A stretch of 64,000 bases of DNA from Penicillus capitatus (lineage: Eukaryota; Plantae; Chlorophyta). The DNA is taken from the NCBI GenBank assembly GCA_965649825.1, contig OZ287699.1, positions 248,001 to 312,000 on the forward strand, read 5' to 3'. The notes beneath the pieces were generated by a model, which was not told the origin of the DNA, made no database searches, and was given only the letters and a program-made list of their open reading frames with translations. Of this stretch, positions 1-64,000 are shown one piece after another. A program made the translations under genes and the position numbers. Every line of letters begins with the position of its first letter. Positions within the stretch are counted from its first letter, which is position 1.

Positions 1-106
1 GGGAATAAGATTCTCGAGAGGCTTATTGGAATGACACGCGAATCCGTCTTAATACAATGATTCCCCGTTGACACCTGTCACATCATCCGACGCACTTGCC
101 GGTTCC

Positions 107-1082
107 ATGCCGCGTACACGCGAATGGCTGCGCGAGAATGCGGCTGCCGAGAGCACCTACCCAACGATCGAGCACTTTCTGACAGCGCCTGTCGTGGCGG
201 CAGATGAATGTACGGAGGCGATTCTGAGTGAATTGGAGAGACGTTATGCGGCGCGTTTGATGACGGGAGTCGATCTGGAACGACGCATCCGCCATCCGCT
301 GCGCCTTTCGACGGGCTGTAATGCCACCAACCGACGGCGCTGGTGCCGAATGTCTTCGTCTTAGGCGACGGGCTGGATGTAGTGCTCGGCGGTGGGTTGG
401 CCGCCGGCCAAGTGACAGAGATTTACGGCCGCAGCTCGACGGGAAAGACACAATTCTGCCACCTCCGTACGTCCTCTCACTCCGTCGCCTCGCTCAGCGC
501 GGCACCGTAGTATGCGCAAGGTGTATGTGTGAGGGGAAAAGAGTGATCTATGTGGACACGACGAATGCCTTTACGGCGCAACGGGTCGCGGATTTTGCGC
601 AGGGCGAAACGCAACGGCTGCATCTGATCGACGTCTTTCGCCTTCATGACGTCTATGCGCTCCATCAGCTCCTCGATCAGCTGACGCTTCGAATCGACGA
701 TCCGAGCAGATCACGGCCCGTCGTATTCATCGTCGATTCGATTTCGGCCCTGTTGACGACGGTTTCGAATTTTGACTCCCGTCAGAGCATGGCGCTGATC
801 GAGTGTCTGGGTCGTGCCTTGCGACGTCTGGCCGACGATCACGACATCGCGGTGATGGTGACGAATCATGAAGTTGGTCGAGGAACGCCGAGAACGCATT
901 CCCAAAGGGCGCCAGAGAATGGAGCGCCGGCGCTTGGTCATGTCTGGCGACACCAGGTCCATCGACGTGTCCACGTGCAGACGCGCAGCCAAAACTGGCA
1001 GTCGATTGAATGCGAATCCAGTCTCTCCTACATCCGTCTCGACAAAGACACCATCATGACAGTAAACGAATCCTCCGCTTGA
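107..1082 (+). CDS. RAD51D: RAD51 paralog, RAD51D-like (spliced; start uncertain)
   Basis: Spliced reading LSTGC|DGLDVVLGGGLAAGQVTEIYGRSSTGKTQFC (Walker A); VIYVDTTNAF; Walker B VFIVDSIS; LRRLADDHDIAVMVTNH; PALGHVW. All match RAD51D-family motifs. Confidence 0.8.
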
Positions 1083-1498
1083 GCAGATCTCGATGGCGAC
1101 CGCAACTCGATCGTCGCGAAAGCCGAAGATAAAAAAACGCAAATCGATCGATTGTCATCACAGACGTCATACAATTTGGCAAAACTGTCAAGAACCTGTC
1201 GCACGGTTGTTTTTCTTGTACTTGATAGTACCCGCCCACCCTTTGCTTGCCGTCGCCGGCATGCCGGTGCGCGTCCCGTTGTCGAATGTCAGCGTCGTCG
1301 ACAAACACAGCGAGCGCTTCACGAAGATTGACTCTTTAACGTAAAGCGCTGCGGGATTTTCCCCAACAGACGCGACTGGACACCTTCCATTTCGTTCTCC
1401 CGTTCCGCCAACGCCTTTATCGTACGACCTCTTCTCGGCGCATCGCTATCGAACGTCGCAGTCGGGAAAGCGTCTCTCGGACCAAGCGTGGCAAGGTC

Positions 1499-2485
1499 AT
1501 GGAAGAATTTCTCCGCGACGTGCGTCGTCTGGCGCAATCTGCTTACACCAAGCTCCACATGTTCTTAAAAGGGGCCAATCCTGTCGCCCTTCAACTGACA
1601 GGTGGACTTCGAGAGGGATCGGTGAAGGAATGGTCGCTTGTGCCGTCACAGGTCTGCTGGGAATCGCTGCCGTTTTGGCCGGCGTCTATCATTTTCGTGC
1701 ACTACGACGGAGAAATCGCGGCAATATCCACAACCGACCTCCTCGGGAAACATGGAATCCGAACCCCAGACGTCACATCACCATGACATCTCCCTCTGAT
1801 CTGCTTCAACGAATGTGTCCTGTACAGTGTCGGGCGCGGCAAAGCCCGGATCGGGATTCGGCGGCGTGGGGTCGGAATCGGCCCCCGTTCGTTTGTGTGA
1901 CCTGACAAGCCATCTCCCTGGCATCAAGACTATTACCATCTCCGCTCCGGGCGTTCTCTTAGAGGAATGGGATCCTGAGAAGATCGAAGAGGGTGCCAAT
2001 GTCAAACCCGATGCCGCCGAGATCGTCAAGGAACTGGCCGAAGGCATGCATGTCTATATCCTGGCACATGTCTCACTCTATCTCACTCTTTTTGAGTCTC
2101 ACCATGTGGCGGCGCACAGGTCAAGAGTGACGTGGGAGAGACGGCGATCCGGGCGGCGTTGGAATCGGCCAAGGTTTTGGGATCCGGTTGTCGGCAGTTG
2201 CTGCCACACCGCTTGGTCTTCTGTGAGAAACTGAAAGGAAAAGTGTCGGTCGTGAGACAGATCGAACCGCAGCTCCACATCGATGGCAGCTCCGAGACAC
2301 TGGAGGAATTGCAGAGATTTATTCCGCATCTATACCACGTTGTACGAAAAGGACATTCTCCGGCCGCTTGCAAAACGCGTGCGTTCACTACGATGCCGTT
2401 CGTCGTATGGAGAGGTCCTGTTCTAGATCTCGTGGCCTGCGGTCCGACATTGGCGGATGTCCTGAATGTCCAAGTGTTCAATTGA
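1499..2485 (+). CDS. PEX22: Peroxisome biogenesis protein PEX22 (plant type, spliced)
   Basis: N-terminal TM (GIAAVLAGVYHF), then GVLLEEWDPEKIEEGANVKPDAAEIVKEL and RLVFCEKLKGKVSVVRQIEPQLHID, resembling Arabidopsis PEX22 (KVLFCSTEIGRTSFVRQLEPDWHID, recalled). Confidence 0.75.
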
Positions 2486-2785
2486 TCGAGAATGCGACGA
2501 TGCTTGAGCGGCGAAAGCGTGTATGTGTAAACGGTCAACATTTTAGGAATAAGTTCAATCGGCGGTGTCTTATGGGGGACACACGCGTGACGTGACAGGA
2601 TAGAACTGCGAAAACGTCCATAAAGAACAACCACAGTCTATCCATCTATCTAGACTAATGGCAGCTTCGTCACTTTGTGATCTCAAGAGTACAAATCACT
2701 TTTGTTTTGTGGACTCACAGAAAATACGAAAGAATCGATCCCTTTCGGGTACGTTTTGAGATTGCGTTGTCGTTTGCCATAAGAG

Positions 2786-3931
2786 CTACTTGCGAGAATC
2801 CCCATCCCCGATTGTCACACCAGCTTCACCCTCGGCGGTTGTCTCGACGTTCGTTCCTAAGAACCGGATCATCCTAAGTCGTCGGGCTAAATGCTGTATG
2901 GCGAGATACCTGTTTCGGTATTCTCCGCTTTTCCGTCTTCGATTGTCTCGCTTGTAATGATCTCCATCGTTGATATGATATCCCCAGAGGCAAAGGCTAC
3001 AGAATACGTCATTTACTAGGATCGGCTTGTGGATGGTATGATGGATTACTCTCTTCGCAGTCGACTTTGGCGACTAGGAGGATGACGGTACGTACAAGAG
3101 CTTGAAGAGCCACCGCTGCCCTGGTCGTGGTTTCTGAGCATCCCGTGCCCGTCCCATTAACAGCGACAGAGGTTGATGCCGTTGCAAATGCCTAAATAGA
3201 AATCGCCTTGTGGGAAAGGGGCCAAGCGGGATAGCGATATCTACCTCGGCGAAATCGGAAACGGATTTTTTGACGACCGCCCTGGCGCGAGACCTTTTGA
3301 TTCCAATTCTTGCGCGAACAGCAGCCTTGCGGAGGACAACAGTGAAATCCTTGGCTCGCGATGTCGCAATGGCTTTGCTCTGAGCTTTGCCCGAGCCGTT
3401 TCCTAGAAAACGCAGACGGTTACTGCCGTGTCAGGTCATTTGACAAGGGCCTTACCTTGGATACTTACACAGCTCTTGGACGATGCCGTTGCCTGAACTT
3501 CAACTGTGAGTAATTGCACAGCAGAGCTGTTCAGTTGCGAAAAGGCAGAGCGGCAGAAATCTTTCTCGCTTCCTTTACTCTTACCCCCACCAAAAGATTT
3601 ATCGGCGGTTTTGAACACCTCCCGCGCAGCTTTCAGAAGTTCCACCTGCAAAGGCGCACACTTAAAGGACGGAAAAGGCACAAACGCGTGTACTCGGATG
3701 GACGACTGTGTGGATGCTCTAGCAGTAGCGTTGGCACTTGCTTTGCCGGGGCCGTCGAGCACTAGGTTCACACTGGCCGTGTTTTGTTGCAGACTTCGTT
3801 CAGCCGTTGCATTGCCAGCTGCATCGTACACACACTAAGCCGAAAACAGCGAGTGTTTAGTTCGTTCGTTGCCTTGTCCGACCCGCGGCACTTACCAGTA
3901 TCAACAGAAGAAACACAATAGACTTCATCAT
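2786..3931 (-). CDS. Secreted Ala/Ser/Thr-rich protein of unknown function (multi-exon)
   Basis: MMKSIVFLLLIL|CVYDAAGNATAERSLQQ gives a signal peptide plus the RSLQQ motif. Several GT-AG mini-introns join open exons (GNGSGKAQSKAIATSRAK; AFATASTSVAVNGTGTGCSET; GTNVETTAEGEAGVTIGDGDSRK*). Confidence 0.6.
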
Positions 3932-4171
3932 TTAAACTTGTACAGGACTTCGTTCCTCTGTTCTTTGAACGTATGACAATTCACAAGGCGTGAGGAGAGG
4001 GCGTGCGCAGTGGGGACGTGCAAAAGAAAGCGCGTACAGAATGGAAAGAGAAATAATGTAGAGCGAGGCGGAACGAATGGCCTTTAATCGACGGAGGGTA
4101 TTTGTGGGACGAGAACGCGAGGCAGAAGTTCACCGTTCATTTCCTTCAATGCTCTCCATTGGTTCTAGACA

Positions 4172-5272
4172 CTAACCATCCCATTCAATGCTCATTCTAT
4201 CTGAAAGGAAGGTCGACAAGGACGCGTGAACCACCGTCCCGGATTGCTTGGCGATGGCTATCATCCGATGCAGCGTCGTTAGAGAAACGGCCCGACGTAG
4301 GGAGGAAAGGACAGCGCCGACGTCGCCATTTTTGTCCACCTAGACGACCGTTAGACGCAACGGTCGATACAAGAGAGACGCACGCTCACGCACAGGACGC
4401 CCTCTGATGCTGCCTCTTCGGCACTTGACATGTCCAGCACAAAGGCACCGTCAATCTAAGCACGCATAACGTGAGCAGTGCAGCTTGCATTGGGTAAGGG
4501 GAGACGTTGCCGACGGTTAGGATAATGGGACACAGGGTGGTATCCAGTTCGACTGCCTGTTCCTCGTCAATCTCTATCTCCGGCACTTCCATGCCCTCCT
4601 CGAGCGCCACCTGCAGCTCCAAGCTCCTGCCCGTCACTTCAGCGTGACGCATCAGACTTCGACGCGGGGAAGGGAGAGTCCGTGCATGGCGCATCGAGTG
4701 GCGATAGAGATCGCTCCCAAGACATTTCCGTCGACATTCAGCACGGTCGCATCGACGAAGATGACGAAGCACGTCTTGCCGTCCAGAATACCGAGGCGAC
4801 GCATGTCTAGACCGCAACCTGCAACAAACATTGCGTCCTATCGCACTCCGTCCACTTCAGCGTCGCACTCTTTTTCGTTTTCCGATCCATCTTCCAGAGA
4901 TGTGACAGGGCGTCGCCCAGCTCATGGCCGTAGAGCTCGGAGGCGTCCTCCTAGCAGAGGACGTCGTCATGCAGTGCTGGAGTGCATGTGATCGATCACT
5001 TCGACGTCAGGCGTGCCGCATGGCGCATAGTCGACGAAGAACTCGATGCGACCGCAGTCTGGCGCATCGACCGCCGGTTGGCCGAGTTCGACTTTGATGC
5101 CCACAAAGACATCCGTCTTGCCGAGACGCACCCGAGCAGATCCTGTCGCCTGCGGCACGACGTCGAGCTGCGCAGCGACGCGGCGAAACGCCTCAGTGCC
5201 GCGGCCATCGAGACGGCAGCCTTTGGCTGTTGATGCTGCAATGTACTGACGCTCGCCGACACTGATATTCAT
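4172..5272 (-). CDS. RRP42: Exosome complex component RRP42 (RNase PH family)
   Basis: MNISVGERQYI...GCRLDGRGTEAFRRV...VVPQATGSARVRLGKTDVFVGIKVELGQP; later exons give CPIILTVG and GAFVLDMSSAEE. Confidence 0.88.
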
Positions 5273-5979
5273 TTTCCGCGATCGTTGCGTTCGGCAGGAC
5301 AACGAACCAAAGACGTACACAAACGCGAAGAATTTTCTTTACATCCGCGTTAATCACGTTGTGTTTGGATTCAAATATCTACAACATCGAAAGCGTCACT
5401 TCTGCTTCTTCGTCTCTTGCCGAGAAGCGAAGGCACTCCGTCAGTCCTGTCAAACGGCATCGGATCGATTACCCAGAAGAACTTGGGCTAGTTGCAGATG
5501 GTTGGAATCGGCATGGTCGAGCAGTCATGTATGTAGGACAGGGTGTTATGGACAGAGTTGTTGTTTGCCTTGCGTATGTGGTTTTCTCACGCGTCATCTG
5601 GAATCTCGACATGTTCTTAAGAGCAATCTATACGTTTTGCCGTTTTTGTGACATCCGGTGAAGGTAACGGCACATTCGTAGATGTCTGAACCACAGGGAT
5701 CTCTATCACCAAGGAGCGTCTCTTTCTTTGGCCTCCGTTGTCGCCATGGATGGCCGAGATCGCAAACGCAGCGAGCGATGCGAAACCAAGCGTCGCGATC
5801 TATTAAATGATACAGTAGGTTTAATAAATTGCATTTATGGACGCCGCCGTTCAGAGATGCCAGTCCCTTCTCGTCAGTTCTGAGTTCGCAATCGAAGGTC
5901 GTGTGTCGCATCGTCCTAGCAGGTACGGAACCCATTAGCTCCTTCGGTTTTGGTTTTATCCAAGAGCGTTTCTAAACAG

Positions 5980-6273
5980 ATGGCCAAGTCGAAGAATCAT
6001 ACGGCGCACAACCAGGCGTACAAGGCACATCGCAATGGGATCAAAAAGCCGAAGAAGCAGAAGATGCCCTCAAAGAAAGGAGTAAGGAAACGACATCTCT
6101 CACCTGTCACATCATCTGATCCTTCCCCGGCTTTGCAGATGGACAGAAAGTACCTCAAAAATCTGGTAAGGCGATTGGATTGGTGCACGAAAGCACGATC
6201 TGGTGACTGTGGAATGTAGAAATATGCGAGAAGAGGCAACAAGAAAGCGGCAGCGGCGAGAGCCGCGTCCTAG
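5980..6273 (+). CDS. RPL29: 60S ribosomal protein L29 (eL29); 2 coding introns plus a 5'UTR intron ending just before the ATG
   Basis: [34 protein letters not shown]|MDRKYLKNL|[17 protein letters not shown]. Confidence 0.97.
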
Positions 6274-6288
6274 AGTCTCTGCTTTCGC

Positions 6289-6519
6289 TCACCTTTGTCT
6301 TAGCGTGGACGAGCATCTTCTGATCGAACGTCCTGTAAGGCAGTCACATCATAACAGCGATAACGTCGCATCGCGGTGACGGATGTGACAGGCGACATCT
6401 CACTGCGGATTATTACCTGTACACATCTGAACGTATTTCACTCGACACCGGTCACACTTCGGAAGAAGTCGGTTGATTCCCTTTTCGGCGATCTTAGTCA
6501 CATCATCGATCAGTAAGGA
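6289..6519 (-). CDS. Terminal exons of an unidentified gene (upstream exons unresolved)
   Basis: Exon 6417-6519 is bounded by AG/GT and reads SLLIDDVTKIAEKGINRLLPKCDRCRVKYVQMCT. It splices across intron 6333-6416 to GRSIRRCSSTLRQR*. Confidence 0.3.
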
Positions 6520-7086
6520 CTTCGGAAGCAAAGAGGACGGTAATTTTGAATGCGCCCAGAAAAGAGTGATAACGGTGTTCTAAGTATTTACCTCGTGTTC
6601 GGCAGCTCAAATCATCGAGACCAGACAACGACGCTCAAAATTGCTGGATACCCACGGAAGCGCACCCAGCTACTGTGGCCGACAAGAAAGGGACAATGAT
6701 GTCGATGCAGATGGTATGCTCGTTAGGAACAATGTATGTCGAGACGCGTCATTCAATTCTTCCTCAAAACAATTCAAAGACCGCAGCAGTCATGTCTGTC
6801 ATACATCCTGCTCATGTCCATGCAATTGTTCCATTCAAGCACCAACCAGGATTCGTCAAATTCAGCACATCCACATCTTGAGTCTACATTCCACACACAG
6901 GCAACCAAGGCGACGGACTTCCTATCTCAAGCCGTTCTCCTTTCAGCTCCTCTGTTCGGCGAAATCAGAGTTCTGGACTGAAGACATGTTGTCCTGTCAG
7001 GCTATCTACAATCGACTCTGCATTCTCTGTTTGTTTTTATTACACTCTTTCTCTTCATGCGTTTGGACAAAGATCTCTCTTTCTGC

Positions 7087-8442
7087 TTATCTCAGGCGCG
7101 CCTGGGAGGTGTTCGTTGCCGGTCGGACTTCTTCGTCTTGTACTCGATGCAAGAAGATCACACTTCTCATAGTATCAGGATTGTATCCTTCGACGCCAAA
7201 TCTCCAGTCGTAGCTTATGGCATAGGCGATGATGGAACCGTCTCGACTGAAAGCAGCACACGAGATGGAATCGCGACACTGCTGCATCGCTTTCAAGCGA
7301 CGCTTTCGATCCTTGTCCCAAAAATGAAACGCTCCATCAGCACCTACAATCCTCTCACTCATTCCAAAAGTGTGACAGAATGACATGTCAAGCCACGCTA
7401 TATCCAAGACTTACCGCAGGTGACAAAAGTGCCGTAGGTTGGATGGACCTTGATGGCGTTGACAGAGAAGACCTCTTGGCCAGTTCTGCACACAGTTCCC
7501 TCCAATCCGCTACTGCCGTGAATTCGAGGGATGTCACCTCGGTTCACCTTGACGGTGACACTTGAAAGTGAAGTTCTTGGAGGCGTTGACGGCCTCGATG
7601 TTCTGCACAGCGCAGCGACCTTCAATCGAGCCGATGAAGTAGCCCTTCTCATCATTGAAGCACGCCACACAACGCGTCTGCCATTTGAGTGGCGACTCGA
7701 CTGTTGTTCGAACCGTCTGGGGATTGCGCAGATCAAAGATCTGATATCATAACCATCCGTGTATCACTTCGTGTGGGGCGTTAGCATAGGAGTGACCTGG
7801 ATGTGACGTCTGGAGGTACCGACGACGAGAAGCTGACCGCGAACGTCCATGGCGTTGATTCTGTCAACAAGCAGATGCGAATAGACTGGAGTGCAAGAAC
7901 GGCAGTCCCAGTAGGAAAGGCGTTTGTCCCACGATCCCGTCAGCAGATAGTTATGCTCATTGACAAAAGTGCATTCCTTAACGCCGTTTTCATGCTGCGC
8001 CACTTGCTGCATCTGATTCGCGGCCAGGTCCCAGAGCTTGACCTGCATGACACGTCCACGAGATTTCGGGGTGATGGGACAGCTCTACCTGACCGTCTGC
8101 TCCGCCGAAGAAGACGCCGCGGCCATCTCGGCTGAATGTGCTGCAGAGAACAGGCTCGGAATGCGTTTGCATGGCTTTGGGCGTGCATTGGATCGCGTTC
8201 TGCGATGTTCCGGCGTAGTAAGAACGCTGAGAGGTGTACTCCCAGAAGCGGATGGATCCGTCCCATGCCGTCGCGACAAAGTGATCGGAGACGGGACTGA
8301 AGTTTACGGTGCTGATCCCATCCGTCGCCACCTCGGGGACTTCGTAGTCGTTATTGGGATTGTGTGCGGTGCCCGGTTGTCCCGTGGAGGAAGGAGACGT
8401 TGACGTCAAGGCGTTATTGGCACCGAAGCTGCTTCCAAACAT
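7087..8442 (-). CDS. RAE1: mRNA export factor RAE1/Gle2 (WD40)
   Basis: PNNDYEV..ATDGISTVNFSP; VKLWDLAANQMQQVAQHENGVK; LLTGSWDKRLSYWD; HPTYGTFVTCG.DGAFHFWDKD; AYAISYDWRFG. Confidence 0.93.
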
Positions 8443-8918
8443 TGAATTGCACACTGCCGAACGCTGCGAGGAAACGCCGCTGCCGTGGTGTCACTTCTAC
8501 CGAGAAAACCTTACGACACGGACTTGCACCTCGTCATCGGGCTTTATAAATGCCGTCGAGATAGCATTAACCAAAATCGACAGCGACGGGCGTCATTCGT
8601 CCGTGCTAGCGATGACGCTCGCGATTCTGCCGCGCTGAACTGATCATAAGAGTATGAAATGCCACCAAATCTCACCCTTCTGCGCAGAGAGAATTATGGT
8701 CTTGTGTTATTCGATGTGTCGAGCTAATGAAACAGCGGAAGCTGACATATGTTTTCTTAATTGTTCTAGATTATCCTAGATGACTGTCAAGGTAAGAAGA
8801 TGCCCGTCATGACTTTAAACGGAAAAACGCGTGTGAGCTATTATTCGTTATTTTCTCTCACTTCAGATTCTATTCTAAAACTGTCATCAAATTCTTAATT
8901 GTCGAGCGAAAGGCACAA

Positions 8919-9612
8919 ATGAATGAGCTGTCTGAAAAACAAAACATTTACTTAAGGAGACTCAGACTTCGCCGGGAATTGGTCTCCGAAAAAGCCGAAC
9001 CGGCGGCCAATTCGGCAAAGAATGGAGTGGGGGTGCTGTCTGAAGAACAAAAGAGTAACCTCCGGAGACTCAGATTTCGCCGGGAATTGGTCTCCGAAAA
9101 AGCCGAACCGGCGGCCAATTCGGCAAAGAATGGAGTGGGGGTGCTGTCTGAAGAACAAAACATTTACTTAAGGAGACTCAGACTTCGCCGGGAATTGGTC
9201 TCCGAAAAAGCCGAACGGCCGGTCCGTTTGGGAAAGCTGCGAATCTCGGATTCAGGCAGCACAAGGAATGGAAGCGGTTCGAACAATGGAGTGAACAATT
9301 CCTATACTCGACAGACAGGAGGTCGAACCTAGCGCTACAAAGTGAGAAAACGAAATAATGGGCTGCCTTTAGTGACATCTAAGCTAGACGAGACTGAGGG
9401 CAAGTGTGTCGTTTGTCTTGACAAGGAACAAACATCTGGTTTTGTTCATGGAGAAACGTAAATCAATTATTTCTCAGATTCTAAAAGAGATGGTTCTTCT
9501 TAGATCGCACAAGTGCGTCTGTGCTGATTGCTGCAGATTGCTTCACCGAAGGGGATCCAAGTGTCCAGTTTGCTTGGCAGAAGTGGATTGTATCGTTATC
9601 AGTTACTTCTAG
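8919..9612 (+). CDS. RING-HC (C3HC4, IAP/Mdm2-like) E3 ligase with N-terminal 36-aa repeats; introns 9322-9372 and 9458-9503
   Basis: Splicing joins the repeat ORF in frame to KCVVCLDKEQTSGFVHGET|SHKCVCADCCRLLHRRGSKCPVCLAEVDCIVISYF*. Confidence 0.75.
8928..9216 (+). repeat. 108-nt coding tandem repeat, about 2.7 copies
   Basis: Units start at 8928, 9036 and 9144 and encode LSEEQ(N/K)..LRRLR(L/F)RRELVSEKAEPAANSAKNGVGV. Confidence 0.95.
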
Positions 9613-10155
9613 TGCGCACATCTTCGCCAAAGAACATCCATCACTGTCCAATTCTATGTATGCGAGTAAGTATCGACATTTTGACTTTATCGATCGAAGT
9701 ACATCTTTTTACGGACGAAAAAAATGTTGCCTTATTTTTATCTTTCGTGAGTGTCATCAGTGTGCTGGTCTCCAAATGAAAGAGCAAAATGGCAGCAATC
9801 ACTACATGTTTCCGATAAACGTTGAATACTGCAGTGCTGCATTTCGATTCAAATATACATGGTGGTAGACATGGTCGTTATGTCGACTGAGAGAATGAAA
9901 GATAAGAGATCTTTTTGGTACGGATGACAGATGCTGCGAACACTTGCTCGATGATGCACAAATCCCCTTAGTCACGATCAATATTTAAATCAAAAGGTCC
10001 CTCCGCCATGTCCTCGATCTGGAATGCATCAACTTCCGTCGTACACTGCACGCGAGTTCTTCTTTCCTTGTTTCGGATGAAAGGAGGGGACTGCTGATCA
10101 AGCACCTGTCTCTGCGGCAACGGTGCCCGCACCGGCGTTCTTCACTTTCATTACC

Positions 10156-12945
10156 ATGGCAGACAACGCGGGGCACGATGACTACGAAGGCTTCCAATGG
10201 ATCGGCGAGGAAGCTTTCTACACGTTTCCCCATCCCCTTTCGTCGACTTGCGCAAAAACGTGTTCGTGATGTTAGAACACAGAAAGACAGGCGCAGGATG
10301 ACGAAGGAGGACGCGATTTACGGAGTCTTCGCCGAAGAGGAGGAGGAGACTCGACCGAAGCGACCCCGAGACAGACGCCCACATGCCACTCGGGGCGCCG
10401 TTTCCTTCGTCTCCTCTGGGCGCGTCCAGGAAGGAGAGGTCGCGCGTGACACAGTCGAAATTACACTTCCACGATCCGCTCCCGCCGAACCCACCCCAGC
10501 CGAAACCACACCAGAGAGCGACGCCACCTCTCTGCCCACATCTTTCGGTCAGAAGTGCGCCGAAAGAGTGACAGTGGGAGTGTGTGAGAGAGAAGCGTGT
10601 GTGCGCCAGGATCCGCGACGGGGCACTGAAAAGACAGAGGGAGGAGAAGGAGAAGGAAGAGATACAGCAAGCATGGAAGGAAGCGGGACAGACCGGCTTC
10701 GCATCCTTCGAGCAGCATTCTCGCGGCATTGCCAGCAAACTCATGCAGAAGATGGGATACAAGCCAGGAGAAGGACTGGGAGCGCGCAAGCAAGGTCTTC
10801 TCGCGCTTTTTCACCGATCGTTCTCAGGAGCTGCGCAATGCGGCAGGCATGGTGGACCCACTGGTGCAGAAAATGCGTCCAAAGAGCATGGGGATGGGGT
10901 ATGGTGACTTCAAGGAGCAGGGACCGGAACTTGACCACGCTGCCGACGCAAAACCGCAGGTCCCTTCCTAGAGAGATGGAACCTTGATCCGAAAGAGTGA
11001 CCCGTTTGATGCGCAGGAAGAGCCCGAGGTCCCCGAGAAGCGGCCACGCCTGTGGAGGGCTTCCACTGCGAAAGAGAGACGCAAGAGATCGTTCCGAACA
11101 GCCGAAGAAGTGCTGCAGGAGACAGAGGAGGCGTGGAAGGCGCCTGTCCTGCCTACGATTCTGGACATGCGAGGACCCAAGGCACGCGTTCTTACAGACT
11201 TGGCCAAGTTGAATGAAGACCGTCCAGACGAGGCACGGCCAATGCCGGAGCTGCAGCACAACATGGATCTTCTGGTCGAGATGACGGAGAACGAAATCAA
11301 GAACGTCCATGCGAAGCTCAAGACGACGGAAGACATGGCGGTGCTAATGGAGAAAGAAGAACAGAGGCTGCTGGACGAGATGGAGGAGCGACAACAGGAG
11401 ATCGATCGACGCCTCGAGCTCCAGTCCCGATTCGAAACGCAGATCCGTCCCGTGGATCCCACCACACAGTACGATGCCCTTCTGCAGGCGTCGCAGGAAC
11501 TTCAGACAGCGTTCTCAGTCGATTACAAAGCTTGCAAGGTTCCGGTGCTTCTGCTGGACAAGGTGTGTCGATTGCGCCTGGAGTGCGATGCAGACGAGTG
11601 AGCCGTAGGTCCTGCCCTACTTTGAAGCCCTGTATCGGAACTGGCAGCCGTTCGAGGACGGGGAGCGGGGTCGCGAAGAGATGCGTGCCTGGAAAGGTCT
11701 GCTCTCTCTTCCCCTCGCGTCCAAGTCCTCCCTTGAGGTTATACCATCCCGATCGCCTGTTCCCTGACGTCACGTTTCTCGCAGGAGGACTGCTTCGGAT
11801 TGCTAATGGTCTGCACAATGATGCCGCCGTTGAGATCCGCCATCGTAAATATCTGGCGTCCGCGGGATCCGGAGCCGCTTCTTACTCTTCTAGACCTGTG
11901 GAGATATCTCTTCCCTCAACAGCTGATGCGATACGTTTGCGAGGCACTTGCGTTTCCGAAGCTGAAGGCTGAGGTCGAGAGATGGGAGCCACGGTCCGAC
12001 GCCCTCCCCGTGCACACATGGATCCATCCGTGGCTGATCTGGATGCCAGCAAAGCTCAGACAGCTATACCCTGCGATCTTGCACAAACTCACCGCGGCCC
12101 TCCAGGTTTCGATTTCGCCTCGTGGGGACAAAGCTCTCAGCTCGTCGCCGTGTTGTGTAGAACTGGCAGCCGTCAGACGCGAGTGCGTTGGTTCTGCTGC
12201 GGCCATGGAAGACGGTGTTCGACGAAGAGCAGTGGACGTCGCTTCTCTCCAAGGCGATCTTGCCAAGACTGGCCCATTCTCTGCAAGTAGGGCTCGCTCC
12301 TCTTGATTTTTTTCGACCGACTGTTGTGATCAGGATTACGAGGTCGATCCCTTGACGCATGACGTTTCCACGGTCGAAAACGTCGTCGCGTGGCAGGAGG
12401 TCGCGCCGGCCAAAGACCTGGCGGCGTTGCTGGATGTCTGTTTCTTTCCTAAGTGGATCAAAGTTCTGCACCATTGGTTGACACACAGTCCCAATCTGGA
12501 AGAGGTCTCCGCTTGGTACCTCAGCTGGAAGGGCGTCTTTCCACAAGTGATTCTTGATGCGCCGAAGGTGGCCAACCATCTGAGCACGGCATTGGATTGC
12601 ATGAACCGTGCAGCAGAGGGCTTGCCCATTCCCTCTCTGGAGATGCTGGTGCGCGAAGAGGAGATCGATTTCAAGAAGCAGAGCCGTACGGCCGGTGCTT
12701 CTCCCAAACGCGCCAAGGAGACGTTCACACTGAGGGACATGGTCCAGAGCTTCGCGGAGGAGAAGAACATATCGTTTGTGCCGAAGCCGAAACGGATGCA
12801 CGAGGGGTTGCAGGTCTACAGCTTTGGAGGCGTCAGTGTCGTGCTGGACATAGCACAGAACGGCATCCGGGGACAGTTTGGACAAACCTGGAAACCGTTG
12901 TCTCTGGAGCAACTCTTCTTAGAGGCACAGAGGCGGTCAAAATAA
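10156..12945 (+). CDS. TFIP11: Tuftelin-interacting protein 11 / Ntr1 (G-patch, spliceosome disassembly)
   Basis: MTKEDAIYGVFAE; G-patch GIASKLMQKMGYKPGEGLGARKQG; RPKSMGMGYGDF; PMPELQHNMDLLV; VHTWIHPWL; FFPKWIKVLHHWL; EGLQVYSFGG. Confidence 0.93.
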
Positions 12946-13415
12946 GGTTTCCCTCGTGCTCCCCTTCGAGATTGTCGAGTGCGATTTGTTGCCGAAGTTA
13001 GAGACCTTGTCCCCTGTCAACCTTCCTCTGTCAGTTGTATCTTACTCGCGTTAAAAACTTCAGTATCCATTGGATTACCTCCCAACTGGTAGATTTTAGG
13101 GACAGAATTCTTTACGCGGATACCAAGTAGCGAAAACCGTTAAATCAAACACGTCTACGCTATGTTTTAATCTAACGAAACTGCGAATCGTGAAATCGTA
13201 GTTCTCTTCTGTGTTTGTCGATGCATCCCGTCCGCAAAATCCCCTGTGACGGATTCGCCGTTGTAAAGCCAAGACATGTTTCGACGAACAATCAACCGAG
13301 TAGCCGTCTGCGGAACGAAGCCTTGAGTAACGGAGAGTTATTGGACCGCGGGAGAGTGGCCGACGGTTATCTGTCCGACTCGGAGCGTTTTGAAAGACCA
13401 AAAGAAACAACAAAC

Positions 13416-16400
13416 ATGTTTGGATTCGACAATACGGTGAGCGTATCGAACACATCCGTGAATGCTGACACGGGCGCGCATTCTCTAGTGTGTCCCTTTA
13501 ACGGAGGCCGAAGAAAGCACATTCACCAAAGAAGGTCTGAAGAAGTCGTTCGGAGACAAGGCTTGGATGCCTCGCCAAATGGAAACCTCAGAATGGAGGA
13601 ACGTGGCTAGCGTCGAGCCCCGCAATGGAGCGTCCCGACAAGTGGAGGTTAGTGAGAACCAACCGTCCACCTCATAACAACTGCGAGTTGAGCGTCTTCC
13701 TTCAGGCGTTCCGACGCAAGGACTGTGTGAAGAGTCCGAATGAAGCCAGCGTCAATCCAGCTTCAAAGGTGATCCACTCTTTACAAGAGATTCATATTAG
13801 AACACCACATTCGACAGATGCGGGATCCTGTGACTGTCGCTAATACGCTTCAGTCCTATATTCCTCGTCTTAGCCGCTGTGGGCGGGCCTCAGATGTTTC
13901 TACCAAAGGATTCAATAGTAAACGAGTTATACGCGCCAAACCTTGCTTGCAGAGGGGCGCCACCCTCATCGACTGGCCCCCGGTGAACATGACTCCACCA
14001 GCATTCCGTCCAATAGAGAGTCCTCTTTGTCTAACTCCTGTTCCCGCATGCAACCAGGTATTCTGATGTTTGCCCCTTTTCTGCCGCGAGTTCTTTTCTC
14101 AGGAAAATTCCAAAGAGATCTGCGAAGTCGAGATCGAGGGACATGGTCTTCTGCAGATCTTCCGAGTAGGCAGGATGTTTGCTGGGAGGATCGTGGAGAG
14201 AACGGGTCCGTTCTCGAGGACCTTGACGATTCCACTCTACTGCGACGGTCTTCGCGACCCAGAAGATATGATGAAGAGCCTAATATACCTGCCGAGGAGC
14301 GCTCTGCGTCGTCGCATCCACGTTCTGTCCGATCGAGTTCGCGGCGTCGAGAAGTTCATCTTTGTGGGAAAGCTAGGTCTTCCGGGCGGCGGGAACGGAG
14401 AAGCCTCGTCCAGCAGCGATGCTCATGGACACCAGACTGCTACCGAAGGAAGTACCTCTCGTTGGGTGAAGAGAAGCGCTTTGACTCGCACGGACAGCTC
14501 GATCATCCGAAGAAACCTCGTAGGAAAACAATACCGTAGTCTGGAAGAAATCGTGATGGCGTTTAACGATGCAAATGATGTGCGAAAGAGGCATGGCCTG
14601 GCAAAGGTGTTGCGGAAAGTCCTCTATACATTCAATGACATGCCAGTCAGGGCAGTGACGGACGATCGTGGTGCAATAGTCCGAGAGTACCTTGCACTGT
14701 GCAGACTCGATTGGACCGACGACGAGTATCTGCTTCTCAAAGACTTCTTCGACAGCCTCCGCGACAAACTGTGCAACGACGCTCTCATCAACAGACATCT
14801 AATCGAGGCAGTGGAACATGTGCTTCAAAGCGTTGACCCCGATATCTTCGAAGATGATCCTAACTGAATTCTCCAACTCGCCCAGTTTCTGTTAAACGCG
14901 TTCGATCCTGAGAGAACGAGCTTCTCGAGAGAGATGTTTCCAGTGCAGTGCAGCGCTCTGCACGTTGTGCATCAGTGTCTGAGGATCCTCTTCGACATCG
15001 GTTCGGGCAGCTGGGATCCGAACAGACCCGATGGGCTGTATGCGAAGTTCAAGAACTGGACGCAGAGAGTGATTGATATCGCGGTGCACTATCCGGCGAA
15101 GTATCAGGCGATGTTGGTGCAACAGAGCTTGACTCTTTTGCAGTCATCCAAGAGAAACGTCCGTGATGCGAACAAAGCAAGGCGCATTGCCAACCTGGCG
15201 TACGGCACTGTGGGAGTATGTCAAGCGTTGCGAAATGCCGTCCTTCTCGACTTCGATCTGGGGAATGCGGAGTCCACGGCTAGTGCACTGACCCGAGCGA
15301 GAGAGAACCGAATCGTCAACGAAGAGCAATGGTACAAGTGCCTTCACGCCCTCGACACTGTGCGCTTCGCGGCTATTGAAGATCCGTCTGCATTTGGACA
15401 GTTTAACGAGCTCCTCTCATCCCTCGTGCTCGAGGAAGAGGGCTCCAACCAAGAAAGATGCAAGGTTCTGAGGTTCGGCGTGGTTGAGATGTTGACAAGC
15501 CTGGCCATCCACGGAAAGGACGACGTTGTTCGTGGAAAGAGCGCCGCTGCTCTGGCAGGCCTCGTGGAACCAAGAGACAGGTGGGACTGGTCTAACGACC
15601 ACGATCTCTTCTTGGAGATGGTCGACAACCTGGCAGAGCTTAGCGCCAGAGGCCGCGAGCCGGAAAAACGAATAGCACACGAAGCAATAGAGAAATTGAC
15701 GTCGAACGCGCTCAACCGGTCGTGTGAGGGAGTGCTGTGTGAGTGGCTCGGAAGGAAGACGGTCAAAGAACGGATCCAATTTGTCTCGTCTCTCCGGACA
15801 CAGACAGTCGGCAACAAGCTGTTTGCTACGGTGTGGAAGAGTCTCGGAGGCGAATTGTCGCTTGCACCAACCGAAGCCCGTTCTCCGCCAAGGAAACACC
15901 ACTGTCTGTTCTCGCCTCTTGTGGTTCGCCATTTCGTCGGGAGGAAGGATGAATTCGACAAACTCGTCGAAGCGTTCAGATCAACCACGGAGAACGAAGT
16001 TGTTGTCAAGGCAGTTGTCGGCCCCAGTGGCATAGGAAAGTCTCAGCTCGCGGCAAAGGTGTTCGAACGTCTCAAGAACACGAACAACTATGTCAACGAT
16101 TTCTGGATCTCTTCAAACTCTGCGGAGGGCCTCTCAGCTGCTTTCTTGCAGGTCGCAGAACACCTGGAACTTCCAACGGACACCGATATCGCAAAGACAG
16201 TCATACGTGTTCACGAAGAGCTTAGAAAAACGAGCTGTATCTTCGTCTTTGACGACGCCCCAGATCTCGAATCGATTACCGAATACCTTCCGCCAGCAAA
16301 TGGACATGTTATCATCACGACAAGAGACATTGGAGCAAGAGACTGGTCACGCGACACAGTTCGACTTGGACCATTCGACAAATTCGAAGCACGAGATTTG

Positions 16401-18215
16401 GCAGGGAAATTTGGAATCTGCGGTGAATCGCATGGGAAGGTTTTGGATGAATTGTTGGATACATTACCGCGATACCCGCTGGCCCTTACACAGTTCTTCT
16501 CGGTGATGGAGAACGATGAGCTGTCAAGCGCTGTCGAATGGATGATTAAAGTTCGACACTATGACCCAAAGAGAAGGGAAACCGAGGTCACGGAAAAGCT
16601 TTTAGCGAAAGAAGACAGTGGAGGCACGAGCAGAATGATTTTCGTGTTCAATTTGAGTGTACAGAGGATTTCAGGAGAACCCGGCTATCTGGGATCGCGT
16701 TCACTCGACCTTCTTGCCAAGTTAGCACTCCTCAACCCGAACGGAGTGCCAATCGAGTGGGTGTACAAGTGGCTCGGGTCCGAGGATCGACAGCAGTCAA
16801 GAACCACAACGCAAAATTCAATAAGGCTCCTCGAGCACTTTTCCCATGTGTCGTGGAATAGAGAGAAGAACCAGATCTTCATCCACGCAGAAACACAACG
16901 TCTGGCGCGATATCTTCTACCGAGCTTAGGAAAAAATGTGTTCGGCATGAAAGAGACGTGCGAGGAACACACAAACAAAAACGTCGCAGACCACATAATG
17001 GAAATAGTGCGTTCAATCGGCCACTACATTAGAGACTGGAGAATGAATCGTTCAAACAGAGATCTTTGGACCTTGCTTGCCCAAAATCTATCGGTGCTCC
17101 ACAAACACTGCGAAAATTGCATGGATATCAATGTGCAGATCGAGCTAATAAGACACATGTCAAGAGCGTACACAGAAATGTGCATGTTCGGCGAATCGCT
17201 CTTCTACACTCAAAAAGAGGTAGAGATGTGCAAACGTCTTCACGGCGGAGACCACCCAGAACTAGTCCAGTGCATCAAAAACTACTCCGCTGGACTTTCA
17301 CAGGCGGGAAGAGACAGCGAAGCTTTGCCGCTCGACAAGAGGGCTCTCGAAATGTGCGAACGCCTTCACGGAGACACGGACCACCCAGAGCTGGTTTTGT
17401 GCATAAGAAATTACGCCGCCGGACTTTCGAGGGCGGGAAGAGACAGCGAAGCTTTGCCGCTCGACAAGAGGGCTCTCGAAATGTGCGAACGTCTTCACGG
17501 AGACGCGAACCACCCGGAGCTGGTTTTGTGCTTAAAAAACTACGCCTGTGGACTCGCGAGGGCGGGAAGAGACAACGAAGGTTTGCCGCTCGACAAGAGG
17601 GCTCTCGAAATGTGCGAACGCCTTCACGGAGACACGGACCACCCGGAGATCTTTTTGTGCATAAGAAACTACGCCGCGGGACTCGCAAAGGCGAGTAGAG
17701 ACAACGAAGCTTTGCCGCTCCTCAAGAGGGCTCTCGAGATGTGTGAGCGTCTTCACTCCGACGCGGATCATTCGGACCTCGTTAATTGTATCAAAAACTT
17801 CGCCGTCGGGCTTTCACGGGTGGCTAGACATAACGAAGCCCTGCCGCTCCTCGAGAGGGCTCTCGAGATGTGCACGCGACTTTACTGCGACGCAGACCAT
17901 CCGGACCTCATCCAATGCATCAAAAGCTATGCCGCCGGACTCGCGAGGGCGGGAAGAGAAAGCGAAGCTTTACCGCTCTACAAGAAGGCCCTAGAGATAT
18001 GCAAACGCCTACACGGTGAAGCGGACCATCCGGACCTCGTTGACTGCTATGAGATATATGCCGTCGTACTCTGGAAAGCGAGAAGAATTTTTAAAGCGTC
18101 GTTATATTCGAGAAAAGCTAAGAAAATGCATAAAAGACTTAGAGCTAACAAGAAATCTGGGATCTTGTCTTATTTACCGATTCTTGGTACTTTACGCCGT
18201 ATGATGCTCGCATGA
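13416..18215 (+). CDS. NLR-like STAND protein: spliced N-terminus + endosymbiont-effector-like domain + ARM-like domain + NB-ARC + 7 TPR; one in-frame TGA at 14865-14867 (possible pseudogene allele)
   Basis: ORFs 14070-14867 and 14934-18215 share a frame and read through as DDPN*ILQLAQFLL. Walker A GPSGIGKS, Walker B CIFVFDDA, GHVIITTR, YPLALTQ, and TPR_12-like repeats are present. Upstream mini-introns (e.g. 14058-14102) extend the frame 5'. The start codon is uncertain (13221 or 13416). Confidence 0.8.
17253..18155 (+). repeat. 129-nt (43-aa) TPR coding tandem repeat x7
   Basis: Units start at 17253, 17382, 17511, 17640, 17769, 17898 and 18027; consensus HPELVxCIKNYAAGLxRAGRDxEALPLxKRALEMCERLHGDxD. 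Confidence 0.95.
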
Positions 18216-20057
18216 TTTTTCCGAGTACTAAAAAAAATATAACCGGGATGCACTACTTAGATTCTTAATTATCTTTGAATCTACTATGAGGTGTCTTTAT
18301 TATTGCCTTAAAGCTTTGCGTTAACGTTTCTTTGTGACGGTAACCTATTCGAGCACTATTGAAGGAATGTATTTCTTGAAGGAGATGCGGCAGATCATCT
18401 GAAAAGATGATAGGTCGCTGATCTGCCGGATCGACATGAATGAATAAGGAGATCATTCATTCAAGATTTCTGGTTGACATGATGTATAGATGTCAAAACA
18501 GTCACTACAAAGATAACTCCTCGTTTGGTGAGAATCTTGTTTGTGCTGGCCGAGCTTGCTTCAATAACTAATCGTCGCTGACTTAAAAGGACCTTCTCTC
18601 TATAAGAAACACCCCGAAAAGGAAGTTTGTTGTGTTCTCGTGGCGTTTTCACGACAGCATCTATCTTTTGTGAGTTAAAGCACTTTTCCGCAAGAGTTCT
18701 TTTCGATGTTGTCGTGGACCCGAAGCTGAAGTGGGAAGAAGGGAGGAAGAAGGGCACGTCACATCATCATAAGAAGCACGACGACATCATAACGTCATGC
18801 TGCGTAGTATAAAAAGGGGTTCTGAGACACAACTCTCGTGTTTTGTAATAAAACCCGCTTTGTTGCTTGCGTTTACTTTTAGACCGTATCAAAATGTTTA
18901 TCTGACGTAGTGGAATCGCCTTTTTCCAGTATGTTCTGTCTGCTCAACTAGCATCTGCAAACTAGCTTGTTTCGCGTCTACTGTGGCACACTGTGCAGTG
19001 TATCGTTGATGATGTTCTTGGTGAGCGTGGAAGAGACCGCCGTTGGGAGAATCACTGTTTTTAATTTACTTCGCCTTTTCTGTCGAGCAACTTTCACTGG
19101 CCTCGCGCAAGGAGTATTACGTATACTTTGAGTTATGCATTTCAAGTAGTGCCGCTTCTGTTAGTAAAGCTCGTATCGCCAATAGAAAAGAACTCTCGGC
19201 ACACAATGCTTTGTGATTCGTCCCATTTCCTGGTTCATGCCAAGCACTTGCGAAACTGTTTTTGACTTTGTGGCTTTCTAAACACAATCTCGTCATCGGC
19301 CAAATGAAGTGTCTTGTGTCTTGTGTTCGTTCAGGAAGGGTTCGAATCTTGATGTCAACCATTGAGTGTAAGAAACTCGGTGCTTAGTCATGTTCATCGA
19401 TTTGTGAACCAAATGGAGCTCTGTTTGAATTCGACAATCAATGTAAACCGACAATAGGATTGTAATCCAGGTTCATGACTTAAAAGACTGTTAAGAAAAA
19501 CCCATACGTCTCTAGAAGCTTCGGACAAAACCTATTTACCTTCTGTATTTCTCAACAAACCTTGCTTCTTGTCAAGATATTATTAATGCAATTGACAGAT
19601 CTAAGGCTTTGCCGGAGTGAAAGACCTGAACAAGGGAAATCAGGCGTAGTTCTTCAATTTTTATCAGTCTAAGTTCGTCCATTGTGCTGCAAGGAAAGGA
19701 AAATGATGGATATTGACGAGCGAAGGCATCTGTAAAAACAACGACGATCGTTAATTGTTCATTATTCGCGTCCTACCGTTGTTTCGTTTTTGCTGCGCGC
19801 GTTTGTTCGGCGACCATGGTTTCCGTCGCACGACGGACATTGACTACACTACTGCACCTATCGTGCAGCCGGTGACCGTTCTAATCATCAAAGGAATCGA
19901 ACACCGTGTTCGACGCAAAGTCATCGAGCATCCGCTTAATCGCGCTTAGAACGGCATAGCTGTGGGTGGTGGTATTCTTGTGGTGAACATGTTTTCCCCT
20001 CGCAATTCAACCAAATCTCTATCTTCGAGACGAATGAATGGATGAAATATGCATGTG

Positions 20058-20864
20058 ATGGGTGACTATCATGTCCATCTTTTTGTCGGAGGAAATCGCC
20101 TCGTGTCGGTGACAATGCAGCGGAAGACTTAGAGCTTTACAGAGCAATGGTATCTTGGGGTTCGAATACGCAGATTTATACGCTAGATGTTGCTGCAATA
20201 TTCGCTCGGAAAGTTGAAGCAGTGCGCGTTGGCGGTTTGCTGTTCGTATGCAGAAACGTACAGAACGCAGTTACAAATCTGTGATCGTGCGCGTCCGTTT
20301 TTAATGTCCATTTTTTCCAGATAATATTTGTCGCCGAGATTTCCGCGGCGATGGGACCTGTCTTGTTGTGAATGGGGCCAAGCGTGGAAGGGACACTCAG
20401 GGTCGTGTCAAAGGGGGCCTGGGACCGTGAGGAGTCCTTGTTCCCTGGCTCTGGACGAGGGATGACTCATCTACCCAGAGGGTCACATCATTTGGACCGG
20501 ATAAGAGGGAAAAACCGTGGGATTTAGAGACCTTTTTGTACGCTTTGGATTTAAGTTGTGTGTGTGAACTTTCACTCTGGCCGACGACGAAACACGACAC
20601 GTTTCGCGTGCGATCGTTCCATACCCACCTCTGTACCAAAATCCACCGTATTTGGCGGCGCTCGAGTTTTTCAGGAACGCAGAACGTGGGGATACTGACG
20701 TGACCGAGCCCTTTCGGCAGGACTCGACCCAAGGGGAAGAACCGTTGGAGGGCACGGCTGAGGCAGGACCATCGAACGCAGGAGTTGAAGCAGAAGGACA
20801 CCGTGGTGATATCTCGGGAAGCGATACGTCACCAGACCAGGAGCCACGAAGGCGACAATATTGA
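20058..20864 (+). pseudogene. Spliced-looking hypothetical gene or pseudogene
   Basis: Exons join in frame across GT-AG mini-introns (MGDYHVHLF...LYRAM|MLLQYSLG...TQLQI|YNICRRDFRGDG...GGLGP). The last segment (TLADDETRHV...PRRRQY*) needs an unexplained frame change. Confidence 0.3.
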
Positions 20865-22222
20865 TCGTAAGTGATTCTTCAGAACAATGTGATTGGACAG
20901 TGGTGAGATAGAAAAATCTAGAAGTGGACATCATCAATATTACCGACTTTTCTTGTAATCATTCGACTTTGGTGACTGACGGCGCGATTCTTAATGGAGT
21001 CACAACAACAGATAAGTCATCCGACTCTCAGAGTCAGAGGAAACCACCTCTGAGAAGTCGTGAACCCCTTACGAGCGCCCCTTGGAAGACTAAACCCCCG
21101 GAAACGAGGCAGATCTGATGTGACATTGACCCTTTTTCCAGAATACACTGTCATGCATAATGAATAAGAGCCAGTGGGCATCGCTATAATGGCTAAACCT
21201 AACTCTCGGTTCTGGCTTTACATCCATCGGAGCTGATGTATAGATTCAATGTGATGTCGGATATCTGTGGGAAAACATAGCGAAATAGTTACTTTAGGGT
21301 TTTCTTTTCTTGCATCGACAGCTTTGCTGCCTGTCCAATCCAGTGAAATGATAAACAGTCGAGCCGCGATTAAAGGAATTTGCAACAGGCTATGTTATTT
21401 TCCCTGTAGCGGTTAACCTTGGCCGACGTGGCGCAAATGCTGAACAATGTGATGGAAACGCTGGTTCGATATGGCAAAGCCAAACGAGGCATCCTGATGC
21501 TGTCTGTGACGTTCGTTGCGCAAGAGGCTTATCATGCATGACGTTGGCATGAGAGAGGACTTACGTCATTCTGAGTATATACGCGGAACTGTTCTGTTGT
21601 ATCCGTCTAAGTATTTAATTGTACATTGCTGTCGGAGTTTCCCAGAGCGACTCGCTACCCGGTCCGGACTCGGCTGTATGACCGACGTTCAGACTGTCCG
21701 CAAACATCACTCACATCCATCCCGATCATGCAAAGAAACTAACTGTGAAGACTGCTTGCCGGCCGCCTCCTCCTTCACTTCACCCCGGACATTACTGACA
21801 ATAACACGGATTCGGCTCTCGCTCCATATCGTTCATCCGTTTTTTTCCTCCAATTGATTTTTCATCCCCCTTTTAAAAAGATCGGGAGAGCATAACATGC
21901 CTGGATCAGTCATTCATTGTAAAACTACATCAGAGGGCCCATGTGCGGCCAAGATCACGCCAGTGAGATGCGATTGTTTCCGCGAAGTCTGAAAGTACCT
22001 TTGGTGCGAGAAGGCACATGCGATAGTTAACGGGTCATCCAGTTCTCTGATGAGGAGTCTTCGAGCTTCGGAAAGGCAGGGGCATTCCAGAAGTGGATGG
22101 TTGGGGTTTTTTGATTCAGCACCGTAGATGCAGCGAGAGTCCCTGGTCGCGAGACCGAATCTGTGTAGATACTGTTTGACGGGAAATGGTTCGCTGCAAA
22201 CTTGCTCAGGCGTCCATCCGTT

Positions 22223-23000
22223 TCATGAGTAAGATTGAGTCAACTCGGAGACGAGTCCGTTTCTCCACTCTTCTTCATAAGCCGGAGTCTTGAGGTAAAA
22301 TGAAACCAAGCGATCGAGGATGGCGAAGATCAGCACGAAGATGCAGCCAAGAGACAACTTGTTACAACAATGATAGACAGTGGATGTTTTAAACAACAGA
22401 TTGTACGCAACGAACAAACACAAGAGTAGGCTCAGATGTGATTCGGAAGATATTTTATGTGTCCACCCATTGCTTTTATACTCCTAGTGATGGGACCGAA
22501 GTGACAAGGCAAGAAAACCCTAAGAAGTTCAAGAGTGAGTTCCCAAAGAAGTTCAAGAGTGACGGAACAGCTGAATCGATTGAAGTAAGCATGAGTAGTT
22601 TGCGATGACATTTTATCTGCGTGAACCACCGATTGCGTGTGATATTGAAAAACCTTGAGAGACATTGTAGGCTTCCGTTTGTTTACCGGTGTTTTAAAAA
22701 GAGGTGCCAGTTAAATCTTCGGTGGACTCGTATATCCACTGCATAGGAAGACTGTGGACGCCATGGGCTGTCGTGATGAAAGACACGAACCGGCAGACCT
22801 GTGATCAAGTGCTCTGTCTGCCGTTCTGTATCCTTTATATCGATCGTGGTTTCAAAATGGTTGTCGCACTCCGAGTCGTGACGTCTACAATACTATGAAT
22901 GCCGTAGCCAATGATGTGACAGCGACACAGGCAACCCGCCTCCAATTAGAGCAACCCAGGACGATCCGACATTTCTAAACTCTACAGAAATGGCACATGG
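22223..23000 (-). pseudogene. Fragmented spliced membrane-protein-like gene
   Basis: In-frame spliced fragment RNVGSSWVALIGG|RHDSECDNHF...HLIT|VDIRVHRRF and a hydrophobic C-terminal ORF (LSLGCIFVLIFAILDRLVSF...). No complete model could be built without stops. Confidence 0.25.
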
Positions 23001-23216
23001 AATGGAAGTATGAGACGGTGAGAGGTTAGTTCAATGCGAACTCATCGACATCATCAGTTACAAACAGGGCAGATTTGTTCTCGGAGCATTCTTAACAGGC
23101 CCGGGCTTTAAGAACAAATCAGATCTGTTGACGTGTTAATTACTTTGCATCAACTCAAGAATCAATTCTCAAAGACAGCCAGCACTGATAAGACAGGGTT
23201 TACAAAAGATGAGTTT

Positions 23217-23990
<774 letters not shown>

Positions 23991-25175
23991 TTAAAGCGAG
24001 AAATGCACCGTCCGAGGGTTCAAATAGGTTTACGCCACGTGGGTAGGTTGTAGATGTTCCCGACACGACTGATCGATGTCGACCGCAAGAGTCACAATCG
24101 CTATGTGTCAGACATGGCGCTAGTAAAGATTACGTGATGATGTCGTCATGGACGACGTCACTTCGGAAAGCGCTATGCCAACCATGGGTCCGACACATGC
24201 TCAAACCCAAAGCTGCTTCCATGCAGCGCGATCCGTGATAAAAAACAAAACTAAAGAAACGAAAGAAGAAGTGACGGTCGGAGTCAAGCAAAAACAAACG
24301 CCGCCAATCGTCCTACGGATTCCCAAATGGCAGATGACATGAAAGAGGTGAAGTGACGTTTGGCGTGAGAGTTGATACAGAGGTGTGGATGAAGGTGGAT
24401 AAGGGATTCCGTTCGTAGGTGCTCTCGGAACCTAAAACGCGATGTTTAGAAAAAGAATGGTGTTGCTTTTATCGCCATTGATGATCCTACCCAACACAAG
24501 GGTACGGCATTCAATTCGTAGCGCTATCATCGATTTCTTGATGTAGGAGATGTGGCCGGATGTGATCATCGAATGCTCGGTGACAGGTATGGATCATCAT
24601 CAGATCCGATCATCCTTGTCGGAATGCGGCGAACAACGTTCACAATTGTTTTGTCACAAAAGACGTTGAAGATGCAGAACTATCACTGTTCATATGGGCT
24701 TCGCATTGTTCCGCCAACCATAGAGCCTTCTGTGCTCTATCGTGATTGAACATAGCAAAAGGTCGACCACCTTGAACTTCCCGCAAGCTGACCTATCGAA
24801 CGACAACGATAAGTGAGTGTTGCATGCTTATCATCATTTCATTACTGCTCACTCTAGATATGATGTTCTTCAGACGTAGTCTAATTCACCGAGGCAGAGA
24901 ACAGAAATCAAAAGCAGCCGTTTCGTGGAAACTCGAAGGTTTATACAAAAGCAGCGATGTATGAGGGAAGACGTTGCGATGCAGGCTATAATCGAGCATT
25001 GGAAGTTTTATGTTAAAGTGCACACCACGAGCCATTGTCCTGTCTGATGGGATTTGGTGTAACAGGGTTTTCATGTGTTTGATAAGGAAAGTTTCAAGGT
25101 CAACAAGAAAAGAGCTGCCCCCATAAACCGAGAATGCTGTTTTTGTCGCGGAAAGCATGTGATTGGGGCCATTCC

Positions 25176-26658
25176 TTATAAGTTCAGAATCTGTCTCTGC
25201 GTTCTTCGGATCCACTTAACCGATTCTGCAATGTCTGCGTACAGTGCACTGAAGTCTGGCACTCCGCAGGTATCCAAGGGATGTTTCAAGTGAGCAATGC
25301 CCACGAGTCGATCTCCTCCATCTGCGTTTGTTTTGATCAGTGGACTGCCGCCATCTTCTTGACAGTATTCCGACTCTCCTCCCGCCGTGCAGAGAATGGT
25401 TCCAAGAAAAGTGCTGTTGTATTCGATTTGACAAGTGCTCTTGTTGACGACATGCTCTTCCAGGACTCGAACCACTGACACAAGTTCGCTGTTTTCTAAG
25501 GGCCTGTCCGCACCGATGAACCTCAAGGTGTCGTTGCTGCTAATGGATCGCCCTTTCTTTTGGATATTGATCGGTTTCTTGCTCGAAGGTTTGTTCAGTC
25601 TCATCAAGGCGATGTCGTATCCATTGCCTAAACGCTCTGCCGTCGCATTTGCCGACCACATTGGATGAACAACAGCGTGTACAGCTCTCCGAACCTAAAA
25701 ATGCAGATGCGTCTAGAGACGAAAGCGTTGATGCACGAGCAAACGTGCCTCTGGTGTATTGTGGCAGGCAGTGGTTATCTCTGCCGTGCGATGGGCGCCA
25801 ATAATGAGGATGGCTTCGGTAGTGGCGTTAAACAAGTCCAGGCAGTGCGCCGCTGTCAGCACAGTCTCCTCCGAGATGAGTGCGCCGCCACAGACATGAC
25901 GATATCCATCTTCGAAGGACGATCGCACCGAAACAAAGTATGGGTAGACTTCACATCCCATATCCGCCTCGAGAACCGCCACAATCGAGCCCTCCGCCTG
26001 TGGTTCGGTCTCCCCTTGGACGACATCCGTGAAGACCTAAACGATCACGAGTTAATCTTGGTGGATTCGTGCATAGAAGAGAACGGCCGACCTGTTGGCA
26101 AACAGCCGAAACGGCGAAATCGATGAGAGCCTCCATTGCCTGTCTCCGAATGTCTTCCTGTCGACACTGTGGGTCTTCGGACAGACGACAGAGTTCGTCT
26201 ACTAGGTCGTCTTGGTCGTCACATCTGAAATCTTCGTTGACAAGCAAATCTTCCATCGTGTCGAAACTTCCTAGCGCTGAAACGTACACGGCAAGAGGAA
26301 CGACCCGATGGCCAAAGCGGCCAAAGGAGACGTTTCTGCTCATCTGGAATGATGCGCCCAGTTCGCGGAAGCGAAGAATCGAGGCGATGTCGTCCGATTC
26401 TGCAGCAAAGAAGACGGCCTCCTCGACGGAACACGTCACCAGTGCGGCGCCTAAGTACTGTGGGGAACTCGTCGCTTCTGGGCAATCGGAGGAATCCGAT
26501 ACGAAGCACGACGGTCGCGTGGACGATGGCGACCGCAACACGCATCCCGGCGTGTTGGTCTGCACGCCGTTGCTCATACCGTCCAGTGTGCAGGCGCATC
26601 GTTCCTGAGCCGAACAAAACGGAGAGAGCATTACGACCATAGCCACCACCGATGCCAT
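25176..26658 (-). CDS. Secreted trypsin-like serine protease homolog (catalytic Ser absent) with N-terminal Cys-rich domain
   Basis: Signal MASVVAMVVMLSPFCSA; Cys-rich CACTLDGMSNGV...C...CFV...C...C; HVCGGALISEETVLTAAHC; YDIAL; CQEDGGSPL in place of CxGDSGGPL. Confidence 0.85.
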
Positions 26659-27187
26659 TGAAGCAACGGCATGGCTTTGGAACCATCGCTCTGGCGACTT
26701 GACGTTTGAAACATGCATCGTCTCGGTGGCAAGAGTGCGATTCTAGGTGGGATACTTGACTCCGCTTCAGGGGGATTTCCCGCTTAAATCCTGCTGCCTG
26801 CCTGCATCGCGGGTTCATTGTCGTACACGCCCCGATGTCATGCCAGAGAGGTGAGCAACGAAAAGTGAAGTTGACACGAAGTTCGCCACGAGACCGCGTC
26901 TGGCGTCTACTGCGAAAACAGAAACTATCCAAGTGACTGAGTGCATCTGCGGCACGTCGAGAATCTGCATCCATTCGCACGTCTTGAGACAAGAATTCAT
27001 GGTATGCTTCGCAGTGCCGCGGTCGGATGCAATCTCTGTGAGAGTTTAGACTTTTTTCATACACGGGTCGTCATCCGCGGCTCAGCGAAAACCTTTGCCG
27101 ACGGAATTCACACCGCGGCGTGGTGATTGCCTCATTTAACGGAGCATCAATTCTGATCGACATCTTAAACCCTGTGCAGACAGACAT

Positions 27188-27963
27188 ATGTCCGTGCGGC
27201 CGGAGCTTCGCTTTTCCTCATGTGGAATGGCCGTTCGGTCGGCGATCGCTCCAAGCAGCTGTGTCAGCCGAACAAACACAGGTCTTTGGCTAAGACGACG
27301 CGGCCCCGTTTACTCCGTTGCCGAGGACGGTTCCCTGAAGACGCGACGATGGTTCAGCACTCAGGCAACGCGTTCGGACAAAGTCCAGGAGGAGAAGGAA
27401 ACGGATGAGAAAGAGGAAGAAGTTGAGCGCGTTACCAAGAAGTGGGGACTCGAAGCTGGCCTCTTCAAAGTACCACCCACCTATCTCACTCTTTCTCACT
27501 CTTAAGCGTTCGTGATGCAGGCAATGACTTCGAAGAATGCTGATGGAAGCAAGTCGGGCGGCGAAACGGCCAAGGAGCTCCTGAAGAAATACGGCAGCGC
27601 CTATCTCATCACCTCCATCTCTTTCGCGATCGTTTCCTTCGCCATCTGCTACTTACTCGTCGATTTCGGTAATCTACGTAGCTCGTCGTCCTCTTCTCTA
27701 GCGCACCGTCTCAGGAGTCGACGTTTCGGCCCTGCTGTCCAAAGTAGGCATCAAGGTCTCGGAAACGGGAGAGAAAGTTGGTACGTTCGCACGCATCGAT
27801 CTCTCGTCGTGATCAAGGCTCTCTTCTTTTAGGGACACTCGCAATCGCATACGCAGCGCACAAAGCGGCTTCGCCGATTCGGTTCCCTCCCACCGTTGCC
27901 CTCACACCGGTCGTGGCCAACTGGATCGGGCGAAAGCAGGAAGATGTTCCAACAGAAGACTGA
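27188..27963 (+). CDS. DUF1279/FAM210-family protein, likely plastid-targeted
   Basis: KKWGLEAGLFK; KELLKKYGSAYLITSISFAIVSF; GTLAIAYAAHKAASPIRFPPTVALTP; Ser/Arg-rich transit-like N-terminus. Confidence 0.85.
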
Positions 27964-28134
27964 TCGAAGGCGATCGCGTCGATTCTTTGACACAGCGAAA
28001 CAAATGTTGGCCGTACGTTTTAAACATGGATTCGATTTTTCGTTCTCAACAACACCTCCCCATCAACGCCGTCTCATCCAAACCATCAACTGGTAAACGT
28101 GTTTAAGAGAGGACAATCTGCACATCGCGGTGCT

Positions 28135-29645
28135 CTAAGCTTTGACGGTTTGCTCGTTGGCAAACTTAATGCCTTTCTCAATAGATCCCTTCAATTCGGG
28201 AATAAGTTCGTTCAATCCAGCCTTCTCTGACTCCGAGAACTCTCCCAAAGGCAACTGAGAAGTGACGCCTTCGGCACCCAACTGCACTTTCGACGCAAAG
28301 AAGTCCAATTCGGGAACCAGGTTGGATTCGACGAAGGCACACTCGTAGATATCGGGCTCTCCCTGCAGTCCCAGCAAACAGGACTCAGCCATACGGGCAG
28401 CTGCGTAAGCCTAGAGGAAGGAACATGGCTCAGATGACGAGCTGTCGTCGAGGAGGACCATAGAGAGCGTCGCAGATCCCGTTCCGGCCTTGGCCTCCAC
28501 AACCTCCGTTCCGGCGTTTTGAATGCGCACGGTCAGAGCTTCGATCTCTTCCGGAGTGAACGACGTGGAAGGGGAAGTCTGGGAAAGCAAAGGCAAAATG
28601 GTCTTGCCAGCATGGCCACCCACCACAGGCACATCCACATCCTTCACATCCAGATCTAACCGACATCCCATACATCATTCGTAACGATGGGACTGGACAA
28701 GGTGCTCACTCTTTGCCGCAGCGACAAACGTGTTGGCCCGAACGACATCCAACGTTGTCACTCCTGAGGAGATACACACATCGATCAAAGTGTGAGATGT
28801 GTGATTTGGATGTACCAATGAGTTTCTTTGGGTCGTAGACACCCAGTCCTTTGAGTGTCTCCGCAGCAATGGCGACAGTAGAATTGACAGGATTCGAAAT
28901 AATGTTCAAGACTGCCTGTCAGTCAACAAGCACCCGCAATAACCGTCGTGCCTAGAATACGAGAGCCATACCGAAGGGCAGTTTTTGCCACATGCCTCGA
29001 CGAGTTTGTACACAATGGTGGCATTGATGTTAAAGAGGTCATCGCGCGTCATACCTAGCCCCATCGCTGACCCACCGGGACGTTTCATATGCGTGATGCA
29101 CCTGGTTTGCGCGGAACGCCGGCCGGAATGACGACCAAGTCCGCGCCGGTGACTGCGGCCGGAAGCTCATCGTCGCCCATGTAAGATTTCACCTGTCTTT
29201 ATCTTTGCCAAGAGGCACGGGCGAGATGGATGGGTACGTTGACAGGGGTGTTGCAGTGGCTCAGATCCGCTGCGACGCCCGGCATGTTGGCGATATCGTA
29301 CAAGGCGAGATCCGTCACGAGCTTGTTCATCTTCAGAAGCAGCGCCAAGGGCTGACCGATGCCACCCGCCGCGCCCAAGACGGCGACCTGTTGGTCTTGT
29401 CTCGATGCCGATACGGAAAGGAAAAACGCACGTACTTTAGCGCATTGAACGGTCAAGGAAGATCGGGAACGCGGATGTTGCGCGTGAAGGGACGCGGCTT
29501 TAGATCGCAGACCGTGCGTTCCGGTGATGAAGGCCTTGGAGACCACGCGCGTGCGTCGGAGGGTCGGTTTGCACGCCTTGCGCGACGCATTTCTGGAGAA
29601 TGAAAGAACGGCGTTCGGTTTTGTCGAAGAAAACGTGGCCGACAT
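28135..29645 (-). CDS. MDH: NAD-dependent malate dehydrogenase, probably plastid isoform
   Basis: [14 protein letters not shown]; [19 protein letters not shown]; [20 protein letters not shown]; GGHAG; [18 protein letters not shown] (plastid-type signature); long transit peptide ending SLTVQCA. Confidence 0.93.
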
Positions 29646-29813
29646 GGCGTTGCTGTGAACACGATGCGTATCCGCGCGAGACGTGAAAAGCGCTTCAGAC
29701 GAGTGCCTTAAATGAATAGACATCAAGCGTAGATTAAAGGCATGACGCCCAAGTGGGTATCTCAAAGGCCACCTCATGGAAAAAAGCGAACGGCATTGTC
29801 GATAAGGGGCTTT

Positions 29814-30137
29814 GCTAGCAGAAACAAGACACATAATATACCGAACACAGCGCGGCGGTGATCTGAAGGAGTGATCTTGACCATAGGATGACACTCGATG
29901 CCTTACGGTGAGAGCATTGGCAAACAAAGGGCTTTCCACAAAGGTCTCTTTATCGATGTCGTCGCCGCCAACGCTAGGAGGCAGCTCATCCTCGTTGACA
30001 TCGCTTTCTTCTTCCTCGTTCGCCTTTATCTGTGTGAACGATGGGCGACACCGCAATGACCCCGATCCGCCGCACGGAATCTGGTAGAACAGTCTCAGCA
30101 ACAGCGCCGTCGACACCAAGGAACGGACATAGTGCAT
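29814..30137 (-). CDS. Small acidic protein with hydrophobic C-terminus (5' end unresolved)
   Basis: [41 protein letters not shown] spliced (GTAAGG...TTCAG) to [15 protein letters not shown]. Confidence 0.3.
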
Positions 30138-31186
30138 GCGTTGTCTCCGGGAGTCACGATGTTTTGCGTGATTTCTTCAAGGCAAAGGATGCGTGTGCTT
30201 GGCGGGTGGCGTGACAGATGCCATCCATGACACGTGTCGGCGTTTGATGCCGTTACCTTCCAATCGTCGCGCAGAGAGCGCGTTGCGATTGAGACAGCGC
30301 AAGACATGACATCCTTCCGTTTGACGCTCATATGGCGCAACTGGCGGATGCCGTCGTGCCTTTCTCTCCGTCGACATACGTCTGACGCTGATCCTAAACG
30401 TCTTCTTGCCGCTTCGAACAAGCGGAACGCGGTCTAGCGCTCATCCCCTTTGAGTTTCTTGCTGTCTCGCCCAAAGGGAGACGTTGAAACCCATCTATTC
30501 ACATTGCGCCAGAATCGCCTTCCAGAGTTGTCATTTCACAAGTACAGTGTGCCGCGGCCTAACGGACGGCATCAGAGGTCCCCCGAAGCTGCCATCTCCC
30601 TGCACGATGCCACCAAACGTCACTCCTCAGACCACCGTCTCACCAGTCTCTCCTCTTTCGCTGCGTCGGCGGTACTGACGAAGCATACCGCCGAGGCATA
30701 TCCTTTAGCAACCCTTATCCGTCACTTATTTTTGGTCGCTCAAATAGCCCATGGGTGAACCCGTACTGTTAGCCATCTGTGCCGCGGGGGCAAAACTCCC
30801 TATCTGCCAGACCCGATTCCCAAATCTCGCCGCGCGGAATAAGCTTCAAGTCCGCCGCAGATCGTTTTCCACGCCGTGAGTTTCTTTCTTAGGCTTCTCC
30901 GAACGACATCGCTCCTTTGGAAGGTTCTCCTTCCGTCTATCACACGCTAACTCACGTACGGCCCCATTCTCCCATAAATACCCCTTTCTCAGTAACCTGA
31001 CTTCTTGGCAGTTCCAAGACACCATCACGAAACATCGGATATGACTTCGACTGGCCATAACACGAGTAGGTTTGCAACGGACTACCCGTTCCTTACGGTC
31101 GATACTTAGAGACAATTGCGTTAGGCCGACCGCCTCACGATAGAAGGAGAAAGGAGAAAACGATCTGGTCGACCTTTAGAAGAAAT

Positions 31187-33504
31187 ATGGCGCGTCAGAT
31201 TGAGTCCCGCGAACAGAATCTTATGAAAAATCCGTCGAGAAATCTCTCGCGAATTCTGCGCACGGCGAGTCAGAAATTCTCGATTCGGCATAAGAAGCCC
31301 ATGTTGCACAACAATCCGTCCAGTCGTCGCGGCCAGCACGTTTGCTTCTCTCGCTACGGTCTGGAGGATATCGATGGGTCTGTTGTTTGTTGGCATTCGG
31401 ATTCGGACAATGGATATTCGTCCTCCGAAGGTGCCTTGGATGCAGCAGTCATGCTTGACCATGTGATGTGACGTTTGTGTGTGTCCAAGGGGACGATGGT
31501 AGTCGTTCGGTGCCACCAGCTCTCGAACCGGGATCTTCAGAACTGCGCACACAGGATCGCATCATCGTGCCTTCTGCAAGAGCGCGTTCACCCCCACGAC
31601 GAGAACATATGAGCCCGTCTGGGGGGAGCTACGTAGATGGCAGTGCAACAGCGAATTTGGCAGCCCTCGAAGGTGGAGCCATCTTTGCCAAAAGGTCATC
31701 CCATTGACGCCCATCGATTCTCAAAGTCTCTCTTTCCCCGTATGCCAGGTACCTTATCGACCATGAGCGCATTCCTGGGAGTCCAAAGTGCCGCTATGCT
31801 ACGGATGTGACGACATCCAGACGTGTCTTCCTGAAATTCTATGCCAGATCATCGTACGAATGGAGAAATACTGTTCGAATCCATCGACTCACAAAGAGAA
31901 GCGGCTTCGTGTGCCAGTAAGGCGCCGCCTCTGCGCCGCCACCCGATCGGTGTCATTCCTGACAGGCTCTTGAATACGATCGACAACGAAAGAGGTTTCC
32001 CTCCCTGTCTGGTTTTTGAAAGAGGAGATGATTCATTGACCAGTCGCTTGGCTTCCAAGCAGGCGTCTGTTGCCGAGCAACGAACGATGCTCTACGCGGT
32101 ACCTTTGAGATTTCGCATACTGGATGCGGCCGTCTCATGTGTCGCCTTGACGTCTTGTGCCTAGATCCTTGAAGCGTTGGAATATCTTCACGGTCAAAAT
32201 CTTACGCACGGAAATCTGTCGCCGTCGAATTTTATGTGGTTCCAATCGAGTCTATCGTGGAAACTCGTGGGATTGGATCACGCTTCGTTCCTCGAAGAAC
32301 CAACGGCCTTTCGCCGCGCCATCAGCCGCTATGCCGCGCCGGAGATCTCAAAAGCAATTGAAAAGGGCGAAACCCATGTGCAACTGCAGCCAGCAGCAGA
32401 TATGTGGTCCTTCGGCATCATCGCCTTCGAGATCCTCACCAGTACATTAGCACACATTCTCACTCTTCTCACACATCTTGACGGTGTCCTTCAGGTTCTT
32501 GCGTCTACGATTCGTCTCGTGTGCGGCACGTTATCCGAAAACGCCTGAAGAAGATGCCTTATGCAAGATCACCTGTGGTGCGAAGACGTCAAGGATACGT
32601 CAGTCGATCAACACCGGATGCCATTGATGAAGAAGAGGGTCTTAGTTTCGTTTACAGCCTACTGCGCACCGATCCAGCTTCGAGACAAACCGTCACAGAA
32701 GCTCTCGAGGACGGAATCTTCAAATCTGCCGTGGAGGCATGCCAAGGAATCGACACTCGAAACTCGGTACGCCGATCGCAACGCCATCCCATACAGTCAT
32801 CGACAGCGCTCCCCTGATGCACGTAGTTTGCCTCGAGGAGTGAGCCGCGACTCGGCGACGTCTGTACTTGGCCTGAATGGAGATGGATGCAGATCTTTAC
32901 CCATCATACAAAGCTGACGTTACAGGTGGAGTGCTTTCGACATGCGTCCAGTACTTTTCCGTTTAATCTGCGAGAGGCCGAAGAGGCGCAGCGGCTTTCG
33001 GATGAGGCTCTGCCAAATCAGCCCGTGCACGTTCTTCGACTTCATCAAGATTTGCGCCTCCACGTTCGCATCTCCCCAGAGAAGCAGCTTCCTTTCTCCA
33101 TCGAAGGCGTCGTTGCCGTTCGTCTGGCATCACCCGATGAAGATTTTGTCGATCTCGAGACGGTGCAAAAGCGCCAGAATGATACGATCGATGTCATGTC
33201 GCTGGTGCAGCCGCAGCAGCTGCCATCCAAGCGGCTGCACACAGTGACACCGGCGTTTGGCTTTGTGGATCGCAGATATGTGAAACTCACTGTACAGCTC
33301 AGAGTCCTTCTAGGAGCTCCCTTCCGACGTGAAGTCGATCTGTACTACCCTATGTATTGCAAAATTGTGCAGCCTCGTGGTCGGCTGAGATTACACAGAC
33401 GGGTCGAGTGCTTGGGCGCCAAGACTGTGATGATCAAGGATCCAAAGCCCCAGTTGCTAACCGGCATTCAATACAATAAGCCACCAGGCACTTACTTACT
33501 ATGA
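31187..33504 (+). CDS. Protein kinase-like (probable pseudokinase) with C-terminal beta-rich domain
   Basis: RVFLKFY (beta3 Lys); PPCLVFERG; ALEYLHGQNLTHGNLSPSNFMW; WKLVGLDHA; RYAAPE; ADMWSFGIIAFEILT; DPASRQTV. Confidence 0.8.
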
Positions 33505-35435
33505 ATCTCTCCTCGAACACATCGCTTCCGTGTTGGATGGAACTGCACATCGAAGCCCCCTGCCCGTTGTTTCCTTAGGAGCAGTTGTCATAAACGTGGC
33601 CGATGGCACAGAACGCTGTTGTGGACAGCAGTGCTGGCGTTTTGTCAGGATGGACGACTCCAGTAGGTGTCTGAACTGCACGGAGAGCCAATCACAAGTG
33701 CCAGTCCATCTGCCGAGACGTCATCTCTTCCAGCCGCGTCCCTGACAGCAGGGATGGCGCCGCCATAACGGCCGCATGAACGTGGTGTCAAATAAGATAC
33801 CGGTACAGACTCACACACTCTCCTTGCGAGTGTGCGTCCATTCTTTTGCACTTGATCGCTGATAGTGAAATAAAATTCTTTTTTCTATTGAATTGAGAAA
33901 TGAGAATTCTGAGAATTTTCGATAAACGACGAAATCATTCTGTTGCGATTCTGACTGAGAAAGTGAAGAGATTTTGGTCGAAGACCGATCGTGAGCCGAG
34001 AGGACCGTTCCAGATCTGCCAGTGTGGATATCTGTGCGCAGCGCATCGTGTTGAATTCTTCGTGTTGGAATGATCGGTAGGCAATATTGGGATCCCACTC
34101 ACTCACAGACAGACAGACAGCATTATCAGCAGTACTGTGCACTTTTCCCACGGCAACACATATTAATCGATTATTTAACCGAGACGAGTGGGATCGTAGA
34201 ATAATTCATTGAGATCGGATCGTATGTGCCCTGGATTCTGTTATACCTTATACGGGCGTTGTGAAGATGCGTTGTCGGAACCTTCTGGTAGTGCGTTCCG
34301 TTGATTACTTGGATGATGCAGATGGAGTTTAGCTGGGTGGGCAGGCAGCCTTTGAGATAGAGATCTGACGATGTGTATATGTGATTCTGCCCTGGTTTAA
34401 TTTATGTGACTCGTGGAAGACCACACGGAGAAAGGCAACGGACGATCGGCCGATGACCCTGTTCACCCATCTTGTCTCTCACAAAATCTCTCGACCCAAG
34501 CAACGAAGAGAGCGGCCATCGATGAAAAAATGTTAAAGGGTATCTGCGTCGGCCACTGGCCAAGACGTCAGAGGTCGATTCTTGAGTTCGCGCCTTTCTT
34601 GACACAAAGCCAACGGCAGACAACTAGAATCACACGTTGCATAGAATGCGGTGTCCAGATGAACATCCCTCCCTCACCAGAGATGCACGAGGCAATCGGC
34701 GCACGGTTCTGTTGGAAGATTGTACTTCTGGCGCAGATCAGTCCGTGTGTGCATGGTATACGCCCAAGTGCACAAGGTCAACGTCAATAGACTCACCAAA
34801 CAGCAACAGCACGCCGGTCGGCAACCAGATGGCGGCACTTCTCCTCCATGCAATGCTACACAAGAGAAATCTCACACATCACACTTTTCAGAAGGATGTG
34901 ACCTTCTCGAGTCTCTCCGAAGGTAATACAAGGGAGAAAACACGTTTTTAGACCTAGAGACGCATGATGTGTCCAACAGCGCCGCTGGCGGCCTCCAGAG
35001 GAGACGGAGGAGGGAACGAGGCAGGTGACGTACATGTTCCACCGTCTTCTGTGCAGCTAAAGAGCCCACCGGCTCGCCACGTTTCTTTTTGTAGGGGTTC
35101 CGTCGACATCGTCTTCGCGAAACGAAGGTCGACGTCGCGTCGGCGTCGCGTAAACGGCACAGATGGATTTCAATTCTCGTCTGTCTGTCTGCCAATCATT
35201 CATCCATCAACCGCCCGATCGCGTCCTCCGCCTGTGTGCTGTCTGTCCGTCCGTCACATCATGATATGACACGCACTTACATCGGAAATCACTGCCTTCA
35301 ATCGCCGCCCTTTGACAGATGGCAATACCAACTTATCGACTTGGCTGAGCAATCAATCAATCAATCATGTACACGTGTACGACGCTGTCCTCATCAAACG
35401 AGCCCTCCATCGTTCTCACCAGCAAAGAGAATTTA

Positions 35436-36527
35436 TTAAGTCATTGTCGTCATCGTCGTGAGAGAAGTCCAGAGGTCGTCGGACAATAAATTGCCGATCA
35501 AGTTCAGTTCGGTCAATTTTGACGCGAGAGATTTCAGAACATCGTGACTGTGGTCACTTATTGAGTTATGCCCCAGATCCAATGACGTCAGATTCGTAAA
35601 AGATGTCATCATCTCCAGGCCTCGATCGTAGATTCGACAGCCAGAGAGATCCAGTTCCTGCAACGAAGTCAACGGGCACTTGTCTTCGGCATCCACACCA
35701 AAGCTCACGATACAGGACTGTACACCGGTCTTCCGATCCGTCTCCACCAGCAGATTAAAACGCAGTCCCGGTCCAGGCGACAGTAGGGCACGGATGCCAT
35801 CGTTCGAAATCGCCGTGTTAAACAACAGCAGTCGCCGCAGCGTCTGGAGGTGACAGAGATCTTCCATGTGTTCATCCTGAATGCGCGTGCATCCCATGTT
35901 CAGCTCCTTGAGTTTCTTAAAATGTATGAGATGTCTAAACCAGTCACTCCTGAGCTTCGTTTTGGAGAGATTCAAACTGGTGAGTTTCTGAAGCGTCGAG
36001 AGAGATTGGACACCGTTTAATGTGGTGCCCGTCTTGGACAGATTGAGATCGAGGAGTTCGGGAAAGGCTGCCAAATAGCTGACGTTCTTCACTCGCGAAA
36101 ACGCCAGATTCAATCCAATCAAATGCGTGAGTTGTGTGAGATGACTCACTCCGGCATCATCGACCATAGTGGATTCCAGATCCAGCATCGTCAACTGGGT
36201 CATGGTCGCTAACTGCTTCACTCCGGAGCCCGTGATTTTGGTCTTGTACAGCACCAAGGTCTTGAGCGACGTCAGCGGCACGAGATGCGGCAAACCTGCA
36301 TCGCTTAACTGTGTCCGGCCCAAATCGAGGACCTTCACGTCGTGACAGTTAGCGAGACGTGACAGATCGTCGTCCTGGACGTCACTGTCCCATAAACTTA
36401 ACTCCTGACCCACCACCACCGCAGACAAACCTCAGAGGAGTGAAGGGAGACGGGACGCCACCTGCTGGTCGTTTAGTATGAAGCGTGTTGTTTCGTGTGA
36501 GGAGGGTGTGACGGAAGACGTGTCCAT
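35436..36527 (-). CDS. RNI-like leucine-rich repeat protein
   Basis: About 10 LRRs (LxxLxLxxTxIxDxGLxxL). The ATG-containing first exon MDTSSVTP...NDQQ splices via a 57-nt intron to ELSLWDSD. Confidence 0.85.
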
Positions 36528-36870
36528 AGGGGTTGTCCCTTCAGGAGGCGTCAACGGCGTCGCATGCCACGTCGAGTCGACCTACATGACGCGACAACAA
36601 TGCACGGTCAGCGAGCAAGCGAAAAACATACCCTCGTTAGAGGAGACCTCACCGATTCGAGAGGAAGAACATCGCCCATGTCGTAATAAACACACGCCGC
36701 GGAGATTAGACACGCGAGTACACGCACGAACAAACTCAGCGATAGTTCACAGCGGCGTCGATCGACATACGGTCGGCGTTGACATACGGTCGGTCCATAC
36801 ACATCGCGCTGCGTTGTTTTTCCGACCATTGGTTGAAGGGCAGACAGACCGCGTCCGCGTCTTTCCAGCG

Positions 36871-37904
36871 ATGGTGGTTGTCCTGCACCCTGCGACGCTG
36901 AGATTCTCGGACAGTGTGCTCGAGAAGGAATACGCGTCTTACCGCAAGGCTGGAACGCTCCTTATCGCAGAGGACAGCTTTCTTCGTCTCAATTTTCTAT
37001 TCTATATTCTCTTCGTCTTTTCCGAAGTGTTGTCCGGGGGATTTGCATGGAACCTGGGATTCCGTCTTAAACTACTGGGATGTGTCTTGACGTTATGTCA
37101 TGCGGGCGTCGTACGCGTGCTCTCCAACGAGACACGTGCTCGGCATCAGTTTCTGGTCATCTCATTCTTTCGCACTGTTCGGCTTTTGCTATTTCTCGTC
37201 AGTGTGCGGCTGTGGGTCAATGATCCGATTGCCGATGCTCGGTCCATGTTTAAGATTGCTGTGCTGAGAACGGGGCTCTTGGTGAATATGTGGTATGCGT
37301 TGGGATTCCCTTTGCTCTTTGCTGAGCATCTGATATTGCATTCGATCCATGTGATCATGACGCTGCTGGCGACATCTCCGTCGGCGTGCGCCGCCATTCA
37401 AGAATCGACAGCTTCGCAGCAGCTTCTCAATGAAGTGTGGAATCGTGTGAATGATGTGCTGACGTCGTTGGCAGGGATGCCAGGCCATCCATTGCATCAA
37501 CGTGAACTGGCGTCCACTTCAGCTTCCGTCCAACTGCTGCCGCACGCGTGTGAGATGCTGTTGATCGTGGCGCAGTTGACCGTGTCCTTTGCTCTGCCGA
37601 CGTATTTGCTGTGGAATATGGAAGTGATGTCGCGCCGCAGTTACGTCGAAGATAAAAACCGCCACAGTCACTTGGAACGTGTGGAGCTCGATTGCACGTG
37701 GCTGCCAGATACGGCTCGCATCCTCGGTACGTCACCCCACCACACCCCCACAAACGCGAACGTACATACGCAGTACAACATGCACACATCGTCATCATCC
37801 ATCATGGATTCTTCATACACACAAACAGCAACAGTGTCTTCTGTTTTCTAGTGTTTGGCATTGTGAGCACATCAGCATGTTGGATGTTAATGTTGCAAGT
37901 ATGA
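36871..37904 (+). CDS. Multi-pass membrane protein of unknown function
   Basis: MVVVLHPATLRFSDSVLEKEY followed by about 6-7 hydrophobic helices. A probable last intron at about 37728-37773 adds a final TM segment. Confidence 0.65.
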
Positions 37905-38505
37905 GCAAAGGTCAGAAATGAAGCGTCACTGTTTCGCGCAAAATAACATCCGATGTACATTTGGAGGAGTGAGTGGATTGTTTAAGATGATGACAGCGAT
38001 GTCGTCGATGATGATGGGGACGCGACAGTAGTATTTAGTGATCCGACACAATGTAAAGAGCTCCACATCAGTGAGATGACGGTTAGGAGGTAGGGGAGGG
38101 AAGGAGATGTATTCTACTCGTGATGCGGCCGTTGTTGTCGTTGATGCCGTTGTTGATCATCACCTATAAAATAGAAATCACAACAACACGCACAATACAC
38201 CACAACAATACAACGAACACCCCTCGGCACAGAAGATGTCCAAAATCCTTTTAGAATGACGGCGAAAGATCTAAACAAACCTCATGCTCATGTAACACCC
38301 GTTCAGGTCATACATACGACTCCATGAATTGGTAGGAATCCACTTTGCCATTGACACAACAGATTCGTCAATACACACATACGCAGCAATTGATGGAGTG
38401 GCTCTGTCAAACACATTACGATCGCACAGCGTGAAGTACTCAGATGCGGTGGCGTTTCGGGAGGGGTCCTCTATCCACTGCTGCTGCTGTCGCCGCCGCT
38501 GCTCT

Positions 38506-41167
38506 TTATTTTTTCTTCGCTCGGAAAAAACTCTTGATGCCACGTCTGAACAAGTACTGATGAAAATCATTGTAACCTCTCTCAGATGTGATGTCGCGAG
38601 CTGTTCGGCCATTCTGTACAGACAGATGTCATCAGCATTGCTGCCGCCGCCATGCGATTCTGCGTTACCTGTGTTTTGAGCGAGAGGTCGGCATGACCTT
38701 CTTCGACGAGCATCTTCCCGAATCCCAACTTATTGTAGTAAGCAGCACGGTGAAGTGCAGTGTAGCCATTCTGCACAAACACACCATATCACTCATCTAT
38801 ATGATCATCTGATGATGATGGTCACACTTTCGATGCCGCATCCACGTTTATGTTCTTGTTGACGAGTAAAAGTCCAATTTCGACATCGCCTGACTCAACA
38901 GCACTATGCAAAGCTGTCCATCCTTCCTACACACAAGCCGTCGCCGTCAGAAGACCGGCAGCCATAGAGAAGGGTATGCCATACTCGTGAACACGCGTTT
39001 ATGTTGGCAGAAGGACATCGAAGAATCTCTTCTACAATGGCACGGTGGCCTCGTTCTACAGCAATGTGCAATACCGTCCAACCAGCCTGCGCATCTCACA
39101 CTTTCTCACACAAATGAAGCAGCGTACGGGATGATACCTTGCAAGGCTCATTAATGTTGCATCTGAAACGCAGCAGGAACTTAAACACTTCAAGGTCTCC
39201 CTTGCGTGCTGCATTGTGTAGGACTGTCCAACCGATCTGCTAAAAACCTCACTCATTTTCTCACACCTTTATAGATACATCAGCATACCTCTGTTTTAAT
39301 ATCTAGGTATCTATAATAACGCATCTCTCCAAATTTCACTAGGGACTGAATGACAGATCGATGACCGAGGTCACATGCAGCATGCAATGCCGTCCATCCT
39401 CGCTGCGAGAGAACGCACGTCACATCATGTGTGCTAGGCAGTGATGTGACAGCTCACTTTGTCTTGAGCGATGAGATCAGCGCCGCGATCCAACAGTACC
39501 TCCACGCATCGGGCGTGTCCACTTGTAGCTGCCAAAATCAATGGCGACGACATGTCATCCTTAGTTGGCACATTGGGCGACAGTCCTTGATCCAACAGAT
39601 ACCGAACAACATCATGCCTCCCATTAGTGCACGCCAGATGCAAAGGATTGCGACCCGACTCATCCACCAACGTCAAATCAAAATCCTTTTCACGGATCTC
39701 GCGCAAAATATCGACTGTACCAGAAGCGGCAGCAGCAAACATTTGGCTTGCGATCTCCTGAATCATGCACAAGCGCACATCATCCAGTGATGTGACAGCT
39801 GCACAAGGCATACCCTCGTCATGATCTGTCTCTGCACACGACTCGTGGAACTCGATCCCGCAGAGAGGCCATCCGAGCCTTCACGATGATGCTGCGACTG
39901 CACAGAAGGTGAAAACAGACAGAGACAAAACAGACATACCACAGGGACCATCGACGATCGACCTGAAAACCCGCCGAGGGTCATCGGAACGGCATGCAGA
40001 GGATTCATATGATCCACATCGGGATAGGTCGATGCCTGTCCATCCCACGTATCCAGGCAACTCTGTATCTCCGATGGACTCCTCACGCTCTCCACATCCT
40101 CCGATTCTGGATAGTGCGTCGAATTCAGATCTGCCTCTGGATTACGAGACTGCTCTCGCTGCCAATTGACGATGGCAGCCTTGAGTGAGGCGTTCTCGAT
40201 CAGCGTCACAGATCTTATTTTCTTCTGAGAGACGGGACAGGTTTTGGACTCGTCCTCTGTCATCCACGTCGTGATGTTCTGTCTTTCGTACGTCACTTCG
40301 GATTCCAATAGCACCACTGGATCTTGCATGATCGCAAGACTGATGGGACACAGATACTCAGGTGGCGGCGAATGCACACCATTCAACGCCCAGAACAGCA
40401 ATCGAAGATAGTGCTCTTCTTCGGGATCGTCTCGGGCATGAGCGTTGTAGATATCGTGCAGGAAAAAGGTAGATACCTTGCCCCATTCCTCCTACACACC
40501 AGCAAGCCGTCATCCATCGGCAGTCTTGTCCAATGATGGCCTACCCTCATGCTGTCACGTCCGATGACGTCTTCCAGATAGTCTCGTATCGCAATCAGAC
40601 CATCCAGCTGCCGCATCTGTCCGTTATTCACTAGGGTTGCCCATTCCTTGGTCCTTTGACGTATCATGATGTCTTGAGATTGCAAAGGGTATTCCAGATG
40701 ACGAAACTGGAATGCCAATTCGCGCAGGTTGTCGAAATATCCGTCTGGAAACTGCGAAGGTTTATCCACATTCATTAACACCATCGATAAATCTGGCAAC
40801 GGGGCAGTGAAGGGTTTGCACGAGACAGGACAGCATAAGGTGGGTTACTTTCTAGCGAATCTCCCGTCGAGCGACAGACATGGAGACACTGCGCACGAAT
40901 ACGGGCAGCACTGAGGGCGCGGTAGACGTCGGGATACGTGCCGAGGCCTTGAGCCAGTTGTTTGGCGTTGTCCAGTTGCCATGACAACTCCGACGTTAAA
41001 TTCTCCAATTCCCTCGACGGGCTTTCGACGTGAATGTTCTGCATAACCGTTGTCAGGTCGAGCAGTTTTCGTGACAGCGTCTCGAGGGCGGCACAGACGC
41101 GTGAGTGTGAGGCGTGTTCGTGTGAAATAGCACTCATATCTTCGGCGGAAAACACGACAGCCGCCAT
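38506..41167 (-). CDS. U-box + ankyrin-repeat E3 ubiquitin ligase with helical N-terminal domain
   Basis: U-box PPPEYLCPISLAIMQDPVVL...TYERQNITTW...TCPVSQ...ENASLKAAIVNW, followed by about 8 ankyrin repeats (GRNPLHLAC, SSPLILAA, GWTALHAA, GWTVLHNA, GWTVLHIA, GWTALHSA, GYTALHRA). Confidence 0.8.
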
Positions 41168-41369
41168 GTTTTTGCGAAATTCTAAGAGAAGAGAGAAACA
41201 ACGAAGAAATGGAAAAGTGGTGCAGCAAAAATAGTGACCGCTCACCTCGACTCATCGCAAACGCGTTTGCGGTTCGATCCGAATCTGAACCCTCGATCGA
41301 GAGGAATGACGCGACATCGCCTCGAAAACAATACCACCCATCGCATCACATCACCCCTTCATCGTTGCG

Positions 41370-42782
41370 CTATTTCTTTCGGCGATAGATTTTGGACAGC
41401 AAAGATGAAAAGACAGTGGGTGGGAGAATCGTTTGGCCAGTGATCTGGGCTTCCAGCTTCGTGTAGCTCTCTTGCTCGTAGGCAAGGTAGACCTCCTCCA
41501 ACTGCATCTCCTGATAGACCTCCTTAACACGTGCAATCTTCTCTTCATCATTAACGCCATAGTTCTCCTGCCACACATGGAATAAGAGTGAGAAAGAGCG
41601 AGAAATGCAGGACCGAGTGGTTACCATGAGGAGCGTCTTTTGTTCGGGTGTGGCTCGATCGAGGGCTTGGCAGACAAGCCACGAGCATTTGTTGTCCTGG
41701 ATGTCTGTTCCGATCTTGCCGAGGAGATCGGGATCGGCATAACAGTCGAGATAATCATCTTGGATCTGAAAGAAGATGCCCATCGGAATAAGAATCTCTT
41801 CGGACACTCTATAGGCGTCTTTGTCTTCGATCCCGGCAACAATCAGACCGCAGGCCACAGGAAGGTAGAAGGAGTAGTACGCTGTCTTGTACTTGGCAAT
41901 GTCTGTGTAGTTCTGAATCGTGCAACGGGAGAGATCGACCTTGTCGGGAGGCGTGGTGATGAGATCCAGCATCTGACCGTAGGCCGTACGGGATGTACTC
42001 TAAAGTACAGCGAGGCAGGGTCGCGGTCACACAAATGAGAGATGTGTGACTTCGTGGAAGAGGTCGAGAAGCTGCACGTAGTATGGAGCTTCGCTGAACG
42101 TGGTGTTCAGAATGCGATAAATTGTTGCCTCGATGATGATGAAATCGTTGCAGGCCGTCAAACCGACCTAAACGCCTCGGCATCCATCCATCGTGTGACA
42201 AAGAGTGAAAAGAGTGAGACATGTGGTTGCTTGTACCAACATGGTTGACCACGTCGCGTCAAAGAGCCGTCCATGATGTCATCGGCCACCAGGAAAAACG
42301 CTTGCAGCTGTCAAGCAACTCATGTCATATCATGATGCCTTCGAAGCTAAGCGTTTACCCACTCAATACACCATCCCAGAATATTTGCACGACGCACATC
42401 CTCTTCCGTAATGTCCTGAGACACCCACCCACCCACCGATCTCACTCTTTTCGTTACAGAGCATCACACTTTGGCGCCTTTGATTGCCGAGACCACATCG
42501 TACACCGTCATCCCGCGCACCAATTTGCCTTTGGGCAGGTTGTAATCGAGCATCTACCAAGCACCTGTCTTTTCATACGTCTTTTCGCACAGCTTTTCTC
42601 ACTTTATCCATATAGTCCTTCGCAAAGTTCTGCATTTTGCCGTACATGTCATCTTTCAGCACCGCTTCTTTCAGTTTCGGGTAGAACTTCAAAAAATTCT
42701 GCGACCGATTTCAGATCGCTTCGCTGAGGTCTCGTGATGGGACCTCTCGATTGTGGACGTACGGATCGCTAGTGCTCGTCAT
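41370..42782 (-). CDS. FPS: Farnesyl pyrophosphate synthase
   Basis: [21 protein letters not shown]; [13 protein letters not shown]; [12 protein letters not shown]; [15 protein letters not shown]. The first exon is uncertain. Confidence 0.95.
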
Positions 42783-42872
42783 CCCGCCCCAGCCGATGGC
42801 GATCGCCTGGACGGGTTGCGCACAGATGCGTCGAATCAGATGCATCACGATCATCCGTCTCTCTTGCCTTTC

Positions 42873-45029
42873 ATGCGTCTCGCTCTGCGTCCCCTCGCGA
42901 CATTCTTCCCGCGTCGTTCCGTTCGTCGCGTCGTCTTCGCGACCGTCGCCGTTACGTCGACCGACATGCCCGTCGTCAAGAAAGAGATCGCACTGACGAC
43001 GACGGAACGCGACCTCTTCGAAATCCTTCGAAACACGACGCGTCAGTACGCGCCATCTGTGACGCTGCGATGCGCCGGAGGGTGGGTACGGGACAAACTC
43101 CTTGGACGGCATTCCGATGACATCGACATCGCAATCGATACCATGTCGGGTGCGACATTCGCCGAGCATGTGATGCTGATGTGACAACGACAAGAGTGAG
43201 AGGACGTGATGTGACAGGTCAATCATTATCTCAAGAGTCAGGGAGAAAAGACGCATCCCGTCGCCGTCATTGAGACCAATCCGGAGCAGTCGAAGCATCT
43301 GGAAACGGCGCGCATCAAGATTCACGGCCATCAAGTGGATCTCGTCAATCTGCGATCGGAGACCTACACACAGCACAGCCGCGTGCCGCAGATGAAGTTT
43401 GGGACGCCCTCAGAGGACGCTTACCGACGGTCATCGATCCACCTGCCGCCTGTCACATCACGTTATGATGTAGAGATCTGACGATCAATTCGATGTTCTA
43501 TAACATCAACGACGCACTGATCGAGGATTTCACAGAGAAAGGGATTGAGGATTTGACAGCGGGATGGATACGGACACCCCTGCCACCGTTGGAGACATTC
43601 CTGGACGATCCGCTCAGAGTTCTCCGTTCGATTCGATTCGCCGCACGGTTTTCGTTTCGCATGGATCCAATCCTCATGCGGGCTGCCATGTCGGAAACGG
43701 TTAAAGACGCTTTGCAACGCAAAGTGAGTCGAGAACGCATCGGAACAGAAGTGGAGGCCATGATCCAAGGCGAGTACACCTGATCGTTTGTGAAAGGCAC
43801 ACGTGCATGAGTGAGGCGTACAGGGGTCGATCCGATCAGGGCTGTGCAACTCATGGTCGATCTCTCACTCTTTTCGATCGTCTTTCTGCTTCCACAGAAT
43901 CTGGATGTCCCTCAGTACGGTGACCAATGTTTGGCAACGCTGCAAGCAGGGATCCAAATACTGCAGACGACGCAGATGGAGGTACAGAAGAGTGATGTCA
44001 CACTTTTGCTGTGACGATCGTCGTGTAGTTGACGCGCGAAGAACGACGTCTCTACCTCATAGCCGCCTTACTCGTGCCGATACACTCAATGAAGGGACCA
44101 CACGCTTCCGGGAAAGGTCGAGATGGTCGTCCTATCAGAGGCACCTTCGCCAAGAGCGATGCTTGACAGGGAAACGGCATTTTTCTCCTGCGAGCGCACA
44201 TGTGATCTGGGAAGGTCTGCGATGGAAGAACAAAGACAGCCGTGATGTGACACTTCTCCATGACGAGGTTCCGAAACTCTTGGCCCTCTATGAGCGCCAC
44301 GAGACCCCTGCAGACACAGAAGGTCCCTCTCCTTGCCATCGTAGACGAGCACTGCATGATGCGTGCGCTCAGGGAATGGGTCCACATCGACCGGTACGCA
44401 GTTCAGAGTGGAGCTGGGTTTGTGGGTTCGACAGATGAAGTTACTGTGGAAGCTCGGTGGAAGCTGCCGATTCGAATACTTAAGGCACAGGTGTCGTGTT
44501 TAGGTGTGTTGCTATCGCCGCTGTTTACCATGGAAGAGTCCATTCCTGCTGAAGTGGAACGCGAGGAGTATCCTCTATGGCATTTCATTCAAAGCTTCCA
44601 AGCAGCTTCCAACGACGCCGATCAGACACCATCGATCGAATCTCAGCGGTCGCTATCTTTCGGCACGAAATCTTATTGCAGTGAACAAGGAGCGACTGTC
44701 TGTAGATCTCAGCTCTGCCAAAACGTGGAGCAAATGATTCGGAACGAAAACGTACAAGACGCTTGGCAACTCGTTCCGCTGCTCGACGGCAAGACGGTGC
44801 GTTGCCGCGTCCCTTTTGCCTGCCCGAGTTTTCTTTTCTGCAGATCATGGCGGCCTTAGAAATGAAGAGAGCGAGTCCGATGATCGGTGTGTTAGTGGAT
44901 CGCGTGCTTCGTTGGCAGTTGGCTCATCCAGAAGGGTCCAAGGAGGAATGCCTCGATGACATTAAAGAATTCCATACTGCGTCACTGAAAGATTCAGAAC
45001 TCTCGCATCGTGTCACACCAGACGGTTAA
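42873..45029 (+). CDS. CCA1: CCA-adding tRNA nucleotidyltransferase
   Basis: LRCAGGWVRDKLLGRHSDDIDIAI; NPEQSKHLETA; DLVNLRSETY; DAYRRDLTINSMFYNIN; FLDDPLRVLRSIRFAARF; KVSRERIGTE. Confidence 0.95.
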
Positions 45030-45036
45030 ATGATCG

Positions 45037-45729
45037 TTAACTGAGTGGAAAATCGTGGACGTTATACGGTGACGCGCCGCCACTCTGCGCCGCAAAATTA
45101 TTGATCGAATCGCAGGGAGCTGCCGGACGCGACCTCAGTTCCTTCTCCTCTTGACACAGAGCACAGCAATGGCACCTAGAATGATGGAACCCTTATGGCT
45201 GGTGACGTGACCGCCCGTGATGCATGACCAGAAATGCGTGCAGATGTCTTGCCAGAGATTGCCTGGTAGTTGGTACTTGCGTCGGATATCGTTGCGACTG
45301 ACCGCTCCCAGAAAAAAACACCAACCTGTGCACACCCCCGCCCGTCACATCAAAGCAGACACGAATATGACGGTCCACCAACCTGTTAAACTGGTAACTA
45401 AACAATAGACGAGCGCTGGATCCCAGGGACCCGCATAAACGGCCGCATCTCCATAGAGATCTGCAAACAGGGAGATAGTGTAGAGGGCAGTGTCAAGGCA
45501 GCTGATCCGTACGATACTGGATGTCACGGTACGTTATGCAGGGACACCAGAGGGTCTGACAGCCTAGCAGGACGCAATTCTGTATGACAGAGGGAAGAAA
45601 GATTGGAAACAAACAGAGAGAACTGTCTGAGCAGCAGCAAAGAAGATTCGGTTCTGTCCACTGGGACGGCGGCGACGTCGTGACTTTGGAAGGGACGGAT
45701 TTTTGTGTGTCCTCAACTTCTGACGGCAT
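45037..45729 (-). CDS. PLAC8 / Cys-rich family protein
   Basis: W...LLCCCSD..LC; TLWCPCITY; RNDIRRKYQLPGNLWQDICTHF|WCHCCALCQEEKEL. Confidence 0.85.
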
Positions 45730-46363
45730 TTTGGCAGAAGAGCAGATTCAAGATGGTGAGGCGACACAGATAGCGATGCCTCTGTTCGTCAGAGGCGAAG
45801 GCAGAGGCAGCTCGCATCCAGCATGAAAGGACGATGCGGTACGGCCACACAATCCCGATGGACGGTTAGTAAGTACTGAACGCGTCGCTGCGCCTAGGGC
45901 GGGGGCGCCTGCCTAGGGTGGGCCGGGATGTTGTTCTAAGGTGGACATAGAAGACGTTCTATGTTCACTGCAACGGCCTCGAATTGTCGTTACTTGTCGA
46001 GCAGCGCGCGGTGTGGGGGAGTGAGGTGATATGAAACCGTGTGGACCGCTCAATATCTGCCTGAACGGCTTGCCACACGAATAGTGGGCGAAACGTGTTG
46101 ATCTCCGCGGCGTTGTGCCTCGTTGACGGTTGTTCTGCATCGGGATACGTGGTTAGAAGGGATAGACACCGTCGGCGGTCTCTACAGTGAAAAATAGGTG
46201 AAAAGGCGACGTGGTCTCTCGCCAGTACATAAGGTCGCTGTCGGTTCGATCAAAGAATCGGTCGCGTTTGTATACGGTCTGCAGGAAACCGTATACAGCC
46301 GCCGACGCTGCATCTACGCCGTTACTTTCATTTCCAACCAGAAAGGCCATCGCTGACGACACC

Positions 46364-49744
<3,381 letters not shown>

Positions 49745-49748
<4 letters not shown>

Positions 49749-50999
49749 AGGACGGTGTCGATGAAGTTCAGGACATCTTTGGCGATTCTGTCGGCAGGAT
49801 CGGCCGCCGCCGTCGCGTTTGCATGAAGAGACGATGTGTGAAAGACGCCTGTTTCCACGAGAACAGCAATCCACGGTGCACCAGCGTTCCGCGCGCCACG
49901 GACATCTGCTGCCGGATTATCTCCCACCATAAAGATCTGCTCCAACGGCCTCTTCTCACCATTCAATGACTCTCCCTGTTCCTGCAAAAGTGTCTCTACC
50001 AATCTGCAGTGCAGGGTCAGCAGTAGGCACGTCAGGCATAAGCCATGATGTGACAGATGGGATGACTTGAAAGGAAGGGCCGTTGGTTTGCCGAAGTGCG
50101 TGATGACAGGCGCCATGCCAGTGTACGCTTTGTACAGCGTCTGGAAGGCCAGAGAGAATGCGCCCAGGCCAAATCGCGGCGTCGGAAAGTCGTTAGACCA
50201 GAGCAGATCGCCATGCCCAATGAACACCTCCACCTCTTGTTCCTTCCCTTCACGCACAATCATAACCGTCATCTCACACTTTTGGACGCCTGACCTGCGG
50301 GATGACGACCCGGGACGCCGTTTGATGTGACCACATCTGTCAGAATTTGCAGATCGCGTGCCCAGTCGTCTGGATCGGTGAAGACCATCGCTGAGCGAAA
50401 GGGATCCGAGACGGAACCGTATCCCAGATCGCGTATGGGACAGGGGGTGGAGTGAGAGGTCGTCTTTGGCGAGAAGGGCGCCGCTGATGGTCGCGCCTCA
50501 ACGAGCTGACGTGATGTGACCGCTTTGCTGAATCCATAAGAGTGGGCAACGCCTAGGGAATCTCCCTTGCCACACACCAATACAGGCACATCTCCATAGC
50601 GCGCTGCCAACGACCGCATCGGCGTGTGACCCATGACGACCTGAATCTCACTCTTTTCGATGGAACCCCGTCGCATCAAACCTGGTTTTCGCGGACACGG
50701 ACGCCCAGAATCTTGGACAGATCGGCAGCCTTGTGGCCTTCGGTAACGCCACCTCCATTCGTCAAAAAGCACACAGGAAAGCGCGGCATCTCGTTCTGAG
50801 CGTCATAGAGCTAACAGCAGCACAGAAGGGGTCGCATAGAGTCATCTTCTCGAGGCAGGCGGTCTACGCGTTGGACGGCAAGATCGGCACCAGGGATGAG
50901 CGTTTGGCCCTTCAACAAGACACCATCGAGATCGAAAACGAACCCCGTGCGTCGCTGATGGACAAGGGCCGTCAAACATCGCCGCGTCTGGCGAAGCAT
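49745..50999 (-). CDS. HAD-superfamily IIA hydrolase, HDHD5/CECR5-like
   Basis: GFVFDLDGVLLKG; VMGHTPM; PVLVCGKG; FTDPDDWARDLQILTDV; NDFPTPRFGLGAF; FGKP; IFMVGDNPAADVRGA; VLVETGVF. Confidence 0.9.
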
Positions 51000-51318
51000 C
51001 GATCAATAAGAATAGAAATTTCGCAACGAGTGAGGTTCGAACTCACGCGGGATGAACCCATGTACTTAGCAGGCACACGCCTTAACCACTCGGCCATCGT
51101 TGCGTCGAACCAGTATCGCACGCACAACAAGACACCGACAACTTCGGCCACAACAACCTTTCCAGCCGACAAGACAGGTCACTCTTTTGCCACACGCGAT
51201 TTCGATCTTAAGTACAGAAAGTATGACGCGGACGAAAAGAGTGAGAAGACGTCGTTGCAGCGCCAGAGATCGTGATCGTTGAATGTCGTCCCTTACAGTC
51301 AAGTGCTGTGCGAACATA

Positions 51319-52901
51319 TCATTTGAAGACTTTGGAATCGACAAGTTCCATTCCATCGATGGTCTCCTCTTCGCAAATGATATCCTCCACGCGTTTCTTC
51401 TGCTCGGGATCACCGAGGTCGACCTTGGTGAGTGTATAGAGCTCCATATCATCGCTCTCTTTGACAACCACTTCCGGAACGTCGGGACCGCGAAAGATCC
51501 ATAGCCCTCGAATAGGAAAGATGCTTTTTTCTGCGTCTTTCAGAATGAGAAGCACGCCAAAAGCGAATTTCCTTGCAAACTCCATGCGCTGCAAGAATCC
51601 GCCCACTTTGTTGGAGACCATAAAATTGACGGTGTTCTCATCATCGTATTTGTAGTTTGCAAACCAGAAGGAGTAACCATCCACGTCCATTCCTGAAAAC
51701 ACCTGACCCACAGCTGTCACATCAGCGCCAGGCAAGAGAGTACAGACCTCGTCGGTTGGGCTGTTGGGAATGGGACCGCCTTCCCACATCCGCGGCACAA
51801 AGGTTTCGCGGAAACTGCGCTCGGGACAGTTGGAGTAGAGACGCTTGAAGGAATCCAGCGGCACTGATGTCGGCGGCAGAAGATCGAGCCACGTCTTGGG
51901 CTTCTCTTTAGATGCTTTCTCCTCTGCCGGCGGCTTCTCTTCTTCAGCCGGTTTCGTCTCTTTGGGTTTGGCCTCAGCTTTTTTGTCGCCTTTCTTGGGT
52001 GCTGCATCACAAGAGAGTGGTCTAGCGAAGCGAAGCCGATGAGAGATGATCACGTGTGTAGGTCAAAGCTTTCTCGCATAGCTTTGGCTCGCCCATGACT
52101 TTCACGAATGCCGGTTGATGCACGAGTGTCGTATAGTATCGCTTCACGTGCGGGTAAGGCTTCAGGAATGCTTCGTCAAAGACCTGAACAAAACCAAGAG
52201 TGATATGCAACGATGGATATCCGCATCGCACGTGGACGAATCCATAGAAAAGATTGCAGGCGAGGATAATGTCGGCCAGTGTGATCGAATCGTTCACCAG
52301 GAACGTCTTGTCTGCCAAATAGTCGTTGAGTTTCTCCAAGTTGCGTTGGGTCGTTTCGATCGCCGCCTTTTCTTTCTGAAATGAAAATTCTTTTGAGTGA
52401 GATGCAAAGCGAGTAGGTCACACTTTTTTGTCGTAGGGAACGAACTGTGGCATTCGGAGTGGAATGATCCATGATAACATAGGAGCATCCAGATCGAGTG
52501 TCGAGAAATCGATCCATTGATCAACGGTTGCCTAAAGACACGATCGATCTCACTCTTTTCTCACTCAAATTGTACGGCACTTGTTCCTCGAGTGTGTTAC
52601 CGAACAATCCAGCGTCGCCTAGCCGAGCGACATAACGAGCGATCGCATTGCTCTCAAAGATCGCGCCTTTGTCTGTGCAGAGGACTGGAACCTATAGCAG
52701 AGTCACGTCACATCAACAGGCGCTGTCGAAGACGCTGTTTGGTAGTACTTTGCCAAAGGGGTTCTTGCACAGGAAGTCTGGCGTCTTGTTATCGACGCCC
52801 ATCTGAAAGGACGACGGTACGTCGATCTGTACGCCGACATATTCCGCCGTAATCAGCGCCTTGTATGCGTTTTTGTTTTCTGGATACGTCAGGAGCTTCA
52901 T
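51319..52901 (-). CDS. EEF1G: Translation elongation factor 1B gamma
   Basis: MKLLTYPENKNAYKALITAEY; KNPFGKV; FESNAIARY; ITLADI; LDSFKRLYSN; GYSFWFANYKY; NKVGGFLQRMEFARKFAFG; GLWIFRG. Confidence 0.96.
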
Positions 52902-53880
52902 CTGCGTGTGGCGGCTGCGGAAAGAACGGTCCGCGCACCGGCTTCTTCGTTTTGAACAAAAAACGATGTGACGTTCTCGCTGTGGAGAGATGGGCAGCTT
53001 GTGTTGTTGTTGCAAAGATCCGTCGTCGTCAACCGATGACGATAGGTAAAGAGAAACAGCACCCCGTTCACACACGCACGTCGCCATCTTCGTCGTAGAG
53101 ACACTCGGTTGTTAAGTTCGTCACGTCTGTCTCGTAGTCAGGATTCTCAAAAGGCCTTCAGCAAACAAACGCAAATGAGCCCTGTCGAGCCGTGAGCCAT
53201 CACTCGCTCACCGTTTCCACCTCGCATCCGACAGGAGATACCACGTCACCGTTTTTGTCTTGTCTAGACGACGAAGCGACCGGCAACCGGTTACAGAGCG
53301 CGACCGCCTCGCCCAGTCAGCCGCGGCTGAGGCGGTGTGTGACCTATGTTATGAGGATACAGTGTATTCAACATACAGTTGTGTGTTTTTAGGCTGCAGC
53401 GAGACAGGAGAAATTTGAAAGCAGTGCCATAGGTCGTGCACATAAAGAGGCAGCTAGACGTGAGAAAGCCAAAGAAGTGGCTGAACCCGACACGGCACGA
53501 GATTGGTTGTCATAAAATGCCACCACTCCGTCGATCAATAACAATATGTGATTTGCGGGAAAACCTGTTGTTATTCCGAAATTGGTTGTTGATTGGATAA
53601 CGGGTGTGTGGGTGGGTCGCATAGGAAGTGAAAGAAACTCAGGTATCGAATGAAAAGAATATTGCAATGCGTCAGAACCGTACGCACCCACTCACTGTTT
53701 CTATACGATTGCAATATCGTCAGCACATTAAGAATGCTCAGGAAACACACTTGATCATAAAGCAGAAGGGTCCGCAAACAAACACACATGAGACGAACAA
53801 GGCCGCGTTGTTCGCCCTTTCCACATTGGCATGACATCGACAAACAAACACAGAGATCATGAACATAGAACAAAAGAAAG

Positions 53881-53901
53881 AGATAGATAGATAGATAGAT
53901 A
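53881..53901 (+). repeat. (AGAT)5 microsatellite
   Basis: agatagatagatagatagata, just beyond the stop codon of the first VWA gene. Confidence 0.9.
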
Positions 53902-53915
53902 ACAAGATTTCTTTG

Positions 53916-56351
53916 TCAAATCTGGGACTCCGTGATATGCGACGGCGTTAGGGTGGTGGTGTAAGAGGTCACGGGGGTTTCGATCGATGTGTCACCGCGC
54001 TGATCCGTCGTCCCCGGTTCCACCGTCTGTTGCCGTCTTCTGTAGACTAAAACGAATATCGTGCAGGAACCCACGACCACGACGAATGCGATGCTCGTAA
54101 TTGCGATCGCGAGCGCACTCGAGATACCCATGTCATTGACGAGAGGATCCACATCCTCAGCCATTTCCTCCCCTGTCTCCGAATCCTCACTCAGCTCGTT
54201 GCTGGAATCGAGCCCGAGGCAGTCGGGACAGCATTTGATTTCGACGTCTGGCCGCGGTGGGCCAAAGGGACACAGAATCTCATCGTCTACCAAGTCCTTT
54301 GCAGAACTCACCGTTCGTGCTTTGGCCACAGAAGACTCGACATTCACACAGGCATCCAGAGGAGGTACGGCGAAGTAACCATTGGGCTGATCGACTGGGT
54401 TCAGGGCCTCACCACCACAACTTCTCTCCGAATCGTATTCGCAGATGAACGTCAGTTTGTTATCGCACTGTACGTCATCGAGATTGGCCGAAGGTCCACG
54501 GGCGTCCATACAGACACAGTCTTGGACACCTTGATAGCTGTTTGGCTGACCGATGCCCCAGAAAGGCGAATGATTATCGAGATCTGGAGTCGAGCCTTCC
54601 TGCCACGTAAAGGTATCGAAGTTGCGACGAGCCCCGACCCATGTGCCATCCTCCGAAGCCATATTCGAAACGAACTGCAGTTCCTCCCCGCTACCGATGC
54701 TAACGAGTGTCCCCCCGTCCTCTTCGCATCGATTCTTGGCGTCATCCCACTTAACAAGATCTGAAAAACGTTTGTAGTAGGAACGGCCGTTCGTAAAGCA
54801 GGGTGGCGTATCCTTGTCCCTCGAAGAATCGGATTCCACCGGAAAGGGGTCAATGCAGGTGGCTTCGTTTGCAAAGACATTTCTCAGCACTTGTAACTGA
54901 CAAGTATCGTTGATGACAGGTTCACACCGCCCCGTCCGTCCCAGCAGCTCGTCTAGAATATCATCCAGTTCAAATTGAGATTCATCCAATTCAGTAAAGC
55001 GTACATCGTGTCCTGCAACGCCGAGAAAGACCCCTTTGATCGTTCCAGATCCTTGAGAAAAAACAGGTTTCGCCACCGTGATGATTTCACCCAGTCCACT
55101 GTCATCCATATACGGCTCCGTCCATACCGGAGTGCCAGATGTACGGCGAGCCGTCAGAAAGAGGTAAAAGCTTCGCATCGCCGTCAAAGGGTCATCGTCA
55201 TCTTCAATAAAAGACCATGAACCATCGTTGTTACATGCGATTTGTCGAGGAATCGAGTCATCTGCATCTTTGCCCAGAGAGAATGTAAATATAGATGCCC
55301 GACGCGACGTCCTGTTCTCCAGTCTTCTCTGGTATTCTGCGATGCGGGCGTTCATGACAGATGCCTTGATTCCATTTTCTCCCAGAGTCCCTGAAGTATC
55401 TCTACCATCCGTTAAGAAGATGATCACTTTTTCACAGCCGGAACACGTTTTGCGCTCAACGCCACAGGCGTCGGTTAACAGATCAAAGGCCAGTTTAAAA
55501 GCGGGCTCAAAACTCGTCCCGCCGTCCGGATTATGTCCTGCAAGAATTTCTTTGATCTCGGCTTTGTTCTGCTCAATTCCTTGGGCCAATGGATTTTGCT
55601 GCCATAGTCGACGAGCCGAGTCCGAAAAGGTAATGATATTAAAATAGTCGCTCGTGCTGAGCGTATCGACGAGAGCAGAGACGGCAGCTACGGTCATCGT
55701 CCATTTGGAAACGCCTCCTCCGTTTGAAGGATTATCCATCGAGCCCGATTCATCGATCACAAAAACTATATCTTTGGGTCCAGCGCTAGCGGCGATATAC
55801 CATGGCCGTGTCCTGGGATCGTAGCTTCGACAGTCTCCCAGCAACGGCTCTCCGTTCACTGCACGCGTTCGTCCAGAAGCAGGCCATCGTCTGAAATGCC
55901 CGTCTGTTGTACCGAGGTATGTCCAGGCGAGGTCCGGAGGGAAGTCACGAAACAGTGTATCCAGATCTCGGTAAGTACAGATGGATTCCTTAAGCGAAGG
56001 ACTCATCGCTGAAGGATCGGTATCTGGCGGCAGACGCACGATGGTTTGGTTGTAATCAATTAATTGCCCGGAGCAAGACTCTCCACAAAGCTCATCGAGT
56101 CCGCCAAGGACTGTCTCGCACTGTGCCCCCGGGAAGTCGTAGGAACAGGAATGCAGCGAGCATTTGCAGTCCAGTACAGCAGTGCTACGTCTCTGGTAGG
56201 ACAGACTCGCTCTCGCTGCCAGACGACTGACAATTTCTTCCTTCTCTCGAATGACTTCAAGAGCCGAATCTGAGAGACACGTGACAGAAATGATGAAGGT
56301 CAGTGTGCAGGAACACAGGAAAAGGCGACGCGGAGCACTGGACTCGAACAT
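53916..56351 (-). CDS. alpha2delta/CACHD1-like VWA-Cache protein with C-type lectin domain and C-terminal TM (intronless)
   Basis: Signal peptide; WTYLGTTDGHFRRWP...YDPRTRPWYIAASAGPKDIVFVIDESGSM (MIDAS intact); GTPVWTEPYMD; CTLD (WDDAKNRCEEDGGTLVSI...WVG...QPN...DCV...DDVQC...FICE); TM ISSALAIAITSIAFVVVVGSCTIFVLVY-RRR. Confidence 0.9.
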   Translation of the reverse strand: MFESSAPRRLFLCSCTLTFIISVTCLSDSALEVIREKEEIVSRLAARASLSYQRRSTAVLDCKCSLHSCSYDFPGAQCETVLGGLDELCGESCSGQLIDYNQTIVRLPPDTDPSAMSPSLKESICTYRDLDTLFRDFPPDLAWTYLGTTDGHFRRWPASGRTRAVNGEPLLGDCRSYDPRTRPWYIAASAGPKDIVFVIDESGSMDNPSNGGGVSKWTMTVAAVSALVDTLSTSDYFNIITFSDSARRLWQQNPLAQGIEQNKAEIKEILAGHNPDGGTSFEPAFKLAFDLLTDACGVERKTCSGCEKVIIFLTDGRDTSGTLGENGIKASVMNARIAEYQRRLENRTSRRASIFTFSLGKDADDSIPRQIACNNDGSWSFIEDDDDPLTAMRSFYLFLTARRTSGTPVWTEPYMDDSGLGEIITVAKPVFSQGSGTIKGVFLGVAGHDVRFTELDESQFELDDILDELLGRTGRCEPVINDTCQLQVLRNVFANEATCIDPFPVESDSSRDKDTPPCFTNGRSYYKRFSDLVKWDDAKNRCEEDGGTLVSIGSGEELQFVSNMASEDGTWVGARRNFDTFTWQEGSTPDLDNHSPFWGIGQPNSYQGVQDCVCMDARGPSANLDDVQCDNKLTFICEYDSERSCGGEALNPVDQPNGYFAVPPLDACVNVESSVAKARTVSSAKDLVDDEILCPFGPPRPDVEIKCCPDCLGLDSSNELSEDSETGEEMAEDVDPLVNDMGISSALAIAITSIAFVVVVGSCTIFVLVYRRRQQTVEPGTTDQRGDTSIETPVTSYTTTLTPSHITESQI

Positions 56352-56682
56352 ATCAAGACAAGAGATGGGAGACGTTTGAACAGTAGAACGAGCGTAACTG
56401 GTTTGGCGCTGAAGCTAACCGTCCAGTGACCACGTTCGCGTCGTAGCCTCTGTCCGCGGATATTTCCGGACGGCATAAAACTAACGGTTCATAAGTCTGT
56501 TCAATAGATAGGAGGATGGCGAATGCGTTGCGACGTGGGCCGTCACAATCAGTCCTCAGTCAAGCACGAAGCCGACAAAAGTCTATCCTGTCACATACGG
56601 CAGCAGATGCCACATTGCTCGACACAGCGACGACTGACAGCTTTAGGATGCAATCCACCACACACAGCAACGGAGGCTTCTC

Positions 56683-58905
56683 TTATGGATCTCCAGAATC
56701 CTCCTCCTCTAGAGACTTTCCTTTGCAGCGTTGACAACATAGACTGCGCAGATCTCGTGGTCCGTTATCAAGCGAACACCATAACTGCGATGAAGAGGCA
56801 ACAGATACGCTGGACATCGTGCTGGCATCGAACAATGCTTCTTCCTCTCGCTGGCATGCATTCAAGAGAGGAATCGTAAAGTAACCGCGTTTGGGAATCG
56901 GAATCGTTTTGGAACAGTGGTCTTGCGATTGGTAGGCGCAGATGTAAGAGAGCTCTCTCCGACAGGGAACGGCTTCGAGATTTCCGACGGCTCCTCGATT
57001 GTCGATCCGTACACAGGCGTCGCCGACACCGATGGCCTTGTCTTGTATATCGAACTCAACGGGATCACGTTTCGGAGCCGCCGACCAACGAAAGCGCTGA
57101 TTCTTGCTCGTCCTTCGGCCGCCGATCCACGTACCGTCGGCCGATGCCATACCGGCCAAAAACTCGAGATCCTCTGCCGAGTGTCCAGACACCAGCACGC
57201 CGCTATCGTTCCGACAACTGCTTGCCGCTTCGTTCCACGTCACACGTGTGCGGAACATCTTGTAGTATATCCCCTCGCGTTTCAGACAGGCCGGCGTCTC
57301 CTCTTCCTTCGCCTTCCGCACCCTGTGCCTCTTGCCTTTTCTCGATCCCGAACGCCTGTCGCTCTTTGACGGGATAGGCGGCGGCGTGTCCACGCAGATC
57401 GATCCCTGGGCAAAAACATTGCGATACACCTGTAGCTGACAGGCATTGACGTCGATGATGTCGTGTTTGCGCGATCGTTTCACGAGCTCTTCTTCGATGT
57501 CCACTCGCGTCAAGTTCTCCACCATCAAGTCCCGAAGCCGGACGTCGTGGCTCACAACGCCGAGCAGCAATGGATTCTGTCCATTGTTCGGAAGAAAATG
57601 AAATGATTTGGCCACCGTCGTTATTCTGCCCGCTCCGTACGGATCCATTCTGAAATTTGTCCAGATGGGAAACGAAGCGGCAAAGGTCGAGGCCATAAAA
57701 ACGTTATAGGCATTCAGTATCTGAAAGGCGTCGTCGTCGGGACCAACTGAAAACCAAGCGCCGCCATTTGCGCAGGAAATTTGTTTCAGCAATGCATCGT
57801 CGACATCGTCACCGATCGAGAAGGTGAAGATTCTGGCACGGACGCCCGAAGCATCTTCCAACGCATCTTGCAGCTGCTCCACCTTGCGGAGAAATTCTTC
57901 GTGCTCTATCGGTCGTCCATTGCGACCGCGATGATTTGAACTGCCCGTCACAACGACGAGGATTTTCTGTCCACGATGCGACGCATCCCGCTTGCCCCCT
58001 TTCCCCCGATTCGCCTCCAGCAATAATTTGAATCCCAGTTTGATCCCTTCCCGTACATTACTCTGCCCGTGAGGATGCAGACTTTGAATAGAGCTCTTGA
58101 GGAGATACAGATGACGTGCGGTTCCCGGAAAAAGTCCTTGTCCCGTTCCCCGACGCCGTGCCTTATCCGAGTAGGCAACCAGATTCACGCGGTCCATCGA
58201 AGAGAGCGTATCCAGCAACGACTGAACGGCTTCGCTGATGGACGCCAGTCGACTCCGGCGACTTTTCACGCTCCATGGCTTCGCCATATCTTTCGACGTG
58301 TCCACAACGAAGATCACATCTTTGGGCCCGACACTGGCGCCGACATAATCGGCCGTGTTCCGTGGGTCCGTGTCTGGACAGGACGCTCGCTCTTCTTCTG
58401 TGAGGGACAATCGCATCGGTCGGCTTGGATAGATGCGACTGTGACCGTCCTTGGTGGAAATGCGTGTCGTGGTGTTCGCTTCGGGGTCCAGTTGCATCAG
58501 TACCGGTTCCAGATTTCGGTAGAGACACACGCTTTCTTTCATTTCGTGTCCCACAGCATCGAGGTCGATTCCGGACGGTGTGCTCACAAACGTAATGGCA
58601 CCGCCATTTTGAGTCGCCGCACATTTTGCCTTGCCACAGACGGCTAGGGAATCACGGTAAACGAGGTCGCAGGCGTTTTGGCTGAATTCCATGTCACAGA
58701 TGTGCACAGAGCAGTCGCAGGGCTGAGAATCTCTCCCTCGCCGTTTAAATAGAGACGCTGCTTCTTCGGCGAGTTCATAGACCAGTCGTTCCTTTGCTTC
58801 TATGATCTGCAATGCGGATTTTGGAAATCGTGTCACAGCCAAACAACACGAATGGAGAAGGAGGATGGCCACGAGAACAACCATGCGTAGATAGAGAGCA
58901 ACCAT
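56683..58905 (-). CDS. Tandem paralog: secreted VWA-Cache/C-type lectin protein, degenerate MIDAS, no TM (intronless)
   Basis: Signal MVALYLRMVVLVAILLLHSCCLA; GPKDVIFVVDTSKD; FPIWTNFRMD; CTLD WNEAASSCRNDSGVLVS...WIG...CVRID...VPCRRELSYIC; ends CCQRCKGKSLEEEDSGDP*. Confidence 0.88.
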   Translation of the reverse strand: MVALYLRMVVLVAILLLHSCCLAVTRFPKSALQIIEAKERLVYELAEEAASLFKRRGRDSQPCDCSVHICDMEFSQNACDLVYRDSLAVCGKAKCAATQNGGAITFVSTPSGIDLDAVGHEMKESVCLYRNLEPVLMQLDPEANTTTRISTKDGHSRIYPSRPMRLSLTEEERASCPDTDPRNTADYVGASVGPKDVIFVVDTSKDMAKPWSVKSRRSRLASISEAVQSLLDTLSSMDRVNLVAYSDKARRRGTGQGLFPGTARHLYLLKSSIQSLHPHGQSNVREGIKLGFKLLLEANRGKGGKRDASHRGQKILVVVTGSSNHRGRNGRPIEHEEFLRKVEQLQDALEDASGVRARIFTFSIGDDVDDALLKQISCANGGAWFSVGPDDDAFQILNAYNVFMASTFAASFPIWTNFRMDPYGAGRITTVAKSFHFLPNNGQNPLLLGVVSHDVRLRDLMVENLTRVDIEEELVKRSRKHDIIDVNACQLQVYRNVFAQGSICVDTPPPIPSKSDRRSGSRKGKRHRVRKAKEEETPACLKREGIYYKMFRTRVTWNEAASSCRNDSGVLVSGHSAEDLEFLAGMASADGTWIGGRRTSKNQRFRWSAAPKRDPVEFDIQDKAIGVGDACVRIDNRGAVGNLEAVPCRRELSYICAYQSQDHCSKTIPIPKRGYFTIPLLNACQREEEALFDASTMSSVSVASSSQLWCSLDNGPRDLRSLCCQRCKGKSLEEEDSGDP

Positions 58906-59249
58906 ATTTCGACCTCGGAATGTTGCTAGAAAAGATAAACGGGCGAACTGCTCGGCGACAGATAGGCGACGCGTGCATGGAGAGGTTCGAAAGTGGGTCG
59001 AGCAATAATTTATGTCCATTCAACTGAACGCAGCCATCCAACGGGTAACGCATTGTTTGCCATTGTCTATCACGTACGAACCGTCGGCGAATGCACCGAT
59101 CGTCTGGCCTCGGAGATTCCGCACGCCTCATCGTCAGATCCTCCGGAACAGGCGTGTGCATCCATAGACCGCGACGCGGCACGGCGGTGACGTCAAAGTC
59201 CGCGACGCTGACGAGGATTAACGGCTGGTCCGACGAACATATCTGAAGG

Positions 59250-61046
59250 ATGCATGACAAAACGCAACGACGTATCAAAGCGATCTCGACACAGCTCGGC
59301 GTCGCGTCGACTGCTGGACGGACGAGTCTGTTGCGCGTGTCTTTGCTGACAGGTCCGAGGTGGCGTCTGGCATAGGTCATGTGGAGAACGAGCTGCATCG
59401 ACGGTTTCCTCAGGCGGAGAATGCTCGCACCTTTCCTGAAGCGGCGCACGACGCTCTGCAGTTCAAGGAGCTGCTCTCCCTTGAAGAACTGCGCCTTCGT
59501 CATGTCGTACGACACTTCATGGTGTCCTCCCTGCTCCGGCTCCCTGGATCTGAACTGGAAGTGGTTTAGGAGACGAAAGTGGCACCGGTCATTGCGGATT
59601 ATTGGGAACGCGCCGAGTTTCCGCATCATCTGGCCTCGAATTTTGCAAAGCTCGGCGTTGCGGGGCTGAGTTGCCACACCGAGACAAACACCAAAGTCCG
59701 CCGACACACCATCACACACATTTCACCAGCTGTGTGGTCTCTTAGAAGCTAAATCTGATGGCCGCCGGATTGGTGTGCGCAGAGATCGCTCGTGTGGACT
59801 GCAGCCTCTCGACGTTTCTCCTTGTACATGCCGCCTTAGCCATGATCACCATCGAGATGCTGGTCCGCTGACGCCTTGATGCCAAGTGCCGCGCACAGCT
59901 GTTTTCAGGGTTCCATTGAGCAGAAGCTTGAGTTATTGCCAAAGATGGCAGCGCTGGAGTACGTTGGCTGCTGGGCACTGACAGAACCAAACTACGGCAG
60001 CGATGCTGCGTCCCTCGCAACGACTGCCGAGAAAGCAAACAGCCTTCTCTCCCAAAACGCCACGAACGAGATGTGTTAGGTGGATGGAGGATACGTCATC
60101 AACGGGCAGAAGAGGTGGATCGGAAACGGAACCTTCGCCGATGTCCTGATCGTCTGGGCACGGAACGGAGAGACCAATGAGGTGTCGTCAGGAAAGACAG
60201 GGAAACGAGATTGATGCCTCCGTCTCTAGGTGAATGCATTTATCGTGAGGAAAGGACAGAAAGGTCTCATGACGACCAAGATTCAGAACAAGACTGCCTT
60301 GCGCTGCGTTCAGAACGCCGATATCGATCTCCGTGACGTTTTCGTTCCGGACAGCGACCGTCTGCCGGGAGTCCAGTCGTTTAGAGATACCAACAAAGTC
60401 TGGCTGTCCCATCACGAGCTTCCTGTCCAGATGGCGTCGTTTCTAGGTTTTGGCCGTTTCGAGGATTATGGTGGCATGGCAGCCGGTGGGTATCTGCTGG
60501 GGTATGTATGCTAACCGTCCATCTCTAGATGCCTCAGCTGTACGGCAGGTGTGTTCGATATGTGTGTGCGTTACACAAAACAGAGACGGCAATTCGGTGC
60601 TCCTCTCGGCGGATTCCAGCTCGTTCAGGAACGCCTGGCCAGAATGTCGGCCAACATCCAAGTCCCATCGACGTCTGCCTAAACCTCAAAACAGCATTGC
60701 TTGGATTTCTAGGCGATGACATTGATGGTATGGCGATTGACCAAGCTTCAGGAAGAGGGATCCATGACACACGGTCTGTCCAGCAGCATCAAGGCATGGG
60801 CGACGCTTCGTGGACGCGAGACCGTTGCGCTTGGACGCGAGATCCTCGGAGGCAACGGCGTCACCACCGATTTCCATGTCGCCAAGGCATTCTGCGACAT
60901 GGAAGCCGTCTACAGCTACGAAGGTATCCATCTCCCCTGTCTGTCACCCAATACAGTAAACGCATCTAACAGGAACATACGATGTCAATGCTCTGGTGAG
61001 CGGCCGGGAGATCACCGGCGTCTCAGCAATCAAGCCACGACAGTAA
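59250..61046 (+). CDS. ACX4: Peroxisomal short-chain acyl-CoA oxidase ACX4-like (acyl-CoA dehydrogenase fold)
   Basis: [15 protein letters not shown]; [14 protein letters not shown]; [15 protein letters not shown]; [16 protein letters not shown]; [11 protein letters not shown]; [15 protein letters not shown]; EAVYSYEG. N-terminal RIKAISTQL. Confidence 0.92.
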
Positions 61047-61418
61047 ATGATGAGTGATAAACTGTCCTGCAGTTACAACGTGTGTTTGCTGGTTCATCCC
61101 TAGTGCATCGAACCACGGTCGATCCTTCCACTGTACAGACATACAGCCAGACGACGATTAATGATACAAACGGTTGTCTCTAAGCAACCTGTTTGCACAC
61201 AGCGAAACAATATCAAATGCCCCTCCGCCCCGAACGACTTCTCATTGTTCATCAGCAGATCGATAAAAATGTCAAAACTAAGATTCCGTTAACGAAGTAC
61301 CGTCGAGAACAGGGGCGTCCAGAAATCACCCTCAAACCCAGCAGAGCTGTGCGGGTTTATCAAGGTCATGAAAACGGACGGACACACTATGAGGTGATCG
61401 GCGAGGAACAGAGCGCGA

Positions 61419-62217
61419 TCATCGACACCAGAAGACGTGGTTATAGATCCAGGCCAGGCATCCACGACGTTTCATTGGATAGACTCCCTGCGAGAAAACC
61501 GTTGAGTGCGATGGAGAGAGGGGCTGGCTGGCGTACAGCTTCTTTTTGTTTTGCTTGGCTACGATGGCCATTTCGTTTTCGTTTATTCGCGATCTCGGAA
61601 CAGAGTTTCTCAAAAGCTTCGTCGACATTGACCGGCGTCAGCGCTGAGGTTTCGATGTAAGTGAGTTTCTCTTTCGTGCAGAACCGATTGATCTCATCCA
61701 TCATGACTTTTCGCTTCAGGTGAAGGTCGTTTTTATTTCCGACAAGGACGGCAGTGAATTTCTTGCCTTCGTTGAGATCTCTCAAGTCTTCCAGCCACGA
61801 GCTCGCCCTTTTCAGAGTCTCTAGAGAGCACAGCACGCGCATCGTCGGGCGTTGCGATGACATGTCTGCCGTTACCGGGGCGTGTTAGATCGAATGCTAC
61901 GATAGCGCCATCGACTCCTGTACAATACCTTCGCGTAATCGCACGAAAACGCTCCTGTCCTGCCGTGTCCCATATGTGTGCTCGAATAACGCCATCCTCC
62001 ACCTTGGAGAGCAAAGAAACGTCGTCTCGATGTTGGATGGACGGAGATGGTCTGCCTCCATATATTTAATGGCGAAATCAACGCCAATGGTGGGCTTAGG
62101 TATGGCATGAAACCCAGTGCTCGTGAACACACGTGTGAGATTAGATTTCCCGACTCCGGCATCTCCCACAATGATAAGTTTGAATAGGTGATCGTAACTG
62201 CAGGGAAACAAAGACAT
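61419..62217 (-). CDS. Divergent Rab11/RabA-like small GTPase
   Basis: YDHLFKLIIVGDAGVGKSNL; PTIGVDF; IWDTAGQERFRAIT; LVGNKND; ETSAL. A 49-nt GT-AG intron near the 3' end gives the tail GVYPMKRRGCLAWIYNHVFWCR*. Confidence 0.85.
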
Positions 62218-62985
62218 GGATATTGGAGAGGGCATGAGCTTCGGAGAACGCTGCGAGACAGAGAGCATGAAGAGAAAGGAGAGGCATGGGTCGCGTGGTG
62301 GACCGTTTCGCGTTCGCTCTCGGTCAGAAGACGTCAAGCGAAGGGCGGCGCCGGCGCGTCACGTACTCTTCTTCAGGTTCGACTCTCATGTCGTCTGAGA
62401 ATGAATAGGAAGCTCCTGAAATGGACCTTCAGCGACAAAACAACAGCACCCTGCCACGGCGACGGTTAAAGCTGTTGGGCGTTTTGTGCGGTAGCAGATG
62501 ATTTGATCCGTTTGATCCCATTTCGACTTATACGCGCGTGCTGGTCGTTCATCGACACTCGCGTATATCTACGGACGGGAGTGCGTTTACAAGAATAAGA
62601 CACGTTTTCATCGGAGCATTTCAAGCTCTGCTCTGCAACTGCAACGACGAATCTGTCATCTTCCAGAGCTGCTATTGGTACGATGTGTCTCTCCCGCGTA
62701 CGGGCCCATGCAGTGGCGCCTTGGCGAGAACGTATTGCCCCGGCGGTCACTGCAGGCCGCGCGTCGCCGGTTGCGTTTTGGCGAAAGCGCGAGTTACGCT
62801 GTGCATTGCGTTTTGCCTCTTCGCTTTGGCGTTCGGAGACAAAACCGTGTCAGCAAAACGCCTCGTGAATCATTGGCTGTGGGCATGGTCTTACCGTCCG
62901 TTGTGTTTTGCACGACGCATCGCTGAGGCCAATTCTGACGCGGACGGAATCGACAAGTGTTGTCTGTCTCTAGACGTGCGCCAAC

Positions 62986-64000
62986 ATGAAAGGCACAGCG
63001 AACCGCACAACGCGGCTCAAGAAGAAGGAGGGAGAAGAGACAACGGACAATAAAAGCAAGACGTCCATTTCTTTGATGCATCTGATTTTGCTGTGTGTTT
63101 GGACAGCCACAAAACCAAAGACATCCGCCACAAGGTACCCGAGTGCTCCCATACCATCCGCCAATCCTCCGGAATTCGATGCCCAGGTCAACATTGGGAC
63201 GCAGCAAGACGGATGTGGGCACAAAAAAGGGGAAGCCATCGAAAGTGGCTGGGGTTTCGAGCACAGATTACGAGAATTTACCGTCATACATGCGGCCAAC
63301 GCAATCCAGCATACGAAACAAGACCACTGGCAGTTTGTAAGTCGTCTTCGATCAGCAGAGCCACGTGTGATGCGTTTGGGGGATGGTCGGATGTAGAGAG
63401 GCTGATGACAAAGAGAAGGGAAAGAGAAAAACGACGACAAAGATCCCTACAAAGCCGGTGGCTTCTAAGGCGAAACCGGCAAAGAGTCATTTGTCCACGA
63501 CGACAACAACAACGACACGTCACAAGAAACCAAAAGAGGCGCCAAAATCGCCGGAGGTTGATAGAAGCCCAGCGCCTTCTGTCGGAACACCGACGCCGAA
63601 GGAAATCAGTACAGACAAAGGTACGGGGGATAGAAACGTGCGTATCTCGTCCTGACCCGTGGGACATGGTGTGTTCAGGTCCGGATGCTTCGGCGGCTGT
63701 CGGTCTGGCCCCAGCGACGCCACAGACGCCTGGTCAAGATCCAGTGCCACACATTTCAGACAACGATAGCACAGGTGGTCTGATGGAGACTGTTGATGAA
63801 AACCCTAATGATACGTGCAACGTGAAGCAATGGATGTTGTTTTCAGAGGCAACACGGGACACACAAGACTTATCATCGCATCTAAGATCGGACGGAGATG
63901 AAGGAACAGTCGAAATCCACGACGATGAGCAAGTGCGTCGGAGGGCCGGATCGTATCGAGCACGATCGCACCTGTGTTCTTCCAGGGCGACGAGTTTGGT
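62986..64000 (+). CDS. Lys/Thr/Pro-rich low-complexity protein (partial; exon structure uncertain)
   Basis: Exon-like open segments ...DYENLPSYMRPTQSSIRNKTTGSL| and EADDKEKGKRKTTTKIPTKPVASKAKP...TPTPKEISTDK| are bounded by GT/AG. Confidence 0.45.

Follow-up and report, generated by a model that had tools for sequence, protein, structure and literature searches.

An NB-ARC-TPR gene family with an LxGG-ending head module in a siphonous green alga and its probable origin in Cytophagales bacteria

Among the closest described counterparts of the gene family analysed here is the transfer of NOD-like receptors from an endosymbiont to its host, with Mycoavidus as donor and Mortierellomycota as recipient (PMC11291939); a parallel has been reported from Gigasporaceae. 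As in that system, a STAND/NLR-type gene is common to the host and to putative intracellular bacteria, and the host carries several copies of it. A long helical region also lies ahead of the NTPase (compare the NLR_Helical domain of Mortierellomycetes, Pezizomycotina and Mycoavidus, PMC9815663), a likeness in position. The partners are different, here a siphonous green-alga-type host and Cytophagales bacteria, and so are the architectures: the Mycoavidus/Mortierellomycota proteins are of NACHT-PPR-WD40 type, whereas those described below are NB-ARC-TPR and NACHT-HEAT and possess an additional, undescribed head module which ends in LxGG. According to published reports (PMC10223477, PMC10497448), Amoebophilaceae belong to the core associates of the bryopsidalean alga Ostreobium and are putatively intracellular.

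With the STAND NTPases of NB-ARC-TPR type that occur in bacteria, fungi and some green algae, the algal gene shares a P-loop, a Walker B motif, an NB-ARC domain above the Pfam cut-off and a TPR_10/TPR_12 array, but the approximately 600 residues preceding its NTPase are specific to the family. The bacterial relatives resemble polymorphic secreted effector and toxin families, in which many paralogs combine a constant export signal, head and linker with unrelated cargos. In contrast to those families, the head is undescribed and the cargos are STAND NTPases and repeat proteins instead of recognised toxin domains.

Gene model and state of the window copy

Within the window (the whole 64,000-nucleotide stretch that was analysed), positions 13818-18215 of the + strand hold one copy of a multi-copy nuclear gene family encoding a STAND NTPase. 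An 80-aa leader exon and a 45-nt intron are followed by a head module of approximately 95-97 aa with its LxGG end, a linker, a helical region of approximately 470 aa, the NB-ARC domain and the TPRs:

13818-14057, +: putative exon 1, 80 codons (MRDPVTVAN...PACNQ), from a conserved ATG to a conserved AG/GT donor
14058-14102, +: putative tiny spliceosomal intron of 45 nt (GTATTC...CTCAG) with an in-frame TGA inside, from paralog comparison
14103-14393, +: head module, from the family alignment, AF2 model and dN/dS
14379-14390, +: motif L-P-G-G within a flexible tail (G-L-x-G-G in the family consensus), from the family alignment and a drop in pLDDT
14394-14531, +: low-complexity linker (NGEASSSSDAHGHQTA...), from the sequence
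14532-15932, +: helical region of about 470 aa, N-terminal to the NTPase domain, from helix prediction and collinearity
14865-14867, +: premature in-frame TGA, codon 255 counted from 14103, from paralog comparison
15948-16334, +: NB-ARC NTPase core, from Pfam PF00931 and motifs
17178-18080, +: TPR array of TPR_12/TPR_10 units (consensus ALEMCERLHGDxDHPxLV...), from Pfam
18213-18215, +: terminal stop codon of the long reading frame

An earlier, sequence-only reading of this DNA had quoted residues of an N-terminal module and of a helical domain behind a spacer. All are present in frame 0 (ENSKEIC from 14103, GPFSR at 14205-14219, RRRIHVL at 14307-14327 and FIFVGKLGLPGGG at 14355-14393), and the linker and then the helical stretch (YRSLEEIVMAFND from 14532) follow downstream of the module. 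The domain itself therefore stands, but it is not the extreme N-terminus, which is assigned here to the putative 80-codon exon 1, separated from it by the 45-nt intron. The start previously given for the module, 14103, coincides exactly with the splice acceptor.

The leader encoded by exon 1 is basic and rich in Ser, Thr and Pro, and a counterpart is absent from the bacterial relatives. The corresponding stretch is open in the window and in paralogs L001 and L023, while that of L018 is equal in length with GTG in place of ATG. Its dN/dS is 0.39-0.73 between paralog pairs; a non-coding interpretation, suggested by dN/dS against the 2x contig L022, was overturned by better paralog pairs. The intron boundaries (AGGT and CTCAG/G) are invariant in six paralogs, with lengths of 44, 44, 45, 45, 49 and 49 nt and internal stops. 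Another conserved ATG, at 14048, does not qualify as the start codon: its frame is wrong in the window, and in the remaining paralogs it lies just 5' of the tiny-intron donor and falls out of frame after intron removal; the intron model restores an exon 1 of 80-81 codons in four paralogs. A database look-up of the 1093-aa window product returned no record.

Further downstream, the helical region has no Pfam match, and helices are predicted in its first part at low confidence. It is collinear with bacterial P0011-P0019 and with Bryopsis P0012 and shows a dN/dS of 0.19. The NB-ARC domain is recognised by PF00931 (E 1.2e-7, 31.7 bits against a cut-off of 23.5) and includes a P-loop (GPSGIGKS, 16020-16043) and a Walker B motif (IFVFDDA, 16239-16259), while TPR_12 (4e-38) and TPR_10 (8e-34) each match six stretches. 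NB-ARC with P-loop and Walker B, together with C-terminal superstructure-forming repeats, identifies a STAND NTPase of the NB-ARC clade. Since the 23 Pfam matches include no LRR family and the repeats are TPRs, the protein is not a canonical NLR (NBS-LRR or NACHT-LRR).

One reading frame is split by the in-frame TGA at 14865-14867 into 14070-14867 and 14934-18215. The helical stretch quoted in the earlier reading stops two codons ahead of this TGA, which that reading did not mention. The equivalent codon is TGT (Cys) in L018 and encodes Cys in P0003 and P0004, but is TCT (Ser) in L001, so that the position is not a redox site. A recent nonsense mutation interrupts the window copy; the probable explanations are a young pseudogene, an allele that is truncated or a fault in the assembly.

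The gene is flanked by Rad51-like, GCFC, polyubiquitin, MDH and EF1G genes, a nuclear context, and its paralogs lie on contigs of 0.1-1.8 Mb. It is highly improbable that it reflects bacterial contamination or a chimeric assembly, or that it is a read-through or selenocysteine gene and not a broken one. One family member (P0006, in which the module is fused to a beta-lactamase-family protein) is indeed an assembly chimera, at the end of a 5x bacterial contig, and for this reason was discarded as a partner effector; moreover, a UGA aligned with paralog Cys is the classic Sec signature. Against an artefact are the position of the window gene between intron-bearing eukaryotic genes, its spliceosomal intron and host-type exon, both conserved across six paralogs, and the size of the paralog contigs. 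A selenocysteine reading was rejected, given that no SECIS element was found within 13000-21000 at E<=1 and that L001 has Ser at the position. A candidate 47-nt GT..AG intron can be read in the sequence of the neighbouring GCFC gene (12287-12333).

The paralogs are under purifying selection (dN/dS 0.27 overall). That of L023 is fully intact, with a 1779-aa model; lesions in others comprise a frameshift in L001, the lost ATG of L018 and breaks in L017 and L022.

The head module and its LxGG tail

The module ends in LGLPGG(G) and is predicted to consist of four meander beta-strands, two helices and two further strands. AF2 with a 23-sequence alignment gave a pLDDT of 84.5 and a pTM of 0.72, with pLDDT below 50 from residue 95 onwards, a predicted flexible tail that would hold the LxGG; a single-sequence model of 14103-14864 was uninformative (pLDDT 42.8). 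No match was found for the module in Pfam or NCBIfam, nor for its fold in PDB and BFVD by Foldseek at E<0.1 (best E 0.55 and 0.11). As modelled, with confidence, by AF2, the head is a new domain with neither a Pfam family nor a PDB or BFVD structural neighbour. Its dN/dS is 0.32 against L018. In a 35-sequence alignment, the GG is kept by all sequences which retain the C-terminal end of the module, except the first of the two copies in P0011 and the truncated P0009. Conservation of the motif's L, G and G reaches 90% or more across algal and bacterial members whose identity elsewhere is 25-30%.

The sequence-only reading had described this end as ubiquitin-like. The description is correct for the LxGG motif itself, but the fold speaks against it: a ubiquitin-like beta-grasp was rejected on the different AF2 topology, the lack of Foldseek similarity and an hhalign probability of 0.4% between the module and the window's own ubiquitin. 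The resemblance to ubiquitin and ubiquitin-like fusions cut after a C-terminal GG is thus one of motif alone (Leu-x-Gly-Gly in a flexible tail, where the domain ends and a different polypeptide begins), the window module being predicted not to be a beta-grasp and showing no Foldseek or profile similarity. Another class of GG sequence, the double-glycine leaders of C39-peptidase ABC exporters, places the GG at the extreme N-terminus without a Sec signal. The module was rejected as such a leader, since bacterial members have a Sec or lipoprotein signal and a spacer of approximately 60-130 residues ahead of it.

Could the LxGG nevertheless be a cleavage site of the DUB or Ulp type, in keeping with the DUB-type cut suggested by the sequence-only reading? 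Cleavage would free the bacterial cargo from its export anchor in the host cytosol and, in the alga, separate a mature helical-NB-ARC-TPR protein from leader and module. Few segments of the family are as conserved as GLxGG, despite its location in a predicted flexible tail; it always marks the transition to a low-complexity linker with variable cargo behind it, and every algal paralog that covers the region keeps it, under purifying selection. However, the fold is not ubiquitin-like, and a Gly-rich hinge following the last strand would be conserved too. A stand-alone module ending exactly at GGG (P0043) was considered as the mature product and rejected, since the gene is a decayed one in which nonsense mutation has turned GAA into TAA. 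Taken with this evidence, cleavage appears unlikely.

Bacterial relatives and the direction of transfer

A full HMMER scan of 1.84 billion representative proteins with 14103-14864 as query returned 39 relatives at E<=1e-3, of which 18 reached E<=1e-10 and 6 reached E<=1e-30, well beyond chance expectation; matches to the module alone included P0023 (1.7e-7), P0024 (6e-6) and P0025 (1e-5). All 39 belong to large algal-type contigs (paralogs), to the Bryopsis nuclear gene GMH37964.1 or to "Bacteroidota" MAG proteins, and the scan contained no plant or other green-algal homolog. This, together with the conservation of the GG in paralogs, is in line with the sequence-only reading, which had named vertically inherited plant or algal homologs and an unconserved GG as the findings that would speak against it. 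The only detectable relatives of the helical domain are the same Bacteroidota and algal proteins, with no Mycoavidus, Mortierella, fungal or Burkholderiales match at E<=1e-3; the HMMER query held only the first ~115 residues of the domain. Word-indexed homolog searches were far less sensitive (1 and 7 matches). Because the patterns used in the genome scan were specific to one subfamily, absence from other genomes means little. No relatives were found on plasmids with the bacterial-type module as query, or in IMG/VR and JGI metagenomes with the algal-type module. Nothing meaningful came from sequence searches of PADLOC, NCBIfam and PDB, and no PADLOC defence family was matched.

In the bacterial proteins, the module stands behind the export signal and spacer mentioned above and is followed, in the same place as the window linker, by a linker of GEGEASGSGE type. 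Their cargos are varied: NACHT-HEAT, NB-ARC-TPR, DUF294-TPR or sequences with no Pfam match. The bacterial consensus, GAFSRxxVLPVVC...QRQIHVL...VVYVGELGLKGGG, fits the pattern which the earlier reading had given for Amoebophilus and Cardinium effectors, and the proposed homology of the module to a recurrent head domain is borne out for large, multi-architecture proteins of Bacteroidota MAGs. The named bacterial matches are all "Bacteroidota bacterium" MAGs, none being A. asiaticus or Cardinium; the patterns of the genome scan were those of one subfamily. In a single MAG, JBCCGO01, the head recurs at no fewer than 11 loci, on many proteins with different cargos; neighbouring genes encode DnaK, EF-P, DnaJ/GrpE, TyrRS, CysRS and EF-G. 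The CysRS is 71% identical to that of a MAG labelled Roseivirga sp., 65% to Aasi_0619 and Amoebophilus MAGs, and 59-60% to free-living Cyclobacteriaceae. The MAG is bacterial and of the Cytophagales, the closest relatives of its CysRS lying in Cytophagales and Amoebophilus.

Collinearity with proteins of Cytophagales that associate with corals or algae extends from the module through the rest of the window protein. Bacterial P0017 aligns with window residues 9-938 (E 1.6e-76), which supports the horizontal acquisition proposed earlier in the form of a whole-gene transfer, and the alignment of P0023 spans the NB-ARC and TPRs of the window protein. Outside a few genomes of siphonous-alga type, the domain turned up only on many exported giant proteins of coral-associated Cytophagales, and the gene family is therefore probably bacterial in origin. 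The reading that we favour, and regard as probable, is that a whole gene from a coral- or alga-associated Cytophagales bacterium entered the algal nucleus. There it would have gained a 5' exon and intron, duplicated and persisted under purifying selection as a gene for a putative switch protein, the window copy being nonsense-interrupted.

Bryopsis P0012 bears on the direction: in a midpoint-rooted NJ tree it is nested with bacterial proteins that carry a lipoprotein signal (87% bootstrap). Its genomic neighbours are starch synthase, IBR and D123 genes, and its GC content is 51.7%, compared with 45.7% in its flanks. The window-type clade is sister to the bacterial sequences and not nested among them, so that a direction from bacterium to alga, although suggested for this clade, is not proven. 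The GC content of the window gene is that of its flanks and there is consequently no compositional signal of transfer. A GC content of 51.7%, against the 52.4% reported for Ostreobium, and the Bryopsis relative are clues to the host. Intracellular bacteria also acquire host genes, which counts against that direction.

In the reverse scenario, the family would have originated in bryopsidalean algae, and their intracellular Cytophagales would have taken it up more than once and added export signals subsequently. The position of the window-type clade outside the bacterial sequences and the similar GC on both sides are compatible with this, as is the repertoire of eukaryote-like repeat proteins for which Amoebophilus-type symbionts are known, according to a passage of PMC10223477 that cites Schmitz-Esser 2010. 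However, architecture diversity and copy number are much larger in bacteria, Bryopsis P0012 is nested among bacterial sequences and GC-anomalous in its host, no other alga or plant in the search has the family, and the algal host-type 5' exon is joined exactly where homology starts. An algal origin seems improbable.

Putative functions and implications

The protein would act as a nucleotide-dependent switch in which the TPRs would sense and the NB-ARC would oligomerise. The module and helical region would form the output or adaptor end, at whose module boundary the conserved, flexible GLxGG tail would serve in recognition or processing. Purifying selection among the paralogs may point to the domesticated receptor proposed by the earlier reading; the window copy has its premature stop.

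The N-terminal domains of NLRs are usually signalling domains, and this supports a possible, though doubtful, role of the module as a homotypic adaptor or oligomerisation head. By analogy with death-fold or effector-associated domains, such a head would couple STAND sensors to partners with the same head, and the GG would be a hinge. Within single bacterial genomes, the same head indeed occurs on STAND NTPases (NACHT-HEAT, NB-ARC-TPR) and on non-NTPase proteins, a distribution typical of adaptor domains. On the other hand, an export signal precedes the head in all bacterial members, which is easier to reconcile with secretion than with a cytoplasmic complex. No algal partner with the head on another cargo was found either; the sole candidate is the chimeric P0006.

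A more far-reaching proposal, which we consider distinctly unlikely, is that the head is a portable release device of Amoebophilus-like intracellular bacteria: exported cargo would stay attached through its signal or anchor until a host cysteine protease, cutting at GLxGG, set it free in the algal cytosol. Siphonous algae would have captured such effector genes at least twice and retained the head, and their own STAND proteins would mature or become activated by the same cut. The outcome would be an immune or symbiosis-control system of symbiont origin, based on a fold that has not been described.

So far, descriptions of NLR-type genes passing from an endosymbiont to its host come from early-diverging fungi. 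A similar case in siphonous green algae would suggest that hosts gain intracellular sensors repeatedly in this way. It would also tie Ostreobium- or Bryopsis-type algae genetically to the Amoebophilaceae-like bacteria which 16S surveys have placed inside them. Moreover, the head module is the hallmark of a large family, so far undescribed, of giant proteins that coral-associated bacteria export, and its nearly invariant LxGG tail provides a simple, testable handle on how those giant proteins are processed.

Gene structure and coding potential

The head module, ENSKEICEVEIEGHGLLQIFRVGRMFAGRIVERTGPFSRTLTIPLYCDGLRDPEDMMKSLIYLPRSALRRRIHVLSDRVRGVEKFIFVGKLGLPGGG, is encoded in frame 0 of the + strand at window 14103-14393 (translation). 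The same frame carries the following features.

After 14393 and before about 14532, + strand: Ser-rich linker (translation)
From near 14532, + strand: start of a helical stretch (translation)
14865-14867, + strand: in-frame TGA, with the same frame open again beyond the stop
14934-18215, + strand: mechanical ORF of 1093 aa, part of the same frame, holding the NB-ARC domain and the TPRs

Pfam identifies NB-ARC (PF00931; 31.7 bits, over the cut-off) and six TPR_12/TPR_10 units in this ORF; the first 265 aa have no Pfam, NCBIfam or PDB sequence match. The residues quoted in the sequence-only reading are accurate; the quotation ends two codons short of the TGA, which it did not mention. This position is TGT (Cys) in the paralogous locus L018, Cys in the related proteins P0003 and P0004, and TCT in locus L001, and no SECIS element was found for the window TGA. 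For the window copy paired with L018, overall dN/dS is 0.27, with 0.32 for the module, 0.19 for the helical region, 0.36 for NB-ARC and 0.25 for TPR, which argues that the family is kept as protein-coding and that the window lesion is recent or an error. Other copies are damaged too: L001 has a 1-bp deletion, L018 has lost its ATG to GTG, and L017 and L022 are broken. Turnover of this sort is common in NLR-type families.

The boundaries AG/GT and CTCAG/G, 44-49 nt apart, are invariant in six paralogs, and the sequence between them contains stops and varies in length by amounts that would shift the frame, which points to a tiny intron at window 14058-14102. Introns of this size (45-49 nt) are plausible in the genome, since a candidate GT..AG intron of 47 nt (window 12287-12333, our own reading) splits the GCFC/TFIP11-like gene just upstream. 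Once the intron is removed, exon 2 joins in phase with an exon that, in the window, L001 and L023, starts at a conserved ATG and has an open frame of exactly 80-81 codons. Under this gene model L023 is fully intact, with 1779 codons. Exon 1 begins MRDPVTVAN… in the window (13818) and MWDPVSVAN… in paralogs, and has a dN/dS of 0.39-0.73. The 80-aa leader that it encodes (13818-14057) is strongly basic, with about 11 Arg/Lys vs 4 Asp/Glu, and is Ser/Thr/Pro-rich in all paralogs; its composition is like that of a targeting peptide for an organelle or of a disordered tail. Exon 1 has no counterpart in the bacterial relatives, and its junction lies a few codons upstream of the first detectable homology to bacterial proteins.

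Head module and its relatives

A word-indexed search returned one relative, P0001. HMMER, run in full over 1.84 billion representatives with 14103-14864 as query, returned 39 at E<=1e-3, in two sets. The close paralogs (P0001-P0010 and P0021; 48-73% identity) lie on ENA contigs of 0.1-1.8 Mb, and those traced to a sample belong to ERZ25074695. One of them, P0006 (L021 1-3817, ERZ25074695 ctg340236_5x_l), has a module and linker of algal type that run in frame into a beta-lactamase-family protein like those of Bacteroidota. Since its contig has 5x coverage and carries bacterial genes apart from this terminal one, P0006 is most likely an assembly chimera.

Identity is 26-37% for the distant relatives. 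At the N-terminus these have either a signal of lipoprotein type (…LLQSC…) or a leader that is conserved (MKTNTSKE..FYTQGQ..hydrophobic..SP.), followed by a spacer, the module, a GEGEASGSGE-type linker and diverse C-termini. Their module consensus, GAFSRxxVLPVVC…QRQIHVL…VVYVGELGLKGGG, is the pattern that the sequence-only reading had given for Amoebophilus/Cardinium-type head domains. Named members are 'Bacteroidota bacterium' MAG entries (assemblies MEN0016479, MEN0016529, MEN0016374, MEO1300999, MEO1218952 and MEM7382803). Also named is GMH37964.1, from Bryopsis sp. KO-2023, which lies on a 7-Mb contig, has no signal for export and is taken to be a nuclear gene of the alga.

In an alignment of 35 sequences, the Gly before F-S-R, a Pro, a Cys, a Leu, His-Val, a Gly and the terminal G-L-x-G-G are invariant or nearly so. 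The AF2 model (23-sequence alignment; pLDDT 84.5, pTM 0.72) predicts four meander strands, two helices and two strands, with a flexible GLPGGG tail. Foldseek gave nothing convincing for this model in PDB (best E 0.55, TM<=0.35) or BFVD (best E 0.11), and profile comparison with ubiquitin encoded in the window gave a probability of 0.4%. The module is thus an undescribed domain, like ubiquitin in its tail motif only. The ubiquitin control is one repeat of a polyubiquitin gene (window 23217-23963, - strand) with three exact repeats, ending RGGQEA. Also on the - strand, two tandem single-exon genes (53916-59019) encode VWA, PDC/Cache-like and C-type lectin domains, a layout recalling calcium-channel alpha2delta-like proteins, with a C-terminal transmembrane segment in the first gene product.

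Bacterial members and extent of homology

The bacterial protein P0017 is collinear with the window protein from residue 9 to residue 938, through module, helical region and NB-ARC (27% identity, E 1.6e-76). With Bryopsis P0012 and bacterial P0011-P0019 the alignment takes in module and helical region, with bacterial P0023 it takes in NB-ARC and TPR. Relatives of the helical region were detected only among these same Bacteroidota and algal proteins; the HMMER query, which took in its first ~115 residues, gave no fungal or Burkholderiales hit at E<=1e-3 that would link it to the 'NLR_Helical' domain of fungi and Mycoavidus (PMC9815663). The two sources previously proposed, an Amoebophilus-type head and a Mycoavidus-type helical domain, therefore appear to reduce to one. 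P0010 (algal type) and P0023 lack the ~470-aa helical region and pass from module and linker straight into NB-ARC; the region is thus dispensable or repeatedly lost. The bacterial P0011 has two tandem modules (residues 68-141 and 294-382), the first divergent and without the GG tail.

When each GTDB species, represented by one genome, was scanned with patterns of one subfamily only, 11 loci were found, all in MAG P01_B01_bin.45 (JBCCGO01). There the family genes are uninterrupted, span 800-2200 codons, begin with leader and module, and adjoin genes for DnaK, EF-P, DnaJ/GrpE, TyrRS, CysRS, EF-G and LysRS. The nearest named relatives of its CysRS are in a MAG labelled Roseivirga sp. (71% identity) and a Cytophagales MAG (68%); identity is 64-65% to Ca. 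Amoebophilus sp. 36-38, A. asiaticus (Aasi_0619) and another Amoebophilus MAG, and 59-60% to free-living Cyclobacteriaceae. These values place JBCCGO01 in Cytophagales, and an Amoebophilus-like lineage is possible. Published 16S surveys describe Amoebophilaceae as core, putatively intracellular associates of the bryopsidalean alga Ostreobium (PMC10223477, PMC10497448).

Bacterial cargos are NACHT+HEAT, NB-ARC+TPR, DUF294+TPR or without Pfam match. P0043 is present in four Tara metagenome scaffolds, with LigA, ClpB and an Hc1-type gene as neighbours; the last, a chlamydial-type histone-like gene (PF07432), is at L013 1853-2032. This Tara member (L014 2032-2900, also L013, L015 and L016) is decayed, identically so in four samples: the GAA codon that relatives have next to GGG is TAA, past which the usual linker goes on in frame, and the leader lies upstream in another frame.

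Direction of transfer and putative function

Transfer from bacterium to alga is favoured. Bacterial architectures are far more diverse and copies more numerous; among the 1.84 billion representatives scanned with HMMER, no further alga and no plant has the family; algal genes carry a host-type 5' exon; and Bryopsis P0012, evidently a spliced gene with starch synthase, IBR and D123 for neighbours, clusters with bacterial proteins that bear a lipoprotein signal (87% bootstrap) and has a GC content of 51.7% vs 45.7% in its flanks. Two observations are neutral or speak against this: sequences of window type form a monophyletic clade that is not nested within bacterial sequences, and the window gene has the same GC as its flanks. 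Window GC (51.7%) is near the 52.4% reported for Ostreobium, unlike the Bryopsis locus. Both algal architectures, NB-ARC-TPR in the window and NACHT-HEAT in Bryopsis, are matched in bacteria, which suggests at least two transfers. The Bryopsis module-NACHT-HEAT gene (L019 10001-15933, BSYQ01000005.1) spans ~470 nt over its coding length, implying introns.

The STAND NTPase motifs, TPR array, conserved head with flexible GLxGG tail and, in bacterial members, export signals are the features relevant to mechanism. The window protein would act as a nucleotide-dependent switch. Its head might serve as a homotypic adaptor, which we regard as rather unlikely; the processing or release element of the sequence-only reading, with DUB-type cleavage at the GG, appears improbable. 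Overall, that reading is supported in part. The nearest parallel is with the NOD-like receptors that passed from Mycoavidus into Mortierellomycota (PMC11291939), from which the window family differs in host, donor lineage, architecture and its new head domain.
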